The notes below the pieces were generated by a model, which ran no database searches, was not told the origin of the DNA, and saw only the letters and a program-made list of their open reading frames with translations. A DNA stretch of 64,000 bases, from contig JAPMXV010000055.1 in the NCBI GenBank assembly GCA_026936335.1, forward strand, positions 362,194 through 426,193. Direction: 5' to 3'. The stretch is from Mantamonas sphyraenae STR306. Taxonomy: Eukaryota > Protista > CRuMs. Positions 1 to 64,000 of the stretch are shown here, one piece after another. The position numbers and the translations under genes are program-made. Position 1 is the first letter of the stretch; each line of letters starts with the position of its first letter.

Positions 1-2
1 AG

Positions 3-3000
3 TTGTTTGAGATCAACGTCACAAAACACTACGGCATGGACCAGTGGCGTGCAGACGTGAAGCGGCTGCTGCGCAAGGTCGGCGTCGAGGGCACGCAGTG
101 CATGTTTTTCATCAGCGACAGACAGATCACCAATGACGGCTTTCTGGAAGACATCAACAACATTTTGAACACGGGCGAGGTGCCGAATATCCACAGTGCG
201 GAAGAGATGGATGAGCTGCTGACGGCTGTGCGCAGCATCGACGCAGACCGGTTCGCATGGTCGGCAGATGCGAATGCGCAGGTGTACGAGTACTTTGTGG
301 GCAGGTGCAGGGAAAACATCCATTGTGTGATCTCGCTGAGCGCAGTGCCTGCGTCGGTGTTCCGCAACCGGCTGCGTGAGTACCCCGCGCTTGTGAACTG
401 CTGCACGATCGACTACTTCAACGAGTGGCCTCGGGATGCACTGCAGAGCGTTGCACGCCGTGGCGTGGAGTCTCTGAAATTGGACGAAGACCTGAAGGAA
501 GATGTGGCAGCTGTTGTGGTGCGCCTGCACACGCTGTTTGTGGAAGAGGCCGAGCGATTCCGAGAAGAGCTGAAGCGTCACTACAACCTGTCGCCTGCGC
601 TGTACCTTGCGTTCCTGGGGCTGTTTGGCAACATGCTGACGGAGGAGCGGGCCAAGCTGGGTGCTTTGAAGAGCAAGTACATGGACGGCCTTTCGCTGCT
701 GATCGAGACAGAGGCGGAGATCACGCGCATGAACGAAGAGCTGAACGAGAAGCAGCCGATGCTGCAGGTGCTGTCAGACGAAGCGGAGAAGATCATGATG
801 GAGCTGGAAGCAGATCAGGTGGAGGCGGACCAGACGCGACGCATTGTGCAGCAGGAGGAAGCTGAGGCGTTCAAGCAGGCCGAGGCTGCACGAGAGCTTG
901 CGGAGCAGTGCAAGAACGAGCTGGAAGCGGTGATGCCGGATCTGCTGGATGCAGAGAAGGAGGTGAACAAGCTGAACAAGGATCACATCATTGAGGTGAA
1001 GGTGCTGAAGCATCCGCCGAGGGGTGTGCGGCTTGTGATGGAGGCGGTGTGCATTATGTTTGGATTGACGGACAGCAAAGCGGACTACTGGGAGATTGCG
1101 CGGTCGAACAAGGTGCTGAACAACCCGCGCTTCCTGCAGGACCTGAAGGACTTTGACAGGGACAACATTCCGGAAAAGGTGATCTCGCGAGTGACTCCCT
1201 ACATCCGCAACAAGGACTTTACGCCTGCGCGCATGGTCAAAGTGTCGACGGCCATCACGTCGTTGTGTGCATGGGTGCGTGCGATGTACAACTACCACCA
1301 TGTGCACAAGATGGTTGTGCCGAAACAGCAGGCCGCGGCAGAAGCAGAGCGCGCGCTGGAGCTGGTGAACGCAAACGTAGAGCTGAAGCGGCAGGAGATG
1401 CGTGAGGTGGAAGAAAAGATGAACAACCTGCGGCAGATCCACCAAGAGCAGGTTGCACGACGCACGGAACTGGCGGTGGAAATCGAAACGTGCGAGCGCA
1501 AGATCAACCGTGCGCTGAACTTGATGGAAGGTCTGAAGAGCGAGAAGCAAAGGTGGGAGAAGGAGGCGAAGCGGCTTAGCGAGCGGTCGCGTTGCCTGGT
1601 TGGCGACGTGTTGCTGGCGAGCGGGATGATCAGTCTGCTGGGCCCGATGAGCTGGGAGGTGCGCGTGCAGTGCGTGAGCAGGTGGAAGGAGGCGCTGGAG
1701 GATGTGCACATTCTGTACAGCGGCGACTTTTCATTGGAACAGACTCTGATGAGCGAAGGCGTGCAGGTGCTGGAGTGGCAACTGAACGGCCTGCCCTCAG
1801 ATGAGTTTTCTGTGGACAATGCGATCATTGCACAGCACAGCCCTCGCTGGCCAATCTTTATCGATCCGCAGCTGCAGGCGAGCGGTTGGATCCGCGCAAC
1901 CGAGGCTGCCAACGGCCTGGTCGTGTTGAAAATGACGGACGCGGACGTGCTGCCCAAGCTGGAGAATGCGGTGTCGACGGGACTGCCGGTGCTGATCGAG
2001 AGCATCGGGGAGGAGATGGACCCGCTGCTGCAGCCGTTGATCGAGCGACAGGTATTTGCAGATGACGGCCACTCGCTCATTAAGCTGGCGAGCAACTTTA
2101 TCGAGTACGCCCCGGACTTTCGCATGTACATGACGATTGTGAACCCGAACCCGAACTTCACGCCGACGATTGTGGCCAAGGCGAACGTGATCAACTTTTC
2201 GGTGACGCGCGAGGCGCTGGAGGACCAGCTGCAAGGAGTGGTGGTGGCAGCGGAGCGTCCGGATCTGGAGGAGAAGCGCAACGACTTGATGATGAGCAAC
2301 GCAAACGACGCAAGGCTGCTGAAGGAAATCGAAGACGGGATCCTTGTGTCGCTGTTTACGATGCGCGACCGTCTGCTGGACACAGACGACGTGATCCGAC
2401 AGCTGAAGCTGTCCAAGAAGACGAGTGCGGACATTGCAGTGCGCATGCAGGAGACTCGTGTGACGCGTCAGGAAATCACCGAGTTTCGGGATGCGTACAA
2501 AGAGATTGCAGTGAGGTCGTGCACGCTGTACTTTGCGCTGAGCGAACTTGCGCTGCTGGACCCGATGTACCAGTACTCGCTGCTTTGGTTTGTGAAGCTG
2601 CTGCGCAAGGCATTGAAACGCGTGGACCGGTCGCTGAGTGAAAGCACGCCTGCATGGAACGAGGCGGTGAAGGCAGAGTTTATGCGCCTGCTGTACAACA
2701 GCGTGTGCCGCTCGCTGTACGAAAAGGACAAGCTTGTGTTTTCGCTGCTCCTGTGCATGCGTGTGATGGCCGAGAGTGAGCCTGTGAACACGAGCGAATG
2801 GCGATTCTTGCTGACGGGCTACCTGCCGGTAAACTTTTCGAGCGCCAACCCGGGCGCTGGGTGGCTTCCGGACGCGGTGTGGAAGAACGTGGAGCAGATG
2901 AGCCGATTGGAGGCGTTTGCAGGACTGGATGACACTTTTGGCAGCGCGTTGGCAGAGTGGAAGCGGTGGTTTGAGAGCCCGTCGCCCGAGCGCGAGGCAC

Positions 3001-4955
3001 TGCCGCAGCCGTGGGCAAAGCAGTTGAGCGCTTTCCAGCGCCTGATTGTGCTGCGCACAATGCGACCTGAGCGGTTGACGATCGGCGTGCAGGAGTTTGT
3101 GGCAAAGAATCTGGGCAGCGAGTTTGTGGAGCCGCCTGCGTTTGACCTCGCGAGTTCGTTTGAGGGGTCGGACGAGTGCACGCCGATTGTGTTTTTCCTG
3201 TCAAGCGGGTACGATCCGATGCAGGAGATCACCAATTTTGCGGTGAAGTACAACATGACGAAGCGGTTCACGCCAGTGTCCCTGGGTCGCGGCCGCGAGG
3301 CGAATGCGCTGAATGCGATCAAGAGCGGCATTCGCACGGGCCAGTGGGTGCTGCTTCAGAACTGTCATTTGCTGTTGGGCTGGATGCCTGAACTGGAAAA
3401 GGAGATCAGCCGGTTGGCGGTGGAAAAGCCGGACCGGGAATTTCGCATATGGTTGACGACCAAACCGACGGAGAAGTTCCCGCTGTCGGTGCTGCAGAAC
3501 AGCGTCAAGGTGACGATTGAGCCGCCCAAGGGCATCAAGGCGAACGTGAGGCGTACGCTGACGAGCGTGGAGAAGGAGTTTGAGCTTCACGAGGGCGAGG
3601 CAGAGTGGAAGAAGCTTGTGTTTGCACTGAGCATGTTCCACGCGCAAGTGCAAGAGCGACGCAAGTATGGAGCGATTGGATGGAACGAGCGGTACGAGTT
3701 CTCGGACATGGACTTTCGCATCAGCATGCGGCAGATCGGGGTGCTGCTGGAAACGAGCTACGAAACGGGTGTGATCGCGTTTGGGCAAATGCTGCACCTG
3801 GTGGGCAACATCCACTACGGTGGCAGGGTGACGGACGACCACGATCGACGTTTGCTGCTGAGTTTGTTTTCGCGGTACGCAAACGAAGAGGTTCTGGCGC
3901 AAGAGCAGTATGCGTTTAGCGAGAGCGGATTGTACCATCTGCCGGCAAACGCAGAGACATTGGGCGAGTACCTGTCGTACGTGCGCCAGCTACCTCTGAA
4001 CGACGAGCCTGAGGCGTTTGGGCTGCACGCAAACGCGCAGATCACGAGCGCACGGCAGGAGACAAACGCTATGCTGGGTGCCCTGTTGACGATGCAACCG
4101 AGCCTGGTGAGCGCGAGCAGCAGTAGCAGTGGCAAGAAGAAGGATGACAACGAGATCCTGGTGACGGTGAGGACGATTCTGGAAGGGCTGCCTGCGGACT
4201 TGGACGTGGAGAAGATTGTGGAGGAGAACCCGGTGCGATATGAAGATTGCCTGGTGAACGTGATGCTGCAGGAGGTGGTGAAGTACCAGGCACTGCTGAA
4301 GCTGATGAAGGAGAGCCTGCACCAGCTGGAGCTGGCAGAGTTGGGCGAGCAGGTGCTGAGCGCGGAAATCGAGGCTGTGCGAGCGAGTGTGTTCCAAGGC
4401 CAGGTTCCGGAGATGTGGGCGCGTGCGTCGTACCCGAGCACGAAGCGACTGGGCAGTTGGGTGGCAGACCTGCGGGAGCGGGTGGAGTTTTTCCGAGCCT
4501 GGGCTGTCCAGGGCAAGCCGACAGTGTTTTGGTTCAGTGCGCTGTTCATGCCGACCAACTTTTGCAGTGCCGTGCTGCAGAACTATGCACGCAAGTACCG
4601 GATTGCTGTGGATTCGCTGCGGCTGGACTTGGAGATTGTGCAGCGGGAAGTGATGATCAGCCCGAGCGACGGCGTGTACGTGCGCGGTCTGTACCTGGAC
4701 GGTGCCGGGTGGGATGCAACGAAGCAAGAACTGTGCGAGAGTGCTGTGGGCGAGGTGACGTGTGCCATGCCGACAATCTGGCTGCGTCCGCGCGACGTGA
4801 GTCTGGACCGTTCGTTTGAGGGCTACGAGTGTCCTGTGTATCGTGTGTCGGACCGCAAGGAGCTGGTGATGAGTGGTGTGTTGCCGTCGAGGCTTCCGGA
4901 GAACCATTGGGTTCTGCGGGGAGTGGCGATGTTGACGCAAGTGGACGGTGATTGA
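3..4955 (+). CDS. Axonemal dynein heavy chain, C-terminal part (AAA4 end, stalk/microtubule-binding domain, AAA5, AAA6, C-terminal domain); 5' end lies outside the window
   Basis: 1650-aa ORF with dynein motifs FLEDINNILNTGEVPN, YPALVNCCTIDYF, RWPIFIDPQLQA, GQWVLLQNCHL, YGGRVTDDHDRR, DGVYVRGLYLDGAGWD; exact DNAH subfamily not assigned. Confidence 0.97.
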   Translation: MFEINVTKHYGMDQWRADVKRLLRKVGVEGTQCMFFISDRQITNDGFLEDINNILNTGEVPNIHSAEEMDELLTAVRSIDADRFAWSADANAQVYEYFVGRCRENIHCVISLSAVPASVFRNRLREYPALVNCCTIDYFNEWPRDALQSVARRGVESLKLDEDLKEDVAAVVVRLHTLFVEEAERFREELKRHYNLSPALYLAFLGLFGNMLTEERAKLGALKSKYMDGLSLLIETEAEITRMNEELNEKQPMLQVLSDEAEKIMMELEADQVEADQTRRIVQQEEAEAFKQAEAARELAEQCKNELEAVMPDLLDAEKEVNKLNKDHIIEVKVLKHPPRGVRLVMEAVCIMFGLTDSKADYWEIARSNKVLNNPRFLQDLKDFDRDNIPEKVISRVTPYIRNKDFTPARMVKVSTAITSLCAWVRAMYNYHHVHKMVVPKQQAAAEAERALELVNANVELKRQEMREVEEKMNNLRQIHQEQVARRTELAVEIETCERKINRALNLMEGLKSEKQRWEKEAKRLSERSRCLVGDVLLASGMISLLGPMSWEVRVQCVSRWKEALEDVHILYSGDFSLEQTLMSEGVQVLEWQLNGLPSDEFSVDNAIIAQHSPRWPIFIDPQLQASGWIRATEAANGLVVLKMTDADVLPKLENAVSTGLPVLIESIGEEMDPLLQPLIERQVFADDGHSLIKLASNFIEYAPDFRMYMTIVNPNPNFTPTIVAKANVINFSVTREALEDQLQGVVVAAERPDLEEKRNDLMMSNANDARLLKEIEDGILVSLFTMRDRLLDTDDVIRQLKLSKKTSADIAVRMQETRVTRQEITEFRDAYKEIAVRSCTLYFALSELALLDPMYQYSLLWFVKLLRKALKRVDRSLSESTPAWNEAVKAEFMRLLYNSVCRSLYEKDKLVFSLLLCMRVMAESEPVNTSEWRFLLTGYLPVNFSSANPGAGWLPDAVWKNVEQMSRLEAFAGLDDTFGSALAEWKRWFESPSPEREALPQPWAKQLSAFQRLIVLRTMRPERLTIGVQEFVAKNLGSEFVEPPAFDLASSFEGSDECTPIVFFLSSGYDPMQEITNFAVKYNMTKRFTPVSLGRGREANALNAIKSGIRTGQWVLLQNCHLLLGWMPELEKEISRLAVEKPDREFRIWLTTKPTEKFPLSVLQNSVKVTIEPPKGIKANVRRTLTSVEKEFELHEGEAEWKKLVFALSMFHAQVQERRKYGAIGWNERYEFSDMDFRISMRQIGVLLETSYETGVIAFGQMLHLVGNIHYGGRVTDDHDRRLLLSLFSRYANEEVLAQEQYAFSESGLYHLPANAETLGEYLSYVRQLPLNDEPEAFGLHANAQITSARQETNAMLGALLTMQPSLVSASSSSSGKKKDDNEILVTVRTILEGLPADLDVEKIVEENPVRYEDCLVNVMLQEVVKYQALLKLMKESLHQLELAELGEQVLSAEIEAVRASVFQGQVPEMWARASYPSTKRLGSWVADLRERVEFFRAWAVQGKPTVFWFSALFMPTNFCSAVLQNYARKYRIAVDSLRLDLEIVQREVMISPSDGVYVRGLYLDGAGWDATKQELCESAVGEVTCAMPTIWLRPRDVSLDRSFEGYECPVYRVSDRKELVMSGVLPSRLPENHWVLRGVAMLTQVDGD

Positions 4956-5034
4956 AGAGAAATGGAAGAGATTGGAAATTGGGTTGTGTCCTTGATGGTC
5001 CCCGGTTCACTGCTTCCCGTGCAGCTGTTCTTTC

Positions 5035-8000
5035 TCAGAAACCAAATGCATTCGTGATGAGGCTCTGTTTCACGGCACGTTTGAACTCTTCATAGTCGAG
5101 CTGGCCGTCTCCGTTTGCGTCGACGCGTTCGAAGCATTCGTCGACCTGGGCATCGATGAGGTCCTCGTCCTCCTCTGGGTCAACTCCCTGGTTGCGCATG
5201 GAGGCCACAAAGACCTCTTTGACCTCCTCTTTGCTGATATATCCGGAGCGGTCCTTGTCGTAGGCGCGGAAGGCGAGCATGAGGCGGTCGTCGAAACTGC
5301 CGTGCTCGAGAGCCCCGAGACCGACGACGACCTCGCGCAGGTCGATGGAACCGTTGCCGTCTGTGTCAAAGGCAGTAAAGGCCTGTTCGATGTTCTGCTC
5401 GTCGTCGATTCCGAGTTGGCGCATGCCGATGGCAAACTCTTCGGCGTCGAGTTGGCCGTGGTGGGCTCGTTTGGACCAGAATTCGAGGAGCTCATCGAGC
5501 TCGTCCTGGGAGAAGCGAGTCTGCTTGCCGAGGCTGGCCTTGAGGCGGTCCTTCTTTGGAGCGCGACGACGGCGAGAGCGGCGCGAGTCGCTATCCATGG
5601 TGCTGTTTGCACTGGCGCTGCCGTCGTCGATGCGACAGAGAACCTTGAGGACTGGCTGTTGATAGGCATCCTGACGACGCCTGCGGTCGCGGCGATTACG
5701 TGAGCGGAAGCCGCTGCCGTCGCGGCTGTGGTCATTGGCCTGGCGGCGGGCCTCCATTTCCGAGTGGACAAAGGCAGCCTCGAGGGAGGCGTTTGAACGG
5801 ATGGTGCAGAGCTCTTCGCGGTCGCGGTAGAAGAGGGTGAGGCGTTCGCCGTACTCGGACTCGAGGTGGGCGCGGAACTCTTTGTAGCTGAGAGAGCGGG
5901 GCACGTAGAAGAAGCGGTGGTCACTGGTGCCGTTTGCCTTGAAGTAGGTCTTTACGGGCACCTTTGTGTCGTGGCGGTACTGGGAGTGGTCAAAGTCGGA
6001 GCCGGCGGTGGTCTGTGTGTCCATGATGTTGCGGTTGACACGCTGGAGATCCATGCCACTGGATGAGACCGAGTCGGAGTCGTCCGTGTCGTCGTCGAGG
6101 TTGTCAAAGTGGACTTTGAGGAGGGTGTGTATACGCTGTGCCTCGTAGGACTTTGGGTCGAGGCCGGCCTCAACCATGCGGAGGAGTTCTTTGCACTTGT
6201 TGGCAAATTCGGGGGCATAGATGCGGACGGAGGGATCGTGGACGTAGGAGAAGGCCATGTGGAGCATGAGAAGCCTGTCGACACACTCCATGTCAAAGAG
6301 GGCGCTGTGTTCGTTGACGACGATGGTCTTGCCGCGCTCCTTGATCTCGCGCTCGCCGGCGGAGAGCACATTGTAGAGGACCTCAAGGGCGTCGCGGACC
6401 ATATTGAGATGGTATGTGGGCTTGAGTTTGTGGTCGAGGGTTTGCCAGTTTTCGAGTTCGATGCACTGCATGGAAACAAAGTCCTGGTTGGCAAAGGCGT
6501 CGAGGAGGGCGCCGTCGCTGGCGTATCGTGTCATGTTGCGTGTGATTTCGAGAGCGACTTGGGTGACGTCTGCGCTGGCGTCTTCCATGAGGGGCAGGAG
6601 GACGGGGAGTAGGTCGAGCTGAAAAAGGGCATCGACGTATTCGCCTTCTGCGCGTGCGACGGCACCGACGATGTGGAGAAGGTGGATGAGGGTGGGCTCG
6701 TGGTGTTCGTTGGGCAGACGTTCGATTATGGCCTGGAGGCCGCCATCGTCGAGGATGGCGACGTTGCCCGAGGAAAAGGTGTCTGCGATCGCGCTGAGGG
6801 CGGCGAGGCGAACCTTGTCGGAGGAGTGTGTGGAGAGGTCGAGGAGGCGGTTGCAGAGGTCCTGAGAGATCTGGTCGCGATAGATGACAAGGAGGTTGAT
6901 CATGTGGATGACGAGTTTGTCGTCGTCGACATCGAGGTAGTGGCTGAGCTCGTCGATGATCTGGGAGCCGTGGTCGCGGAGGTCGGGGCTGACGCAGAGG
7001 AGGGCGAGGAGGTTGGCGATGTTGCGTGCGAGTTCGATGTTTTCGATGTCTGTGAGGGCAAAGAGGGGGTCCATGATGTGTTTGGAGAGGACATAGTCGC
7101 GTGCGGCGCCACAGTGTTGGCAAAGGCAGACGAGGACTTTGACGGCGTGAGCCTTGATGAGATCCTGGTTGGAAGAGTCGAGGAGATCAATGAGGATCTC
7201 GACGGCCCCGTTGTCGACAAGCTGCTTCTGGGAAAGCATGTTTGCGGGGTGCCACTCGGAATCTTCGGGGATGCCCGGAATGCGGAGGCCCGGGGCGATG
7301 TAGGTAAGGGTGTCGAGGGCTTCCCATTGGAGGGAAGGCCTGTCGTTGAGGGTGGCAAAGTAGAGGAAGCGCGGGACAACCTCTGTTTCGACGACTGCGT
7401 TGAAGATGGAGACGAGGAGGTCTGAGATCTGCAACTTCTCGTACGGGGTACGGAAGACGTCACAGATGGAGAGGAGCTGGCGCCAGCGGCTCATGCCGGC
7501 GAGCTGGTGCATGTCGTCGTCGGCAAAGACCTTGTCGATGCTCGACTGAAGGTTGTTGAGGATGGAGCGTGTCTGTGCGACGGCGGCGTGCTGCGGGAGG
7601 GGAAAAGAGGTTTGGCGGGAGAGGGTGGAATGTGAGGAGAGGGTGAAGGTGGCAGGTGGGCACGGGAGGGACGTGTGTGGACGATGGACTGACCTTGTCC
7701 TCGTCGGAGACGATGTCTTCGTCGTCCTGTTCGTCAAAGCCGCCGCTCTCTTCGATCTGTGCACGCATCTTTTCCTCGAGCTCACGGCGGCTTTCCTGGA
7801 GGACCTGCATGAGCTGGGCCTGCTGGGACGGAAGAAGCCACTTGGAGAGCATCTGCTTCTGGATGGCTTCGGTCTCCTCTACGGTTTCGAGGAGTTGTTC
7901 AGCGGCAGACTCGCTGAGGGCGATCTTGCGCTTCTTTCCGCGAGGAGAAGTGGGCAAGGCGGATTCTTCGTCCAGGACGTCCTCCTCTGCGTCTTCGTCG

Positions 8001-8038
8001 ATACCCGGGGAGCGGGTGGATTGGGAGTCTTGATCCAT
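5035..8038 (-). CDS. Armadillo-repeat (importin-alpha-like) + PB1-like + EF-hand (NCS/calcineurin-B-like) protein; intron 7573-7693
   Basis: ARM repeats (LQWEALDTLTYIA, LVDNGAVEILIDLL), PB1-like VKTYF...LFYRDREELCTIRSNASL, EF-hands DTDGNGSIDLRE, DKDRSGYISKEE, DANGDGQLDYEE; a phase-0 GTCAGT..CAG intron joins exon MDQDSQ...EDK to TRSILNN. Confidence 0.8.
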
Positions 8039-8280
8039 TGGGACGGGCGGGGAAAGAGGAAGGGTTGCTTGCGGTGGACGGGGAGGGGCATGCGTTCTGA
8101 GGGGACATGTGGAAGACGGGTGCAAGAGATGACGATCAAAATGGGGGGGGAGGGGGTGGGTGATTGGACAGTGAGATGTGTGTTGGGGGAGGATGAAGAG
8201 TCACGAAAAGAACGCGAGATTTGTTGCTGTGCGCCGGAGCGAGTTTCTGCGGTGTGCGTAGGCACGGGATGGGAGCAGAA

Positions 8281-8956
8281 TCAGAAGCGGAGCTTAGCAA
8301 AGAACCAACGGTTCTTGCCCGAGAGGTAGCGCTCGGTCAGCATCTTCTTGAGCTGCTTCTTGGCGGCAACCCTGGCGCCCGGCTCCTTGAAGGTGTCCTG
8401 GCTGACCACCATCTTCAGGTCCAGATCCAGGCTGTAGCGGGTGGGCCTGTGCAAGGTGAGGGGAGGGAGGAGAAGGTGAGCATGTGGGCTGGGGTTGAGA
8501 GGGGAAAGGGTGGACGGGAGGAGAGGAGTCACGAGCAGGGACGGGAGGGAAAGGCTGCGAAAGAAAAGAGGGGTGTGGTTTTTTGCATGCGCACGGGAGC
8601 GATGCAAAGACGGACACAGAGGCTTGGAAAGGGGGAGATGTGGGAGGAAGGAGGTACGGATGTGTGCGGGAGGAGGAAGGCAAAGGGAAGGAGGCGGAGG
8701 AGAGTGTGTGAACGTACATGATGTGGTTGTAGTTGACGACCTTGATGAACGGGGTGACCTTGGAGCGCTTGAGGACCTTCTTCTCGCTCATGCTCTTGGT
8801 GACCTTGAGCGGAGCCTTGTCGACACCGACGATGACGGCATGGCCGTACTTGCGAGAGTGGGTGATGTCAAAGTTCTTGACGATCACGGCCTTCTTGCCA
8901 GCATAGCGGCCGTTGGTCACAATCACAACTTTTCCGGGCTTGAGGAAACGGGGCAT
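8281..8956 (-). CDS. RPL27: 60S ribosomal protein L27 (eL27); intron 8447-8717; probable 5'UTR intron 8960-9427
   Basis: MPRFLKPGKVVIVTNGRYAGKKAVIV...VNYNHIM|PTRY...GKNRWFFAKLRF; GTACGT..CAG intron restores the frame. Confidence 0.97.
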
Positions 8957-9670
8957 ATTCTACAGGAGCAAGGGGGTGATGGGCAGGTGTGAGTGGCGAA
9001 AGCACAGGGCAAAGTGTGTGCGCAGGGATTGGAGTGTGGCTGGAGCCGGTGGGTGTGCATGTGCGAGGAGGCGGGCGGGCAAAGAGCAGAACATGCGTGC
9101 ACGCAGCCCAGAGCCAGGAGGAAACGCAGCTGGCAGACGTGTAGCGCATGTACGGAGCTGTTTGAACGTGGGGATGCGTGTGCATGGCAGGTATGCACAC
9201 CCTGGATGGGTGGATGACATTGGATGGGCAGCAGGTGGAGAGATGCGGGTGCAGGAAGGGAGTTGGGAATGCGCAAAGAGGCAAAATGATTGGGGCGCAA
9301 ACGCTTGCGTGCCTGGACAAAGGGAAAGTGGGGTGAGGTGTGCAGAGAGGTGCTGTGGAGAGAGTGTGTGTGGTGTTGTGGACGGTTTGGTAGGGAGCAG
9401 CAGTGTGTTGCTGGGTGGGAAACATACAATGGGTTTTTTGGTTTTTGGCTGGCAGACGTGGCGCGAGTGGGACGCAGGGTTTTTCGGATGACGTCGCGTT
9501 TGAATTGGGTGGAAGGGGGATTTCCCGAGGATGACACGAGAAGAGAGGTTGGAAGGGAGGGCTGGAGGAGGATGTTGAAAGGCATGTGCAGGTGGAGGGC
9601 AGGAGAAGCGGGGAAGCCACGCGGGGGGAACCACGAAAAGAACTGGTGTTGGAGAGAGAGAGAGAGAGAG

Positions 9671-11984
9671 ATGTTTGCACGGGTGACACAAACTCTGCGT
9701 GCAAAAGCACCAGTGCAGGCAGCAGGCGCTGTGGGCGGCTTGTCGACGACAGGCAGCGGTGTGACGACGTCGTCGACTACGACCAAGGTGACGGCCAAGG
9801 CAACGACGGGAGAGAAGAAGGCGACGACGAAGCAGTCGGGCGAAGCCAAGGCAACAAGGAAGCCGAGGGCACGCAAGGCAGGGACGACGGCCAAGGCAGG
9901 GACAGCCAAGGCGACGGGCAGAGGGCGGCCACGAAAATCCGCGCCAAAAAGCGCCAAGGCAAGCGAAAAGGCGCGGAGCATCACAGACCTGCTGGCAGAC
10001 GTGGAGAAGAAGGATGGCAGCGAAAGCACAGGCGGGAAGCGAAACGAAACGATAGAGGTGGGAGATGCAACGGGGACGGGCGGCAAGGGCGGGAGCGGAA
10101 AGGCGGCAGGCGGTGGGACAGTGTTCTTGGAACCGGAGATCATCCACAAGGCAGGGAAGGAAGCATCGGAGTCGCTGCTTGTGGTGAAGCAGACGCAAGA
10201 CCCGTGGGATGCTGTGATTGTGGGGGGCGGACATAACGGATTGATCACGGCGGCATACCTGGCGAAGAGCGGCCAGCGTGTGTTGGTGCTGGAGCGGCGG
10301 CATGTGGTGGGAGGGGCAGCCATCACGGAGGAGCTGTACCCGGGGTTCAAGTTTTCGCGTGCATCGTACGTGAACGGTCTGATGCGGCCGCACATTGTTC
10401 AGGACCTGAACTTGAAGGCGCACGGGCTGCACTTTTACCCACGCAATCCGTCGTCGTTCACACCGACGCAGGACGGGCGCTACCTGATGCTGAGCAACGA
10501 CATGGACTTTAATCGGCAGGAAATCAGCAAGTTCAGCAAGCTGGATGCGGCGGCGTACCCCAAGTTTGAGGCGTTTCTGAACCGCTGTTCCGTGTTCTTT
10601 GAAAAGTTCCTGGATGAAGAGCCGCCGGATTCGCTTATCCTGAACGGGCAGATCGAAAAAAGCAACCAACTGATGGACTACCTGTCGCAGTCGGTGGCAT
10701 TCGCCAAACTGGCCGGCCGTGCGCTGAGTCTGGGAGGAGATCTGGCAGGGTTTATCGAGCTGATGACGGCACCTGCGGCGCAAATTGTAGGTGGTGAGGG
10801 GTGTTGGGAGACGTATGGGAGAGAGGGGTTGCTGACACGTGGGCGGGTGTGGGTTGGCAACGGTACAGCTGAACCGGTACTTTGAGAGCGAGCCGCTGAT
10901 CTCGACGCTGGCAACCGACAGCATCATTGGAGCGATGGCGGCGCCGTCGACGCCTGGGTCCGGGTATGTGCTGTTCCACCACGTGATGGGAGTGACGGAT
11001 GGAGAGCGCGGGGTGTGGTCGTACGTACGCGGAGGAATGGGTGCAGTGAGCCAGGCGATTGCAGATGCGGCGGCTGTGAACGGAGCGACGATCCAGACAA
11101 ACGCAGCGGTGCAAGAAATCGAAGTGGATGAGAACGGCCACGCGGTCGGGGTGCGTCTGGAAGACAACACGCTGATCCGTGCGAAAAAGGTGATTTCGAA
11201 CGCAACGCCCGAGGTGACGTTTGGGAAGCTTGTGCCAGAGCGGGCGATGCCAGGTGCGTTTACGCGGCGGGTGGAGACACTGGACTACAGTTCAGGGGTT
11301 ATGAAGATCAACTGCGCGCTGGACCGGCTGCCGGAGTTCAAGGCGATTGCAAACCCAGGTGACGGGAGTGCGGGGCCGCAGCACAGGGGCACGATCCACA
11401 TCGGGGACGACAGCAAGCTGATTGAGCGTGGGTACCAAGATGCGCTGGCAGGGCGTGCGTCGGAGGTGCCGATCATTGAGATGACGTTGCCGTCGTCTCT
11501 GGATCCGACGATCTCGCCTGAAGGCAAGCACGTGGCGCTTCTGTTTGTGCAGTATGCACCGTACGAGCTGGCGGACGGGGCGAGCTGGGATGATCCGGGC
11601 CGCAAGGAGGCGTACGCGAAGAAGGTGTTTGCGCGAGTGGACGAGTACGCGCCGGGCTTCTCGGACAGCGTGCTTGCGGCAGATGTGCTGTCGCCGGTGG
11701 ACCTTGAGCGTACGTTTGGACTGACTGGGGGCAACATCTTCCATTCGTCGATGGGCCTGGACCAGCTGTTCTGGCTGCGGCCTGCAGCTGGATACACCAA
11801 CTACCGCTCGCCCGTGCCCAACCTGTACATGTGTGGGTCGGGCACGCACCCCGGTGGCGGAGTGATGGGCTCACCGGGATACAATGCTGCGCGGCGTGTG
11901 ATTGCAGACACAAAGTACGAGCAGGTGCGAGCCACGTACCGGACAAAGGGATTTGCAGCGGCGGTGGAGAAGTGGATGGGGTGA
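9671..11984 (+). CDS. PYROXD2: PYROXD2 / phytoene-dehydrogenase-like FAD oxidoreductase; intron 10787-10868
   Basis: WDAVIVGGGHNGLITAAYLAK, VGGAAITEELYPGFKFSRASY, GLTGGNIFH, GSGTHPGGGVMG; GTAGGT..CAG phase-0 intron. Confidence 0.9.
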
Positions 11985-12018
11985 TGATGGATGAATTCCT
12001 GAATGCGAGTGATTTGGT

Positions 12019-13339
12019 TCATGTTGGTTCGTGTTTCGGGTGTAGGAGGGTGCTGGAGGTGCTCGTGGAGGTGCTCGGGGTCGTGCTGAGGTGGATTTCA
12101 AGGGGTTCAGGTTTGGGTTCGGGTTTGGGTTCGGGTTTGGAGAAGAAGGGAGAGGTGATTGTGTGGTCGGACGTGGATGCAGTAGAGGAGGTAGAGGAGG
12201 TAGAGGAGGTGGTGCTGGTGGTGCTGGTGGTGCTCGTGGTGCTCGCTTGGACGCGCTTGCGCTTCTTCGGACTCGTGTCGGTGAAGGCGGATGGACACAG
12301 GTCGCTGACAGTGCAGAGGTGGCAGTCTGGGTTGCGTGCCTTGCAGACGGTCTGGCCAAAACCGACAAGCATGGGATTGATGGGTGTCCAGAGCTCGCGG
12401 GGCAGCCAGCCTTCGAGGGCCACGCGTGTGTCTTCGGGCTTGGAGGTGTCGACCCAGCCTAACCTGTTGGTAATGCGGTGTACATGGATGTCGACACCAA
12501 TGCCACTCTGTGGTTGTGTGGATGGGAGGCGGGAATCGGCAGCGGACAGGGGGAAAGGGAAGGTGTGAGCGAAAGGGCTGAAAGGCACGAGTAGAGCAGG
12601 TACAACGCACATTGAGGCCCCAGGCGCAGTTAAGCGCGAGGTATCCCATCTTTGGGCCGACCCCTTTGAGCTTGAGGAGGTCTTTGAGGGTATCGGGAAC
12701 GTCGCCGTCGTGGTCTTTGGCGAGTTGGTCGGCAGCGAGCTTCAGATAGGTGGCTTTGCGGCGCCAGAAGCCAACGGGCTTGATGGTTTCTGCAATAAGT
12801 TGTGTGTCTGCGTTGCGGAGGGATTGGACGTTGAGTCCGCCGGGGAGAGTGTCGTGCAGACGGAGGAGGGCGGCGTGTGTGATCTCGTCCTTGGTTTGGG
12901 AGGAGAGCATGAGGGCCACGAGGATGTGCAGGCGCTGGTCCTTGGGCGAGAGGTTGTCTGCAGCAACACGTTCGCATCCCATGGTGTCGACGGGGGCGAC
13001 AATGTTCTTGCGCATGGTGTGGATGCGCGAGTACACGGTGAGCCAGTCGGGTGGGCTGCCTGCAATGTCCTCGATGCTCGAGAGACCCAGCTCGTTGGCC
13101 ACGGAGTATTTGTAGATGTCCTTGGGGTGTGCAGGTGCCTCGAGGCGGACGCGTTTGACATCCTGCACTTCAGAGGTGTCGGCAGACGAAATGAAATCTT
13201 CTGCACCTGCGAAAGGAGCCGAGACGTCGGCGGCGCCTCTGTCGACGCTGTCTTGCAAAGACAACGACGTGCGCTTCACACCACGGGAGGAACGGGACAT
13301 GGAGCGGACAAACATGCGTTGGCTACAAGTGCGCAGCAT
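12019..13339 (-). CDS. NTH1: Endonuclease III homolog (HhH-GPD DNA glycosylase/AP lyase with 4Fe-4S motif); intron 12508-12610
   Basis: [61 protein letters not shown]. Confidence 0.93.
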
Positions 13340-13550
13340 GCGATGGGAAGATGGGCGCTGGGCGGAAAGACGGACGCAGGCTGGAAAGGAGCCGAAGGAG
13401 CCGGCGGAGACTTTTGCCGGAGGAAGAAAATGGAAGCGCGATCGTCTCCGTCTGCGACGCCAACGAAAAGCGTCAACCCGGACCACCGAAAACCCCAAAC
13501 ACAGCTACCCGCTGCAGAACACACCCGGACAAAAGCAAAACACATAAAGA

Positions 13551-16476
13551 ATGTCGAGTGGAGACCCTACAGACTCGGACCGGTCGCCAGAAATGGACGC
13601 CATGCTGTCGGAGGACGAGAGCGACGACGAATCGAGGAAAAGTTCCGAATCAAAAACGGCGGCGCGCAACACAAAAAGCCCCGCGGGTGGTAAGCGAGCA
13701 GGTGCAGGCGCACACAAGTCGGCAAAGGCCTCGCCGGTGTCGCACAAGTCGCCAGCTTCGGTGCGGGCATACCCGAAGAAGAGCATCAACGACGATATCG
13801 AAACGGGAACGGGCACGGTGGTGCCCGGCGCAAAACGTGACAATGCGCCGCAGGTTGAAACGACGGTGCTGCAGCAGTGCAGCGGCTTTGTGGACAAGTC
13901 CCTGAGCAAGGCGTTCTTTCGTCTGGGCCGCTACGTGGGCACGGCGCCCTATGTAGTCATTCTGGCCGCGGTGTTTGTCGTGGCGGTGTGCGCCACGGGC
14001 TTCACGCAGTTCTACCAAGAGTCGCGTGGCGACCGTCTGTGGATCCCGCAAGGCACCAAGGCCATCGAGGATCGCAACTACTACGAGAGCATCTTTTCGT
14101 CGGAAGTGCGCTTCAACTCGGCGCTGATGGTGCCGAACCCGGAAGGCACCAATGTGCTCACCAAGGACTTTCTCAACAAGGCGTTTGACTACTACGAAAG
14201 GTGCTAGCCATCGAGGTGGAGGCCGAAGGCAAAAAGTGGACGTTTGAGACGCTGTGCTTCAAGCAGGGCCCCAACTGCCTGGTGTCGGGCATCTTGTCCA
14301 AGTGGCAGTTCAACCGCACGCGCATGCAGAACGACGCCGACGTGGCAGCCACGGTGCGCCAGGGCGAGACGGATGTGAGCCTGGAAAACTCGATCGGAGG
14401 CACAAGCAAGGACAGCAACGGCAACATTGTGAGCGCCAAGGCGATGAGGCTGAACTTTCTGCTGGAGAACAGGGAGAAGGTGGTGAACGGCGACACGGAG
14501 GACATCCCGGCCGAGACATGGGAGGCCGAGTACCTCAAGTTGTCGCTGAACTACAAGGAAGTGACGATCTGGCCCCAGGCAGCGCGCTCGTTCAGCGACG
14601 AGTTTGGCGGGACGATCCGAGGCGACGTGGGCCTGCTGTCGTCGTCGTACTTTCTGATCATCATCTACCTGGTGGTGATGCTGGGCCGCACAAACAAGCT
14701 GGAGTCGCGCATGGTGCTGTCTGTGGGTGCCATTGCGTCGATTGGCTTGGCAGTGGCGATGGGCTTTGGGTTGTCGTCGTGGCTGGGCCAGTTTTACGGA
14801 CCGGTGCACTCGGTGCTGCCGTTTGTGTTGATTGGTATCGGTGTGGACGACAGCTTTGTGATCTTTGACGCGTTTACGGCGACGTCGCGCAACAAGGGCT
14901 TGCCGCAGCGCATGGGCCAGGCGCTGTCGCATGCAGGCGTGTCGATCACAGTGACGTCGCTGACCGACTTTTTGGCGTTTGTGATCGGTACGACGACGGT
15001 GCTGCCTGCCCTGAGCAGCTTCTGCGTGTTTGCGGCAACGTCGATCATTGCGGTGTGGCTGATGCAGATCACTTTCTTCTCCGCATGCATTGTGCTGGAC
15101 GAGCGCCGTGTGAACATGGGTCGCTCGGACTGCTGCTGCTGCACCAACCAGTACTGCGACCAGCGTGAGAAGCTGGCCAAGCTGCAGGCGGAGGCGGAGC
15201 AGAACGACGGAGCGTCGCGAGAGAGCCGCATGCAGGAGTTTCTGGGCGAATACTACACGCCGTTCATCCTGCGACCGTACATGCGCGTGATCATCACGGT
15301 GCTGTTCCTGGGTCTGCTGGGAGGCGCGATCTACTGCGCACTGAATCTGGAAGAGAGCGCGGACCAGACAGCGTTCATTCCGGGCGACTCGTACCTGCAA
15401 AAGGTGAACGAATTCAACGAGAAGTACTTTTCGAACGCAGGTGTGGGCGTCAACATCGTTACGAAAAAGTTTGACTACTTTGCAAACATGGATGCGCTGT
15501 CGTCGATCCAGGAAAAGATCAAAGACGTGCCAAACCTGCGCGACCCGTACGGCCCCACATTCTCGAGCTGGTTTGTGAGCTACCTGAGCTACCTGAACAG
15601 CACGCGCCCGCAGCTGCTGACGTCCAAGGGCTACCCTGCGACGGAGGATCAGTTCTACACTTGGCTGAAGGAGTACCTGAATGGAGCCGGAGCACGCTTC
15701 TCATCGAGCGTGGTGTATGATAACGAGAACAAGACGGCGATCAAGGCGACGCGCATGAGCGCCGAGTTTGACCCGCTGCCGACGACGGCCAAGCAGACGG
15801 CGTCGATGAACGGAATCCGTGCGGCCGTGGCCAAGGTGGAGGTGCCGACGATTGCGTTTACATTTGCATTCCTGAACTGGGAGCAGTACGCGGTGATCGA
15901 GCAGGAACTGTACCAGAACATTGCACTCGCTGTGGCGGCGGTGTTTTTGATACGCTGGTGATGATTGGCCACCCGCTGACGGCGATCCTGGTGACACTGT
16001 GTGTGGTGCTGACTGTGGTGGATCTGCTGGGTGTGATGTGGCTGTGGAATGTGCCCATTGACGCGGTGAGCGCGGTGAACCTGGTGATTGCCATCGGTTT
16101 GGCGGTGGACTACAGCGCACACATTGGACATAACTTTATGAACCAGACGGGAACGCGTGTGGAGCGCACGATCAAGGCAATGCGAGACATTGGCGCGTCT
16201 GTGATTAACGGTGCCATCTCGACGTTCCTTGCCATTGTGCTGTTGTCGGGCTCGCAGTCGTATGTGTTTGTGGTGTTCTTCAAGATGTTTTTCATTGTCG
16301 CCGTGTTCGGCGTGGGCCACGGTCTGGTGCTGCTGCCTGTGGCACTGGCAACATTTGGACCGTCGCCGAGCCCGAGCGCATACGAGGTGCACGACGACGA
16401 TCACGAGCTGGACAGCATGGGGCCGAGCGAACGCAAGGATGTGCTCCCGGCAAGCAAACTTGCTCGGGAGGTTTGA
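13551..16476 (+). CDS. Patched/NPC1-like RND membrane protein with sterol-sensing domain; two apparent 1-nt deletions (~14198, ~15951)
   Basis: Three consecutive ORFs join by -1 shifts; LPFVLIGIGVDD, GVSITVTSLTD, AIGLAVDYSAHI, FFKMF..GHGLVLLPV. Confidence 0.88.
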
Positions 16477-16498
16477 TGAGAGAGGGTGGGAAGGACTT

Positions 16499-18238
16499 TC
16501 AAATGGAGAACACCTGGTCAAACAAATCGACGATGTGTTGCGGACGGGACGGGTTGGGAGACGGGGGCTTGGGAGGAGCGGCCTGCACGTAGGCTTGATC
16601 GTCATCCAAGTCGACTGGAGCTGCTGGTGTAGACGAGGTTGTGGTTGGTTGGATGCCAGCGTCTCGCAAAGCCTGGGTGTCCAGGAGGTCGCGGACGGCG
16701 GTCGAACGGTTGCTCGGCAAGGCGTCAAGGTGTTTGTAGGCAAGTCCGAAGCGTTTGCAGAGGAGACGCTCGGGTTGCCAGGGAAGCACGGTGCGTTGCG
16801 GTTTCCTTCGGGCCGGGTTGGTGGTGGATGAGGTTTGAGCGGGAGACGACGACGTGCTGCCGCTGCTAGATGATGATGTGGACGATACGAATTGGAGGCC
16901 AACAGGTTGAGCAGAGGCCTGGGCGGTGGTGGACGTGGTGGACGTGGGTTTGACAAAGCGACTGCTGATGGTGGAAGCGGATGAGGAGGAGGAAGTGGCT
17001 GCTGCGGCGGCGTAGGTGCGTTCAAAGTCTGGGATCTCGTGCGGATGTTGAGCGAGCGCGTCGCGGATGTAGTTGGGGATGGGGTGGCCGGCTGCGTGAA
17101 GTTGTTTGGCCTGTACAAAGAGGCGGTAGCGGGCGTCGGTGGTTGTGGTTGTGGTTATGGAGGAGGAGGAGGAGGAGGAGCTGGAGGAGCTCGATAGCTG
17201 TTGCTCGCCCAATACGGCGCCTCGTTGGCGATGGTCCACGGTGTGGAGAGATTGTGCGTGGTTGGACATGCGGTGGTGTTCGTCAAAGTTGTCTGGAACT
17301 GTGGGCGGATCATAGCTGTGGGGAAAGGGAACGTGGATTGGGGTTGTGGTGGGTACGTGGGCCGGGGGAGCGGGGGAGCGGGGGGCGGAGGCTTACAATG
17401 TGTACAGTGGTGCGGGATTGGAGGCAAAGCAGAAGCCTGGAAGAGGCGGGCGCCCGTCCGTGCCGACCTGCGGGGCAAAGTCTTTGGAGGTGGGCCGAGG
17501 GCGCTTGCGTGGGTTGGTGGAGGAGGAGGAGGAGGAGGAGTCGAGGGTACGGTCGTAGGTGGAAAGATCGTCAGTGGCATAGAGGTGGAGGTCTGCGTCG
17601 TCGAGGGCAAGGTGTTGGGCGTGGTGGTGGGAGGGGCGGAGATCGCCGGTGCGAGCGTGGGTGTCGTAGCCAAGGCCAAGGCGGTCGAGTTTGGGCTGTT
17701 GTTGCGGAATATAGACATCTGGAGGGGCAAACGTGATGTGTGGGTCGTGGTGGGAGGCGTGGAGCTCCTCGTGGCTCATCTTCCGGCGCTTGCGTGGGCC
17801 GAGGCCCTGGCCGGGCTTCCAGCCCATGGTCTGGAGAAGCTCGACGCCCATGGAGTCTTGTGCGGCTTCGATGAGGTCGCGTGTGCCAAAGGAGCCCATG
17901 TTGGAGACGGATGCACTGGCGAGGGCAAAGCGGGCGGTGGTTTCGACCTGGTTGTCGAGCAGGCCTGCGTCTCGCCTGTCCTCCTCGTCCATAAAGTCGA
18001 GCACGGACTGCTGGGCGTGTTGTCGGGTGTGTGTGCGGTCTGTGCGCGAGGAGGAGAAGGATCGTGGCTGGAAGCCCTCCTTGCTGCCCACTGTGTTGTA
18101 GTAGCCGGCCGAGAAGCCTCCAGTGAAAGCCCCATGGAACCTGCGGCGACCACGGTCGTCCACAGCAACCTGGTTGTGCACGGCCGTGTATTCACGGGCT
18201 TTGTCGCGTTCTTCGTCGATGGGAGTGCCGAGGGACAT
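16499..18238 (-). CDS. GPATCH1: G-patch domain protein, GPATCH1/TOUGH-like; intron 17316-17396
   Basis: GRRRFHGAFTGGFSAGYYNTVGSKEGF motif, G-patch MGVELLQTMGWKPGQGLG, WQPERLLCKRFG; GTAAGC..CAG intron joins the frames. Confidence 0.85.
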
Positions 18239-18319
18239 GCTGGCAGCGGTGGGGGGGGGGGGGGGGGGGGGAGGAATTGGTTTGCATTGGTGGGGGACTT
18301 GGCTTGGCAGCTGGTGGGG

Positions 18320-19706
18320 TCACTGGTTGACAGAGTTGGAAAAGATGCGCTTCTGAGGGATGGACATGCTCTCGAGGACGCTTTCGTAGGCTTGGGCGTA
18401 GGCGGGGTTGTGATCGGGATGGAAACTTGCGCGGATCTTGCCTGCGTTGTTGCGGCCGGCAGCCATGGACTGATGGAGCTGCTTGGCGTACTGGGGCACG
18501 TCGAGATCAATGCCGGCGTCTGTGTAGTACATGCCCGGGGTTTGCTTGCTGGTGACAAGCTGACGTTGCTTGCCCTCGTAGTAAGCCAAGTGGTCGTAGC
18601 CCAGCTTGCTCTCTGCCATGTCGCTTTGGGTGACCAGCTTGTAGAGGAGCAGTGCTCTCTCGAGGTAGCCCTGGTGGCATTGCTTCTTGTCGCAGGAGGG
18701 GGCGTAGGGGCCGTCTTGGAGGGAACGGAACTTTGCATAGGCGTCTTTGGTGCTATGGACGGCACTGGTCTGTTCACCCTCGTCAAAGAGGCGGACGCGA
18801 CGCGAAGTGGCTTGGGACCAGAGGCCCGTGCCTGTGCGCTCGCTTGTCTGGGTCTGGATCTGGACAAACTTGCGGTTTGCCTCCTGCTCAAGGATGTGCT
18901 CGACCTCGGCATCGATGTCCGGCTCCTGGGGCACGGGCGAACGCGGGCGAACGCAGGAGGGTTGCGGGTTGCTGCCTGGTTGGCTGTGCTGCTGGGTCCA
19001 TTCCTCGTCAAAGGGATTGGCAGCGACACGTTTGCCCTGCTTGCGCAGACGAGCTCGTGTTTTGCCCGGCGACAGCTTGACCACCATAGTGTTTGGCTTG
19101 CCGTGTCCCTGCTTGAACTTGGTGGCGCGCATGTTGACCTGCAGGGCGGGGGAGGGGGGGGGGTGTCAGAGTTTTTGGAATGTTGTCAACGGACAAAATC
19201 CGCAGGGGAGGAGAACGTACGTTTTCCAGGCGTGCGCATGGGTCGACGGTGGGTACGGGCGAACGGGAGCGCGTGGCAGACGGTTGGACGTCAGAGGAGG
19301 AGACGTAGGGGTTGGTGCGGTCGTAGTAGCGGCGGTAGTGAGCACGTTTGGAAAAGATTTCCACGTCTTCCTCGGCTTCGTGGGAGGCGGTGGCTGCCTT
19401 TCCTCTGCGCTCAGCAGCGGTGCGCTTGGGCCGCTTGTAGTAGTTGGGAGGATGCTCTTTGCGCTGTAGGAGCGGGTTCTTGTGCTCGGGCTTGTACTCG
19501 GCCATGCGCTTGGAGACCTTGAGGCGTTCTGAGGTGAGGTAGTGGTGTCGCTTCCAGGCCTCGATGGCCTCGCGGTGGGCCTTGTCGGCGTTGGACCGCT
19601 TGGTGGCTCTGTACTGGGCACGCTTGGCCTCGGAGAGGACATGGAGGTGCTGTGGAGTTGGGTTGTCCTGAGTGGGACCCACGGGAGTGGGAAGTCGACG
19701 GGACAT
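18320..19706 (-). CDS. Hypothetical basic protein; intron 19139-19220
   Basis: Two ORFs joined in frame by a GTACGT..CTGCAG intron; no recognisable motif. Confidence 0.6.
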
Positions 19707-19799
19707 TGTGTTTTGGTGGTTTCGTTGCCGGTCAGCGCGCACGGATGCACCTCAAGAGCTCGAGACGGTCGGACAGCAACAGAAAACGTGCCAAGCATC

Positions 19800-22700
19800 A
19801 TGAGTTGGGCTGATCAGGACAATGATGAGTTTCGGGCGGAGTCGGGGGCGTCCCAGAACTTTGACTTTCTGGCGTTTAGCAGCCAAGGGGACGAAAGCGA
19901 CGGCGACGACGGGGCGTTCAAGGGGTCGTCTGCGGGAGCAGGTGGGTCGTCGTCGTCGTCGTCGTCGTCGTCGTTGTTTGGAGGAGGTGGAGAGGGACGT
20001 GCGTCCAACACGCTGTTCAGTGACAGTGCGTCGGTGAGCACGATTGAGACGCAGGAGGAGCTGCAGTTTGAAATGTTTGACGAGGACATGCTGGACTACT
20101 CCAACATGGATTTGCCGGAGCACGCGTGCACATACTGTGGGATTCACGACCCGGGGACAGTGGTGCGGTGTCTGGGGTGCGACAAGTGGTTCTGCAATGG
20201 CCGAGGGCTTACCAACGGCTCACACATTGTGACGCATCTGGCGCGGTCCAAGGTAAGGGGATGTGGGCGTGGAGTGTGTGGTCGGAGCGGGATGTTGGCG
20301 TTGGAGAAGCGGGATGTGTGGCAAGAAGGGAGTGAGTGTTTTTGTGGCTGACGCGTGCTCGCAGCACAAGGAAATCGCTCTTCACCGCGACTCTCCGCTG
20401 GGAGACAGCGTGCTGGAGTGTTACAACTGCAACTCGCGCAATGTGTTTCTGCTGGGCTTCATTCCGGCGAAGGAAGAGTCTGTGGTGGTGATCCTGTGCC
20501 GTGAACCGTGCGCTGCAAGCGGAGGCAAGGACAGCACATGTAAGTGCGCGTGTGTGGAGGCAGGAGAGAGAAAGGCAGAGGGGGAGGGTGGACAAGGGAC
20601 TGCACTGTTGACACACAGGGCACACGGGATGGACATGGTCACACACGGACACACACACACACACACACACAGGGGACACGAGCGTTTGGATGCCCATCAT
20701 TGCGGAGCGTGCGTTTTTGCCGTGGCTGATCAAATTCCCCGAGGAGGAGGAAGAGGCGCTGGCGCGGCCAGTGTCGGGCCAACAGATCCATCGGCTGGAG
20801 GAACTGTGGCGAAGCAAGCCCGAGGCGACGTTGGAGGACCTAGACAACCCGGAAAGCGGGGCGGTGGAGCCGGAATCGGTGAAACTCGAGTACGAGAGTG
20901 CAGAGGAGTACCGGCATGTGCTGGGGGCGTTGGTGAAGATGGAGGCGGACTATGACAAGAGCATCAAGGAGGCACAGACACACGAGGGAATCAGCGTGCG
21001 TTGGGAGAGAGGGTTGAACCGGAGGCACCTTGCGTGCTTTGCGTTTCCGCGATCGGAGAGCGAGGTGCGTCTTGTGACTGGGGATGAACTGCGGCTTCGG
21101 ATGGTGACGGGAGATGTGGAGGGTGAGTGGAGCTGCGAGGGCCACGTGCTGATGATCTCTGCGGAGGAGGAGGTTGTGCTGGAGTTGAACAGCAACCGCA
21201 AGGTGCCGACACACATTGAGCACGGCTACACGGTCGAGTTTCTGTGGAAATCGACGTCGTTCGACAGGATGCAGAACGCGCTGCGTGTGTTTGAGGCCGA
21301 CAAGCGCGCAGCATCCAAGTTTCTGCAGGCGCGGCTGCTGGGCCAAAGCGGCGAGGCAAGCAAGACGTCGTCGAAGCTGGTGCTACCCAAGGAGATGAGT
21401 GCGCCTGGCCTGCCGGAGCTGAACGAGTCGCAGGTGTCTGCGGTAAAGGCGGCGCTGCAGCGTCCGCTGACGCTGATCCAGGGCCCGCCCGGGACTGGCA
21501 AGACAGTGACGAGTGCGACGATTGTGCATCACCTGGCGTCGATGGGCAAAAAGCCTGTGCTTGTGTGTGCGCCGAGCAATGTGGGAGTGGACCAGCTGAC
21601 CGAAAAGATTCACGCGACAGGCCTCAAGGTGGTGCGGCTGTCGGCAAAGAGCCGCGAGAGCGTGTCGTCGTCGATCGACTTTCTGTGCCTGCACCACATG
21701 GTGGAGGAAATGCAAGCGAGCGACGGACAGCTGCGGAGACTGCAGCAGCGGCGGAGTGAGCACGGACAGCTGCGGCGTGGCGACGAGCGCAAGTACCGGA
21801 AGCTGCGAGAGGCGGCGGAAAGGGAGATTCTGAACGCAGCGGATGTGATTTGCACGACGTGCGTGGGGGCAGGGGACCGGCGGCTGAAACGGTTCCGGTT
21901 TGAGCAGGTGCTTGTGGACGAGAGCACGCAGTCGACCGAGGCCGAGAGCCTGATTGCACTTGTGAACGGGGCGAAAAAGGTGGTGCTTGTGGGAGATCAC
22001 TGTCAACTGGGGCCTGTGGTGATGTGTACGGCTGCAGCGCGATGCGGGCTAACGCAGAGTTTGTTTGAGCGGCTGGTGTTGCTTGGGGAGAGGCCGGTGC
22101 GGCTGCAGGTGCAATACCGCATGCACCCGTGCTTGAGCGAGTTTCCATCGAACACGTTCTACGAGGGCACGCTGCTGAACGGGGTGAACGAAAGCGAGCG
22201 CGTGCTGGATGGAGTGGAATTTCCGTGGCCTGTGCCGGAGAAGCCGCACATGTTTAAGAACGTGACGTCGCCGGAGGAAATGAGCGCGAGCAGCACGTCG
22301 TACCTGAACCGAGGCGAAGCGATGGCTGTGCTGGCGGTGGTAAACTGCTTCTTTGAGGGAGGGGTGCGGCCGGAGCAGATCGGTGTGGTGACGCCGTACG
22401 AGGGCCAGCGAGCACACGTGGTGTCGACAATGGTGCAGCGAGGAACAATGCTGAAGAGCTTGTATGAGAGCATTGAGGTTGCAAGCGTGGATGCGTTTCA
22501 GGGGCGTGAGAAGGACTTTATCATCTTGTCGTGCGTGCGCAGCAACGAGAGCGTGGGGATCGGGTTTTTGAAGGACGCCAGGAGGCTGAATGTGGCGTTG
22601 ACGCGGGCAAAGTATGGGGTGGTCGTCGTGGGCAACGGGAAAGTGCTTGCGAAGCAAGTGTTGTGGGGAAATCTGTTGAATGTGAGTTGGAGGGGGTGAG

Positions 22701-22984
22701 AATGCACAGGGAGAGCGTGACTGACACGGAGGAGGTGTACACAGCATTACAAGGACGAAGGGGTGCTTGTGGAAGGGTCGATGAGCAACCTGCAGCCGTG
22801 CGGGTTGGCTTTGAGGAAGCCGCGATTGTATGTGAACGAGCGGTTTGCGAGCGCGTACGGGGCCAGTGTGGGAGAGGAGGAGGGTCAGGATGGAGGAAGT
22901 GGGTCAGGAGGTGGTGGAGGTGGGATGGAATTTTTCCAGGGAGGGTCGATGTATTATAGGGGCGGGGAGAAGAAGGAGCGGTGA
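19800..22984 (+). CDS. UPF1: UPF1 nonsense-mediated decay SF1 helicase; introns 20253-20364, 20540-20672, 22682-22744
   Basis: CH domain [11 protein letters not shown]...KWFCNGRG...[55 protein letters not shown]; all three introns restore the frame. Confidence 0.96.
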
Positions 22985-22998
22985 GGGAACCAAAGCAA

Positions 22999-24717
22999 AT
23001 GGAAGGGATGCGCGGTACAGCGGACATCAAGCGAACGCAAAGTGTGGTTGCAGTGCTGGTAGTGGCGGCAGTGGTGAGCGCTGTAGTGGCAGGCGGGGAG
23101 CAGCGGCCTGCGTTTCATCACAGCCGTGAGAAAGGGTGGATGAACGACCCAAACGCGCCGTTTGTGCACGAGGGGGAGTACCATTTGATGTACCAGGCCA
23201 ATGGGGCGAACGAAACGGTGTGGGGCAACATGACCATGGCGCACGTGTTTTCGAAAGACATGCTTCGGTGGAGCTACGAAACGTACGCGCTGGAACCCAC
23301 GGCGTCGTACGACCGGGAGGGCGTGTTTACGGGCTCGCTGACGAAACAGAGCACATACGTGCCGGAGTGGCTGAAGGGCCAGGTGAAGGAGGGTGAAGCA
23401 GTGCCGACGATCCTGTTTACTGGTGTGTGGCCAGAGACGCAGAACGCAGCGTTTCCGGCAGACTTGAGTGAGCCGCATCTGCTGACGTGGCGCACGGCAG
23501 AGGGCAACCCGTGGATTGGCAAGGCACCATTCAACGCAAGCAGCTTCAGGGACCCGACGACGGCGATGCAGAAGAAGAACGGGACGTGGTGGTTCGTGGT
23601 CGGGGCGGGAGACAACGCGCTCGTGTATGCGAGCGAAGACTTTGTGGAGTGGAGGTACGTGCATGAGTACGTGGCCAAGAAGCTGTACACGGGCTGCCCG
23701 ATCTACGAGTGCCCCGACGTGATTGTGGAGGGGGAGCGTGCGGCGTTTAAGTTTTCGTGCGACGGGAACGCGGCCAAGGGCCACATGGACCTGTACCAGG
23801 TGGGCAAGCACTACGAGGACTCGTTGCAATTTGTGGGAGAACAGGTGGCGAGGATCGACGCCGGGAAACAGTTTTACGCGAGCAAATCGTTTGTGGACGA
23901 AGAGGTTGGACGGCGCATCCTGTACGGATGGGTAGCGGAGGCGGACGCGGCGTCTGATGCTGCAGCGCGGGGATGGGCAGGTGTGCAGGCGCTGCCACGT
24001 GAGATGACGTGGTGTGCAGAGACGGGCCGGCTTTTGTTTGCGCCGATCCGGGAACTGGCAGGGCTGCGTGGAACCAAGCAGAGCTTTGGCGGACGGCTGG
24101 TGGAGGAGGGACAGGTGGAGGTGTTGGACAAGGTGCAAGGGAGGCAACTGGATGTGGAGGCGCAGATGCGTGTGGAGACGCCGGGCAAGGTGAACGCGTA
24201 CGGGCTGGACGTGCTTGCGAGCGCAGACGGTGAGGAGTGCACGCGTGTGATCGTGATGGGACCGACTGAGCAGATGCAGCGTGCGGTGGTAGGCGGATCT
24301 GCAGACCGGGTCGTGCAAGCATTCCGGGGAATGGAGTGCTTTGAGGCATGCATGGGAGACGCGATGTGTGTGCAGTACCAGTGGAACAGCAGCGACAAGG
24401 AGTGTCTGCTGTTTTGGGAGCTGCATGGGTACAGCAGCCATGCTGTGCAGGGAGCAGAAAGCGGGACGCCCGGGCTAGGGATTGTCAAGACGGCGGAGGA
24501 TAGCACGTCTGCGGTGGTGCAGGTGAACGGGTGGCAGGCAGTGGATCTGCGCGTGGTGGTGGACCACAGCATTGTGGAGGTGTTTTTCAATGGCGGGAGC
24601 GAGGTGGCGACGGTGCGCGTGTATCCGCAGAGGGAGGACAGCGTGGGAATGCGAGTGTGGAGCAAGGGTGGGGCGGTGTGGGTGAGCCAGTTGGATGTGT
24701 GGGACATCAAAGTTTAA
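22999..24717 (+). CDS. Secreted glycoside hydrolase family 32 (invertase/fructosidase) with a PAN/apple-like insert
   Basis: Hydrophobic N-terminus; catalytic WMNDPN, FRDP, YECPD; FYASKSF, DHSIVEVF, RVYP. Confidence 0.92.
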   Translation: MEGMRGTADIKRTQSVVAVLVVAAVVSAVVAGGEQRPAFHHSREKGWMNDPNAPFVHEGEYHLMYQANGANETVWGNMTMAHVFSKDMLRWSYETYALEPTASYDREGVFTGSLTKQSTYVPEWLKGQVKEGEAVPTILFTGVWPETQNAAFPADLSEPHLLTWRTAEGNPWIGKAPFNASSFRDPTTAMQKKNGTWWFVVGAGDNALVYASEDFVEWRYVHEYVAKKLYTGCPIYECPDVIVEGERAAFKFSCDGNAAKGHMDLYQVGKHYEDSLQFVGEQVARIDAGKQFYASKSFVDEEVGRRILYGWVAEADAASDAAARGWAGVQALPREMTWCAETGRLLFAPIRELAGLRGTKQSFGGRLVEEGQVEVLDKVQGRQLDVEAQMRVETPGKVNAYGLDVLASADGEECTRVIVMGPTEQMQRAVVGGSADRVVQAFRGMECFEACMGDAMCVQYQWNSSDKECLLFWELHGYSSHAVQGAESGTPGLGIVKTAEDSTSAVVQVNGWQAVDLRVVVDHSIVEVFFNGGSEVATVRVYPQREDSVGMRVWSKGGAVWVSQLDVWDIKV

Positions 24718-24721
24718 ATGA

Positions 24722-25863
24722 TTAGTTCACGCAGGAGTCGCACACACGCACGGTGGTTTCTTGCGGGTAGAGATTGGGCAGGGGAACGGAGGAGGCCGAG
24801 CACGAGGCACAGAAGATCAGGCCGCACTTGCGGCAGTGGTGGCGGCGACGAAAGAGGTTGAAGGAGGAGGAGCAGCTGTTGCACGCGTCTGCGTCTTGGT
24901 CTGGCTGCCACTTGGGGAGTTGGTTCGATTGGAGGGTGGCGATGGTGGCTCGCAGATTGGCGGTTTCGGTGGCGTTCTCATCGAGGGAGGCTTGGAGGGT
25001 GGAGATGGTGGCTTGTAGATTGGCGGATTCAGTGGCGTTCTCATCGAGGGAGGCTTGGAGGGCAGCCTGGGCTGTGGTGGAGTCGCGGAGGGAGGCCTCG
25101 AGGGTGGAGATGGTGGCTTGCAGATTGGCGGTTTCGGTGGCGTTCTGCTGCTGTTGGGTGGCCTGGGCTTGTTTGGCTTCATCGAGGGAGGCTTGGAGGG
25201 CTGTCTGGGCTGTGGTGGAGTCGCGGAGGGAGGCCTCGAGGGTGGTGATGGTGGCTTGCAGATTGGCGGATTCAGTGGCGTTCTGCTGCTGTTGGGTGGC
25301 CTGGGCTTGTTTGGCTTCATCGAGGGAGGCTTGGAGGGCAGCCTGGGCTGTGGTGGAGTCGCGGAGAGAGGCCTCGAGGGTGGTGATGGTGGCTTGCAAT
25401 TCGGTCGAGGTGGCGTTTGCCGCGTCCAGAGCCGCGCGGACCTGGGCCAGCGCTTCCTTGTGTTCGGAGGCCGAGGTTGCAAGCACGGCGTTTTCAGAGG
25501 ACATTGTGTCGATGGTGGTTTGATGCTGCGCGATGGTGGCCTCGAGTTGGGCGGTGGCGCTCTTGGCCTCGGAGAGCTGTGCCTCGAGTTCGCTGCTGCG
25601 GGTGGTCTCCCGTTGCAGGGAGACAATGAGGCGCGCCACCGTGGCACGTGCCTTTGTTTCGCCGTCTTCGGCGACGTTTTCTGCGTTGGAATTGGCAGCC
25701 ACCTGGGTGTTTTCGTTCTGGGGAGGGGAGTTGCATGTGTCAGCCAACGGATCAAAATGAAATTGGCGCGCATTGCAGCAGGCGCGCTACAGGGTGCAGC
25801 AGACCAGACGTGGGTCACGCGTGGGTTGTGAGCGAGTCGGAAGCTTACCACAATTGACTCCAT
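24722..25863 (-). CDS. Coiled-coil + C-terminal FYVE finger protein; probable intron 25718-25848; internal 138-bp repeats
   Basis: WQPD..CNSC..FNLFRRRHHCRKCGLIFCASC..RVCDSC; 46-aa repeats between ~24950 and 25400. Confidence 0.85.
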
Positions 25864-26065
25864 GGGTGATGGATGTGTGTGTATGTGCGTGTGGGGGATG
25901 GATTTTTTGATGGGTGTGGAAGGGCGAGTGGCCTGCAGTGAGTGTGTGTGGTGTGTTCCGGGGGCTGAACGTCGGGTCGAGGTCATTGGTGAAGAGTCGG
26001 TGTGGACGACGACGAAGCGCAACTCAAGCGGGAGAGTGCGAGGCGCGGCGAGCGGAGCAGAGCAA

Positions 26066-26365
26066 ATGCAAGTTTTCCTGCGTTCTTTGACTGGAAGAAC
26101 AATCACATTGGAGGTGGAGAGCACAACGACAGTTGGCAACGTCAAGGAGATGTACGCGGCTGAGGAAGGGGTGCCGGTGGAAAAGCAGCGCTTCGCTTTC
26201 GCTGGCACCGAGTTGGAGGACGACTCAGCGACGATGGAGGAGGTGGGCATTGAGAAAGAGGCAACACTGCACTTTGTGTTGCCATTTGTGGGTGGCGGGG
26301 GTGTGCAAGCTCTGGACGGGAAGGAGCCCGGGTTTGCAGAAGAAGGAGAGGAGGAGGCCGAGTAG
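26066..26365 (+). CDS. Divergent ubiquitin-like protein with diglycine and acidic tail
   Basis: MQVFLRSLTGRTITLEVE...EGVPVEKQRFAFAG..LED...IEKEATLHFVLPFVGG followed by an Glu-rich tail. Confidence 0.85.
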   Translation: MQVFLRSLTGRTITLEVESTTTVGNVKEMYAAEEGVPVEKQRFAFAGTELEDDSATMEEVGIEKEATLHFVLPFVGGGGVQALDGKEPGFAEEGEEEAE

Positions 26366-26493
26366 AAGATCAAGGAACATGGACATGGAGGACGCGAGAC
26401 GCGAAAACGGTTGAACTGAGCAAGAGGGGAGGAAACAAATTCAAAAATTGAAAGAAATGTAGGAGCTGCCGCTGAACGGAACAAAGAAAACGG

Positions 26494-28302
26494 ATGAGCG
26501 AGGCAGAGGACAGGCTGTTTGATTTGAGCGAGGTTGAAGTGCCCAAGAAGCAGCGCCGGTTTGAAGCACTGACAGAGACGGGAAGTGGCTTCCATCGAGG
26601 CAGTGATGGCGTGACGATCACGTCGTATGGTGGACAGGTGTTGGCCGCGGCCGCATACGCTCTTGCTGAAGAGGGGCAGTACGCGCCGAACAGACTGTCG
26701 CTCTGCCTGTTGCATGTGAGTGCACCTGATCTGCTGTCCATTGTGGCGGCGATGGCAGCAACGAATGGGACGTTTGAAAAGTTGTCGCTCATGATTCGCC
26801 GGGTCGTTGACGCAGACGCAGTGGGAGGAGAGGAGTACGTGTGGAGGTCTTTGGCACAGGCAGTACGCGAGAGCACGTCGCTGAAGGAGATAGACATACA
26901 GGTTGGGCAGGAAGGGCAAAAGTGGCTGTGGAAGGCGGTTCGTTCGCAAACGCGGCTGCGGAAGGTCTGTGCGTTGCTTTCGGACGACGTGGACGGGTTT
27001 GTGGGAGCACTGGAGGCTCAGAGCAAACTGGAGAAGCTTGAGCTGCGATGCGACCAGAGTTTGGAGCTGGATGTGGGGCGGCTGGCGTCGGTGATTTCTG
27101 GCATTGGGTGTTCGTGTGTGAGCCTCCACATGGAGGGTGTGTTCCTTGCGGGCACTGCGCTTCTGGAAGGAGCAGGAGATGTGCTGGAGGAGCTGCACCT
27201 GAAGGCGACGGAGGAAGTGAGCTTTGTTCGCAAACTGCACGTTTTTGCGGAAGCGCTTGCGAACACCAGGCTCCGGCGCCTTCATTTGGACACAGGCCAT
27301 GGCGTCGCTGTGCATGAAAACGCCGTCAAGGAGGTTGTGGAAGCCGGAACTCAACTCGAAGAGCTGCATGTGAAGGGATTGGCGACGGCCAAGGTCTCTC
27401 TGGCGTGGCTGGAGGCTGTTGAGGCAGCGCCTGCGCTGCAGGTGTTTGATGTGGACCGGATGAAATCAGTATGGGAAGAAAGCGAGCGGCCGGAGGTGAT
27501 GGAGAGGTTTGTGGAGGTGGTGCAGAGCCACGGACCGTGGGAGTTGCTGCGCGTGCCGACATCGTGCAAGCAAACGGCAGAGTGGCTGAGCACACGGGAT
27601 CGCGAGCATGTACGCAACGTGCAGCTGGTGGAGGAGAATGGCGAGTGGTACGCGTTGTGTGCGGGTCTGGTGGACTGGGAGGTGGGAGGGCAGGTGGAAG
27701 TGAAGGAGCACAATCTGACGTGGGAAGAGAGCGTGATGGTGGCTGAGATGGTGCGTGACGGGCGCGCGAGTGGTTACGTGGAAACATTTCGCACCAAAGG
27801 GCGCACTGTGTACAATGCTGACCTGGACGAGCTGTTTGTTGACCACCGGGCGCCTTTTCTGGTTTTGCAAGCGCTGCGTGAGGCGCAAGGGATGCAGCTG
27901 CACACGCTGAGGTCAAACAGCGACGGCAAAACGATGTCGGCGTGCTTTGTGTGTGAACCTCACGATGTTAGCGTGGGCTTGTTTGCCACGGATGAGCTGT
28001 GGGACGAAGTGATGGCGGCAACCAAGAAGGGCATCCCCCTGGAAGAGCACCGGCGAGTGGTGATGTTCAACAACAAGGAGGAGCTGGACAGCGCGTTGGA
28101 AGACGTGTTGAGCAACGTGGAGTCGCTGTGGGGGCTGAAACTGGTGCAGGTGGATCGGGCTGAGCCGGTGACGGATTTGCCTGCGGCGGTGAAGGGAATC
28201 CACGGTCTGAAGGTGTTGGATCTCCAGGACTGTTTGATTGCGTTTGGTGGGAAGGGAAGGGACATGTGGAGGGGTGTGACCGTGTTTGCTTGCGACGAGT
28301 GA
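26494..28302 (+). CDS. Hypothetical protein with degenerate RNI-like LRRs
   Basis: 602-aa ORF with host-like codon usage and LxxLxL units (SLKEIDI, LEKLEL, LRRLHL, LEELHV, LKVLDL). Confidence 0.65.
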   Translation: MSEAEDRLFDLSEVEVPKKQRRFEALTETGSGFHRGSDGVTITSYGGQVLAAAAYALAEEGQYAPNRLSLCLLHVSAPDLLSIVAAMAATNGTFEKLSLMIRRVVDADAVGGEEYVWRSLAQAVRESTSLKEIDIQVGQEGQKWLWKAVRSQTRLRKVCALLSDDVDGFVGALEAQSKLEKLELRCDQSLELDVGRLASVISGIGCSCVSLHMEGVFLAGTALLEGAGDVLEELHLKATEEVSFVRKLHVFAEALANTRLRRLHLDTGHGVAVHENAVKEVVEAGTQLEELHVKGLATAKVSLAWLEAVEAAPALQVFDVDRMKSVWEESERPEVMERFVEVVQSHGPWELLRVPTSCKQTAEWLSTRDREHVRNVQLVEENGEWYALCAGLVDWEVGGQVEVKEHNLTWEESVMVAEMVRDGRASGYVETFRTKGRTVYNADLDELFVDHRAPFLVLQALREAQGMQLHTLRSNSDGKTMSACFVCEPHDVSVGLFATDELWDEVMAATKKGIPLEEHRRVVMFNNKEELDSALEDVLSNVESLWGLKLVQVDRAEPVTDLPAAVKGIHGLKVLDLQDCLIAFGGKGRDMWRGVTVFACDE

Positions 28303-28312
28303 GCAGGGGTAA

Positions 28313-28481
28313 ATGAAGGATGTGCGGACGCAGTGGAAAGCGTTGCTGGAGAGTGGAGCCAGTGAGGGAGGAATCGTGGATGCGTCGCGAGCACACGGTG
28401 AGGTGTTGGAATTGGCTGGGGAGGGTTGGAGTGAGGACAGGGTGTTTGACGTGCTGGAATTCCGCTGCGTCCCGCTGGTCA
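28313..28481 (+). pseudogene. 5' fragment of an LRR-ankyrin gene split by the transposon (continues at 34851)
   Basis: MKDVRTQWKALLESG..GIVDA resembles the N-terminus of the paralog at 57538 (MDLRKDEWVKLLQSG..RIVDA); joining across the TSD gives an open 492-aa frame. Confidence 0.85.
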
Positions 28482-28638
28482 GGCCTTTGCGACCGACCGT
28501 GAACACTGCTGTGCTTTGTTGAAAAACAATAAAAATCCATCCTTTCGATGGTAGTCGGTCGCAAATCCCTGCCGTCACCCGCCCGTCGCCCCGCCCGCCT
28601 TTATTCTGTGTTGTTTTGTGCGATTGTGCGATTCACTC
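28462..28638 (-). ncRNA. Candidate Fanzor omegaRNA: scaffold in the element 3' end plus flank-derived guide (boundaries approximate)
   Basis: Lies directly downstream of the nuclease stop; perfect 12-bp stem 28486-28497/28554-28565 enclosing small hairpins; stem closes 4 nt from the element end. Confidence 0.65.
28473..28481 (+). repeat. Left target-site duplication CGCTGGTCA
   Basis: Identical to 34842-34850. Confidence 0.8.
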
Positions 28639-31600
28639 TTACTTCTTGCGCAGTTCCGCCCGTTGCTTGCGCCACCTCCTCGATGACAGCTTTGTGTGAG
28701 TCTTCCTGTCCACGCCCGAGATGGCCAGCACCAACAGAGTGGCGATGGTCACCGCAGCGTCCGTATCCTTGTGCTGCGCCCAGCGGTCGCAGCGGGCGCA
28801 GTCCCACCATCTCCGGCTACAACCGCGTCTTGTGTATGACTTGGGACTCAGGGTCACCTGGTGTCCACACTCGCGGCACAGAGCAGAGGTGTACGCCTCG
28901 CGTGTGACCACGACCGTGTGGGTTCGGCTCAGGTGTCTCTTGACGTCCGCCAGAGGGACCCGCGCGCTGAAGCGTCCGTTCCCAAAAGCAAGCAGGGAGC
29001 GCTGCTGGACCAGCCTGTCGATGTCCGAGATGGAGGCCGAGATGCCAGCAAGGTACCTGTTGCGGAGCTTGCGGTGTTCGTAATGATGCGCGTCGACGAC
29101 GTTCCGGTGCGGCTCTCGCTGTGCAAACTCTTCCCGCTTTGCTTGGTTCAGTTCTTGCCATGTCGGGGTAGAAGAAGCAGATGATGATGGTGATGATGAT
29201 GAGGAGGAGGATGATCGTGCGTTGGATCGTAGCGTACGTCGGGAGGACGCCGCTGCTGCTGATGACGCTCTGCATCTTCTGACTGCTTCCGTGGCAGCCT
29301 GGGTCAGGACGTTCTGCTTCTTCCTGAGCTGACTGGTCCGCAGCATGTGTCTGTAGGATGGAGTTGGCAATGCAAAGTAGATACCTGCGTCCACGTGCAG
29401 AACATTGTCGCGATCGAGTGTCGCTGACATCTTGTTGTGGTGAAAGACAGCGACGCAGCTGGTGCAGTCAACGTTGGGGTCCATCCCGATTACAGGTATA
29501 CCAGCAGGCGTCCACAAATCGTTCTGCCCTAGTGTACGGGCCACCTGTTTGTCTGACTCGAGCAAGATTCCAGTGCGCTTGCCAGCAGAAGTTTGCGATG
29601 GCTTGCACTCCGCATCTAGGTGCTGCATGGCGGCTGTGAGGCTGCTCTCGTCGACACCAGACTCTTCAAACCACTGCTCCAGCTTGGGCATGGCCGCTGT
29701 GCCGTACGCTTGATAAAAGAGGCTCGCAATATGCATGACGTGGAACCACGATAGATCCCGCACTTTACCCTTCGCGTCGAACCCAACACGGACACATGCG
29801 ACACGCAGTGCCTCGTCGACGTCTGATGCTGCCACGCAGCCCTGAGCACCATTCAGCTTGCGACGGGCTCCAACCGCCAGGCTATGCGGGGCGTAGACAG
29901 TTTGATAGATAGATCGACCGTCGTTGCCACCGAGGGTGATCCCCTGCCCTCGAGTCTCCTGCCCTGTGTCTGAGTTCCAGAGCCCCGGTAGAACGAGCAT
30001 GGTGACTGCGTTTACAAGGTCACCCCGGTGGGCTGCCCATCCAGCTTCCGTTCTCAACATGCCGACATGTGTTCGCCCTTTGATCCTCTCCAGTGCACGC
30101 TGTGAACCTGGGCACAGAACAGCAGCGTGGTCCACAATAAGCTGGTTGAGCTGGCGAGCGAGCACGTTTGACTTTGCTCGCCCATCCCAGGCCAACGTCT
30201 CGATGATCGCGGTGGCTGCTGCTGCTGCTGCTGCTGCTGCTTCGCCTCCCCTCTTACTCAAGTGCTTCAGAAAGTTGTACGCGACCCGAAACAGCTTAAA
30301 CTTTAGATCGTACCCCGATACCGAAACCGTGCAACGTGCAGTCGCGCGCGTGGGCGAGGTACAAGCTGGACAGCGTGGCCACATTGCTCAGCCTCCAATT
30401 TGAGCAGACAGATGTAGGACGCGACACGAGCCTGGTTCTTCTCGTCCTCCTTTGCCTTTGAGAGCAAAGGCGAGCCAGCCACGACCTTGCTCACCTTGTC
30501 CTTCAGCGGCTGCAGCTGCGTCCTCCAGTCCATCTGCTGCTGCTGCGCAACCACATGCGCCTCTTCATGGTCCTGGTCTTGGTCCTCATCTCGATCGTGC
30601 TCGTGATCCTGGTCTGCTTCCGGTTCTCCATCGTCGTCGACCTCGTCGACCTCCTCGACCTCCTCTGCTTTCACCCTCTTCTTCCATGATGCGAGTGACA
30701 TCCCCGACACGTATGCGCATGCCACCTCCGTCAGCTTCCGCGGGAGCTCCGGCACAGCATCGCACACCATCCTTTTCACCGAGGACGTCCAGTGTTTGGT
30801 CGCAAGGTTCCACATGGTCCTCATCTGACGTGCAGCTGACCCCTCAGCCAGCAGATTCTCGAGTTGCTGACGCTGCTTCTCAAGCTCCAGGCCGTTGTAG
30901 TATGGACTCGCAATATGGGCGCACAACACTGCGTACAAGAGCTCCCGTTCCTGCACGAAGCGACTGTGAGTGTCGACCAGGACTGCGTCCAATTCCTGGC
31001 GTTGGCTTTCAGACATCCTGCTGTCCGCTGCGTCCTGAATAGTCCCACGTGCCACGGTTGTGGATTTTCCCGCCAGTCCCATCACTCGTTCCACGCCTCC
31101 GTGTCCACGGCCGTCATGCACCCCGTACACACCAGACAACGCCTGTTCCTCGGTCGGGCGGCGGTCGTTTAGCAGCGCTGCAACCTTCCGTCCAAGCTTG
31201 TAGAACGATTCACGCTCAGCTGTGCGCGCCTCGTCCATCTCATCCTCATCGTCCTCTTTGCTTGACTCCTGTACGTAGCAGACATCCTTGCCACAGAGCA
31301 GTTTGGCCAAACGGCCCTTCAAGTAGGTGCCCTTGGCCAACATCGAGTCACACAGTGTCTCCACCTCGTCGCTGTTGCTGCATGAATCAAGTCTTCCCGC
31401 CTCGACATCCGCGAGCAGCTCCTCTCGCTTCTGTTCCACTGCCTGCTCGAACTGCTGCATGTTGTCGTACCTTTTTGCCTTCTTCTTTGCCTTTTCAATC
31501 TCCTCCTTCAGCTCAGTCTGCCGTTCAACCGCGTGGTCGAGCGAAGCACGCTCCCGAGCACCCAGCTGAAGCCGTCCTTGAGCTGCAAACGCATCGACGA

Positions 31601-34551
31601 CGTCGGACATCCTACCATCGTCGCTGTCGACACGAATGGTGTATGTCCTGGCGTTCACCACACCGTCACTGAGCACCATTGCCGGGCCCGGGGCAGCTGC
31701 AGGTTCCGTTTGGTTTGGTTTGTGCTCCGGCACCTGCGTGTTCCTCGCCAGCTCCATTAACTTGTCCACGGAAGACGCCAAAGAGTAATCCGCACACAGT
31801 TGGCGCATGACATACTTGAGCTGCATACTGGTCCTTGTTCGCATGGCCGGGCGAACGTATGCCAACGCGAGACGCAGACCGCCCGAATCGCCCAGAGCCG
31901 GGCCCAGCTCGTCGGCGCTGTCGGCGCTGGATGTGGCATATGTGTCCTCACGTGCGCTGGGCATTGCATGTGCCTCTTGCATGTCCTCTGTCTGCATCGC
32001 ATCCGACTCACCACTTCGTTTTCCAAATCTTCTTCTTCCGCCCCGGCTCTTCCGCCGGCCTCCCAGGCCTTTACAAACGCCTCTTCATCCTGGACATCCT
32101 GGACACCATTCTCAAGGTCCTCTGTCTCCATACCCGACTCCACTGCGTCGTCAGCGACCTGGTCCACCTCCCCGGTTTGCACATCTTCGTCATGTGCGCT
32201 GGCGTCGTCCTTCCAGACCCTGTATGCCTTGGCGAACGCATCCTCGTCCATGGTGACGTCGTTTCCCCGTTCGTCATCGATTTGTACCCCCAGCGTCTCG
32301 GCCAGCAAGGTCACCTGTTCCACCATGCCGCTCCTGGCCTCCTTGATTTGATCATCTGAAGCGCGTCCACAAGCAGGCGCTGTCGGTTCAAGCGTGGAAG
32401 CCTGCACGTTGGAATGAATGATTTGGTCCACAGCATTCTGTACACACCACTTCTGTTGTTCTTCGGCAACGCGCTGTACACAGTCGCAGATGCGTTCGCG
32501 ATGGAAGTGGAGAAGGCCAACGGGAGCACGCTGTACAATGGCGCCCGCACAGGTTCCACCCAAAAGCGCATACGTGAAGAAGCGTGCGTTTGTGCTGTCG
32601 TTGCCCACGTGCACAGCTCTCAGATCTGTGTTGCCAGCAAGGTACTCGTTCCAGTTGTCCTGCCGGCACCAGCCGCACCGGACGCCTCTCGCCATGAGTG
32701 CACAAGCGTCTGCACCCACCACGAGTGCATCTGCGGCGTGCTGAATGGCGCACAGGTTTGCATCGTCTGTTGCCCACACGCAGAGGCGCTGGTCCACCCA
32801 AACGTTCCCGTCGTCGCTGATTGAAACGCGGTCGTTGTGCGCACTCCTCAGGGTCTCGTACAGCCCACGCAGCCGGTGCCTTTTGGTGTACGTGTGTACG
32901 TGCGCGTCCAGCTCCTGCCGGAATGATGCAGGGATCGCTTCAATGGCTGCCATCACCAAATCCATCCCCGCCTCCTCGACGCTGCCTTCCTTGGCGCTGC
33001 CATCCTCCACGCCGCCGAGTATGAAGTGGTCGAACCCAGCAACTTCGATGTCGTCGGCAAAGCGCTGGACGAGCGGACGCACGGACCGGACAAGTTTAGC
33101 CAACGTTGCCGTTTGTGCAAACGCCGCTGAGACAAAGCTCCACGTCCTCACCGGACGGCCCTCAGGCGGGTTGGTACACTCCAGTGGGACGTACGTGGTC
33201 ATACCCTCGGGTGACATGCGAGCGAGCGCCTCTACGATGTCATCGCCACTGGAGTTCACGTCCAGCTGCTGATCGAGAGCATCGCCGCCGTTGGTCAGCA
33301 CAACGGCGTTGTAGTCCCCCAATGTTGCTGGTTTCGGTGCAGGAAGAGGCACGCGAGCACCAGCTTGACCGTAAGGCTTGGCACGCTTCGCCGTTGATGC
33401 TTCGGGGGCGACAGAGGCGTTGGCGTGTCCCGGCTTGATGTGAAACGAAGGACAGGAATCGCTTGTTCGGCCTATCATACGAGCGCTGTATGTTCGGCCA
33501 AAGTGCTTCCCCACGTACCTGGCCACCTCTTTGGCAGAGAGCCTCGCCGCAGCAAGTGTGCACTCACACGCGTCGCCCTTGCGGGCTACTTCAATGCACA
33601 GCGCATACTCAGACATTGCGTAGACGCGGCCATTGTGAATGAGAGATGCCTTCAGCAAGTGGCTGATGCTGAGCCAGCACAGGTCATCGTTTCGCCGCGA
33701 GCGTGAGCGTGTTTGCTTGAGAAAAGGCCAGACCTGGGTTGTGAACCGCTTGCGTGCTTCCTTGGCGCGTCTCAGCAACGTGGGGCTGGCTTGGCATTTT
33801 GTGGTACTGATGTGATGCAGAAACTCCGTCTGCTCGGGGTACTGCACCCTCGCCTGCGCCCACCGTTTGGGCTGCTTTTTCTGCGTGCCTTCGCCAGTTT
33901 TGAGCGCCGTGTACATCTGCCGTGCTTGATCTGTTCGAATGTCGTTGAGAAAGTGTGTGCGTACAAAGCGGTGTTTGCTCCGTTGCCTGGTGGGCCTTCT
34001 AGGTTTGACGGTGTGCCACGAGGAGGAAACCCAATCTGACTCCGGCTCGACCTCGATATCGGTATCCATGGGGTCTTTGCCTTTGCTGTCTGCCTCAGTT
34101 TGCTGACGAGAGAGAGAGTGTGTGTGTGTGTGTCGTGAGGGGTCCCACACGTGTGTGAGCCGCAGCAAACGGAATTGAGTGAGGCGGAATTCAAACGTAC
34201 TCGCTCACTGCCACTGCTGCTCGAGGAGGAAGCTGAAGACGTTGAACGAGATGCACGGCCTTGACGGCCTCGGGATGCGCTGCGGGATGCACGGGATGCG
34301 CGACCTCCCCTGGAATGTGTCTCTTGGTTCTGTACACGTTGCCGCTTCTGCTGTCGCCATTCAAACGTTTGCCTGCTCCTTCGTTCACGTCTATTTTCCC
34401 GAGCCTCCACGCTACGCGGTGAATGAGATACCTCATCCCGTGTGTCTTCATCTTCTCGACCCCTCTTGCCGCCCTCATCACACAGCAGCAAGAGAACCAA
34501 CATGAAGAAGAACCAACGGAAGCGCATGTTGTTTTGGCGACCACGGCGCAT
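28639..34551 (-). CDS. Giant Fanzor1-type RNA-guided nuclease (~1,940 aa) with long N-terminal region; intron 34103-34200; 1-nt gaps at ~32010 and ~30315
   Basis: RuvC-I VIGMDPN (D at 29479-29481), LLAFGNGRF, RuvC-II VVVTREAYTS (E at 28897-28899), Zn finger CREC..CARC, RuvC-III HKDTDAAVTI (D at 28765-28767); upstream QLVP and NDGRSI resemble Fanzor1 WED motifs. Confidence 0.85.
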
Positions 34552-34591
34552 AGTCGAGCAGTCACTCGTACATTCTCATTCCAACGTGTAG

Positions 34592-34655
34592 GGTGGCGTT
34601 GACAACATTCATTTCAGTGTCCCAGGTGGCGTTGACAACATTCATTTCAGTGTCC
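34592..34655. repeat. Two identical 31-bp direct repeats (33-bp period) in the element's 5' subterminal region
   Basis: GGTGGCGTTGACAACATTCATTTCAGTGTCC at 34592 and 34625. Confidence 0.95.
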
Positions 34656-34841
34656 TAGGGTCCTCGCGGCTCTTGCGAGGAATCGTTCTGCAAACACATC
34701 GAGCTTGTTCAACATGGTGCACTTACGCATGATCGAACCGTAAGAACCCGCAGAAGAGCGAAATCATGTCTTGGTGAACATTCTATGTGTTTCTGGGAGT
34801 TGTTCTCAAGGGTGGAGCCACGTTCACGCTCAATTGCAAGG

Positions 34842-34850
34842 CGCTGGTCA
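34842..34850 (+). repeat. Right target-site duplication CGCTGGTCA
   Basis: Identical to 28473-28481. Confidence 0.8.
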
Positions 34851-36160
34851 AAGTGCTGGACCTGGAGGGCAACGACTTGGGTCCAGAGGTGTTCGTGGAG
34901 TTGGCCAAAGGTGCGGGAATGGTGCAGGTGCTGCGACTGGCAGACAATTTGGGCGGGGACAAAGGGGCGGCAGCAGTTGCCGCGGCACTTGGATCGTGGC
35001 CGCAATTGCTCGAGCTGGACGTGAGGAACAACAACATCGGCGTGGTGGGGTCACGGGCACTGGGCGAAGCTTTGAAATGCAACGAGACACTGCGTGTCCT
35101 TGAGCTGGGCTGGAATGTGATCGGATGCAGAGGAGCCCTGGAGTTGTCACGAGCTCTGGAGGTGAACACGGGGCTGGAGGAGCTGTCGTTGGACGCAAAC
35201 GAGATTTGTAAAGATGGTGGGGCTGCTGTGGGTGGAATGTTGGCGGTGAACAGGTCGCTGCTGCGGTTGCAGCTCTCGGACAACCAGCTCGGGCGGGCGG
35301 GAGGAGAAGCGGTGGCGAAGGGGCTGTGTGAGAATGACACGTTGCTGGAGTTGTTCTTTGGAACCACTGAACGGGATGAGGGCGCGGCCGAGGCATTCGG
35401 ACATGCGCTTCGGGTCAACGGGCGGTTGCAAGTGCTGGACCTTGCCGGGGTGTGCATGGGCGACGACGGGGCACAGGCCTTGGCTCAGGGCCTTTGCGTG
35501 AACACATCACTGCAGAAATTGATGTTGGGATCTCAGGAGATTGGGCAGCACGCGATGCTGGCGCTAGCGAGCGCTTTGGGAGCTCACAATCGCTCGCTTT
35601 TGGCACTGCACGTGACCAACAGCTCGGATTGGACAGGGACAGAGAGAAACGAAGTGTGGCAGGCATTTGAAGGCAACCGGACGTGCTTGCGTTTTGACTA
35701 CGCTGCTGATTCGAAGATCGCGCGGAATGAGATGAACGCAGGTGCGTTTGTGGACGCCTGCGCAGCTGGAGACTTGCGTGAGGTTCGAGCGCTTCTGGAA
35801 ATGGGGGTGTCTGCCAACGCGTTTTCCGGGGAGCAAACTGGATTGGGAGTGGCCGTGGAGAGTGGACAGGAGAGAATTGTGGCCGAGTTGCGAGCACACG
35901 GCGCAGCGGCAGGGATGAAAACGAGGCAGGTGGTGAGAGGAAAGGGGTGGATGAAGGAGTGGCATTGGATCGGATGGGGTGGGGAGGTGGACGAGGCGAT
36001 GGAGGTGGCGTTGGTGATGAATGGGGAGGAGAGGGAGGCGATGTTTGAAGCAGGTGGGATAGAGGAGTACGTGGAGGGAAGGGGAGGGTGGAAGGGATGG
36101 GTGACACTGCCGGATGAGGTGATGGAGCGGGTGATTGGGTGGATTGGAAGGGGAGGATGA
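34851..36160 (+). pseudogene. 3' part of the interrupted LRR-ankyrin-tail gene
   Basis: 28-aa RNI-like LRRs, ankyrin-like unit, shared C-terminal cassette; lacks its own family-type N-terminus. Confidence 0.8.
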
Positions 36161-36187
36161 GGAGAGGGGTGCGCGGTGTCGGCAACA

Positions 36188-37403
36188 ATGTACGGAGCAG
36201 CGTTTGTGGAGCTCCTTGCGAGTGGGGCGAGTGTGGAGGATGTGAACGAGGCAATGGAGCAAGCGGGAGAGGTACATTGGCAGTAGGGGCGTGTGCTGGG
36301 GTGCTTGACGTGCGGGGGGAGAAGGAGCTGACACGTCGCAGAGGTTGAATCTTTGGCTGTTCTCCTTTGGGGCGAGTGAAGGCGTCATGCTGGGCAGGGC
36401 GTTGGAGATCAATACGACGCTACGTGAACTGCATCTGAATCAGAACAGGATGGGAGATGAAGGGGCAGTGGCCGTGGCCAGAGCGCTGAAAAGCAATACG
36501 ACTCTTTGTGACCTGTACGCATATCGCAACAGGATCAATGCCAGGGGAGGGCTCGAAATTGGCGCCATGCTGGCGGTTAACAACACTCTGAGACTTCTGG
36601 CCCTGTATGGAAACGCACTGACGGACGAAGGGGCACTTTCCGTGGCCGGAGGGCTCGCGGAAAACACCTCGCTCCGCATCCTGAACCTGAACACGAATCG
36701 GATCGGGGACAAGGGAGCTGTGGCATTGGCGAATGCTATGGCGTATCATCCTGCTCTGCAGAGGCTGTTGCTGAACCACAATCAGATCAGTTCATTCGGA
36801 AGTGAGGCGTTTGGCACGGCTCTGGAGACAAACACATGCTTGCAGATGCTTGATCTGCGGTCGAATGCGATTGGAAAGGACGCAATGTTGCTGTTGGCCA
36901 AGAGGATGGAAGCAAACCGGACGTGCTGGGAGTTGCTCGTTGATGACGTGGAGATTGAGGCTGCCGCACGCAACCGCAGCATGGCAGAGCGGTTCGTGGA
37001 AGCAGCCGCGACCGGAGGTGTGGATACGATGGTGGAGCTGAAGGAGTGGGGTGTGAGCGTTGACGCTTCTCCTGGTGGCAAGACAGCGTTGAGGTTGGCA
37101 GTCATGCACAGGGAGGACAGGGTTGTGGAGATGTTGAGGGGATTCCAAGTGTGTGTGGGGAGGGATATGGTGGAGGTGGTGAGGGAAGCAGGGTGGAGAA
37201 GGGCGTGGCATTGGATCGGATGGGGTGGGGAGGTGGACGAGGCGATGGAGGTGGCGTTGGTGATGAATGGGGAGGAGAGGGAGGTGATGTTTGAGTGTGG
37301 AGGGATGGAGGAGTATGTGGAGGGAAGGGGAGGGTGGGAGGGATGGGTGACACTGCCAGATGAGGTGATGGAGCGGGTGACGCAATGGATCGGCCATCTT
37401 TGA
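36188..37403 (+). CDS. RNI-like LRR-ankyrin protein with shared C-terminal cassette; intron 36272-36341
   Basis: Exon MYGAAFVELLASG...AGE joined by a GTACAT..CTGAC..CAG intron to RLNLWL; NTTLRELHLNQNRMGDEGA-type repeats. Confidence 0.85.
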
Positions 37404-37584
37404 TCATCAACACTGCCTTTGCGGAAGGGCAGCCAATCAGATCAGTTGCGCTAGAGTTGCTTCACAGTAGGTGGGTGAGGGGTTGTGCTGGACCGTGAAC
37501 AGGAGTGCATATCTGTTCTAGATTGGGTTTTGGAGGGTTTTGCTGCCGTGAGAAAAACATTGACGCGGCAGGCGCGCAGGACAG

Positions 37585-40500
37585 ATGACAATGATCAAAG
37601 AAGGGAACCTTCTCTTCGCACTGGCCTTGACCTGCGTGGTTGGGATGTGTGCGCATGCGGCGGAGGGAGCCTGGACATGGCAAGAGCCCAACGAGGGGCC
37701 AGGAGGAAAAGCCGCCGGGCTTCGGGATGCCACTTTTGCTTCCGGGTCCTTTTTTGCGACTGGACACGCCTATGGTCCAGTAGACGGGCTTCCGTTTACG
37801 GGAACGGGCACAAACATTATCCTGCTCCGCTGGATGGCGAATGGGACGAGAGCGTGGACGCAACAGTGGGGTGGATCGACAGGTTTGCATCTCGGAGAAG
37901 GAATGGACCTCGACGCCGATGGAAGGTTCGCCTACGTGACGGGCCTCGCTCAGAGCAGTTTGCAAGGACAAACGCACGTTGGACTGGACGACGTATTCCT
38001 GACCAAGGTTGACACAAAGGATGGCAACCTGGTGTGGACGCGACAATGGGGAAGCACGAATCGTGAGCAGGGTGCAAGCGTGGCCGTGAGCCCGGGAGGG
38101 ATCTACGTCACCGGGTACACGTCGGGAAACATGGGCGGCACCCATGCCGGTGGCCAAGACATCTTTTTGAGCAAGTGGGCGAGCAACGGAACATTCCTGT
38201 GGACGAAGCAATGGGGCACCAGCAGCGATGACTACGGGAACGGAGTTGCTGTCGACACGCAAGGGAACGTGTTTGTCACGGGTCTCAGTGGAGGTGCACT
38301 GGACGGACAGACAAACACGGGCAGTGCAGACCTGTTCCTGACCAAGTGGAGTGCAGACGGGGCCAAGGTGTGGACGCGTCTTTGGGGATCGGTGGTACGT
38401 ACGACGTTGCGTACGGCGTGGTTGTGCACGGTGACGACGTGTTTGTGTCTGGCTACGCGTCCGCCTCTGTGGATGGCAACCCACACGCGGGGCAGCAGGA
38501 CATTGTGCTGACGCTGTGGAAGAGCAACGGCAGCAAAGTCTGGACGCAGGAGTGGGGCACCACATCCAACGAGGCGGGCCTTGGACTGACCATGGAGGCT
38601 GGCGACTTGTTCGTGACTGGGTACACCCGCGGTGCGTTGGCTGGCCCAGGGTCGTCCAAGGGACAGAACGACGTGTTCTTGGTGCGAGTTGCAACAAACG
38701 GGAGCATCGTGTGGACCGAACAGTGGGGCACGGGACAGGGAGACATTGGACATGGTGTGGCGAGTGGCATGGGCAGTGTGCTGGTTGCAGCCGAATCGAT
38801 TGCAGCAGAATTCCAGCTGGTGACCACGGCGGGCGGACTGGCCACTCGGGTGTCGACAAACGGCACGACGGAGTGGCAGGTGCGGGTGGCTGCAAGCGGC
38901 CAAAGGTTCAGCGCTGTGGCAGACAGTGCCTATCTGGCGGATGGGAAACTGGCATTGGTGGGCTATTCGCAGGGAGGCATGCCAGGGAGTGGCGAGTCGA
39001 GCACGGAGCCGCAGCAGTTTTTGGCGATGGTGGACCCGGACACACAGCATGTGCTGTGGGTGCGTGCATTGGTCGGAACCAACCTGCGTGGTGCAGGAGT
39101 GGGCATTCGAAGCAATGGCAACGTGCGTACTGTCGCGATGAGCTATTTCCAGCTGGGCACAGAGTCTGGCGTCTCTCCCGTCGTTGTCCAGGAACGTGGC
39201 ACAGACGGGACGCTGGTGAGCACCCAGGACCTGGGAGGCTGGACAGGAGGCCCTGTCGCAGCCACCGATGCGGCTGTGGATGTGATGGGCTGTGTGTACG
39301 TCTCTGGACGCACGTACCAGGCGGTGGACGGCCAGGCAAATGTGGGCAACAAGGATTTGGTGCTGACCAAGTGGAACGCAGATGGCAGCAAGGCGTGGAC
39401 TCGCGTGTGGGGCACGTTCGTTGTTGATGCGACTTCTGCCGTGGCTTGCGATGCCAATGGCACAGCAGTGTACGTGACCGGGTACACGTATGGCACGCTG
39501 GACGGCCAAGCGCATGCGGGCAACGCAGATGTGTACTTGACCAAGTGGGGCGTCGATGGGACAAAACTTTGGACTCGGGTGTGGGGCACATCGAGTGACG
39601 ACTGGGGAATCGACGCAGCGGTGGGGGCCGACGGCAGTGTGTACGTGACGGGCTACACGCAGGGTCCATTGGATGGGAACGCAAACATGGGCAACCACGA
39701 TGTGTTTGTGACCAAATGGACCAGCGATGGCACCAAAGTGTGGACACAGCAGTGGGGATCCAGTGCGGAGGACCGCGGCGAGAGCGTGTCCGTGTTCACC
39801 GATGGCACAGTGTTTGTGAGTGGCTACACGCGTGGCAGCATGGGTGGAACCAACGCAGGCAACAGGGATGTGTTTGCATCCAAGCTGGCGTCCAACGGAA
39901 GCGTGGTGTGGACACAGCAGTGGGGCTCCAACGCGGATGATTTCACGTCCAACGTGGCTGTGAGTGCACGCGGCCGCTTGGCAGTCAGCGGATTCTCATC
40001 TGGGTCGGTGAACAGCAGCGTGGCTGCGCCCGACGTGACGACTGCGTTTGTGTCGACGTGGAACACGCAGTGTGGGCCTGGAAGCCTGTTTGCGTCACAA
40101 CCTAGCGGCGTGGCAGACGCAAGCTGCACTACTTGTGGCGAGGGCACAGCCAACCCGTCGTGGGGTGGTGCTACGTGCAGCCCGTGTGCAGCAGGTACGT
40201 ACAACGCAGGAACGGGTGCCTCTGCATGTGTGCTTTGTGCTGCAGGCAAGGCAAGCAGCGCCATCGGTGCCACCAGTACCAATGTGTGCTCCCTGTGCAC
40301 AGCTGGCTCGTACGCGGGTATGGGCAGCTCTGCTTGCACGCAGTGTGGCGTGGGCACGTATGGCATGATGGCAGGAGGAACCAATGCGAGCGCATGTGTC
40401 CAATGCGACGCTGGCACCTACAGCGTTGTCGTGGGCGCCTCAAACAGCAGTGTGTGCATGACGTGCAGTGCGGGCTCGTACGCGGGTATGGGCAGCTCTG

Positions 40501-42458
40501 CTTGCACGCAGTGTGGCGTGGGCACGTATGGCACGATGGCAGGAGGAACCAATGCGAGCGCATGTGTCCAATGCGACGCTGGCAAGTACAGCGGGGCGAT
40601 GGGTGCATCGAGTGCGGCGACATGCATGTCGTGTGCAGCGGGCAAGTTTGGTTCGATGGCAGGCGGAGCGAACGAGTCGATGGCGTGTTCCGAGTGCGCC
40701 GCAGGGTCGTACTCGACCACGGCCGGGGCAACGTCGTGCACGGCATGTGCAATGGGCACATACAGCACTGTGAGCGGTGCCACAAACGCAAGCGTGTGTA
40801 TGCAGTGCACGGCGGGGAAGTATGGTGGCTCGGCAGGCGCCACAGGAGCAAGTACGTGTGTCGGGTGCCCAGCAGGCACCTACAGCGCTGTCGTGGGCGC
40901 CTCAAACAGCAGTGTGTGCATGACGTGCAGTGCGGGCTCGTACGCGGGTATGGGCAGCTCTGCCTGCACGCAGTGTGGCGTGGGCACGTATGGCACGATG
41001 GCAGGAGGAACCAATGCGAGCGCATGTGTCCAATGCGACGCTGGCAAGTACAGCGGGGCGATGGGTGCATCGAGTGCGGCGACATGCATGTCGTGTGCAG
41101 CGGGCAAGTTTGGTTCGATGGCAGGCGGAGCGAACGAGTCGATGGCGTGTTCCGAGTGCGCCGCAGGGTCGTACTCGACCACGGCCGGGGCAACGTCGTG
41201 CACGGCATGTGCAATGGGCACATACAGCACTGTGAGCGGTGCCACAAACGCAAGCGTGTGTATGCAGTGCACGGCGGGGAAGTATGGTGGCTCGGCAGGC
41301 GCCACAGGAGCAAGTACGTGTGTCGGGTGCCCAGCAGGCACCTACAGCGCTGTCGTGGGCGCCTCAAACAGCAGTGTGTGCATGACGTGCAGTGCGGGCT
41401 CGTACGCGGGTATGGGCAGCTCTGCCTGCACGCAGTGTGGCGTGGGCACGTATGGCACGATGGCAGGAGGAACCAATGCGAGCGCATGTGTCCAATGCGA
41501 CGCTGGCAAGTACAGCGGGGCGATGGGTGCATCGAGTGCGGCGACATGCATGTCGTGTGCAGCGGGCAAGTTTGGTTCGATGGCAGGCGGAGCGAACGAG
41601 TCGATGGCGTGTTCCGAGTGCGCCGCAGGGTCGTACTCGACCACGGCCGGGGCAACGTCGTGCACGGCATGTGCAATGGGCACATACAGCACTGTGAGCG
41701 GTGCCACAAACGCAAGCGTGTGTATGCAGTGCACGGCGGGGAAGTACAGCGGTGCGACTTTATGCACTGTCTGCCCTGCAGGCAAGTATGGAACGGCGAT
41801 GGGCGCAGTGAGCGAGCAAGCCGGGTGCACGATGTGTCCGTCTGGGACGTACAACGCCATGTCGGGTGCAACAGCATGCTCGACCTGCCCGGAGGGCACC
41901 TATCGCTCGAGCACAGGTGGGACCTCGATGTCCGACTGCACACCATGCCCCAAGGGCACATTCAACGCCAACTCAAATTCCACGAGCGCATCCGCATGTG
42001 TGGCTTGCCCAACTGGCAAGGTGTCCAACACCACAGGGGCGACAGTTTGCTGGAATTGCTCTGCTGGTAGTTTCAACAACGTCACAGGTGCTTCCACATG
42101 TGTGGAATGTCAAGCAGGGCGGTACAGTGCAGCTGGTGCTGTCGAATGCAGAGGATGCACGCCGGGCTCGTACGCCTCGCGTGGGTCGACCTCGTGCACT
42201 CTGTGTGCGATCGGCCGCGTTGCGCCCATGCAGAACGCCACTGTCTGCACATCTTGCCCCACAGGTCTGGTGGCACTCTCTGAGGGCATGACCGCATGCA
42301 CATGCAGTGACGAAACAGCACCCAATGCAGAGGGTCAGTGCCCGACAAGCGCAGGCCCAGCCGTTGCCTCCTCTGGCTCCCTGGGTGGCCATTTCATCCT
42401 CTGGCATGCCGTTTCGGTCACGGTGTGTGTGGCGGTGGGCGTGGGATGGGTGATGTAG
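37585..42458 (+). CDS. Cell-surface protein: signal peptide, SBBP-like beta-propeller repeats, Cys-rich CxxCxAGxY repeats, C-terminal hydrophobic anchor; 1-nt gap at ~38390
   Basis: Repeats D(I/V)FLTKW..DG.K.WT..WG and YVTGYT; CTQCGVGTY/CPAGTY repeats; hydrophobic ends. Confidence 0.85.
40413..41745 (+). repeat. Near-perfect 462-bp tandem repeat, ~2.9 copies, coding 154 aa per unit
   Basis: Near-identical antisense ORFs at 40418 and 40880, continuing at 41342. Confidence 0.95.
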
Positions 42459-42537
42459 GCGTAGGCGCAGGTGGGAACACGAACGATGCACCGCACCGCC
42501 CTTTTGCACGCAAAGGAATTGAACAAACCCATCGATT

Positions 42538-44158
42538 ATGTCCAGGGTGCGAGCGATGATGATCAAGGTGAGCACAGTTGACGTTGAATGATGCCCGCAG
42601 CTTCGCCTTGCACCGTCCAGAACGCTGGGTGACGCGTCAACACTAACAATTGGAGGCGGACAGGAACGACTCCGACAACAGCACGCAGATGCCATAGTGG
42701 CAGTTCTCCTGGATGGTTCCGACGATGAGGTCGTTGATGCGCTGGGGAAGGTGCAGGAGGTGAGGAAGAACCTTGAGCGCGTTTGTGTGTGTTTGCCTCC
42801 GGCTTACGCGACAAGTGAGCATGCAGGAAGTCTATGTTCGGGGGCGTCGAATTGGCGTCGAAGCCATAATTCGACTGGCCAAAGGACTGGAAGTGAGGAC
42901 GGGTGTGCGCCGTGTTTTTCTGGGGGACAACATCATTGAAAGTAAGGGCGCCACTGCCATTGCCAGAGCCGTGCAGCTGAACAACCAATTGCAAGTTGTA
43001 CACCTCCACGGCAATCGGATTGGTCCCACAGGCATAGAAGCTCTTGCACGAGCGTTGGAGGAGAACAACAACCTGCACAGCCTCTTTCTGGGGGGAAACG
43101 CGGTCCAGCTGGAAGGGGCAATCGCTGTTGGTCATGCCTTGCGAGTGAACACCAGCCTGCAGGTTCTTGAGCTCGACACGAGTTTGATTCATGCACAAGG
43201 AGCAGTCGCCATCGCTGAGGGACTTGCGTGCAACAACAGCTTGCAGTGGATCTCCCTCGCGCACAACCGCTTCGGACCAACAGGAGCTGCAGCCATCGCC
43301 CAGGCGCTCCAGGTGAACAACAGCATACAGTACGTCAATTTGATGGGATGCGACATGGGAGACGAAGGAGCACAGTCCATCGCGCACGCGTTGGTGGGGA
43401 ACCAAGTTCTGCACACCGTCGTCCTTGCGGACAACAACATCAAGGAACAGGGAGCCCTCATTCTTGGGCAAGCGCTTCACGAGAATCGCAAGTGCTTGCG
43501 CATAGAAGTTGCAAGAGACGCTGATCTGGAGGCCTACGTGTCTCGGAACATGGAGGCAGCAAAGGAGTTTGCGGAAGCTGCGAGGCATGGCCATGTTTGC
43601 ACCATGCAACAACTGGTAGATTGGGGTGTCCACGTCGATGCGTACCCGAATTGGGATTCAACGGCACTGGGTGCAGCTGTAGAGGCAAGGAGGGCCGACG
43701 TGTGCGTTTGGCTCCTGCAGCATGGCGCAAATCCCCGGACGCGATTGGCCAATGGACCGTCTGCCCTGGAACGAGCAAGAGAGGACTGGCCAGGGATTGC
43801 AGAGGTGCTGAATGGCGGAGGCACATGGAGTGAGAAGGTGCACTGGGCGTGGGGACGGGGTGTGGACGAGGCGATGGAGGTGGCGTTGGTGATGAATGCG
43901 GAGGAGAGGGAGGCGATGTTTGCGCGTGGTGGGATGGAAGGGTACGTGGAGGAGACGGGGTGGCAAAGGTGGGTGACGATGCCCGATGAGGTTATGGAGC
44001 GAGTGGTGGGGTGGTTGGGCAGGATGTGCTGGTGGCAGGAGCAGCAGGGTGGGGGCGAGAGTGATGAGAAGGAGAGTGATGAAGAGAGGGAAAGGGAGAG
44101 GGAGAGGGAGAGGGAGAGGGAGAGGGAGAGGGAGAATTGCAAGTGCCTTGTGCAGTGA
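42538..44158 (+). CDS. RNI-like LRR-ankyrin protein with shared C-terminal cassette; probable introns 42568-42663 and 42760-42826
   Basis: Both introns are phase 0 with GTGAG donors; LRRs; TALGAA..LLQHGANP; (GAGAGG)n encodes an ER run near the C-terminus. Confidence 0.82.
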
Positions 44159-44288
44159 TTATTTTTTGGCCAAATGGCGTCAATGCCACGCCTTCCTCCA
44201 CACTGCCTCCAGGGTCGGTCGCCAATGTCCGTGTGATGGTCGGTGGTGGGGAAGATGACGCTGCGTCAACTCATGCTTCCAGCACTTC

Positions 44289-47200
44289 CTAAAAGCGGCG
44301 TCGGCGGCGGCGTCGGCGGCGGAACAGTCTGCCGATCCTCTTGCCGACCTTTTTGGCAAACCTCCGCAAGCTGCGACCGCGGCGTCGACGGCGACGTCGG
44401 AACAGGCTGCCGATCTTCTTGCCAATCTTCTTGATCCCCTTGCCAATCTTCTTGAGACCCTTGCCCAGCCACTTGATCACCTTGCTGTTCTTGAGCCACT
44501 TGGCAAACTTCTGCAGATGGGCGCGGAACTTGAGGTAGTACGGCAGCGCCTTGATGAGAATGTCCACCGTCTTTCGCCACTTCTTGGGCAGCAGCTTGGT
44601 GATGAGCTTCATCACCAGCCTGTCCATGCCGGCCTCCTTCATCAGCGCATACATCTTCTTCGGGCTCTTCCATGTGTCGCGGTTCAGCTTCGGCAGCATG
44701 TTCAGGAACACATGCAGGGCATCGATGCCCGACTTGACCGCCTTGTCGTTCTTGGCCAGCTTCGCCTTGAGCTTGTCCAGAGCACGCATGTCCTCACGGT
44801 CGTCGCCACGCACGTCCTCCATGCCTTTGTCTTTGTCCTCGTCGATCTCCTCAGACCCTGTTCCTCGTTCACATCCACGTCCTTGTTCTCCTCCAGACCC
44901 TGTGCGCGCTCGCGGGCAGCCACGGCCGCCTGGTGCTTGCGACGCTCAATGTCCTTCAGAATGATGGCGTGCAGACGCTTGCCCAGCTGCTCCAGTTTGT
45001 CCTTGTCGTGCTGCGACAGACGCGACTCAAAGTTGTCGTCGTCGTCCACGCCACGGTGGTTGTTCAGGCTGTCTGTCTCCACGGCGTCGTTGCTGTCCTC
45101 TTCCTCGTACTCGTCCTCGTCCTCGTCATCCTCAAGGTCCTCGTCATCCTCGTCCTCCTCGTCCATCAACGCATCGGGGTCCACGTCGTCGATCTTGGCC
45201 AGGGCTTCGTCGTCGCTGTCCATGCTGTTGAGGTTGACCTGGGTGCCCAGCGAGCGCAGTTGAGCACGAGCGTACTCGATGGCGCTGCGCCCGTCCTCGT
45301 CCAGGCTTGCGTGCAGCTCCTCGGTGGCGTCCACAGCCGCGTCAAACACATCGTCGTCCTTCTTCTCCTCCACCTCCTTTGCCTTGCTTGTGGTCAGCTT
45401 GAGCAGCATCTTGCCGTACTTCTTGATCGGGCCGGCAAACTTCTTGTAAAACGCCACAATCTTCTTGGCCTTGTGCACCCACTTGCGGATCTTGGGCGGC
45501 AGCATGTCCAGCAGCAGCTCCGTCAGCTGGCTCTCCACGCCGATGTACTGCACCACACGCAGCAACTCCCTGGGTTCCTTCCACTTGATGCTACGCAGCT
45601 GCGGCAGCACCTTGAACACCTCGATCATCACCTCCACCGCACCCTCAAACTTGGTGCCTGCCACCTTGGCCTTGGCCAGCTCCATCAGCTTCTTGCCCGT
45701 CTCGCTCGTGGCCACCGCCTTGGCCAGGCGGGCACCGTTGCGAGCCAGCGCCTGCTGCTCGAAACGGAATGCCTTTTCGTCTGCGATACGCTTCTTGGCG
45801 TCCGCCTCGATGTCCAGCAGCATTTGCGGCTTGCCTTCGCTGTTGAATCGCTTGTTGCCAGCCTCGTTTGCTTCCACACCCAGTGCCAGCGCCTTCTTCA
45901 GCGTCGCCTTGTCTCGTGACACGCACCACGCCTTCATCTGTGCAAATGCCCGTGCACCCAGCTCCTTCTGTGCGCGCTTCTTGCGCTCGTGCGACGTCGC
46001 CAGACGTTTGGACATCAGCGCCACGCGGTCCAGGCCTGCCATCTCCACGCGTTCGCGCAGCTCCATCGACTTGGCGCGGTTCTCACAGAACCCGTAGGCA
46101 AAGTAGTTGCGCAGGGCCACCAGACGCGCCTTGTTCAGGCTCCAGAACTTCAACGTGGCCTTGTTGACCGTGTTTTTCTTCTTCTTGTACGCCTTGGTCG
46201 CCTTTGCCAGCTTCTCCTCGGTCAGCTTCAGAGGCTCCACCACCTCGGGCGTGTAGCGCTCCTTGAACAAACTCAGCGGGATTTCCACAGAGCCTGCCTC
46301 GACCGTCTTGGCCACCTCCTCCTTGGTGGCTTCGATCTCCTGCAGGTTCTTCTCGATGCCCTCCTGCAGGTCGCTGATCGAGTTGCGCAGCTTCGTGGCT
46401 GCCTTTTCGCGTTTCGAGGCAGAGATGGACTTTAGCGTGCTCACCTGCTCCAGGTTCACCTCGTTCTCCTTCTTCAGCGTGCGCAGCTTCTCCAGCTCCT
46501 CCCGCAGCGGTTTGGTTGCCTCCCTTTCAATCTCCACACGCAGTTCCTCCTGCGCACGCTGCTTCTCGGCAATTGCCAGCTGCATCGGCGTCATGGCAGG
46601 CGTAAACGTCGCACGACGCCTGGTAAACAGCAAGTCTGCGTCGCGGATGTCCTCTTCGGTCGTGTCCTGCACCTCTTCGTCTCCGTCGTCGTCGTCGTCG
46701 TCCACGTCCTCGTCAAAGTGCAGATCCTCGTCGCGCTGCAGCGCATCGGCGTCGCTAAGCTCATCGTCGACGGCGTTGTCCTCAAATACCTCTTGTGGCT
46801 CCTCCACCTCGTTTTCACTCTCGCTGGAGGTTGCGCGTGCAGAGGCCAGCGCAAGTGGAGCGCCGCCGGCGTCGCTGTCGCTGTCCCGCAGGACGGCAAT
46901 CTTCTTCTTGAGCTTGAGCTTGCCCTTGAGCAGGGTCTTTGTCTTGTCAAACAGGGTGTAGTCCTTGTCCAGCAGACTCTTGCCAAACAGCTTGATGGTG
47001 ACCTTGATCTGGCCACGGATGCCCAGCGCCAGATCCCAGTCCATGTAGAACGTGGACGTGGCGCCCACCGACGCAGCTGCCTTCATCACCAGCTTCAGGT
47101 ACGGCTCGATGCTAAACTCGGGGCCCGACACGTCGTAGAGGAGGAAGGCAAGACGCGGCGACAGGTACGCCTCGTAGTCCAGGCTGGCCTTGGCGTCCAC

Positions 47201-50200
47201 CTTCTTGGGCGCATACACCTTGTTCTTAAACTCCTTCTCAAAGATGCCTCGGAACTTGCGGCCGGAGTACTCGACTCCCACAGTCATGCCTGCGGACAGC
47301 TCGCCGCCCAGCACCAGGCGGAAGTCGCCTGCTGCCTTGAGCACAGAGCCAGCCCACAGGGTGGGCTTGATGGAAATCCACACCGGCACAGGACCCAGCA
47401 TGAACTGCACCTTGGTGCCCTTGAAGTCCAGCAGCTTCTTCGACTTGTTCTCGTCGATCTCAAACTCCATCACCGCCAGCATGCGCAGTGTGAGGGACAC
47501 ACGGCCGGCCAGCGTGGCGCGGAACAGCTTCAACTTGTAGCTGCGGATCTTAAACACCATCTTGAACATAAACTCGATGACGGCCTCGGCCTTTTCCAGA
47601 CGCAGCAGGATCAGATAGTTGTCCTTCTTGCGCTTGAACAGGTCGCGCGGTTTCATCGCTTTGCCCACGTCCACTCCCTTTTGGTAGGTGTAGTCGATCT
47701 TGCCCATGAGGGCGTTGACCAGCGTGGTGACCATTTTGGCCACCTTGGCAATCTCCTTCTTGATCTTGGCCACCACCTTCTTCACAAAAGCCATGATTTG
47801 GTCGCTGATGGTGTCGGCCATGGCCTCAAAGCCCTTTTCCATCGCCGCCCACACGCCCGTGGCGTACTTGGACACGGCGGCGGCAATCTTGGCGCCAAAC
47901 TTCTTCATGGCCTTCTTCAAAGCGGCCAATCCCTTTTTCACGGCGCTCTTGATGGCGCGACCCAGACGGCGGAAGAAACCACGGTTGCGCTCGGAATCCT
48001 GCACCTCCAGCTCGTCGTCCTCGCGTGCGTCGGCGTCGTCCTGGGCGCGGTACATGCCGTTCTCGTCCTCGTCGTTGAGGGCCAGGGCGTCACTGTCGTC
48101 CTCGTCCTCGGCCTTTGAGCTTCCACGACCCTCTGTGATTTCGCGCATGTGTGCGTGTGCCACGTGGTCGTCGCTTGCAAAGTCGTCGTCCTCCATCTCT
48201 GTGTCTGCGCGTGCGTGCAGGTGGTCGAGGTGGTCCTGGGTGTAGTCCACAAAGGCGTCGTGTGCGTGTGCGGCAACGTCGTCCACAAAGGCAGACGTCT
48301 TGTCACGCACGGCCTGGGACACAGATGCGTCTGCAGGCATGTCCTGGACATGCTTGGCCACGGCAAGGGTCGCCTCGCGCTGTGCGGTCTCACGCACCAC
48401 CGAGGCGTACTTGCGCACGCGCTCCATGCGTTCGTTGTTGGCTGCCGTCTTCTTCCACTGGGCAAACATGCGCTCGAGCACATCGCGGTCGTGTTGCACC
48501 GAGGCGTGGGTGCGCATGTCGGTCACCTCGCCGGTTTCTGCGTCGCGCACCATGCTGGGTGCGCCCTGCACAGAGGTTTCCACGTCGCCGTCCTTGACAA
48601 TGTCCAGCAGGCCTGCGTTGTGGCAGCGCAGCTGCACCGTGTTGGGTTCGTGCGGCAGTGCGTTGACGTGCGAGACGCGAAAGAGGCCGTTGGGCACGGA
48701 GAAGATGCTGCCCACCTGGATGGCGTACTTGTCCACCAGCCACTTGGGCACCTCAAACTCGCCTGCAATGTCGCCCTCGGGCAGGATCTTCTTGATGTCG
48801 TCCAGCCACTGCTGTGTGCCCGGGATGGTTTGTCCGTCGGCGTCGCGCAGTTCCTCGTCGGCAATCAGGCCGCGGTCCAGGGTGCTTGCGCGTGCCATGC
48901 GGTGCACACGGTCCATGAGTGTGGAGCCGTGCATGCCCATGAGGGCCAGCGGATCTTCGTCGTTGATGGCGTTGTGCGGACGACGCACCATCCTGAGGTG
49001 CTCGTGGTGCTCGTTGGCAATGTGCACAAACTTGTCGTTGACCACCACGTCACCACGCTGGCGCGTGTGTGCAGTGTACTCCTGCTGGTGGCGCAGGGCC
49101 TCGCGTGCCTCTTCCGGTTCCAGCACACGTGCCTTTTCCTCGTCGCTCAGCTCACGTGTGGGCATCAGCGGCGTCTGTGCGTCCTGCAGCTCCTCGCTGT
49201 GGGCGTAGTGCGGGTCGGCAAAGAACGCCTCTTCCGAAACCTCGTTCGGGTCCACACGCTCCACCGTGTAGGCGTCGTTGACCTCATGCGGCAGCTCAAA
49301 CTGCTCGCGCAGGGTGGCCTGGTCCAGTGTGGGGCCAGCAGGATGGTCAAACAGGCGCTCCTTGGCCATCAGCGTGTGGTACGCACGCATGTTTTCGTCC
49401 AAATCGTCCACGTCTTCGTGGTCGCTGTCGCTGTCGCTCTCGCTGTCGCCATTGTCGCGCTTGGCCTGCTTCAGCGATGCCTTGGCCTCCTTCACCACGG
49501 GTTTGGCAGCCTTGTTCACAATCGCCTCCGACTCGTGCTTCAGCTTCTGCGTGATCAAAAAGTTTTTGATCATGGCCACCTGGGTGTCCACCAACGTCTT
49601 GTGCATCGTCATCAACAGCTTGCGCTTCTTGTCCGACTCGATCGTGCCAGCGCCACGCACAGCCTCCATGTTGGCCTTTGTCTTTTCCTCCAGGGCAGAC
49701 AGCCGTTTAGCCGCGTTCTTCATATCATCCACATTGGTGCCCTCCACCGTCTTTTTCATCTCTCCACGTGCAGCCATGGCCTCTGCCAGCTCAGTGCGCT
49801 TGGCATCTACCTCTTTGCTGCGTTTGCTGGAGCGGCGGCGGCGACGGCGGCGACGGCGGCGGCGCCAGATGCCGCTGTCCTCGTCCTCGTCCTCGTCTTC
49901 CAGGTCTGCCGTGTCGTCGCCGTACAGGGAGGTGCGTTCGTTGGCGTCGAGCACCTGTGTCTGCTTTGCGGGCTTGCCGCCTGCGGTAAAGGTGCCCTTG
50001 GCCACGACGGCGCTCTTGCTGAACAGCTCGTAGTTCTTGTTGAGGAGCTTGTTGCCCAGGATGGTCACCTGCACGCCAACGTCACCGCGGCAGCCGACAA
50101 GGAGCTCCCAAGAGCTGACCCTGCTTGCACGCAGCACAGCCTGCACGTACGGCTCCACGGAAAAGGTGGGGCCTGCGATGCCGTAGAGCAAAAACGCAAC

Positions 50201-52463
50201 CACAGGCTTGGCAAACGCTTCAAGGGTGACTGTGCCCACGGGAACCTTCTTGGGCAGGGTCAGGCTCTTCTTGAAGTGGCGCTTGAACATGCCCTTGAAG
50301 CCGTCGCCGCGTTTGTAGCGCAAACCGACGGCGATGCCCGAGCTGACGGTACCGCCCACCGTATCCTCGGCCTCCACGGTCACCTCCAGGTTGAAACCAG
50401 CAAAGATTTCCATGCGGATTTTGATCCAGATGGGCACAGGGCCGGCCATGAAACTGATGCGTGCGCCGTTGAACACAGCCACCTTGGCGCTCTTGTTCAT
50501 GCGCATGCGGTAGTTGAGCTTGGCAAACAGGTCGATGAGGACCGACACGTTGCCGGCAAGCTCCACGCGGAAGTACTGCAGACGGAACATCTTGAGAGAA
50601 AACTGAAAAGTAAACTTGGGCACAAACTTGACGTGTGCCTTGCGCAGGAGAACCTGTGCGTGCACACCCTTGGCCTCGTTCTTGTAGTTGAAGAGCATCT
50701 TGTTGGTGAAGGCCTTTCCCAGTGTGACGCTCTTTTGCAGGTCCACTTTCATGGAGCCCAGTGATTTGATGGTGTTCTTGATGTGCTTGATCACCGCCAC
50801 CACGGCGTTCAGGACACCCTTGAGGTCACCACGCAGGAATGCGCCGACAGCCTGCTTCATGGCCTTGAGAATGGGGCCAGCAAACTTTTTGATGGCCTTG
50901 AACATCTTCTTGGCAAACTTGGCAATGCCCTTGACGAGCTTCCTGCCAAACTTGCGCAGACCCTTGCGAATCTTCTTGCCCCACTTGCGGATCTTCCTTC
51001 CCCACTTGCGGATCTTTCTGACGAAGCGGAACTTGTTTGTGTTGACGTCCTGCACCTGCTCCTCTTCCTCCTGCTCCGAGTCGACGTCGTCGGACGAGGA
51101 CGACGCGGGGTCGGCGTCGTCAGAGGCAGAGGCAGAGGCAGAGGAAGCCGAGGGCGGGGCATTGTACACGGCGTGGCGCACAGAGTCCTTCAGGACGGCC
51201 TCTGCACGAGCGGCAAAGAGCTCACGTGCGGGCTCTTCCACATCCTGGTAGAGCTGCTTGGTTGCTTCGACCATGGCCGGGATGGTGCGAGAGGTGATGG
51301 CTCGCTCTGGCACAGAGTTGGAGGCCATCTTCCAGAGGACGGTGTGGAGCTTGCGCAGGCTGTCCTCCACAGACTGTTCCTGCAGCTCCTTTGTGCGTGC
51401 GGCCACAAAGTCGTCGTGGATGGCCTGCAGGGTGTCGCGGTCGCGCACGCTGCTGGCCTTTGCGGACAGGTCGGTGATCTCGTTGGTGAACGCATCCTGC
51501 ACCTTGGAGGGCGAACCCTCGACGGTGGTGGACACCTCACCGTTCTTGATGACGTCGGTAAGGCCTGCGTTGTGGCAACGCAGCTGCACGTACTCGGTCT
51601 GGCCTGCGATGGGGTTCACGGCTGTGACGCGGAAGATGCCGTTGGGCACGGAGAACAGAGTGTCCACCTCGATGGAGTACTTGTTCACGAGCCACTTGGG
51701 CACCTCAAACTCGCCTGTGAGGTGGGGGTGGGGCACGTGTGTGAGCGGGGCGAGGGGAGGCAAGCGAACGGCGAGGCACAGATAAAGAAATTTTCCACGA
51801 GGCTTCTCACGGGCGCGTACCTGGGATATCGCCCTCGGGGAGGACCTTGCCAATGTCGTGCATCCAAGCCTGGGTGCCCGGGATGGTCTGGTCCTCGAGG
51901 TCGTCGTCGTAGAGGTCGTCGTCGTCCTCCGCGGCTGAGACAACATCAGCAGCAAAGCGGACTGAGTCGGAGCCGTCGCGCTGCGCCTGGCGCATGGCCT
52001 GGTCAAACACGCGCGGAGCCTTGCGTTCGAGGATGGCGAGCGGGTCGTAGTCACGAAGCCGATTGGTGGGACGGGAGACCATCTTGAGGTGCTGGTGGTG
52101 TTGGCGGTCGATCTGCACGTACTTGTCGTGGACCTCGACCTCACCGCGCACACGGGTGGTCACAGTGATGCCCTTGCCAAGGTGCATGGTGTGCACCTCA
52201 AATGGCTCGGGCACGGCGTCGGTATACTCCGCTGTGGGCTCGAGAGGGGCGCCGTCGCGCAAGTCCGCGTACTCGTGTCCGTTGTCCTCGAAAAACTGCT
52301 CCGAGGACACGGAGGGAGACACGGTTTCGTAGTCGAGCTGGTCGACCACGTCGGGCGCAAAATCGTTCACGGCCTGGCCGTGGACGTCGGCGTGCGCAGC
52401 GGCCACGAGGGCGGCCGCGCACAGCAAAAATACAAAGAGGGCCGGTGTTGTGGATTCCGGCAT
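44289..52463 (-). CDS. ~2,690-aa secreted protein with an internally duplicated module, acidic spacers and cationic amphipathic segments; intron 51715-51820; 1-nt gap at ~44860
   Basis: Signal peptide ALFVFLLCAAALVAAAHA; two copies of QTIPGTQ.W..DI.K.LPEGDI.GEFEVPKWLV...VQLRCHNAGL and of a beta-rich GPVP.WI.I...AFLLY...GP.FS.EPY domain; the second copy confirms the intron junction. Confidence 0.8.
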
Positions 52464-53323
52464 GAACTTTTGGTACACGTTTCTTCAGGATTGGAGTATT
52501 CCTTTTGAAATTGGATGGTGAAATCAGCAGTCGAGCGTTCTAGTTCAACTGCGGGATTTGAATGGACGAAGGGGCGCGGGTGCGCGGGACAGACAGGTCA
52601 GATCAGAACTTTGCGAGTGCGGCAAGGAGCCGCGCCCTGGCTTCTTGCCAGTTGACATTTTCTGCTCCTTGCTCGTGCTGGTCAGCATCATCTTTGTGCC
52701 AATATTCCCGCAGGGGCGGGGTCTGGGGTCCGAGTCGATGGAAAAGAATCCGAAACGATCGTCGCGGGGTTTTGGCCACCAGTGCGTTGGAATCACATCG
52801 CAAATCCACGAGGTTGCAAGCAACGCAGCTCGGAGTGGCGTGGAATTGTGGGCATTCAGCTGGGTGGAGTGGTGGTTTGAGAACGGGCGGCCCGCAGGAC
52901 GATCCACGACATCGTTCAACACGCGCGAACGACTATGAGTATACCTGGGCATCGTGGTAGAGGACGAGACGAAGACCGCAGGGTAGGTTGGCCGTGTGCT
53001 TACGCCATGAGCTACAGGGAAGTTGCGAGAGCGTTTCCGCGTGTCCAGTCCTGCAGAAACCTCACACACTGTGGCATTGGGTTCTGTGCAGAAGCCTTCC
53101 CGAGCATTTGGCGCGAAACGAAGTGAGTTGTAACGTGGGTGGGGTTTGGAAGCGCGCGAGTTGCTGGCGTTGGAAATGTTGGGAACGCGTCCTGAGTTCC
53201 CTCTCATGTGTTTTGTGCCTGCACGCGGGTCCAGCATGACCCTTGCACATCGGGGGCTGTTCCCTGTCAAGTGTTTGATGACTTGACCGAGGGTGTATAT
53301 TTGGCTGACGTCCAATATGCCGC

Positions 53324-56300
53324 ATGTGTCCATGCTGGACAACAGAAGATCAAGAGAATCTTGTTGATGAGCAAGAGGGCGACTCTGCAAAGAGCGGGTT
53401 TGGCAAGGGTAGCAACAGCAACAGCAACAGCACATCCCGCTTTGGATCCAAGCGCACCTCGGGCACATCCAAGGGTGGCTTTGGCAGGCGTACCTCGGAG
53501 GACGAGGGAGAATCCACAACGACCGGCACCGGGACAGCCAAAAGAGGGTTTGGCAAGGGTAGCAACAGCAACAGCAACAGCACATCCCGCTTTGGATCCG
53601 TTCGCACCTCGGGCACATCCAAGGGTAGCTTTGGCAGGCGTACATCGGAGGACGAGGGAGAATCCACAACGACCGGCACCGGGACAGCCAAAAGAGGGTT
53701 TGGCAAGGGTAGCAACAGCAACAGCAACAGGACATCCCGCTTTGGATCCAAGCGCACCTCGGGTACATCCAAGGGTAGCTTTGGCAGGCGTACCTCGGAG
53801 GACGAGGGAGAATCCACCACGACCGGCACCGGCACAGCCAAAAGAGGGTTTGGCAAGGGTAGCAACAGCAACAGCAACAGGACATCCCGCTTTGGATCCA
53901 AGCGCACCTCGGGTACATCCAAGGGTAGCTTTGGCAGGCGTACCTCGGAGGACGAGGGAGAATCCACCACGACCGGCACCGGCACAGCCAAAAGAGGGTT
54001 TGGCAAGGGCAGCAACAGCAACAGCACATCCCGCTTTGGATCCGTTCGCACCTCGGGCACTTCCAAGGCTCGCTTTGGCGGTGGAACCTTAAACCCAGAG
54101 TCAGTCAAGCGATTTGGAGGCAATCGAACCAATCAGAAGTTGATTGCAGACCTCAACGACAACAAATCCAGTCTATTCATGGACGACGAGCCCTTCTGGG
54201 ACGACAAAGTGGGCCTTCCCAACCAACCCTTGAAGCCTGCTGTGATGGATGTGTTGGACATGCTGGAGACTCGCAAAGGCAGCAGGTTTGTGAATGATGT
54301 CGAACACAAGGGTCGCGCCGTGCACGACATCCGCTTTTCCGAGACAATCATGGACCGCCGCCTCGCTGGAAAGGCCACACTCGCTGCCGTGGCTCGATCT
54401 TCCCAACGAGCTTCGTTTGGAAGGCAGAGGCAAGCACGCACTCAAACAGACCATGTACAGGACGCGTCCCTCTCTGCCCTTGCCGGGCTTGGCCAGCTGG
54501 ACGCCGTGCGACAGCGTTTGGACGACGGCGAGCACCCAGACGGGCCCGCTCACCAAGACATAAGCCCGCTGGCGATGGCAGCTGGTCGAGGAGCGGCCGA
54601 CGTTGTGTCGCTGCTCCTTGAACGCGGTGCAGACGTGAACATCGACAGCAACACCCACGTGAATTCGTCTCCTTTGCTGTCAGCATGCTGGGGAGGACAC
54701 CTGGACGTGGTCAACCTGCTGTTGGAAGCCGGCGTGGACCTCGATCAGCACTCACGCAGTGGGTGGTCGGCAATCAGTTTGGCCGTGGTGAAGAAGCACA
54801 CGGAATTGTTCCAGATCCTCATCGAAGCTGGAGCCCCCGTGGATTTCCCCGTTGGTCAGGCGGACGACATGACGGCACTGCTTCTGGCCTTGGAAAACGG
54901 CGATCTCGAGTTTGTGTTGCCCCTCCTCCAACACGGGGCTGACGTCCACTCGATGGACGGACGTCGTCGCAACTCGGTCATCCTCGCCGTGCTTGGCGGG
55001 CACGATCAGATCTTGGCCCAGCTCCTTGCGAATGGCGCCAGCCCAGATCTCGGTTTCCCCATAATCATTGCGGCAAACATGGGGCATCTGGCTTGCGTTC
55101 AGACACTCTTGCAGGCCGGAGCCGACGCCGCTGTGGAGTGGCGCGACACGACCGCACTCGTGACCGCAGTGGAAAACGGCCACCAAGATGTTGCGCTGGA
55201 GCTCATTGCACACGACCCAGCACTTGGGGCCGGCTCCTCGCCCGCGCAGAGTTTGATACACGCAGCCATCTTTCACAAGCTCACCGGCGTTGTGTCTGCT
55301 CTGCTGGACACGTGCCGTGTGTCGCCCGAGGCGGAGTACAGCACTTCCCGTGTGGCCACGCCCCTGCACGTGGCCTGTGCGACAAACCAACCGTCCATGG
55401 TGCGTACCCTTGTAGAAGCGGGCGCGTCAATTGATGGTATGTCCCTGCGCCTCGCGTGTGAGAACGACCACGACATATGCCTCAAGGTGCTCCTAGGTGC
55501 TGGGGGCTCCCCGCGGGCTCACAGCACCACGGGGGACACACTTCTGCACGTGGCATCATTCTTTGGAAAGATCCAATGCGTGAGGGCGCTCATCGAGGCA
55601 GAGGCCCCGCTGGACCCAGTCAATCTGAGGCAAATGACGCCGCTGGTACTTGCGCTGCGTGCCGGCTTCTACGACGTAGCCACAGCACTGCTCGATGCTG
55701 GAGCGGACCCGTCCCCGGACGCTGGGAATGGGAAATACTCGCCTCTTTCCAAAGCCATCCACGATGGAGCAGCACACATGGTGGAACGGCTCCTTGCTGC
55801 CGGGGCAAAGGTGATCCCAGGTGACCTGGACGCAGCCGTGCGGAGCACACACAAAGAGTGCCTGAAGCACATTTTGGATTATGGAGTGGATGTGAACGAT
55901 GGGGTGACGCTGGCCACTGCGTGCTGCCATTCACCCGAGTTTGCAGAGATGCTTGTGGCGGCAGGAGCCGACCCGGGCAACCTCGAGTCGCAGCGCGCTG
56001 TTTCGCCGCTGGTGGTTGCATGTGACCACCCGTACGACCTCTCTTTCTACGAATGGCTCATGGACAACGGAGCAGATCCAAATGCATGCACAAGGATGAT
56101 TGCAGTGAAGATGATGAGCCCACATGAGAAACGACAGGTCACCGCTCTCCACGTCGCGGTGAAAAGGAATAACGTGGATCTGGTGCGACTGCTGCTGCAA
56201 CGTGGTGCAAACGTCAACGCTTTGGATTCCTCCGGCCGGACGCCGCTGAGTGCGGCCTGCAACGCACATGCCACGCAGGCGGTGATCGAGCTGCTTGCCG

Positions 56301-57247
56301 CAGGTGCCAATGTGAACCTGAGTGGCGAGCAGGATGAAAATGCCTCCAAAGGGTTTGGGAATTGCTTTGGCCGTGGCCGCGGCGAAGGCACGAAAGAGCC
56401 GGCACAAAAGCTGCCGCTGCGTGTCGCAGCAGCGAAAGGAGCTGCAGACATTGTTCCACTTCTCCTCGAAGCTGGGGCAGAGGTGGACGTGCCGGACTCG
56501 AACGGGTACACAGCGTTGCACAGGGCATTGATGTCAAACTTTGAGGTTGTGAAACAACTCGCGGACGCCGGAGCCGCGCTGGAGGCGAGGGTTCAGCCAT
56601 CGCTGGAAACCCCTTTGCTGCTGGCTGCAAAGCATAATTCGGAAATGGTGCCCCAGCTGCTGGAACTGGGTGTTGATGTGCACGCGACAGACATGGCAGG
56701 CAACACGGCGCTGTTGCTGGCAGCACAGAAAGATTCGTTGATGGCATGCCAAGCGCTGTTGCACGCCGGAGTGGACGTGAACCAGCAAAACGAGACAAAC
56801 TATCACCAGCACAGACCCGGCTACCAATCACCTCTTCACGCAGCAGCGCAGGTGGGTAGCGACGAGCTGATCAAACTCTTGCTGATGTTTGGCGCCAAGG
56901 TGGATGCGGAGAACAATCTCGGCCAGACGCCGCTCTACTTGGCAGTGGCGTCCAAAACGGTGCGCCCAGCAACGGTCCTTCTGGAAGCTGGGGCCAACGT
57001 GAACGTGTGCGTGCTGGCTCTGTCTTTGGACCGCTTGTGGGGTGGGAATCGCGAGCTGCAGCCGAAGACGCCGCTGGCGACGGCGATCGAACAAGGCAAT
57101 GCTCTCATGATTCGCACACTGGCGGATCATGGGGCGGACGTCAACGCGCTCACACGTGCCCAACAGGCGCGGCTGGCGCGGCTGCAGGACAAGGAGGGGA
57201 GGTTTTGGCAGCAGGTGACGGAGGAGTTTGCAGGGAGGCCGCGGTGA
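53324..57247 (+). CDS. Multi-ankyrin-repeat protein with FG-containing low-complexity N-terminal repeats; 5' exon structure uncertain
   Basis: More than 20 ankyrin units (TALHVAV..LLQRGANVN, GQTPLYLA); possible splice acceptor at 53345. Confidence 0.85.
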   Translation: MCPCWTTEDQENLVDEQEGDSAKSGFGKGSNSNSNSTSRFGSKRTSGTSKGGFGRRTSEDEGESTTTGTGTAKRGFGKGSNSNSNSTSRFGSVRTSGTSKGSFGRRTSEDEGESTTTGTGTAKRGFGKGSNSNSNRTSRFGSKRTSGTSKGSFGRRTSEDEGESTTTGTGTAKRGFGKGSNSNSNRTSRFGSKRTSGTSKGSFGRRTSEDEGESTTTGTGTAKRGFGKGSNSNSTSRFGSVRTSGTSKARFGGGTLNPESVKRFGGNRTNQKLIADLNDNKSSLFMDDEPFWDDKVGLPNQPLKPAVMDVLDMLETRKGSRFVNDVEHKGRAVHDIRFSETIMDRRLAGKATLAAVARSSQRASFGRQRQARTQTDHVQDASLSALAGLGQLDAVRQRLDDGEHPDGPAHQDISPLAMAAGRGAADVVSLLLERGADVNIDSNTHVNSSPLLSACWGGHLDVVNLLLEAGVDLDQHSRSGWSAISLAVVKKHTELFQILIEAGAPVDFPVGQADDMTALLLALENGDLEFVLPLLQHGADVHSMDGRRRNSVILAVLGGHDQILAQLLANGASPDLGFPIIIAANMGHLACVQTLLQAGADAAVEWRDTTALVTAVENGHQDVALELIAHDPALGAGSSPAQSLIHAAIFHKLTGVVSALLDTCRVSPEAEYSTSRVATPLHVACATNQPSMVRTLVEAGASIDGMSLRLACENDHDICLKVLLGAGGSPRAHSTTGDTLLHVASFFGKIQCVRALIEAEAPLDPVNLRQMTPLVLALRAGFYDVATALLDAGADPSPDAGNGKYSPLSKAIHDGAAHMVERLLAAGAKVIPGDLDAAVRSTHKECLKHILDYGVDVNDGVTLATACCHSPEFAEMLVAAGADPGNLESQRAVSPLVVACDHPYDLSFYEWLMDNGADPNACTRMIAVKMMSPHEKRQVTALHVAVKRNNVDLVRLLLQRGANVNALDSSGRTPLSAACNAHATQAVIELLAAGANVNLSGEQDENASKGFGNCFGRGRGEGTKEPAQKLPLRVAAAKGAADIVPLLLEAGAEVDVPDSNGYTALHRALMSNFEVVKQLADAGAALEARVQPSLETPLLLAAKHNSEMVPQLLELGVDVHATDMAGNTALLLAAQKDSLMACQALLHAGVDVNQQNETNYHQHRPGYQSPLHAAAQVGSDELIKLLLMFGAKVDAENNLGQTPLYLAVASKTVRPATVLLEAGANVNVCVLALSLDRLWGGNRELQPKTPLATAIEQGNALMIRTLADHGADVNALTRAQQARLARLQDKEGRFWQQVTEEFAGRPR
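53396..54069 (+). repeat. 150-bp coding tandem repeat, ~4.5 copies
   Basis: Units start at 53396, 53546, 53696, 53846, 53996. Confidence 0.95.
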
Positions 57248-57537
57248 TGGTGACGGAGCCGATTACAGTAAAGTGTACAGTAAAAAGTCTTGTGTTTCCG
57301 GGTTCGTGTTGGGGTTGCAGGATGAGGGTGTGTGTGTTTCGTGGCGGCGAGGAGCTGGCAAGGCGCCCCTCGTCCTGCGTGCGGTGGTGCATCCAACGCA
57401 TCTGCATACACATAGTACAGCACGGTCATAGGGTAGGGAAAGGCAGGGGGCATCGGGGCCTTGCTTGCGTGGGTGTGGCAGGTAGGGAAGAGGATTGCTG
57501 ACGCTCATGGGTTATGTAATACTGTATATTAGGCAAA

Positions 57538-59892
57538 ATGGACTTGAGAAAAGATGAATGGGTGAAATTGTTGCAAAGCGGGGACCATGGGCGGATTGTG
57601 GATGCTTTGGAGGCCCAGGGAAGGGTAAGTTGGCGTGGGGAGGGGCCGAGAGGGAAGGAGTTTGGCGAGCGTGACGTGTTGATCGTCGCAAAAGGGAAAG
57701 GGAGAGGACGTGTGTTGACACGACCCACTCAGAAATTGGACATTGCAAGTGGGGATCTGGGAGGCAAAGAAGCAATCGCACTGGCCAAAGCGCTGGCTGA
57801 GAACCGCCGCTTGCAAGCGCTGGAACTCAGCTGGAACAACTTTGGGGCAGAAGGAACATCAGCGCTGGCCAAGGGACTGAGTGGGAACACCAGCTTGCGG
57901 ACAATAGACCTCCGCGGCAACGACATCGGGGTAGACGGAGCTGCATCGCTGGCGCAGGCGCTGTGTGAGAACAGCAGCTTGCAGACACTGGACCTCGGGA
58001 ACACCAGCATTGAGGCAGAAGGAGCATCAGCTCTGGCCAAGGGATTAAGAGAGAACAACACCTTGCAGACTCTGGACCTCACTGACGACGCCATCGGGGC
58101 AGAAGGAGCAACAGCGCTGGCCAACGGACTGAGTGGGAACACCAGCTTGCAGACACTGAACCTCAGCTGGAACAGCATTGAGGCAGAAGGAGCAGCAGCA
58201 CTGGCGCAGGCACTGAGTGGGAACAATGGCTTGCAGAATCTGAACCTCACCGACAACGGCATCGGAGCAAAAGGAGCAACAGCGTTGGCGCAGGCGGTGG
58301 GACAGAACAGCAGCTTGCAGACTCTGAACCTCCAGGAAAATCGCATTGGGGCAGAAGGAGCAGCAGCACTGGCACAGGCACTGAGTGGGAACATCGGTTT
58401 GCAGAATCTGAACCTCGAGAACAACAGGATCGGAGCAAAAGGGGCAGCAACACTGGCGCAGGCGCTGAGAGAGAACAGAAGCTTGCAGACACTGAACCTC
58501 AGCTGGAATAGCATCGAAGCAGAGGGAGCAGCAGCACTTGCGCAGTCACTTTGTGAGAACGGCAGCCTGCAGGTGCTCGACTTACCCAGCAACAAAATCG
58601 ACGCAGTGGGAGCAACAGCACTGGCGCAGGCACTGAATGGGAACAAGAGCCTGCAGACACTGAACCTCAGCTGGAACAGCATCTGGGACGAAGGGGCAGC
58701 GGCATTGGCTCAGGCTCTCAGTGGGAACAAGAGCCTGCAGGCTCTGGACCTACGCAGCAACAGAATCGGTGCAGAGGGAGCAGCAGCACTGGCGCAGGCA
58801 CTTTGTGAGAACAGCAGCTTGCAGACACTGAACCTCCGTTGGAATGGCATCGGGGCAGAAGGAGCAGCAGCACTGGCGAAAAGTCTGGGAGAGAACAGCA
58901 GCTTACAGACGCTGAACATCAGCAGGAACAGCATCGGGGCAGAGGGCGCAGTAACGCTGGCGCAGGCACTGAGTGGGAACAGCAGCTTGCAAAGGCTTGA
59001 CCTCAGAGAGAACAGCATCGATTCAGAGGGAGCGGCAGCATTGGCGCAGGCTCTGAGTGGGAACAGCAACTTACGGAGACTAGAGCTCAACGGCAACGAC
59101 ATCGGGGACAAAGGAGCGGCAGTGATGGCGCAGGCACTGAGTGTGAACAGCAGGTTGCAGACGTTGTACCTCAGCAGCAACGACATCGGGGACAAAGGAG
59201 CGGCAGTGATGGCGCAGGCACTGAGTGTGAACAGCAGGTTGCAGACGTTGTACCTTGGTAGCAACAGCATCGGGGCAGAGGGAGCAGCAGCACTGGCGCA
59301 GGGACTGAAGAAGAACAGCAGCCTGCAGTCGCTGTACCTCCACAGCAACAGCATCGGGGACTACGGAGCAGCAGCACTGGCGCAGGTGCCGGAAACCAAT
59401 CGGTCGTGCTGGCAAATCGAGGGAGTTTTCAATGACGCGTTGCAGTTGCTGGTGGAGAGGAACCAGAAGCATCATGAGGAGTTTGTGGAGTGTGGGGATG
59501 TGGAGAAGATGAGAGAGTTGATGGAGTGGGGTGTGCCTGTGGATACGTTTGCAGGGGATGAAGGGGAGGAGACTGCGCTGGAGAGGGCGTTGAGGCAAGG
59601 GGATGTGAGGATTGTGGAGGTGTTGAGGGGGTGGGGTGCAAAGCCGAGGATGCAAACGGAGGAGATGGTGAGGAAGGAAGGGTGGAGGAAGGCGTGGCAT
59701 TGGATTGGATGGGGCTGGGAGGTGGATGAGGCGATGGAGGTGGTGTTGGTGATGAATGGGGAGGAGAGGGAGGCGATGTTTGCGTGTGGAGGGATGGAGG
59801 AGTATGTGGAGGCAGGAGGTTGGAGAGGGTGGGTGACACTGCCGGATGAGGTGATGGAGAGGGTGTTGGGGTGGGTGGGGAGGGGTGGGTGA
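57538..59892 (+). CDS. RNI-like LRR protein (~20 repeats of 84 bp) with ankyrin-like unit and shared C-terminal cassette; probable in-frame intron 57625-57732
   Basis: N.SLQTLNL..N.IGAEGAAALAQAL repeats; GTAAGT..TTGAC..CAG intron at the same position as in the paralogs. Confidence 0.9.
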   Translation: MDLRKDEWVKLLQSGDHGRIVDALEAQGRVSWRGEGPRGKEFGERDVLIVAKGKGRGRVLTRPTQKLDIASGDLGGKEAIALAKALAENRRLQALELSWNNFGAEGTSALAKGLSGNTSLRTIDLRGNDIGVDGAASLAQALCENSSLQTLDLGNTSIEAEGASALAKGLRENNTLQTLDLTDDAIGAEGATALANGLSGNTSLQTLNLSWNSIEAEGAAALAQALSGNNGLQNLNLTDNGIGAKGATALAQAVGQNSSLQTLNLQENRIGAEGAAALAQALSGNIGLQNLNLENNRIGAKGAATLAQALRENRSLQTLNLSWNSIEAEGAAALAQSLCENGSLQVLDLPSNKIDAVGATALAQALNGNKSLQTLNLSWNSIWDEGAAALAQALSGNKSLQALDLRSNRIGAEGAAALAQALCENSSLQTLNLRWNGIGAEGAAALAKSLGENSSLQTLNISRNSIGAEGAVTLAQALSGNSSLQRLDLRENSIDSEGAAALAQALSGNSNLRRLELNGNDIGDKGAAVMAQALSVNSRLQTLYLSSNDIGDKGAAVMAQALSVNSRLQTLYLGSNSIGAEGAAALAQGLKKNSSLQSLYLHSNSIGDYGAAALAQVPETNRSCWQIEGVFNDALQLLVERNQKHHEEFVECGDVEKMRELMEWGVPVDTFAGDEGEETALERALRQGDVRIVEVLRGWGAKPRMQTEEMVRKEGWRKAWHWIGWGWEVDEAMEVVLVMNGEEREAMFACGGMEEYVEAGGWRGWVTLPDEVMERVLGWVGRGG

Positions 59893-59920
59893 TTGGAGAG
59901 AGTGTGAATGAAAGGGTGGT

Positions 59921-62900
59921 TCATTCGAGGCGTTGGCGTTTGGAGGAGGAGGAGGAGGAGGGAGCGGAGGAAGGGTCTTTGCGCTTGGGCAGGGTGAAGG
60001 AGGGGATGGGGTAGGCGTTGACGAGCGCGGTGGTGGTGGGGCGGGTGGTGTTGTGGGGTGTGATGCGGTCGATGAGGGTGTGGAGGAGGGTGTGCAGTGT
60101 GGTGTCGCTGGGTTTGGGGTTGTCGAGCCAGGCGATCTTGAGGGACAGGGAGGTGACGCCGCGGCTGAGGGTGGCGCTGATGGCACCATTCACATGCTTG
60201 TAGGTGAGGTGTGGCCTAAGGAGGCGGACAAAGAAGGCCAGGTCGACAGGCGGCACGCCAACGTTGCCCAGCGCCAGGATGATGTGCCGCAGCAGGGACA
60301 GCTGGCTGCCGTTGTTGATCAGCTCACGCAGTGCCTGGTGCTCGTGTGTGTGCTGATGGCGAGGGTGCTTGGCTGCGCGTGCCTTCATGTATGCCAGCAG
60401 CGTCTGGAACTCCCGCGCCGTGCAGCTGCCTCGCTCGTCGCTGGGAGTGGCACTGCTCCAGCCACTGCGCACAGTCTCAGGATGCCACTCTTCCACATTG
60501 GTTGTGGCGAGGTGGTGGTCGTAGTCGCATTGTGTCCAGTGTGGGTCGCCGTCGTTGGCAGCAGGGCGTCGTGCTTCCTGCAGCCACAGCTGGGTCTGCT
60601 CGTGCTCCTTCCAGGTGGTGGGATGGGGCCTGTTGCCGAGACTGTCCATCTCTGTCATGAGCAGATGGAGGAGGGCGTAGTTGGGGTCGCCGTGGTCGTG
60701 TGGGTCCTCCAGCCAGCACACCTTCAACCCAGCCTTGGTCACACCCATGGCCAGACCAGCGTGAGGGATGGCATGGCTGCACGCCTGTTGATCCATGTCA
60801 CGGCCAAGAAGGGTGAGGAAGAAGGCCATGTCGCCCTGGGAGAGGGGAATGTTGCTCAAAGCGAGCTGAATCTGTCGGACCAGCGTGCCTTGAGTGCCAT
60901 GGCAGACCACCACACGCGCATGTAGGGTCATGATGTCGGAGATGTCGTCCATGGGATGCTCGTTGGTCAGAGTGTGCATGTGCTTCAGCAGGGCCGTGTG
61001 CTCCTTCTTGTTGCTGCGGCTGCGCTCGCTCTTGCGCCAGTATGTCCAGCCACTGCGCACAACGCCGTCTGGCAGTCCATCATCCACGACCATCTTCTCC
61101 TCCTCTGTGGTCTCGGGTAGGACAAGCTCGGGGATGTCGAGGCCATTCACGGCGTCGACGGTGGTGGGGCGGGTGGTGATGTGAGGTGTGATGCGGTCGA
61201 TGAGGGTGTGGAGGAGGGTGTGCAGTGTGGCGTCGCTGGGTTTGGGGTTGTCGAGCCAGGCGATCTTGAGGGACAGGGAGGTAACACCGCGAGTGAGGGT
61301 GTCCTTGGCGGCACCCTGCACCTGCCTGTAGGTGATTTGTGGCCTGAGGAGGCGGACAAAGAAGGCCAGGTCGACAGGCGGCACGCCAACGTTGCCCAGC
61401 GCCAGGATGATGTGTCGCAGCAGGGACACCAGGCTGCCGTTGTTGATCAGCTCACGCAGTGCCTGGAGCTCGTGTGCCTGCTCATGGCGAGGGTGCTTGG
61501 CTGCGCGTGCCTTCATGTGTGCGAGCAGCGTCTGAAACTCGCGCGCCGTGCAGCTGCCACGCTCGTCACTGGGAGTTCCCCTGCTCCAGCCACTGCGCGC
61601 AGACTCTGGATGCCACTTGTCCACCTTGGTGGTGGTGACGTGGCGGTCGTAGTCGCATTGTGTCCAGTGTGGGTCGCTGTTGTTGTCAGCAGGGCGTCGT
61701 GCTTCCTGCAGCCACAGCTGGGTCTGCTCGTGCTCCTTCCAGGTGGTGGATGGGGCCTGTTGCCGAGACTGTCCATCTCTGTCATGAGCAGATGGAGGAG
61801 GGCGTAGTTGGGGTCGCCGTGGTCGTGTGGCTCCTCCAGCCAGCACACCTTCAACCCAGCCTTGGTCACACCCATGGCCAAACCAGCGTTGGTGATGGCA
61901 AGGCTGCACGCCTGATGATCCATGTCACGGCCGAGAAGGGTGAGGCAGAAGGCCATGTCGCCCTGGGAAAGGGGAATGTTGCCCAGAGCGAGCAGGATAT
62001 GTCGGACGAGCGTGCGCAGGGTGCCATGACAGACCACAACACGCGCCTGCAGGGTCATGAGGTCGGGGATGTTGTCGATGGGATGCTCGTTGGCCAGAGT
62101 GTGCATGTGGTTCAGCAGCGCCGTGTGCTCCTTCTTGTTGCTGTGGCTGCGCTCGTCACTGCGCCAGTCCCGCGACCACCCTTTGCGCAGAACACCATCT
62201 GGCAACTTGTTGGTCTTGTCCACGCTTGCTTTCTTCCGTGCGCCGTTGTCTCCATTTTTGGCCCTCCTTGCCAGTGTGCTCGACGTTCCTGTCTCTGTGC
62301 CGCTGCCAGCCGTGACCCTGAGCCTGCGCTGCCCGCTGCCTTTGTTCGTTTGTGGACCAGTGCGTTGGCTGGTGTGGTCTCTGCCTCGTCTGTGGCCTCC
62401 ACTTGTGTGTCTCGGCTGCCATTCGTCCGTGTCCTCCTGCTCTATGTCGTCTGTGTCGTTGTCGCTGTCATCTTGCGGCATGTACTGCTCATCCATGGCA
62501 ACATCAGTGTCTGCGAAGCTGAGTGTGCCCTGAGATTCCAACTCGTCGACCACGGGCTGCTGGGTTGCGTCCTTTGCCTCGCCGTCTTCTTCGTACGCCT
62601 CCATCCATGAGCTGGTCATCCACTCTGACTTGCTGGAGGTCGACCGTGGTTCACGGTGGCCGAAGTTCACAAACATCAGGTCTTCCACGTCACCGGTGTC
62701 ATGTGTGTGTGTGTCCTGGTCTGCGTCGTCGTCGTCGCTGTCTCCAGTCTGCCGTGTGGCCTGGTGGGAGGAGGACGACGATGTGGTGGTGGATGTGGTC
62801 CGTGTGATACCGACAAAGGCAGGGCTGATGCGTTTGGGGACGCCGTTGTGGTTTGTGGTGGGTTGAGCAGGCGGAGGGTGCGACGGAGGCTGAGCGAAGT

Positions 62901-63500
62901 GCATCTGGGCGGTTTGTCGCGGCTGAGGAGCCGGCGGAGGGGGATAGGCATAGTATGGGTGGCCCTGGTGAGCATATGCGTGGTGCTGCTGCGTGTGGGT
63001 GACGACAGGGACCCAGATGATGGGTGGTTGTGGGTGCTGGTACGGGGTTTGTACGCCAGAGACGGGCAGCACGTTCGGAAACGGCTGGGCAGCCATGGGA
63101 GGGACCATGTACCCGTAGCTGTGGAGAAACGCGGAGAAGCAGGGCGGAGTGGGACTGGTGAGCGGAAGGCGGTATGGACGCCGTCAGGGCAGAAGCGGTG
63201 TGAAGGGAGGCCGGAACGAGCAGAGAGGGAAAAACGGAGGAGATTGGCAGACGAGGAAACTGGCAACGGGGAGGGCAGTGACGGGGGAGAGGGGATCGGA
63301 GAAGAGCGGAGAAGGCAGTAACAGTGGTGATGGGGAAGTGGAGATGCAGGGAAGGAGTGCAGGGAAGCGACGGAGGCATGGAGGAGGCAAGGAAGCGAGA
63401 GGAGTGGGTATTCAGAAAACGGAGTGGAAGGCAGAACGCACGCTGGGTAGGTGTTGGGTGTGTGTTGTTGCTTCGGAGTGCTTGAGTAGTCTTTGTCCAT
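59921..63500 (-). CDS. Telomere-proximal hypothetical protein with a tandemly duplicated ~376-aa module; intron 63119-63441; 1-nt gap at ~61748
   Basis: Exon MDKDY... joins YGYMVPP in frame; the two module copies differ by one G at the frameshift. Confidence 0.7.
60030..62205. repeat. Diverged direct duplication with ~1128-bp period
   Basis: CCAGGTGGTG at 60611 and 61739; long matching stretches on both sides. Confidence 0.9.
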
Positions 63501-63870
63501 GATGGTGGTGGTGTTACTGGAGTGTATGTGGAATGTGTTGGACTGGTGGAGGTGTTGTGGGTGTTGTTGATGTTTTAGTTGAAGACGGAAGGGCAGTGCT
63601 GACTGCGCGGCATTGCAGGACGACGGCCACTCACCAGCAACATTCCCACTCCCACACAATGCCCACTGCCCCATGTCACCACCCAACTCGGCCACACCAC
63701 AGAGGACACAAGCACAACTCACACCTCATAGACCGGACTCATAAACGCAAGGCACGCTTAAGAAGGATAGACTTTGACAAAAACCAAGACTTGGGAAACG
63801 TTCACCCTGATGAACGCAACACGTGGAGCTAGACCGGAAACGCGATACATCAAATAAGTTCATGGCAAAA

Positions 63871-64000
63871 GGGTTAGGGTTAGGGTTAGGGTTAGGGTTA
63901 GGGTTAGGGTTAGGGTTAGGGTTAGGGTTAGGGTTAGGGTTAGGGTTAGGGTTAGGGTTAGGGTTAGGGTTAGGTTAGGGTTAGGGTTAGGGTTAGGGTT
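63871..64000 (+). repeat. Telomere (TTAGGG)n
   Basis: Tandem TTAGGG to the window end with the G-rich strand running toward the end; one TTAGG variant near 63970. Confidence 0.99.

Follow-up and report, generated by a model that had tools for sequence, protein, structure and literature searches.

Target-derived scars at the 5' ends of a Tc1-like, Fanzor-bearing element of Mantamonas sphyraenae suggest homing by a giant nuclease

Introduction

In the 64,000 bp of the Mantamonas sphyraenae genome analysed here (the window), an LRR gene is interrupted by a mobile element that codes for a Fanzor-type nuclease. A preliminary description placed the element at 28482–34841 and took it for a complete Mutator-like (MuDR) transposon, flanked by a target site duplication (TSD) of 9 bp. 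The locus raises the question of how such an element moves, and of why its copies in the genome are constant at one end and variable at the other.

Results

The interrupted LRR gene

The 9-mer CGCTGGTCA is present at both flanks (28473–28481 and 34842–34850), and deletion of 28482–34850 restores an open LRR frame of 492 aa from the ATG at 28313, both as first described. The two gene pieces were searched separately.

28313–28479, plus strand: LRR-ankyrin-like gene, 5' fragment (pairwise E 2e-4 against the N-terminal part of the 57520 paralog)
34849–36160, plus strand: interrupted LRR gene, 3' fragment (LRR_6, E 5.9e-14; 44% identical to the paralog at 58567–59889)

The 56 aa ahead of the junction are similar to the N-terminal part of the LRR paralog at 57520, so that the insertion has split one gene. 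The first LRR repeat, previously given as 27 aa, measures 25 aa from motif to motif (residues 56 to 81) and is uninformative on the join, as it lies wholly downstream of the junction. Three DNA runs gave no sign of the empty allele: the contig from the left flank continues without a branch into the element up to 28509, a type of evidence that cannot prove absence of the allele. LRR-ankyrin-like paralogs cluster locally (window 36190–37403, 42764–44155 and 57520–59889; 35–45% identical to the interrupted gene) and may buffer its loss. A small ORF with a ubiquitin-like core is found at 25862–26365.

Ends, target site and copies

Genome comparison (25,061,354 bp in 78 contigs, FALCON assembly; PMC10492846) bore out the expectation that the element is multicopy with common termini: there are six full copies at 96.4–98.1% identity and three diverged ones. 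The expected TSDs of 8–9 bp did not accompany them. With 28482–34841 as boundaries, other copies show 6, 7, 9, 11 or no matching bases (4 to 11 bp overall), so that there is no constant TSD of 8–11 bp; the constant feature is a duplication of 2 bp, found in 13/13 in-register copies (16 paired copies were tabulated), while copy C8 is without a TSD. The apparent 9 bp duplication of the window copy is a scar, and the element is delimited as follows.

28480–34846, minus strand: whole element, 6,367 bp, ends 5'-CAG ... CTG-3' (16-copy junction table)
28478–28479: 2 bp target duplication (GT) on the side of the element's 3' end, with the target TG at 28476–28477
34847–34848: 2 bp target duplication (GT) on the side of the element's 5' end, with the target CA at 34849–34850

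The consensus end is defined by the unscarred copies C43, C59, C41 and C51. A GTGAAC box stands 19 nt from each revised end (28480 and 34846); these boxes are symmetric, and the CAG-starting ends are imperfect. Among the 13 duplicated dinucleotides are CG (4), CT (3), CA (2) and one each of AC, GG, TT and GT, but not a single TA. The target is TG-NN-CA, with the upstream T and G in 12/13 and the downstream C in 15/16 copies, as counted in a sample of 13–16 junctions from which the consensus end had also been picked. Since the window family begins with CA and ends with TG, the target palindrome alone mimics a 6 bp duplication. An interpretation of the ragged duplications as "coupling sequences" of a tyrosine recombinase was dropped in view of the clean 2 bp TSD of the unscarred copies and their DDE partner.

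Informative sites among the copies form mosaics (43% pairwise compatible, 71% among neighbours, p=2e-4), a pattern that fits template switching and that could in part be a polishing artefact. A fairly recent insertion, as originally proposed, is plausible, but because the copies are mosaics their 3% divergence cannot date it. A 33 bp tandem duplication upstream of the ORF (window 34576–34641) is private to the window copy.

A partner transposase

The window element encodes no transposase, and the nine full-length copies as a whole carry no separate one. The link to one is provided by the 5' end.

34742–34839, minus strand: 5' terminal ~98 bp, 87–90% shared with IS630/Tc1 transposase-bearing elements

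The elements sharing this terminus encode a transposase of 345 aa (PF13358, E 2e-24) of the DD34E type, which is weakly like Sleeping Beauty and ~30% identical to IS630-type proteins, and four copies of which are 99–100% identical to one another. In four copies of this family the junctions are clean and read TG-NN [CAGTTGG ... CAG] NN-CA, the target being degenerate in one. Downstream they carry a different Fanzor-like ORF of 1,685 aa, with an N-terminus that has no evident similarity to the window family, and the 3' ends of the two families differ. The two families are linked by descent, as the C45 Fanzor copy has kept the start of the transposase gene ahead of its Fanzor. The window element is moved in trans, most likely by a DD34E transposase that its sisters supply.

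The window family thus has the short TIRs and the 2 bp duplication of IS630/Tc1/mariner elements, while a DD(34)E transposase is present only in trans, in sisters that share its 5' end. Because 0/13 duplications are TA, we file the element as one that works like Tc1/mariner, a derivative by mode and not a canonical member; a Tc1-type transposase without TA specificity is unusual.

The 1,685 aa protein (L034:884–5938, on G000:C11) has an N-terminal GHY...W..FDD motif, which we take to resemble the His box of ubiquitin-specific proteases. MITE-like sequences of ~150 bp (L051, L052 and L053, on C45, C3 and C35) have a CAGG terminus corresponding to the 3' end of the window element and are devoid of the omegaRNA interior.

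A giant Fanzor protein

32009–34069, minus strand: first of three pieces of the giant Fanzor gene (start Met at 34069; orphan N-terminus; ORF continuous in sisters)
30343–32008, minus strand: middle piece, between two private 2 bp insertions
28639–30342, minus strand: C-terminal piece (RuvC D at 29481, alternative E at 28899, C4 zinc finger, D at 28767)

In five sister copies and three diverged copies these pieces form a single open frame of 1,780–1,861 codons, corresponding to about 1,810 aa from the Met, with an orphan N-terminus of ~1,200 aa followed by the Fanzor RuvC. The preliminary description correctly recognised the TnpB/Fanzor RuvC, which together with a zinc finger lies in the C-terminal ORF, and overlooked the giant size of the protein. 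As most Fanzor1 proteins have 600–700 aa (PMC11423790), one of three times the normal size with an orphan extension is unusual. In the window copy, two private 2 bp insertions near 30342 and 32008, which could be polishing errors, cause frameshifts; whole-protein work was based on an intact sister copy and the window copy was left unjoined. With its frame split and a transposase absent, the window copy is frameshifted and non-autonomous rather than complete.

The Fanzor motif D-x(125-275)-TS-xx-C4 finger-x(5-50)-RD is recognisable, with 196 aa from D to TS and with the final D 8 aa past the last Cys, preceded by K in place of R. The rearranged RuvC-II glutamate (a criterion of PMC13565253) stands six residues ahead of the zinc finger (E496 and C503 of the C-terminal ORF). 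This ORF matches PF07282 with E 8e-5, which is under the gathering score, and its Atlas neighbours are TnpB/Fanzor clusters (score 0.97); a word search with the C-terminal 620 aa returned no alignable homologs. Judged by these features the protein qualifies as a Fanzor, and it may cleave DNA under RNA guidance in a TAM-dependent way. Among intact copies, pN/pS is 0.20 in the nuclease part and 0.37–0.46 in the upstream part.

The N-terminus is conserved across four subfamilies. Its first 630 aa had no match by word search, in Pfam, among PDB sequences or among 1.84 billion representatives, and their neighbours by Atlas features score under 0.9; the middle region had no Pfam match. The AlphaFold models are poor (pLDDT 42 for the N-terminal and 47 for the middle region), and fold searches with the N-terminal model gave nothing informative. 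Profile, sequence and fold searches revealed no DDE, HUH, recombinase or RT signal in the N-terminus. A likeness to FEN1/XPG near aa 435–505, noticed by eye, found no support (hhalign probability <1%, no better than reversed controls), and PF00867 (XPG) matches only other loci of the genome.

On another contig (G000:C51:275263–275829), a match to the N-terminal (HTH) part of a transposase (29%) lies inside an open frame of 2,074 aa, which might be another giant Fanzor with a fused piece of transposase.

Candidate omegaRNA and predicted guide

28480–28620, minus strand: candidate omegaRNA scaffold (terminal stem of 28554–28571 paired with 28480–28497, closing three hairpins)
28458–28477, minus strand: predicted guide, from the LRR gene flank

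The last ~100 nt of the element have a predicted structure of unusual stability (z=-5.2), which includes one compensatory pair, and ~140 bp of the 3' end are conserved in relatives. The guide is placed according to the Fanzor architecture set out in the SpuFz1 report (PMC10432273) and in PMC13565253, so that the omegaRNA would be read through from the 3' end into the flank, and the predicted TAM at the empty site is TG-NN. In run X4 (window 27800–33700) the element is covered and the upstream gene is not, with a loose end that corresponds to the 3' flank of the C45 copy; the pattern looks like RNA read-through into a guide, in a run that, like all the others, is not recorded as RNA.

Scarred and truncated copies

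34840–34846, minus strand: scarred 5' terminus, CAGCGCC vs the consensus CAGTTGG

Within each subfamily the terminal seven bases are constant at the 3' end in 16/16 copies, and those at the 5' end are variable. In a permutation test with shuffling over 13 copies, the non-consensus 5' bases were identical to the copy's own downstream target in 15/20 cases vs 5.2 expected (p=1.3e-4); the other 5/20, including 34840–34841 of the window copy, match neither element nor target. In the window scar, it is positions 4–5 (34843–34842) that match the target and positions 6–7 (34841–34840) that agree with neither source. Total length is conserved, 13/16 copies being in register and two shifted by one base. 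The C31 scar is in register even though only one of its seven bases agrees with the consensus, an indication that flank homology guided the alignment.

Copies that are reduced to the 3' end or internally deleted have a longer target tail at the junction, spanning 6–16 bases. The tail comprises 8/8 nt in C75 (142 bp of the element kept), 16/18 nt in C30b (42 bp kept), 9 nt, joined via microhomology, in C8b, and 8 nt in C74; C62a has no clear tail.

There are also 5' ends for which no partner 3' end was found (L045, L046, L047, L054 and L018, on C18, C5, C25 and C53), possibly the products of aborted repair from the other side of a break.

Discussion

Of several possible explanations for the scars, we favour one, with a probability of about 0.65, in which a Tc1-type element is combined with a giant Fanzor that would cut the empty allele, repair from the occupied allele leaving the 5' scars. 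The DD34E transposase of the sisters would move the element in trans, with insertion in TG-NN-CA and a 2 bp duplication. The guide of the omegaRNA in the 3' end would extend into the 3' flank and direct the Fanzor to the empty homologous allele (the organism is diploid; PMC10492846), to be cut about 14–21 bp downstream of the insertion point. For repair of this break the occupied allele would serve as template, and the TAM-side end would bear a non-homologous target tail. Incomplete trimming of this tail would result in the first 3–8 element bases being overwritten in register, and aborted synthesis in copies with only the 3' end, joined to a longer tail. The window copy would then be a scarred insertion, apparently fixed, with its own nuclease gene broken.

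We infer cutting and homing by this eukaryotic Fanzor from genomic sequence. An unduplicated target tail at the 5' junction would mean that the empty allele was broken at a position downstream of the insertion point, and it is probably the naive allele that was cut, since the tails match pristine target. The longest tail, 16 nt past the TSD, agrees with the position at which SpuFz1 cuts the non-target strand, after base 16–17 (PMC10432273).

The scars could instead arise in the step carried out by the transposase, if integration is slipped or one-ended: the 3' end would be joined first and host repair would extend the target before the 5' end is joined, so that the Fanzor would be uninvolved. 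Bao and Jurka gave one-ended transposition as the explanation for the 5'-truncated, Fanzor-carrying CRe-1/2/3 elements with their 7–19 bp duplications (PMC3627910), and here the target CA offers microhomology to the terminal CA of the element. Under end joining, however, one would expect neither the conserved total length nor a scar such as that of C31, which is in register with hardly any microhomology, and the tails end at about the distance of a Fanzor cut. We therefore consider this explanation unlikely.

Still less probable is that the orphan ~1,200 aa are themselves the mobilising enzyme and that the family has spread without an IS630/Tc1 transposase. Nine full-length copies without a separate transposase, and an N-terminus kept across four subfamilies under purifying selection, would accord with this, but the N-terminus gives no signal of any such enzyme, and the same ends and 2 bp TSD occur in the transposase-bearing family, with its dissimilar Fanzor N-terminus.

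A MuDR/Mutator element with a 9 bp TSD can be dismissed as extremely improbable: the 9-mer does flank the window copy and the C45 copy, and Fanzor-only MuDR elements are known in fungi (PMC3627910), but apparent duplications of 4 to 11 bp or none reduce to 2 bp, the partner by shared 5' end is of IS630/Tc1 type, neither the element (no Pfam match in the ORF) nor the genome (PF10551) yielded a MULE domain, and the unscarred copies already refute this assignment. The preliminary description was wrong on superfamily but right in that an LRR gene is interrupted by a TIR element that carries a Fanzor, for which a candidate guide RNA can be placed at the 3' end and the empty site can be defined.

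Beyond the favoured scheme of cutting and repair from the occupied allele, the giant Fanzor might be a homing machine in a single polypeptide, the orphan extension of ~1,200 aa processing the break or steering repair to the occupied allele. This is a speculation that we regard as doubtful; if true, the elements would act in this diploid eukaryote as natural allelic drives guided by RNA, and the 5' end of every copy would be a record of past homing events.

The family is reminiscent of the Mariner-Fanzor1 elements PGv-1 and PUl-1 and the Fanzor-only PUl-4, which have TA duplications (Bao and Jurka 2013, PMC3627910). In common are a Tc1/mariner-type TIR element with a 2 bp duplication, the coexistence of transposase-plus-Fanzor and Fanzor-only forms with common termini, and a chimeric exchange of 3' modules; here, by contrast, the dinucleotide is free within TG-NN-CA, the Fanzor has ~1,810 aa and the 5' ends are scarred. 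With Spu-1 (SpuFz1) and its ghost loci (Saito 2023, PMC10432273), the family shares inverted repeats that enclose one Fanzor ORF, a 3' end containing an omegaRNA (here a candidate), a fixed dinucleotide ahead of the 5' end and omegaRNA-only relatives. It differs in the size of its Fanzor, against the 600–700 aa of most Fz1 proteins (PMC11423790), and in that no transposase was found for Spu-1; nor are target-derived scars mentioned in the passages of Saito 2023 considered here.

The Chlamydomonas elements CRe-1/2/3 likewise include 3'-intact, 5'-truncated copies, with duplications of 7–19 bp that start at the normal target motif; they differ in being Helitron2 elements, and in-register overwriting of TIRs is not described there (PMC3627910). 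Their explanation by one-ended transposition predates the recognition of Fanzor as a nuclease, and the same signature as found here would reinterpret their variable duplications. The proposed process also resembles the restorative homing of IS605/IS607 by TnpB/IscB, in which the empty site is cut under RNA guidance and recombinational copying follows (PMC13565253), but that has been shown in bacteria after scarless excision, and here it would concern a eukaryote and a DDE element. According to a 2026 review, homing has been demonstrated experimentally only for the TnpB and IscB of bacteria (PMC13565253), and in the literature searched we found no eukaryotic demonstration of homing by an OMEGA nuclease.

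This family makes eukaryotic Fanzor homing directly testable. Its copies provide a countable genomic signature of homing, the polarity and tail length of which match Fanzor biochemistry, and the components for a test are defined: intact nuclease genes, a candidate omegaRNA, a predicted TG-NN TAM, an empty site and a partner transposase.

A second family of IS630/Tc1-plus-Fanzor elements, with other termini, is present in the genome (L055–L068, on C14, C17, C40, C41, C44, C58 and C68). Its copies on C17 and C41 have a common 5' flank and different 3' flanks, which represents either a chimera or a segmental copy.
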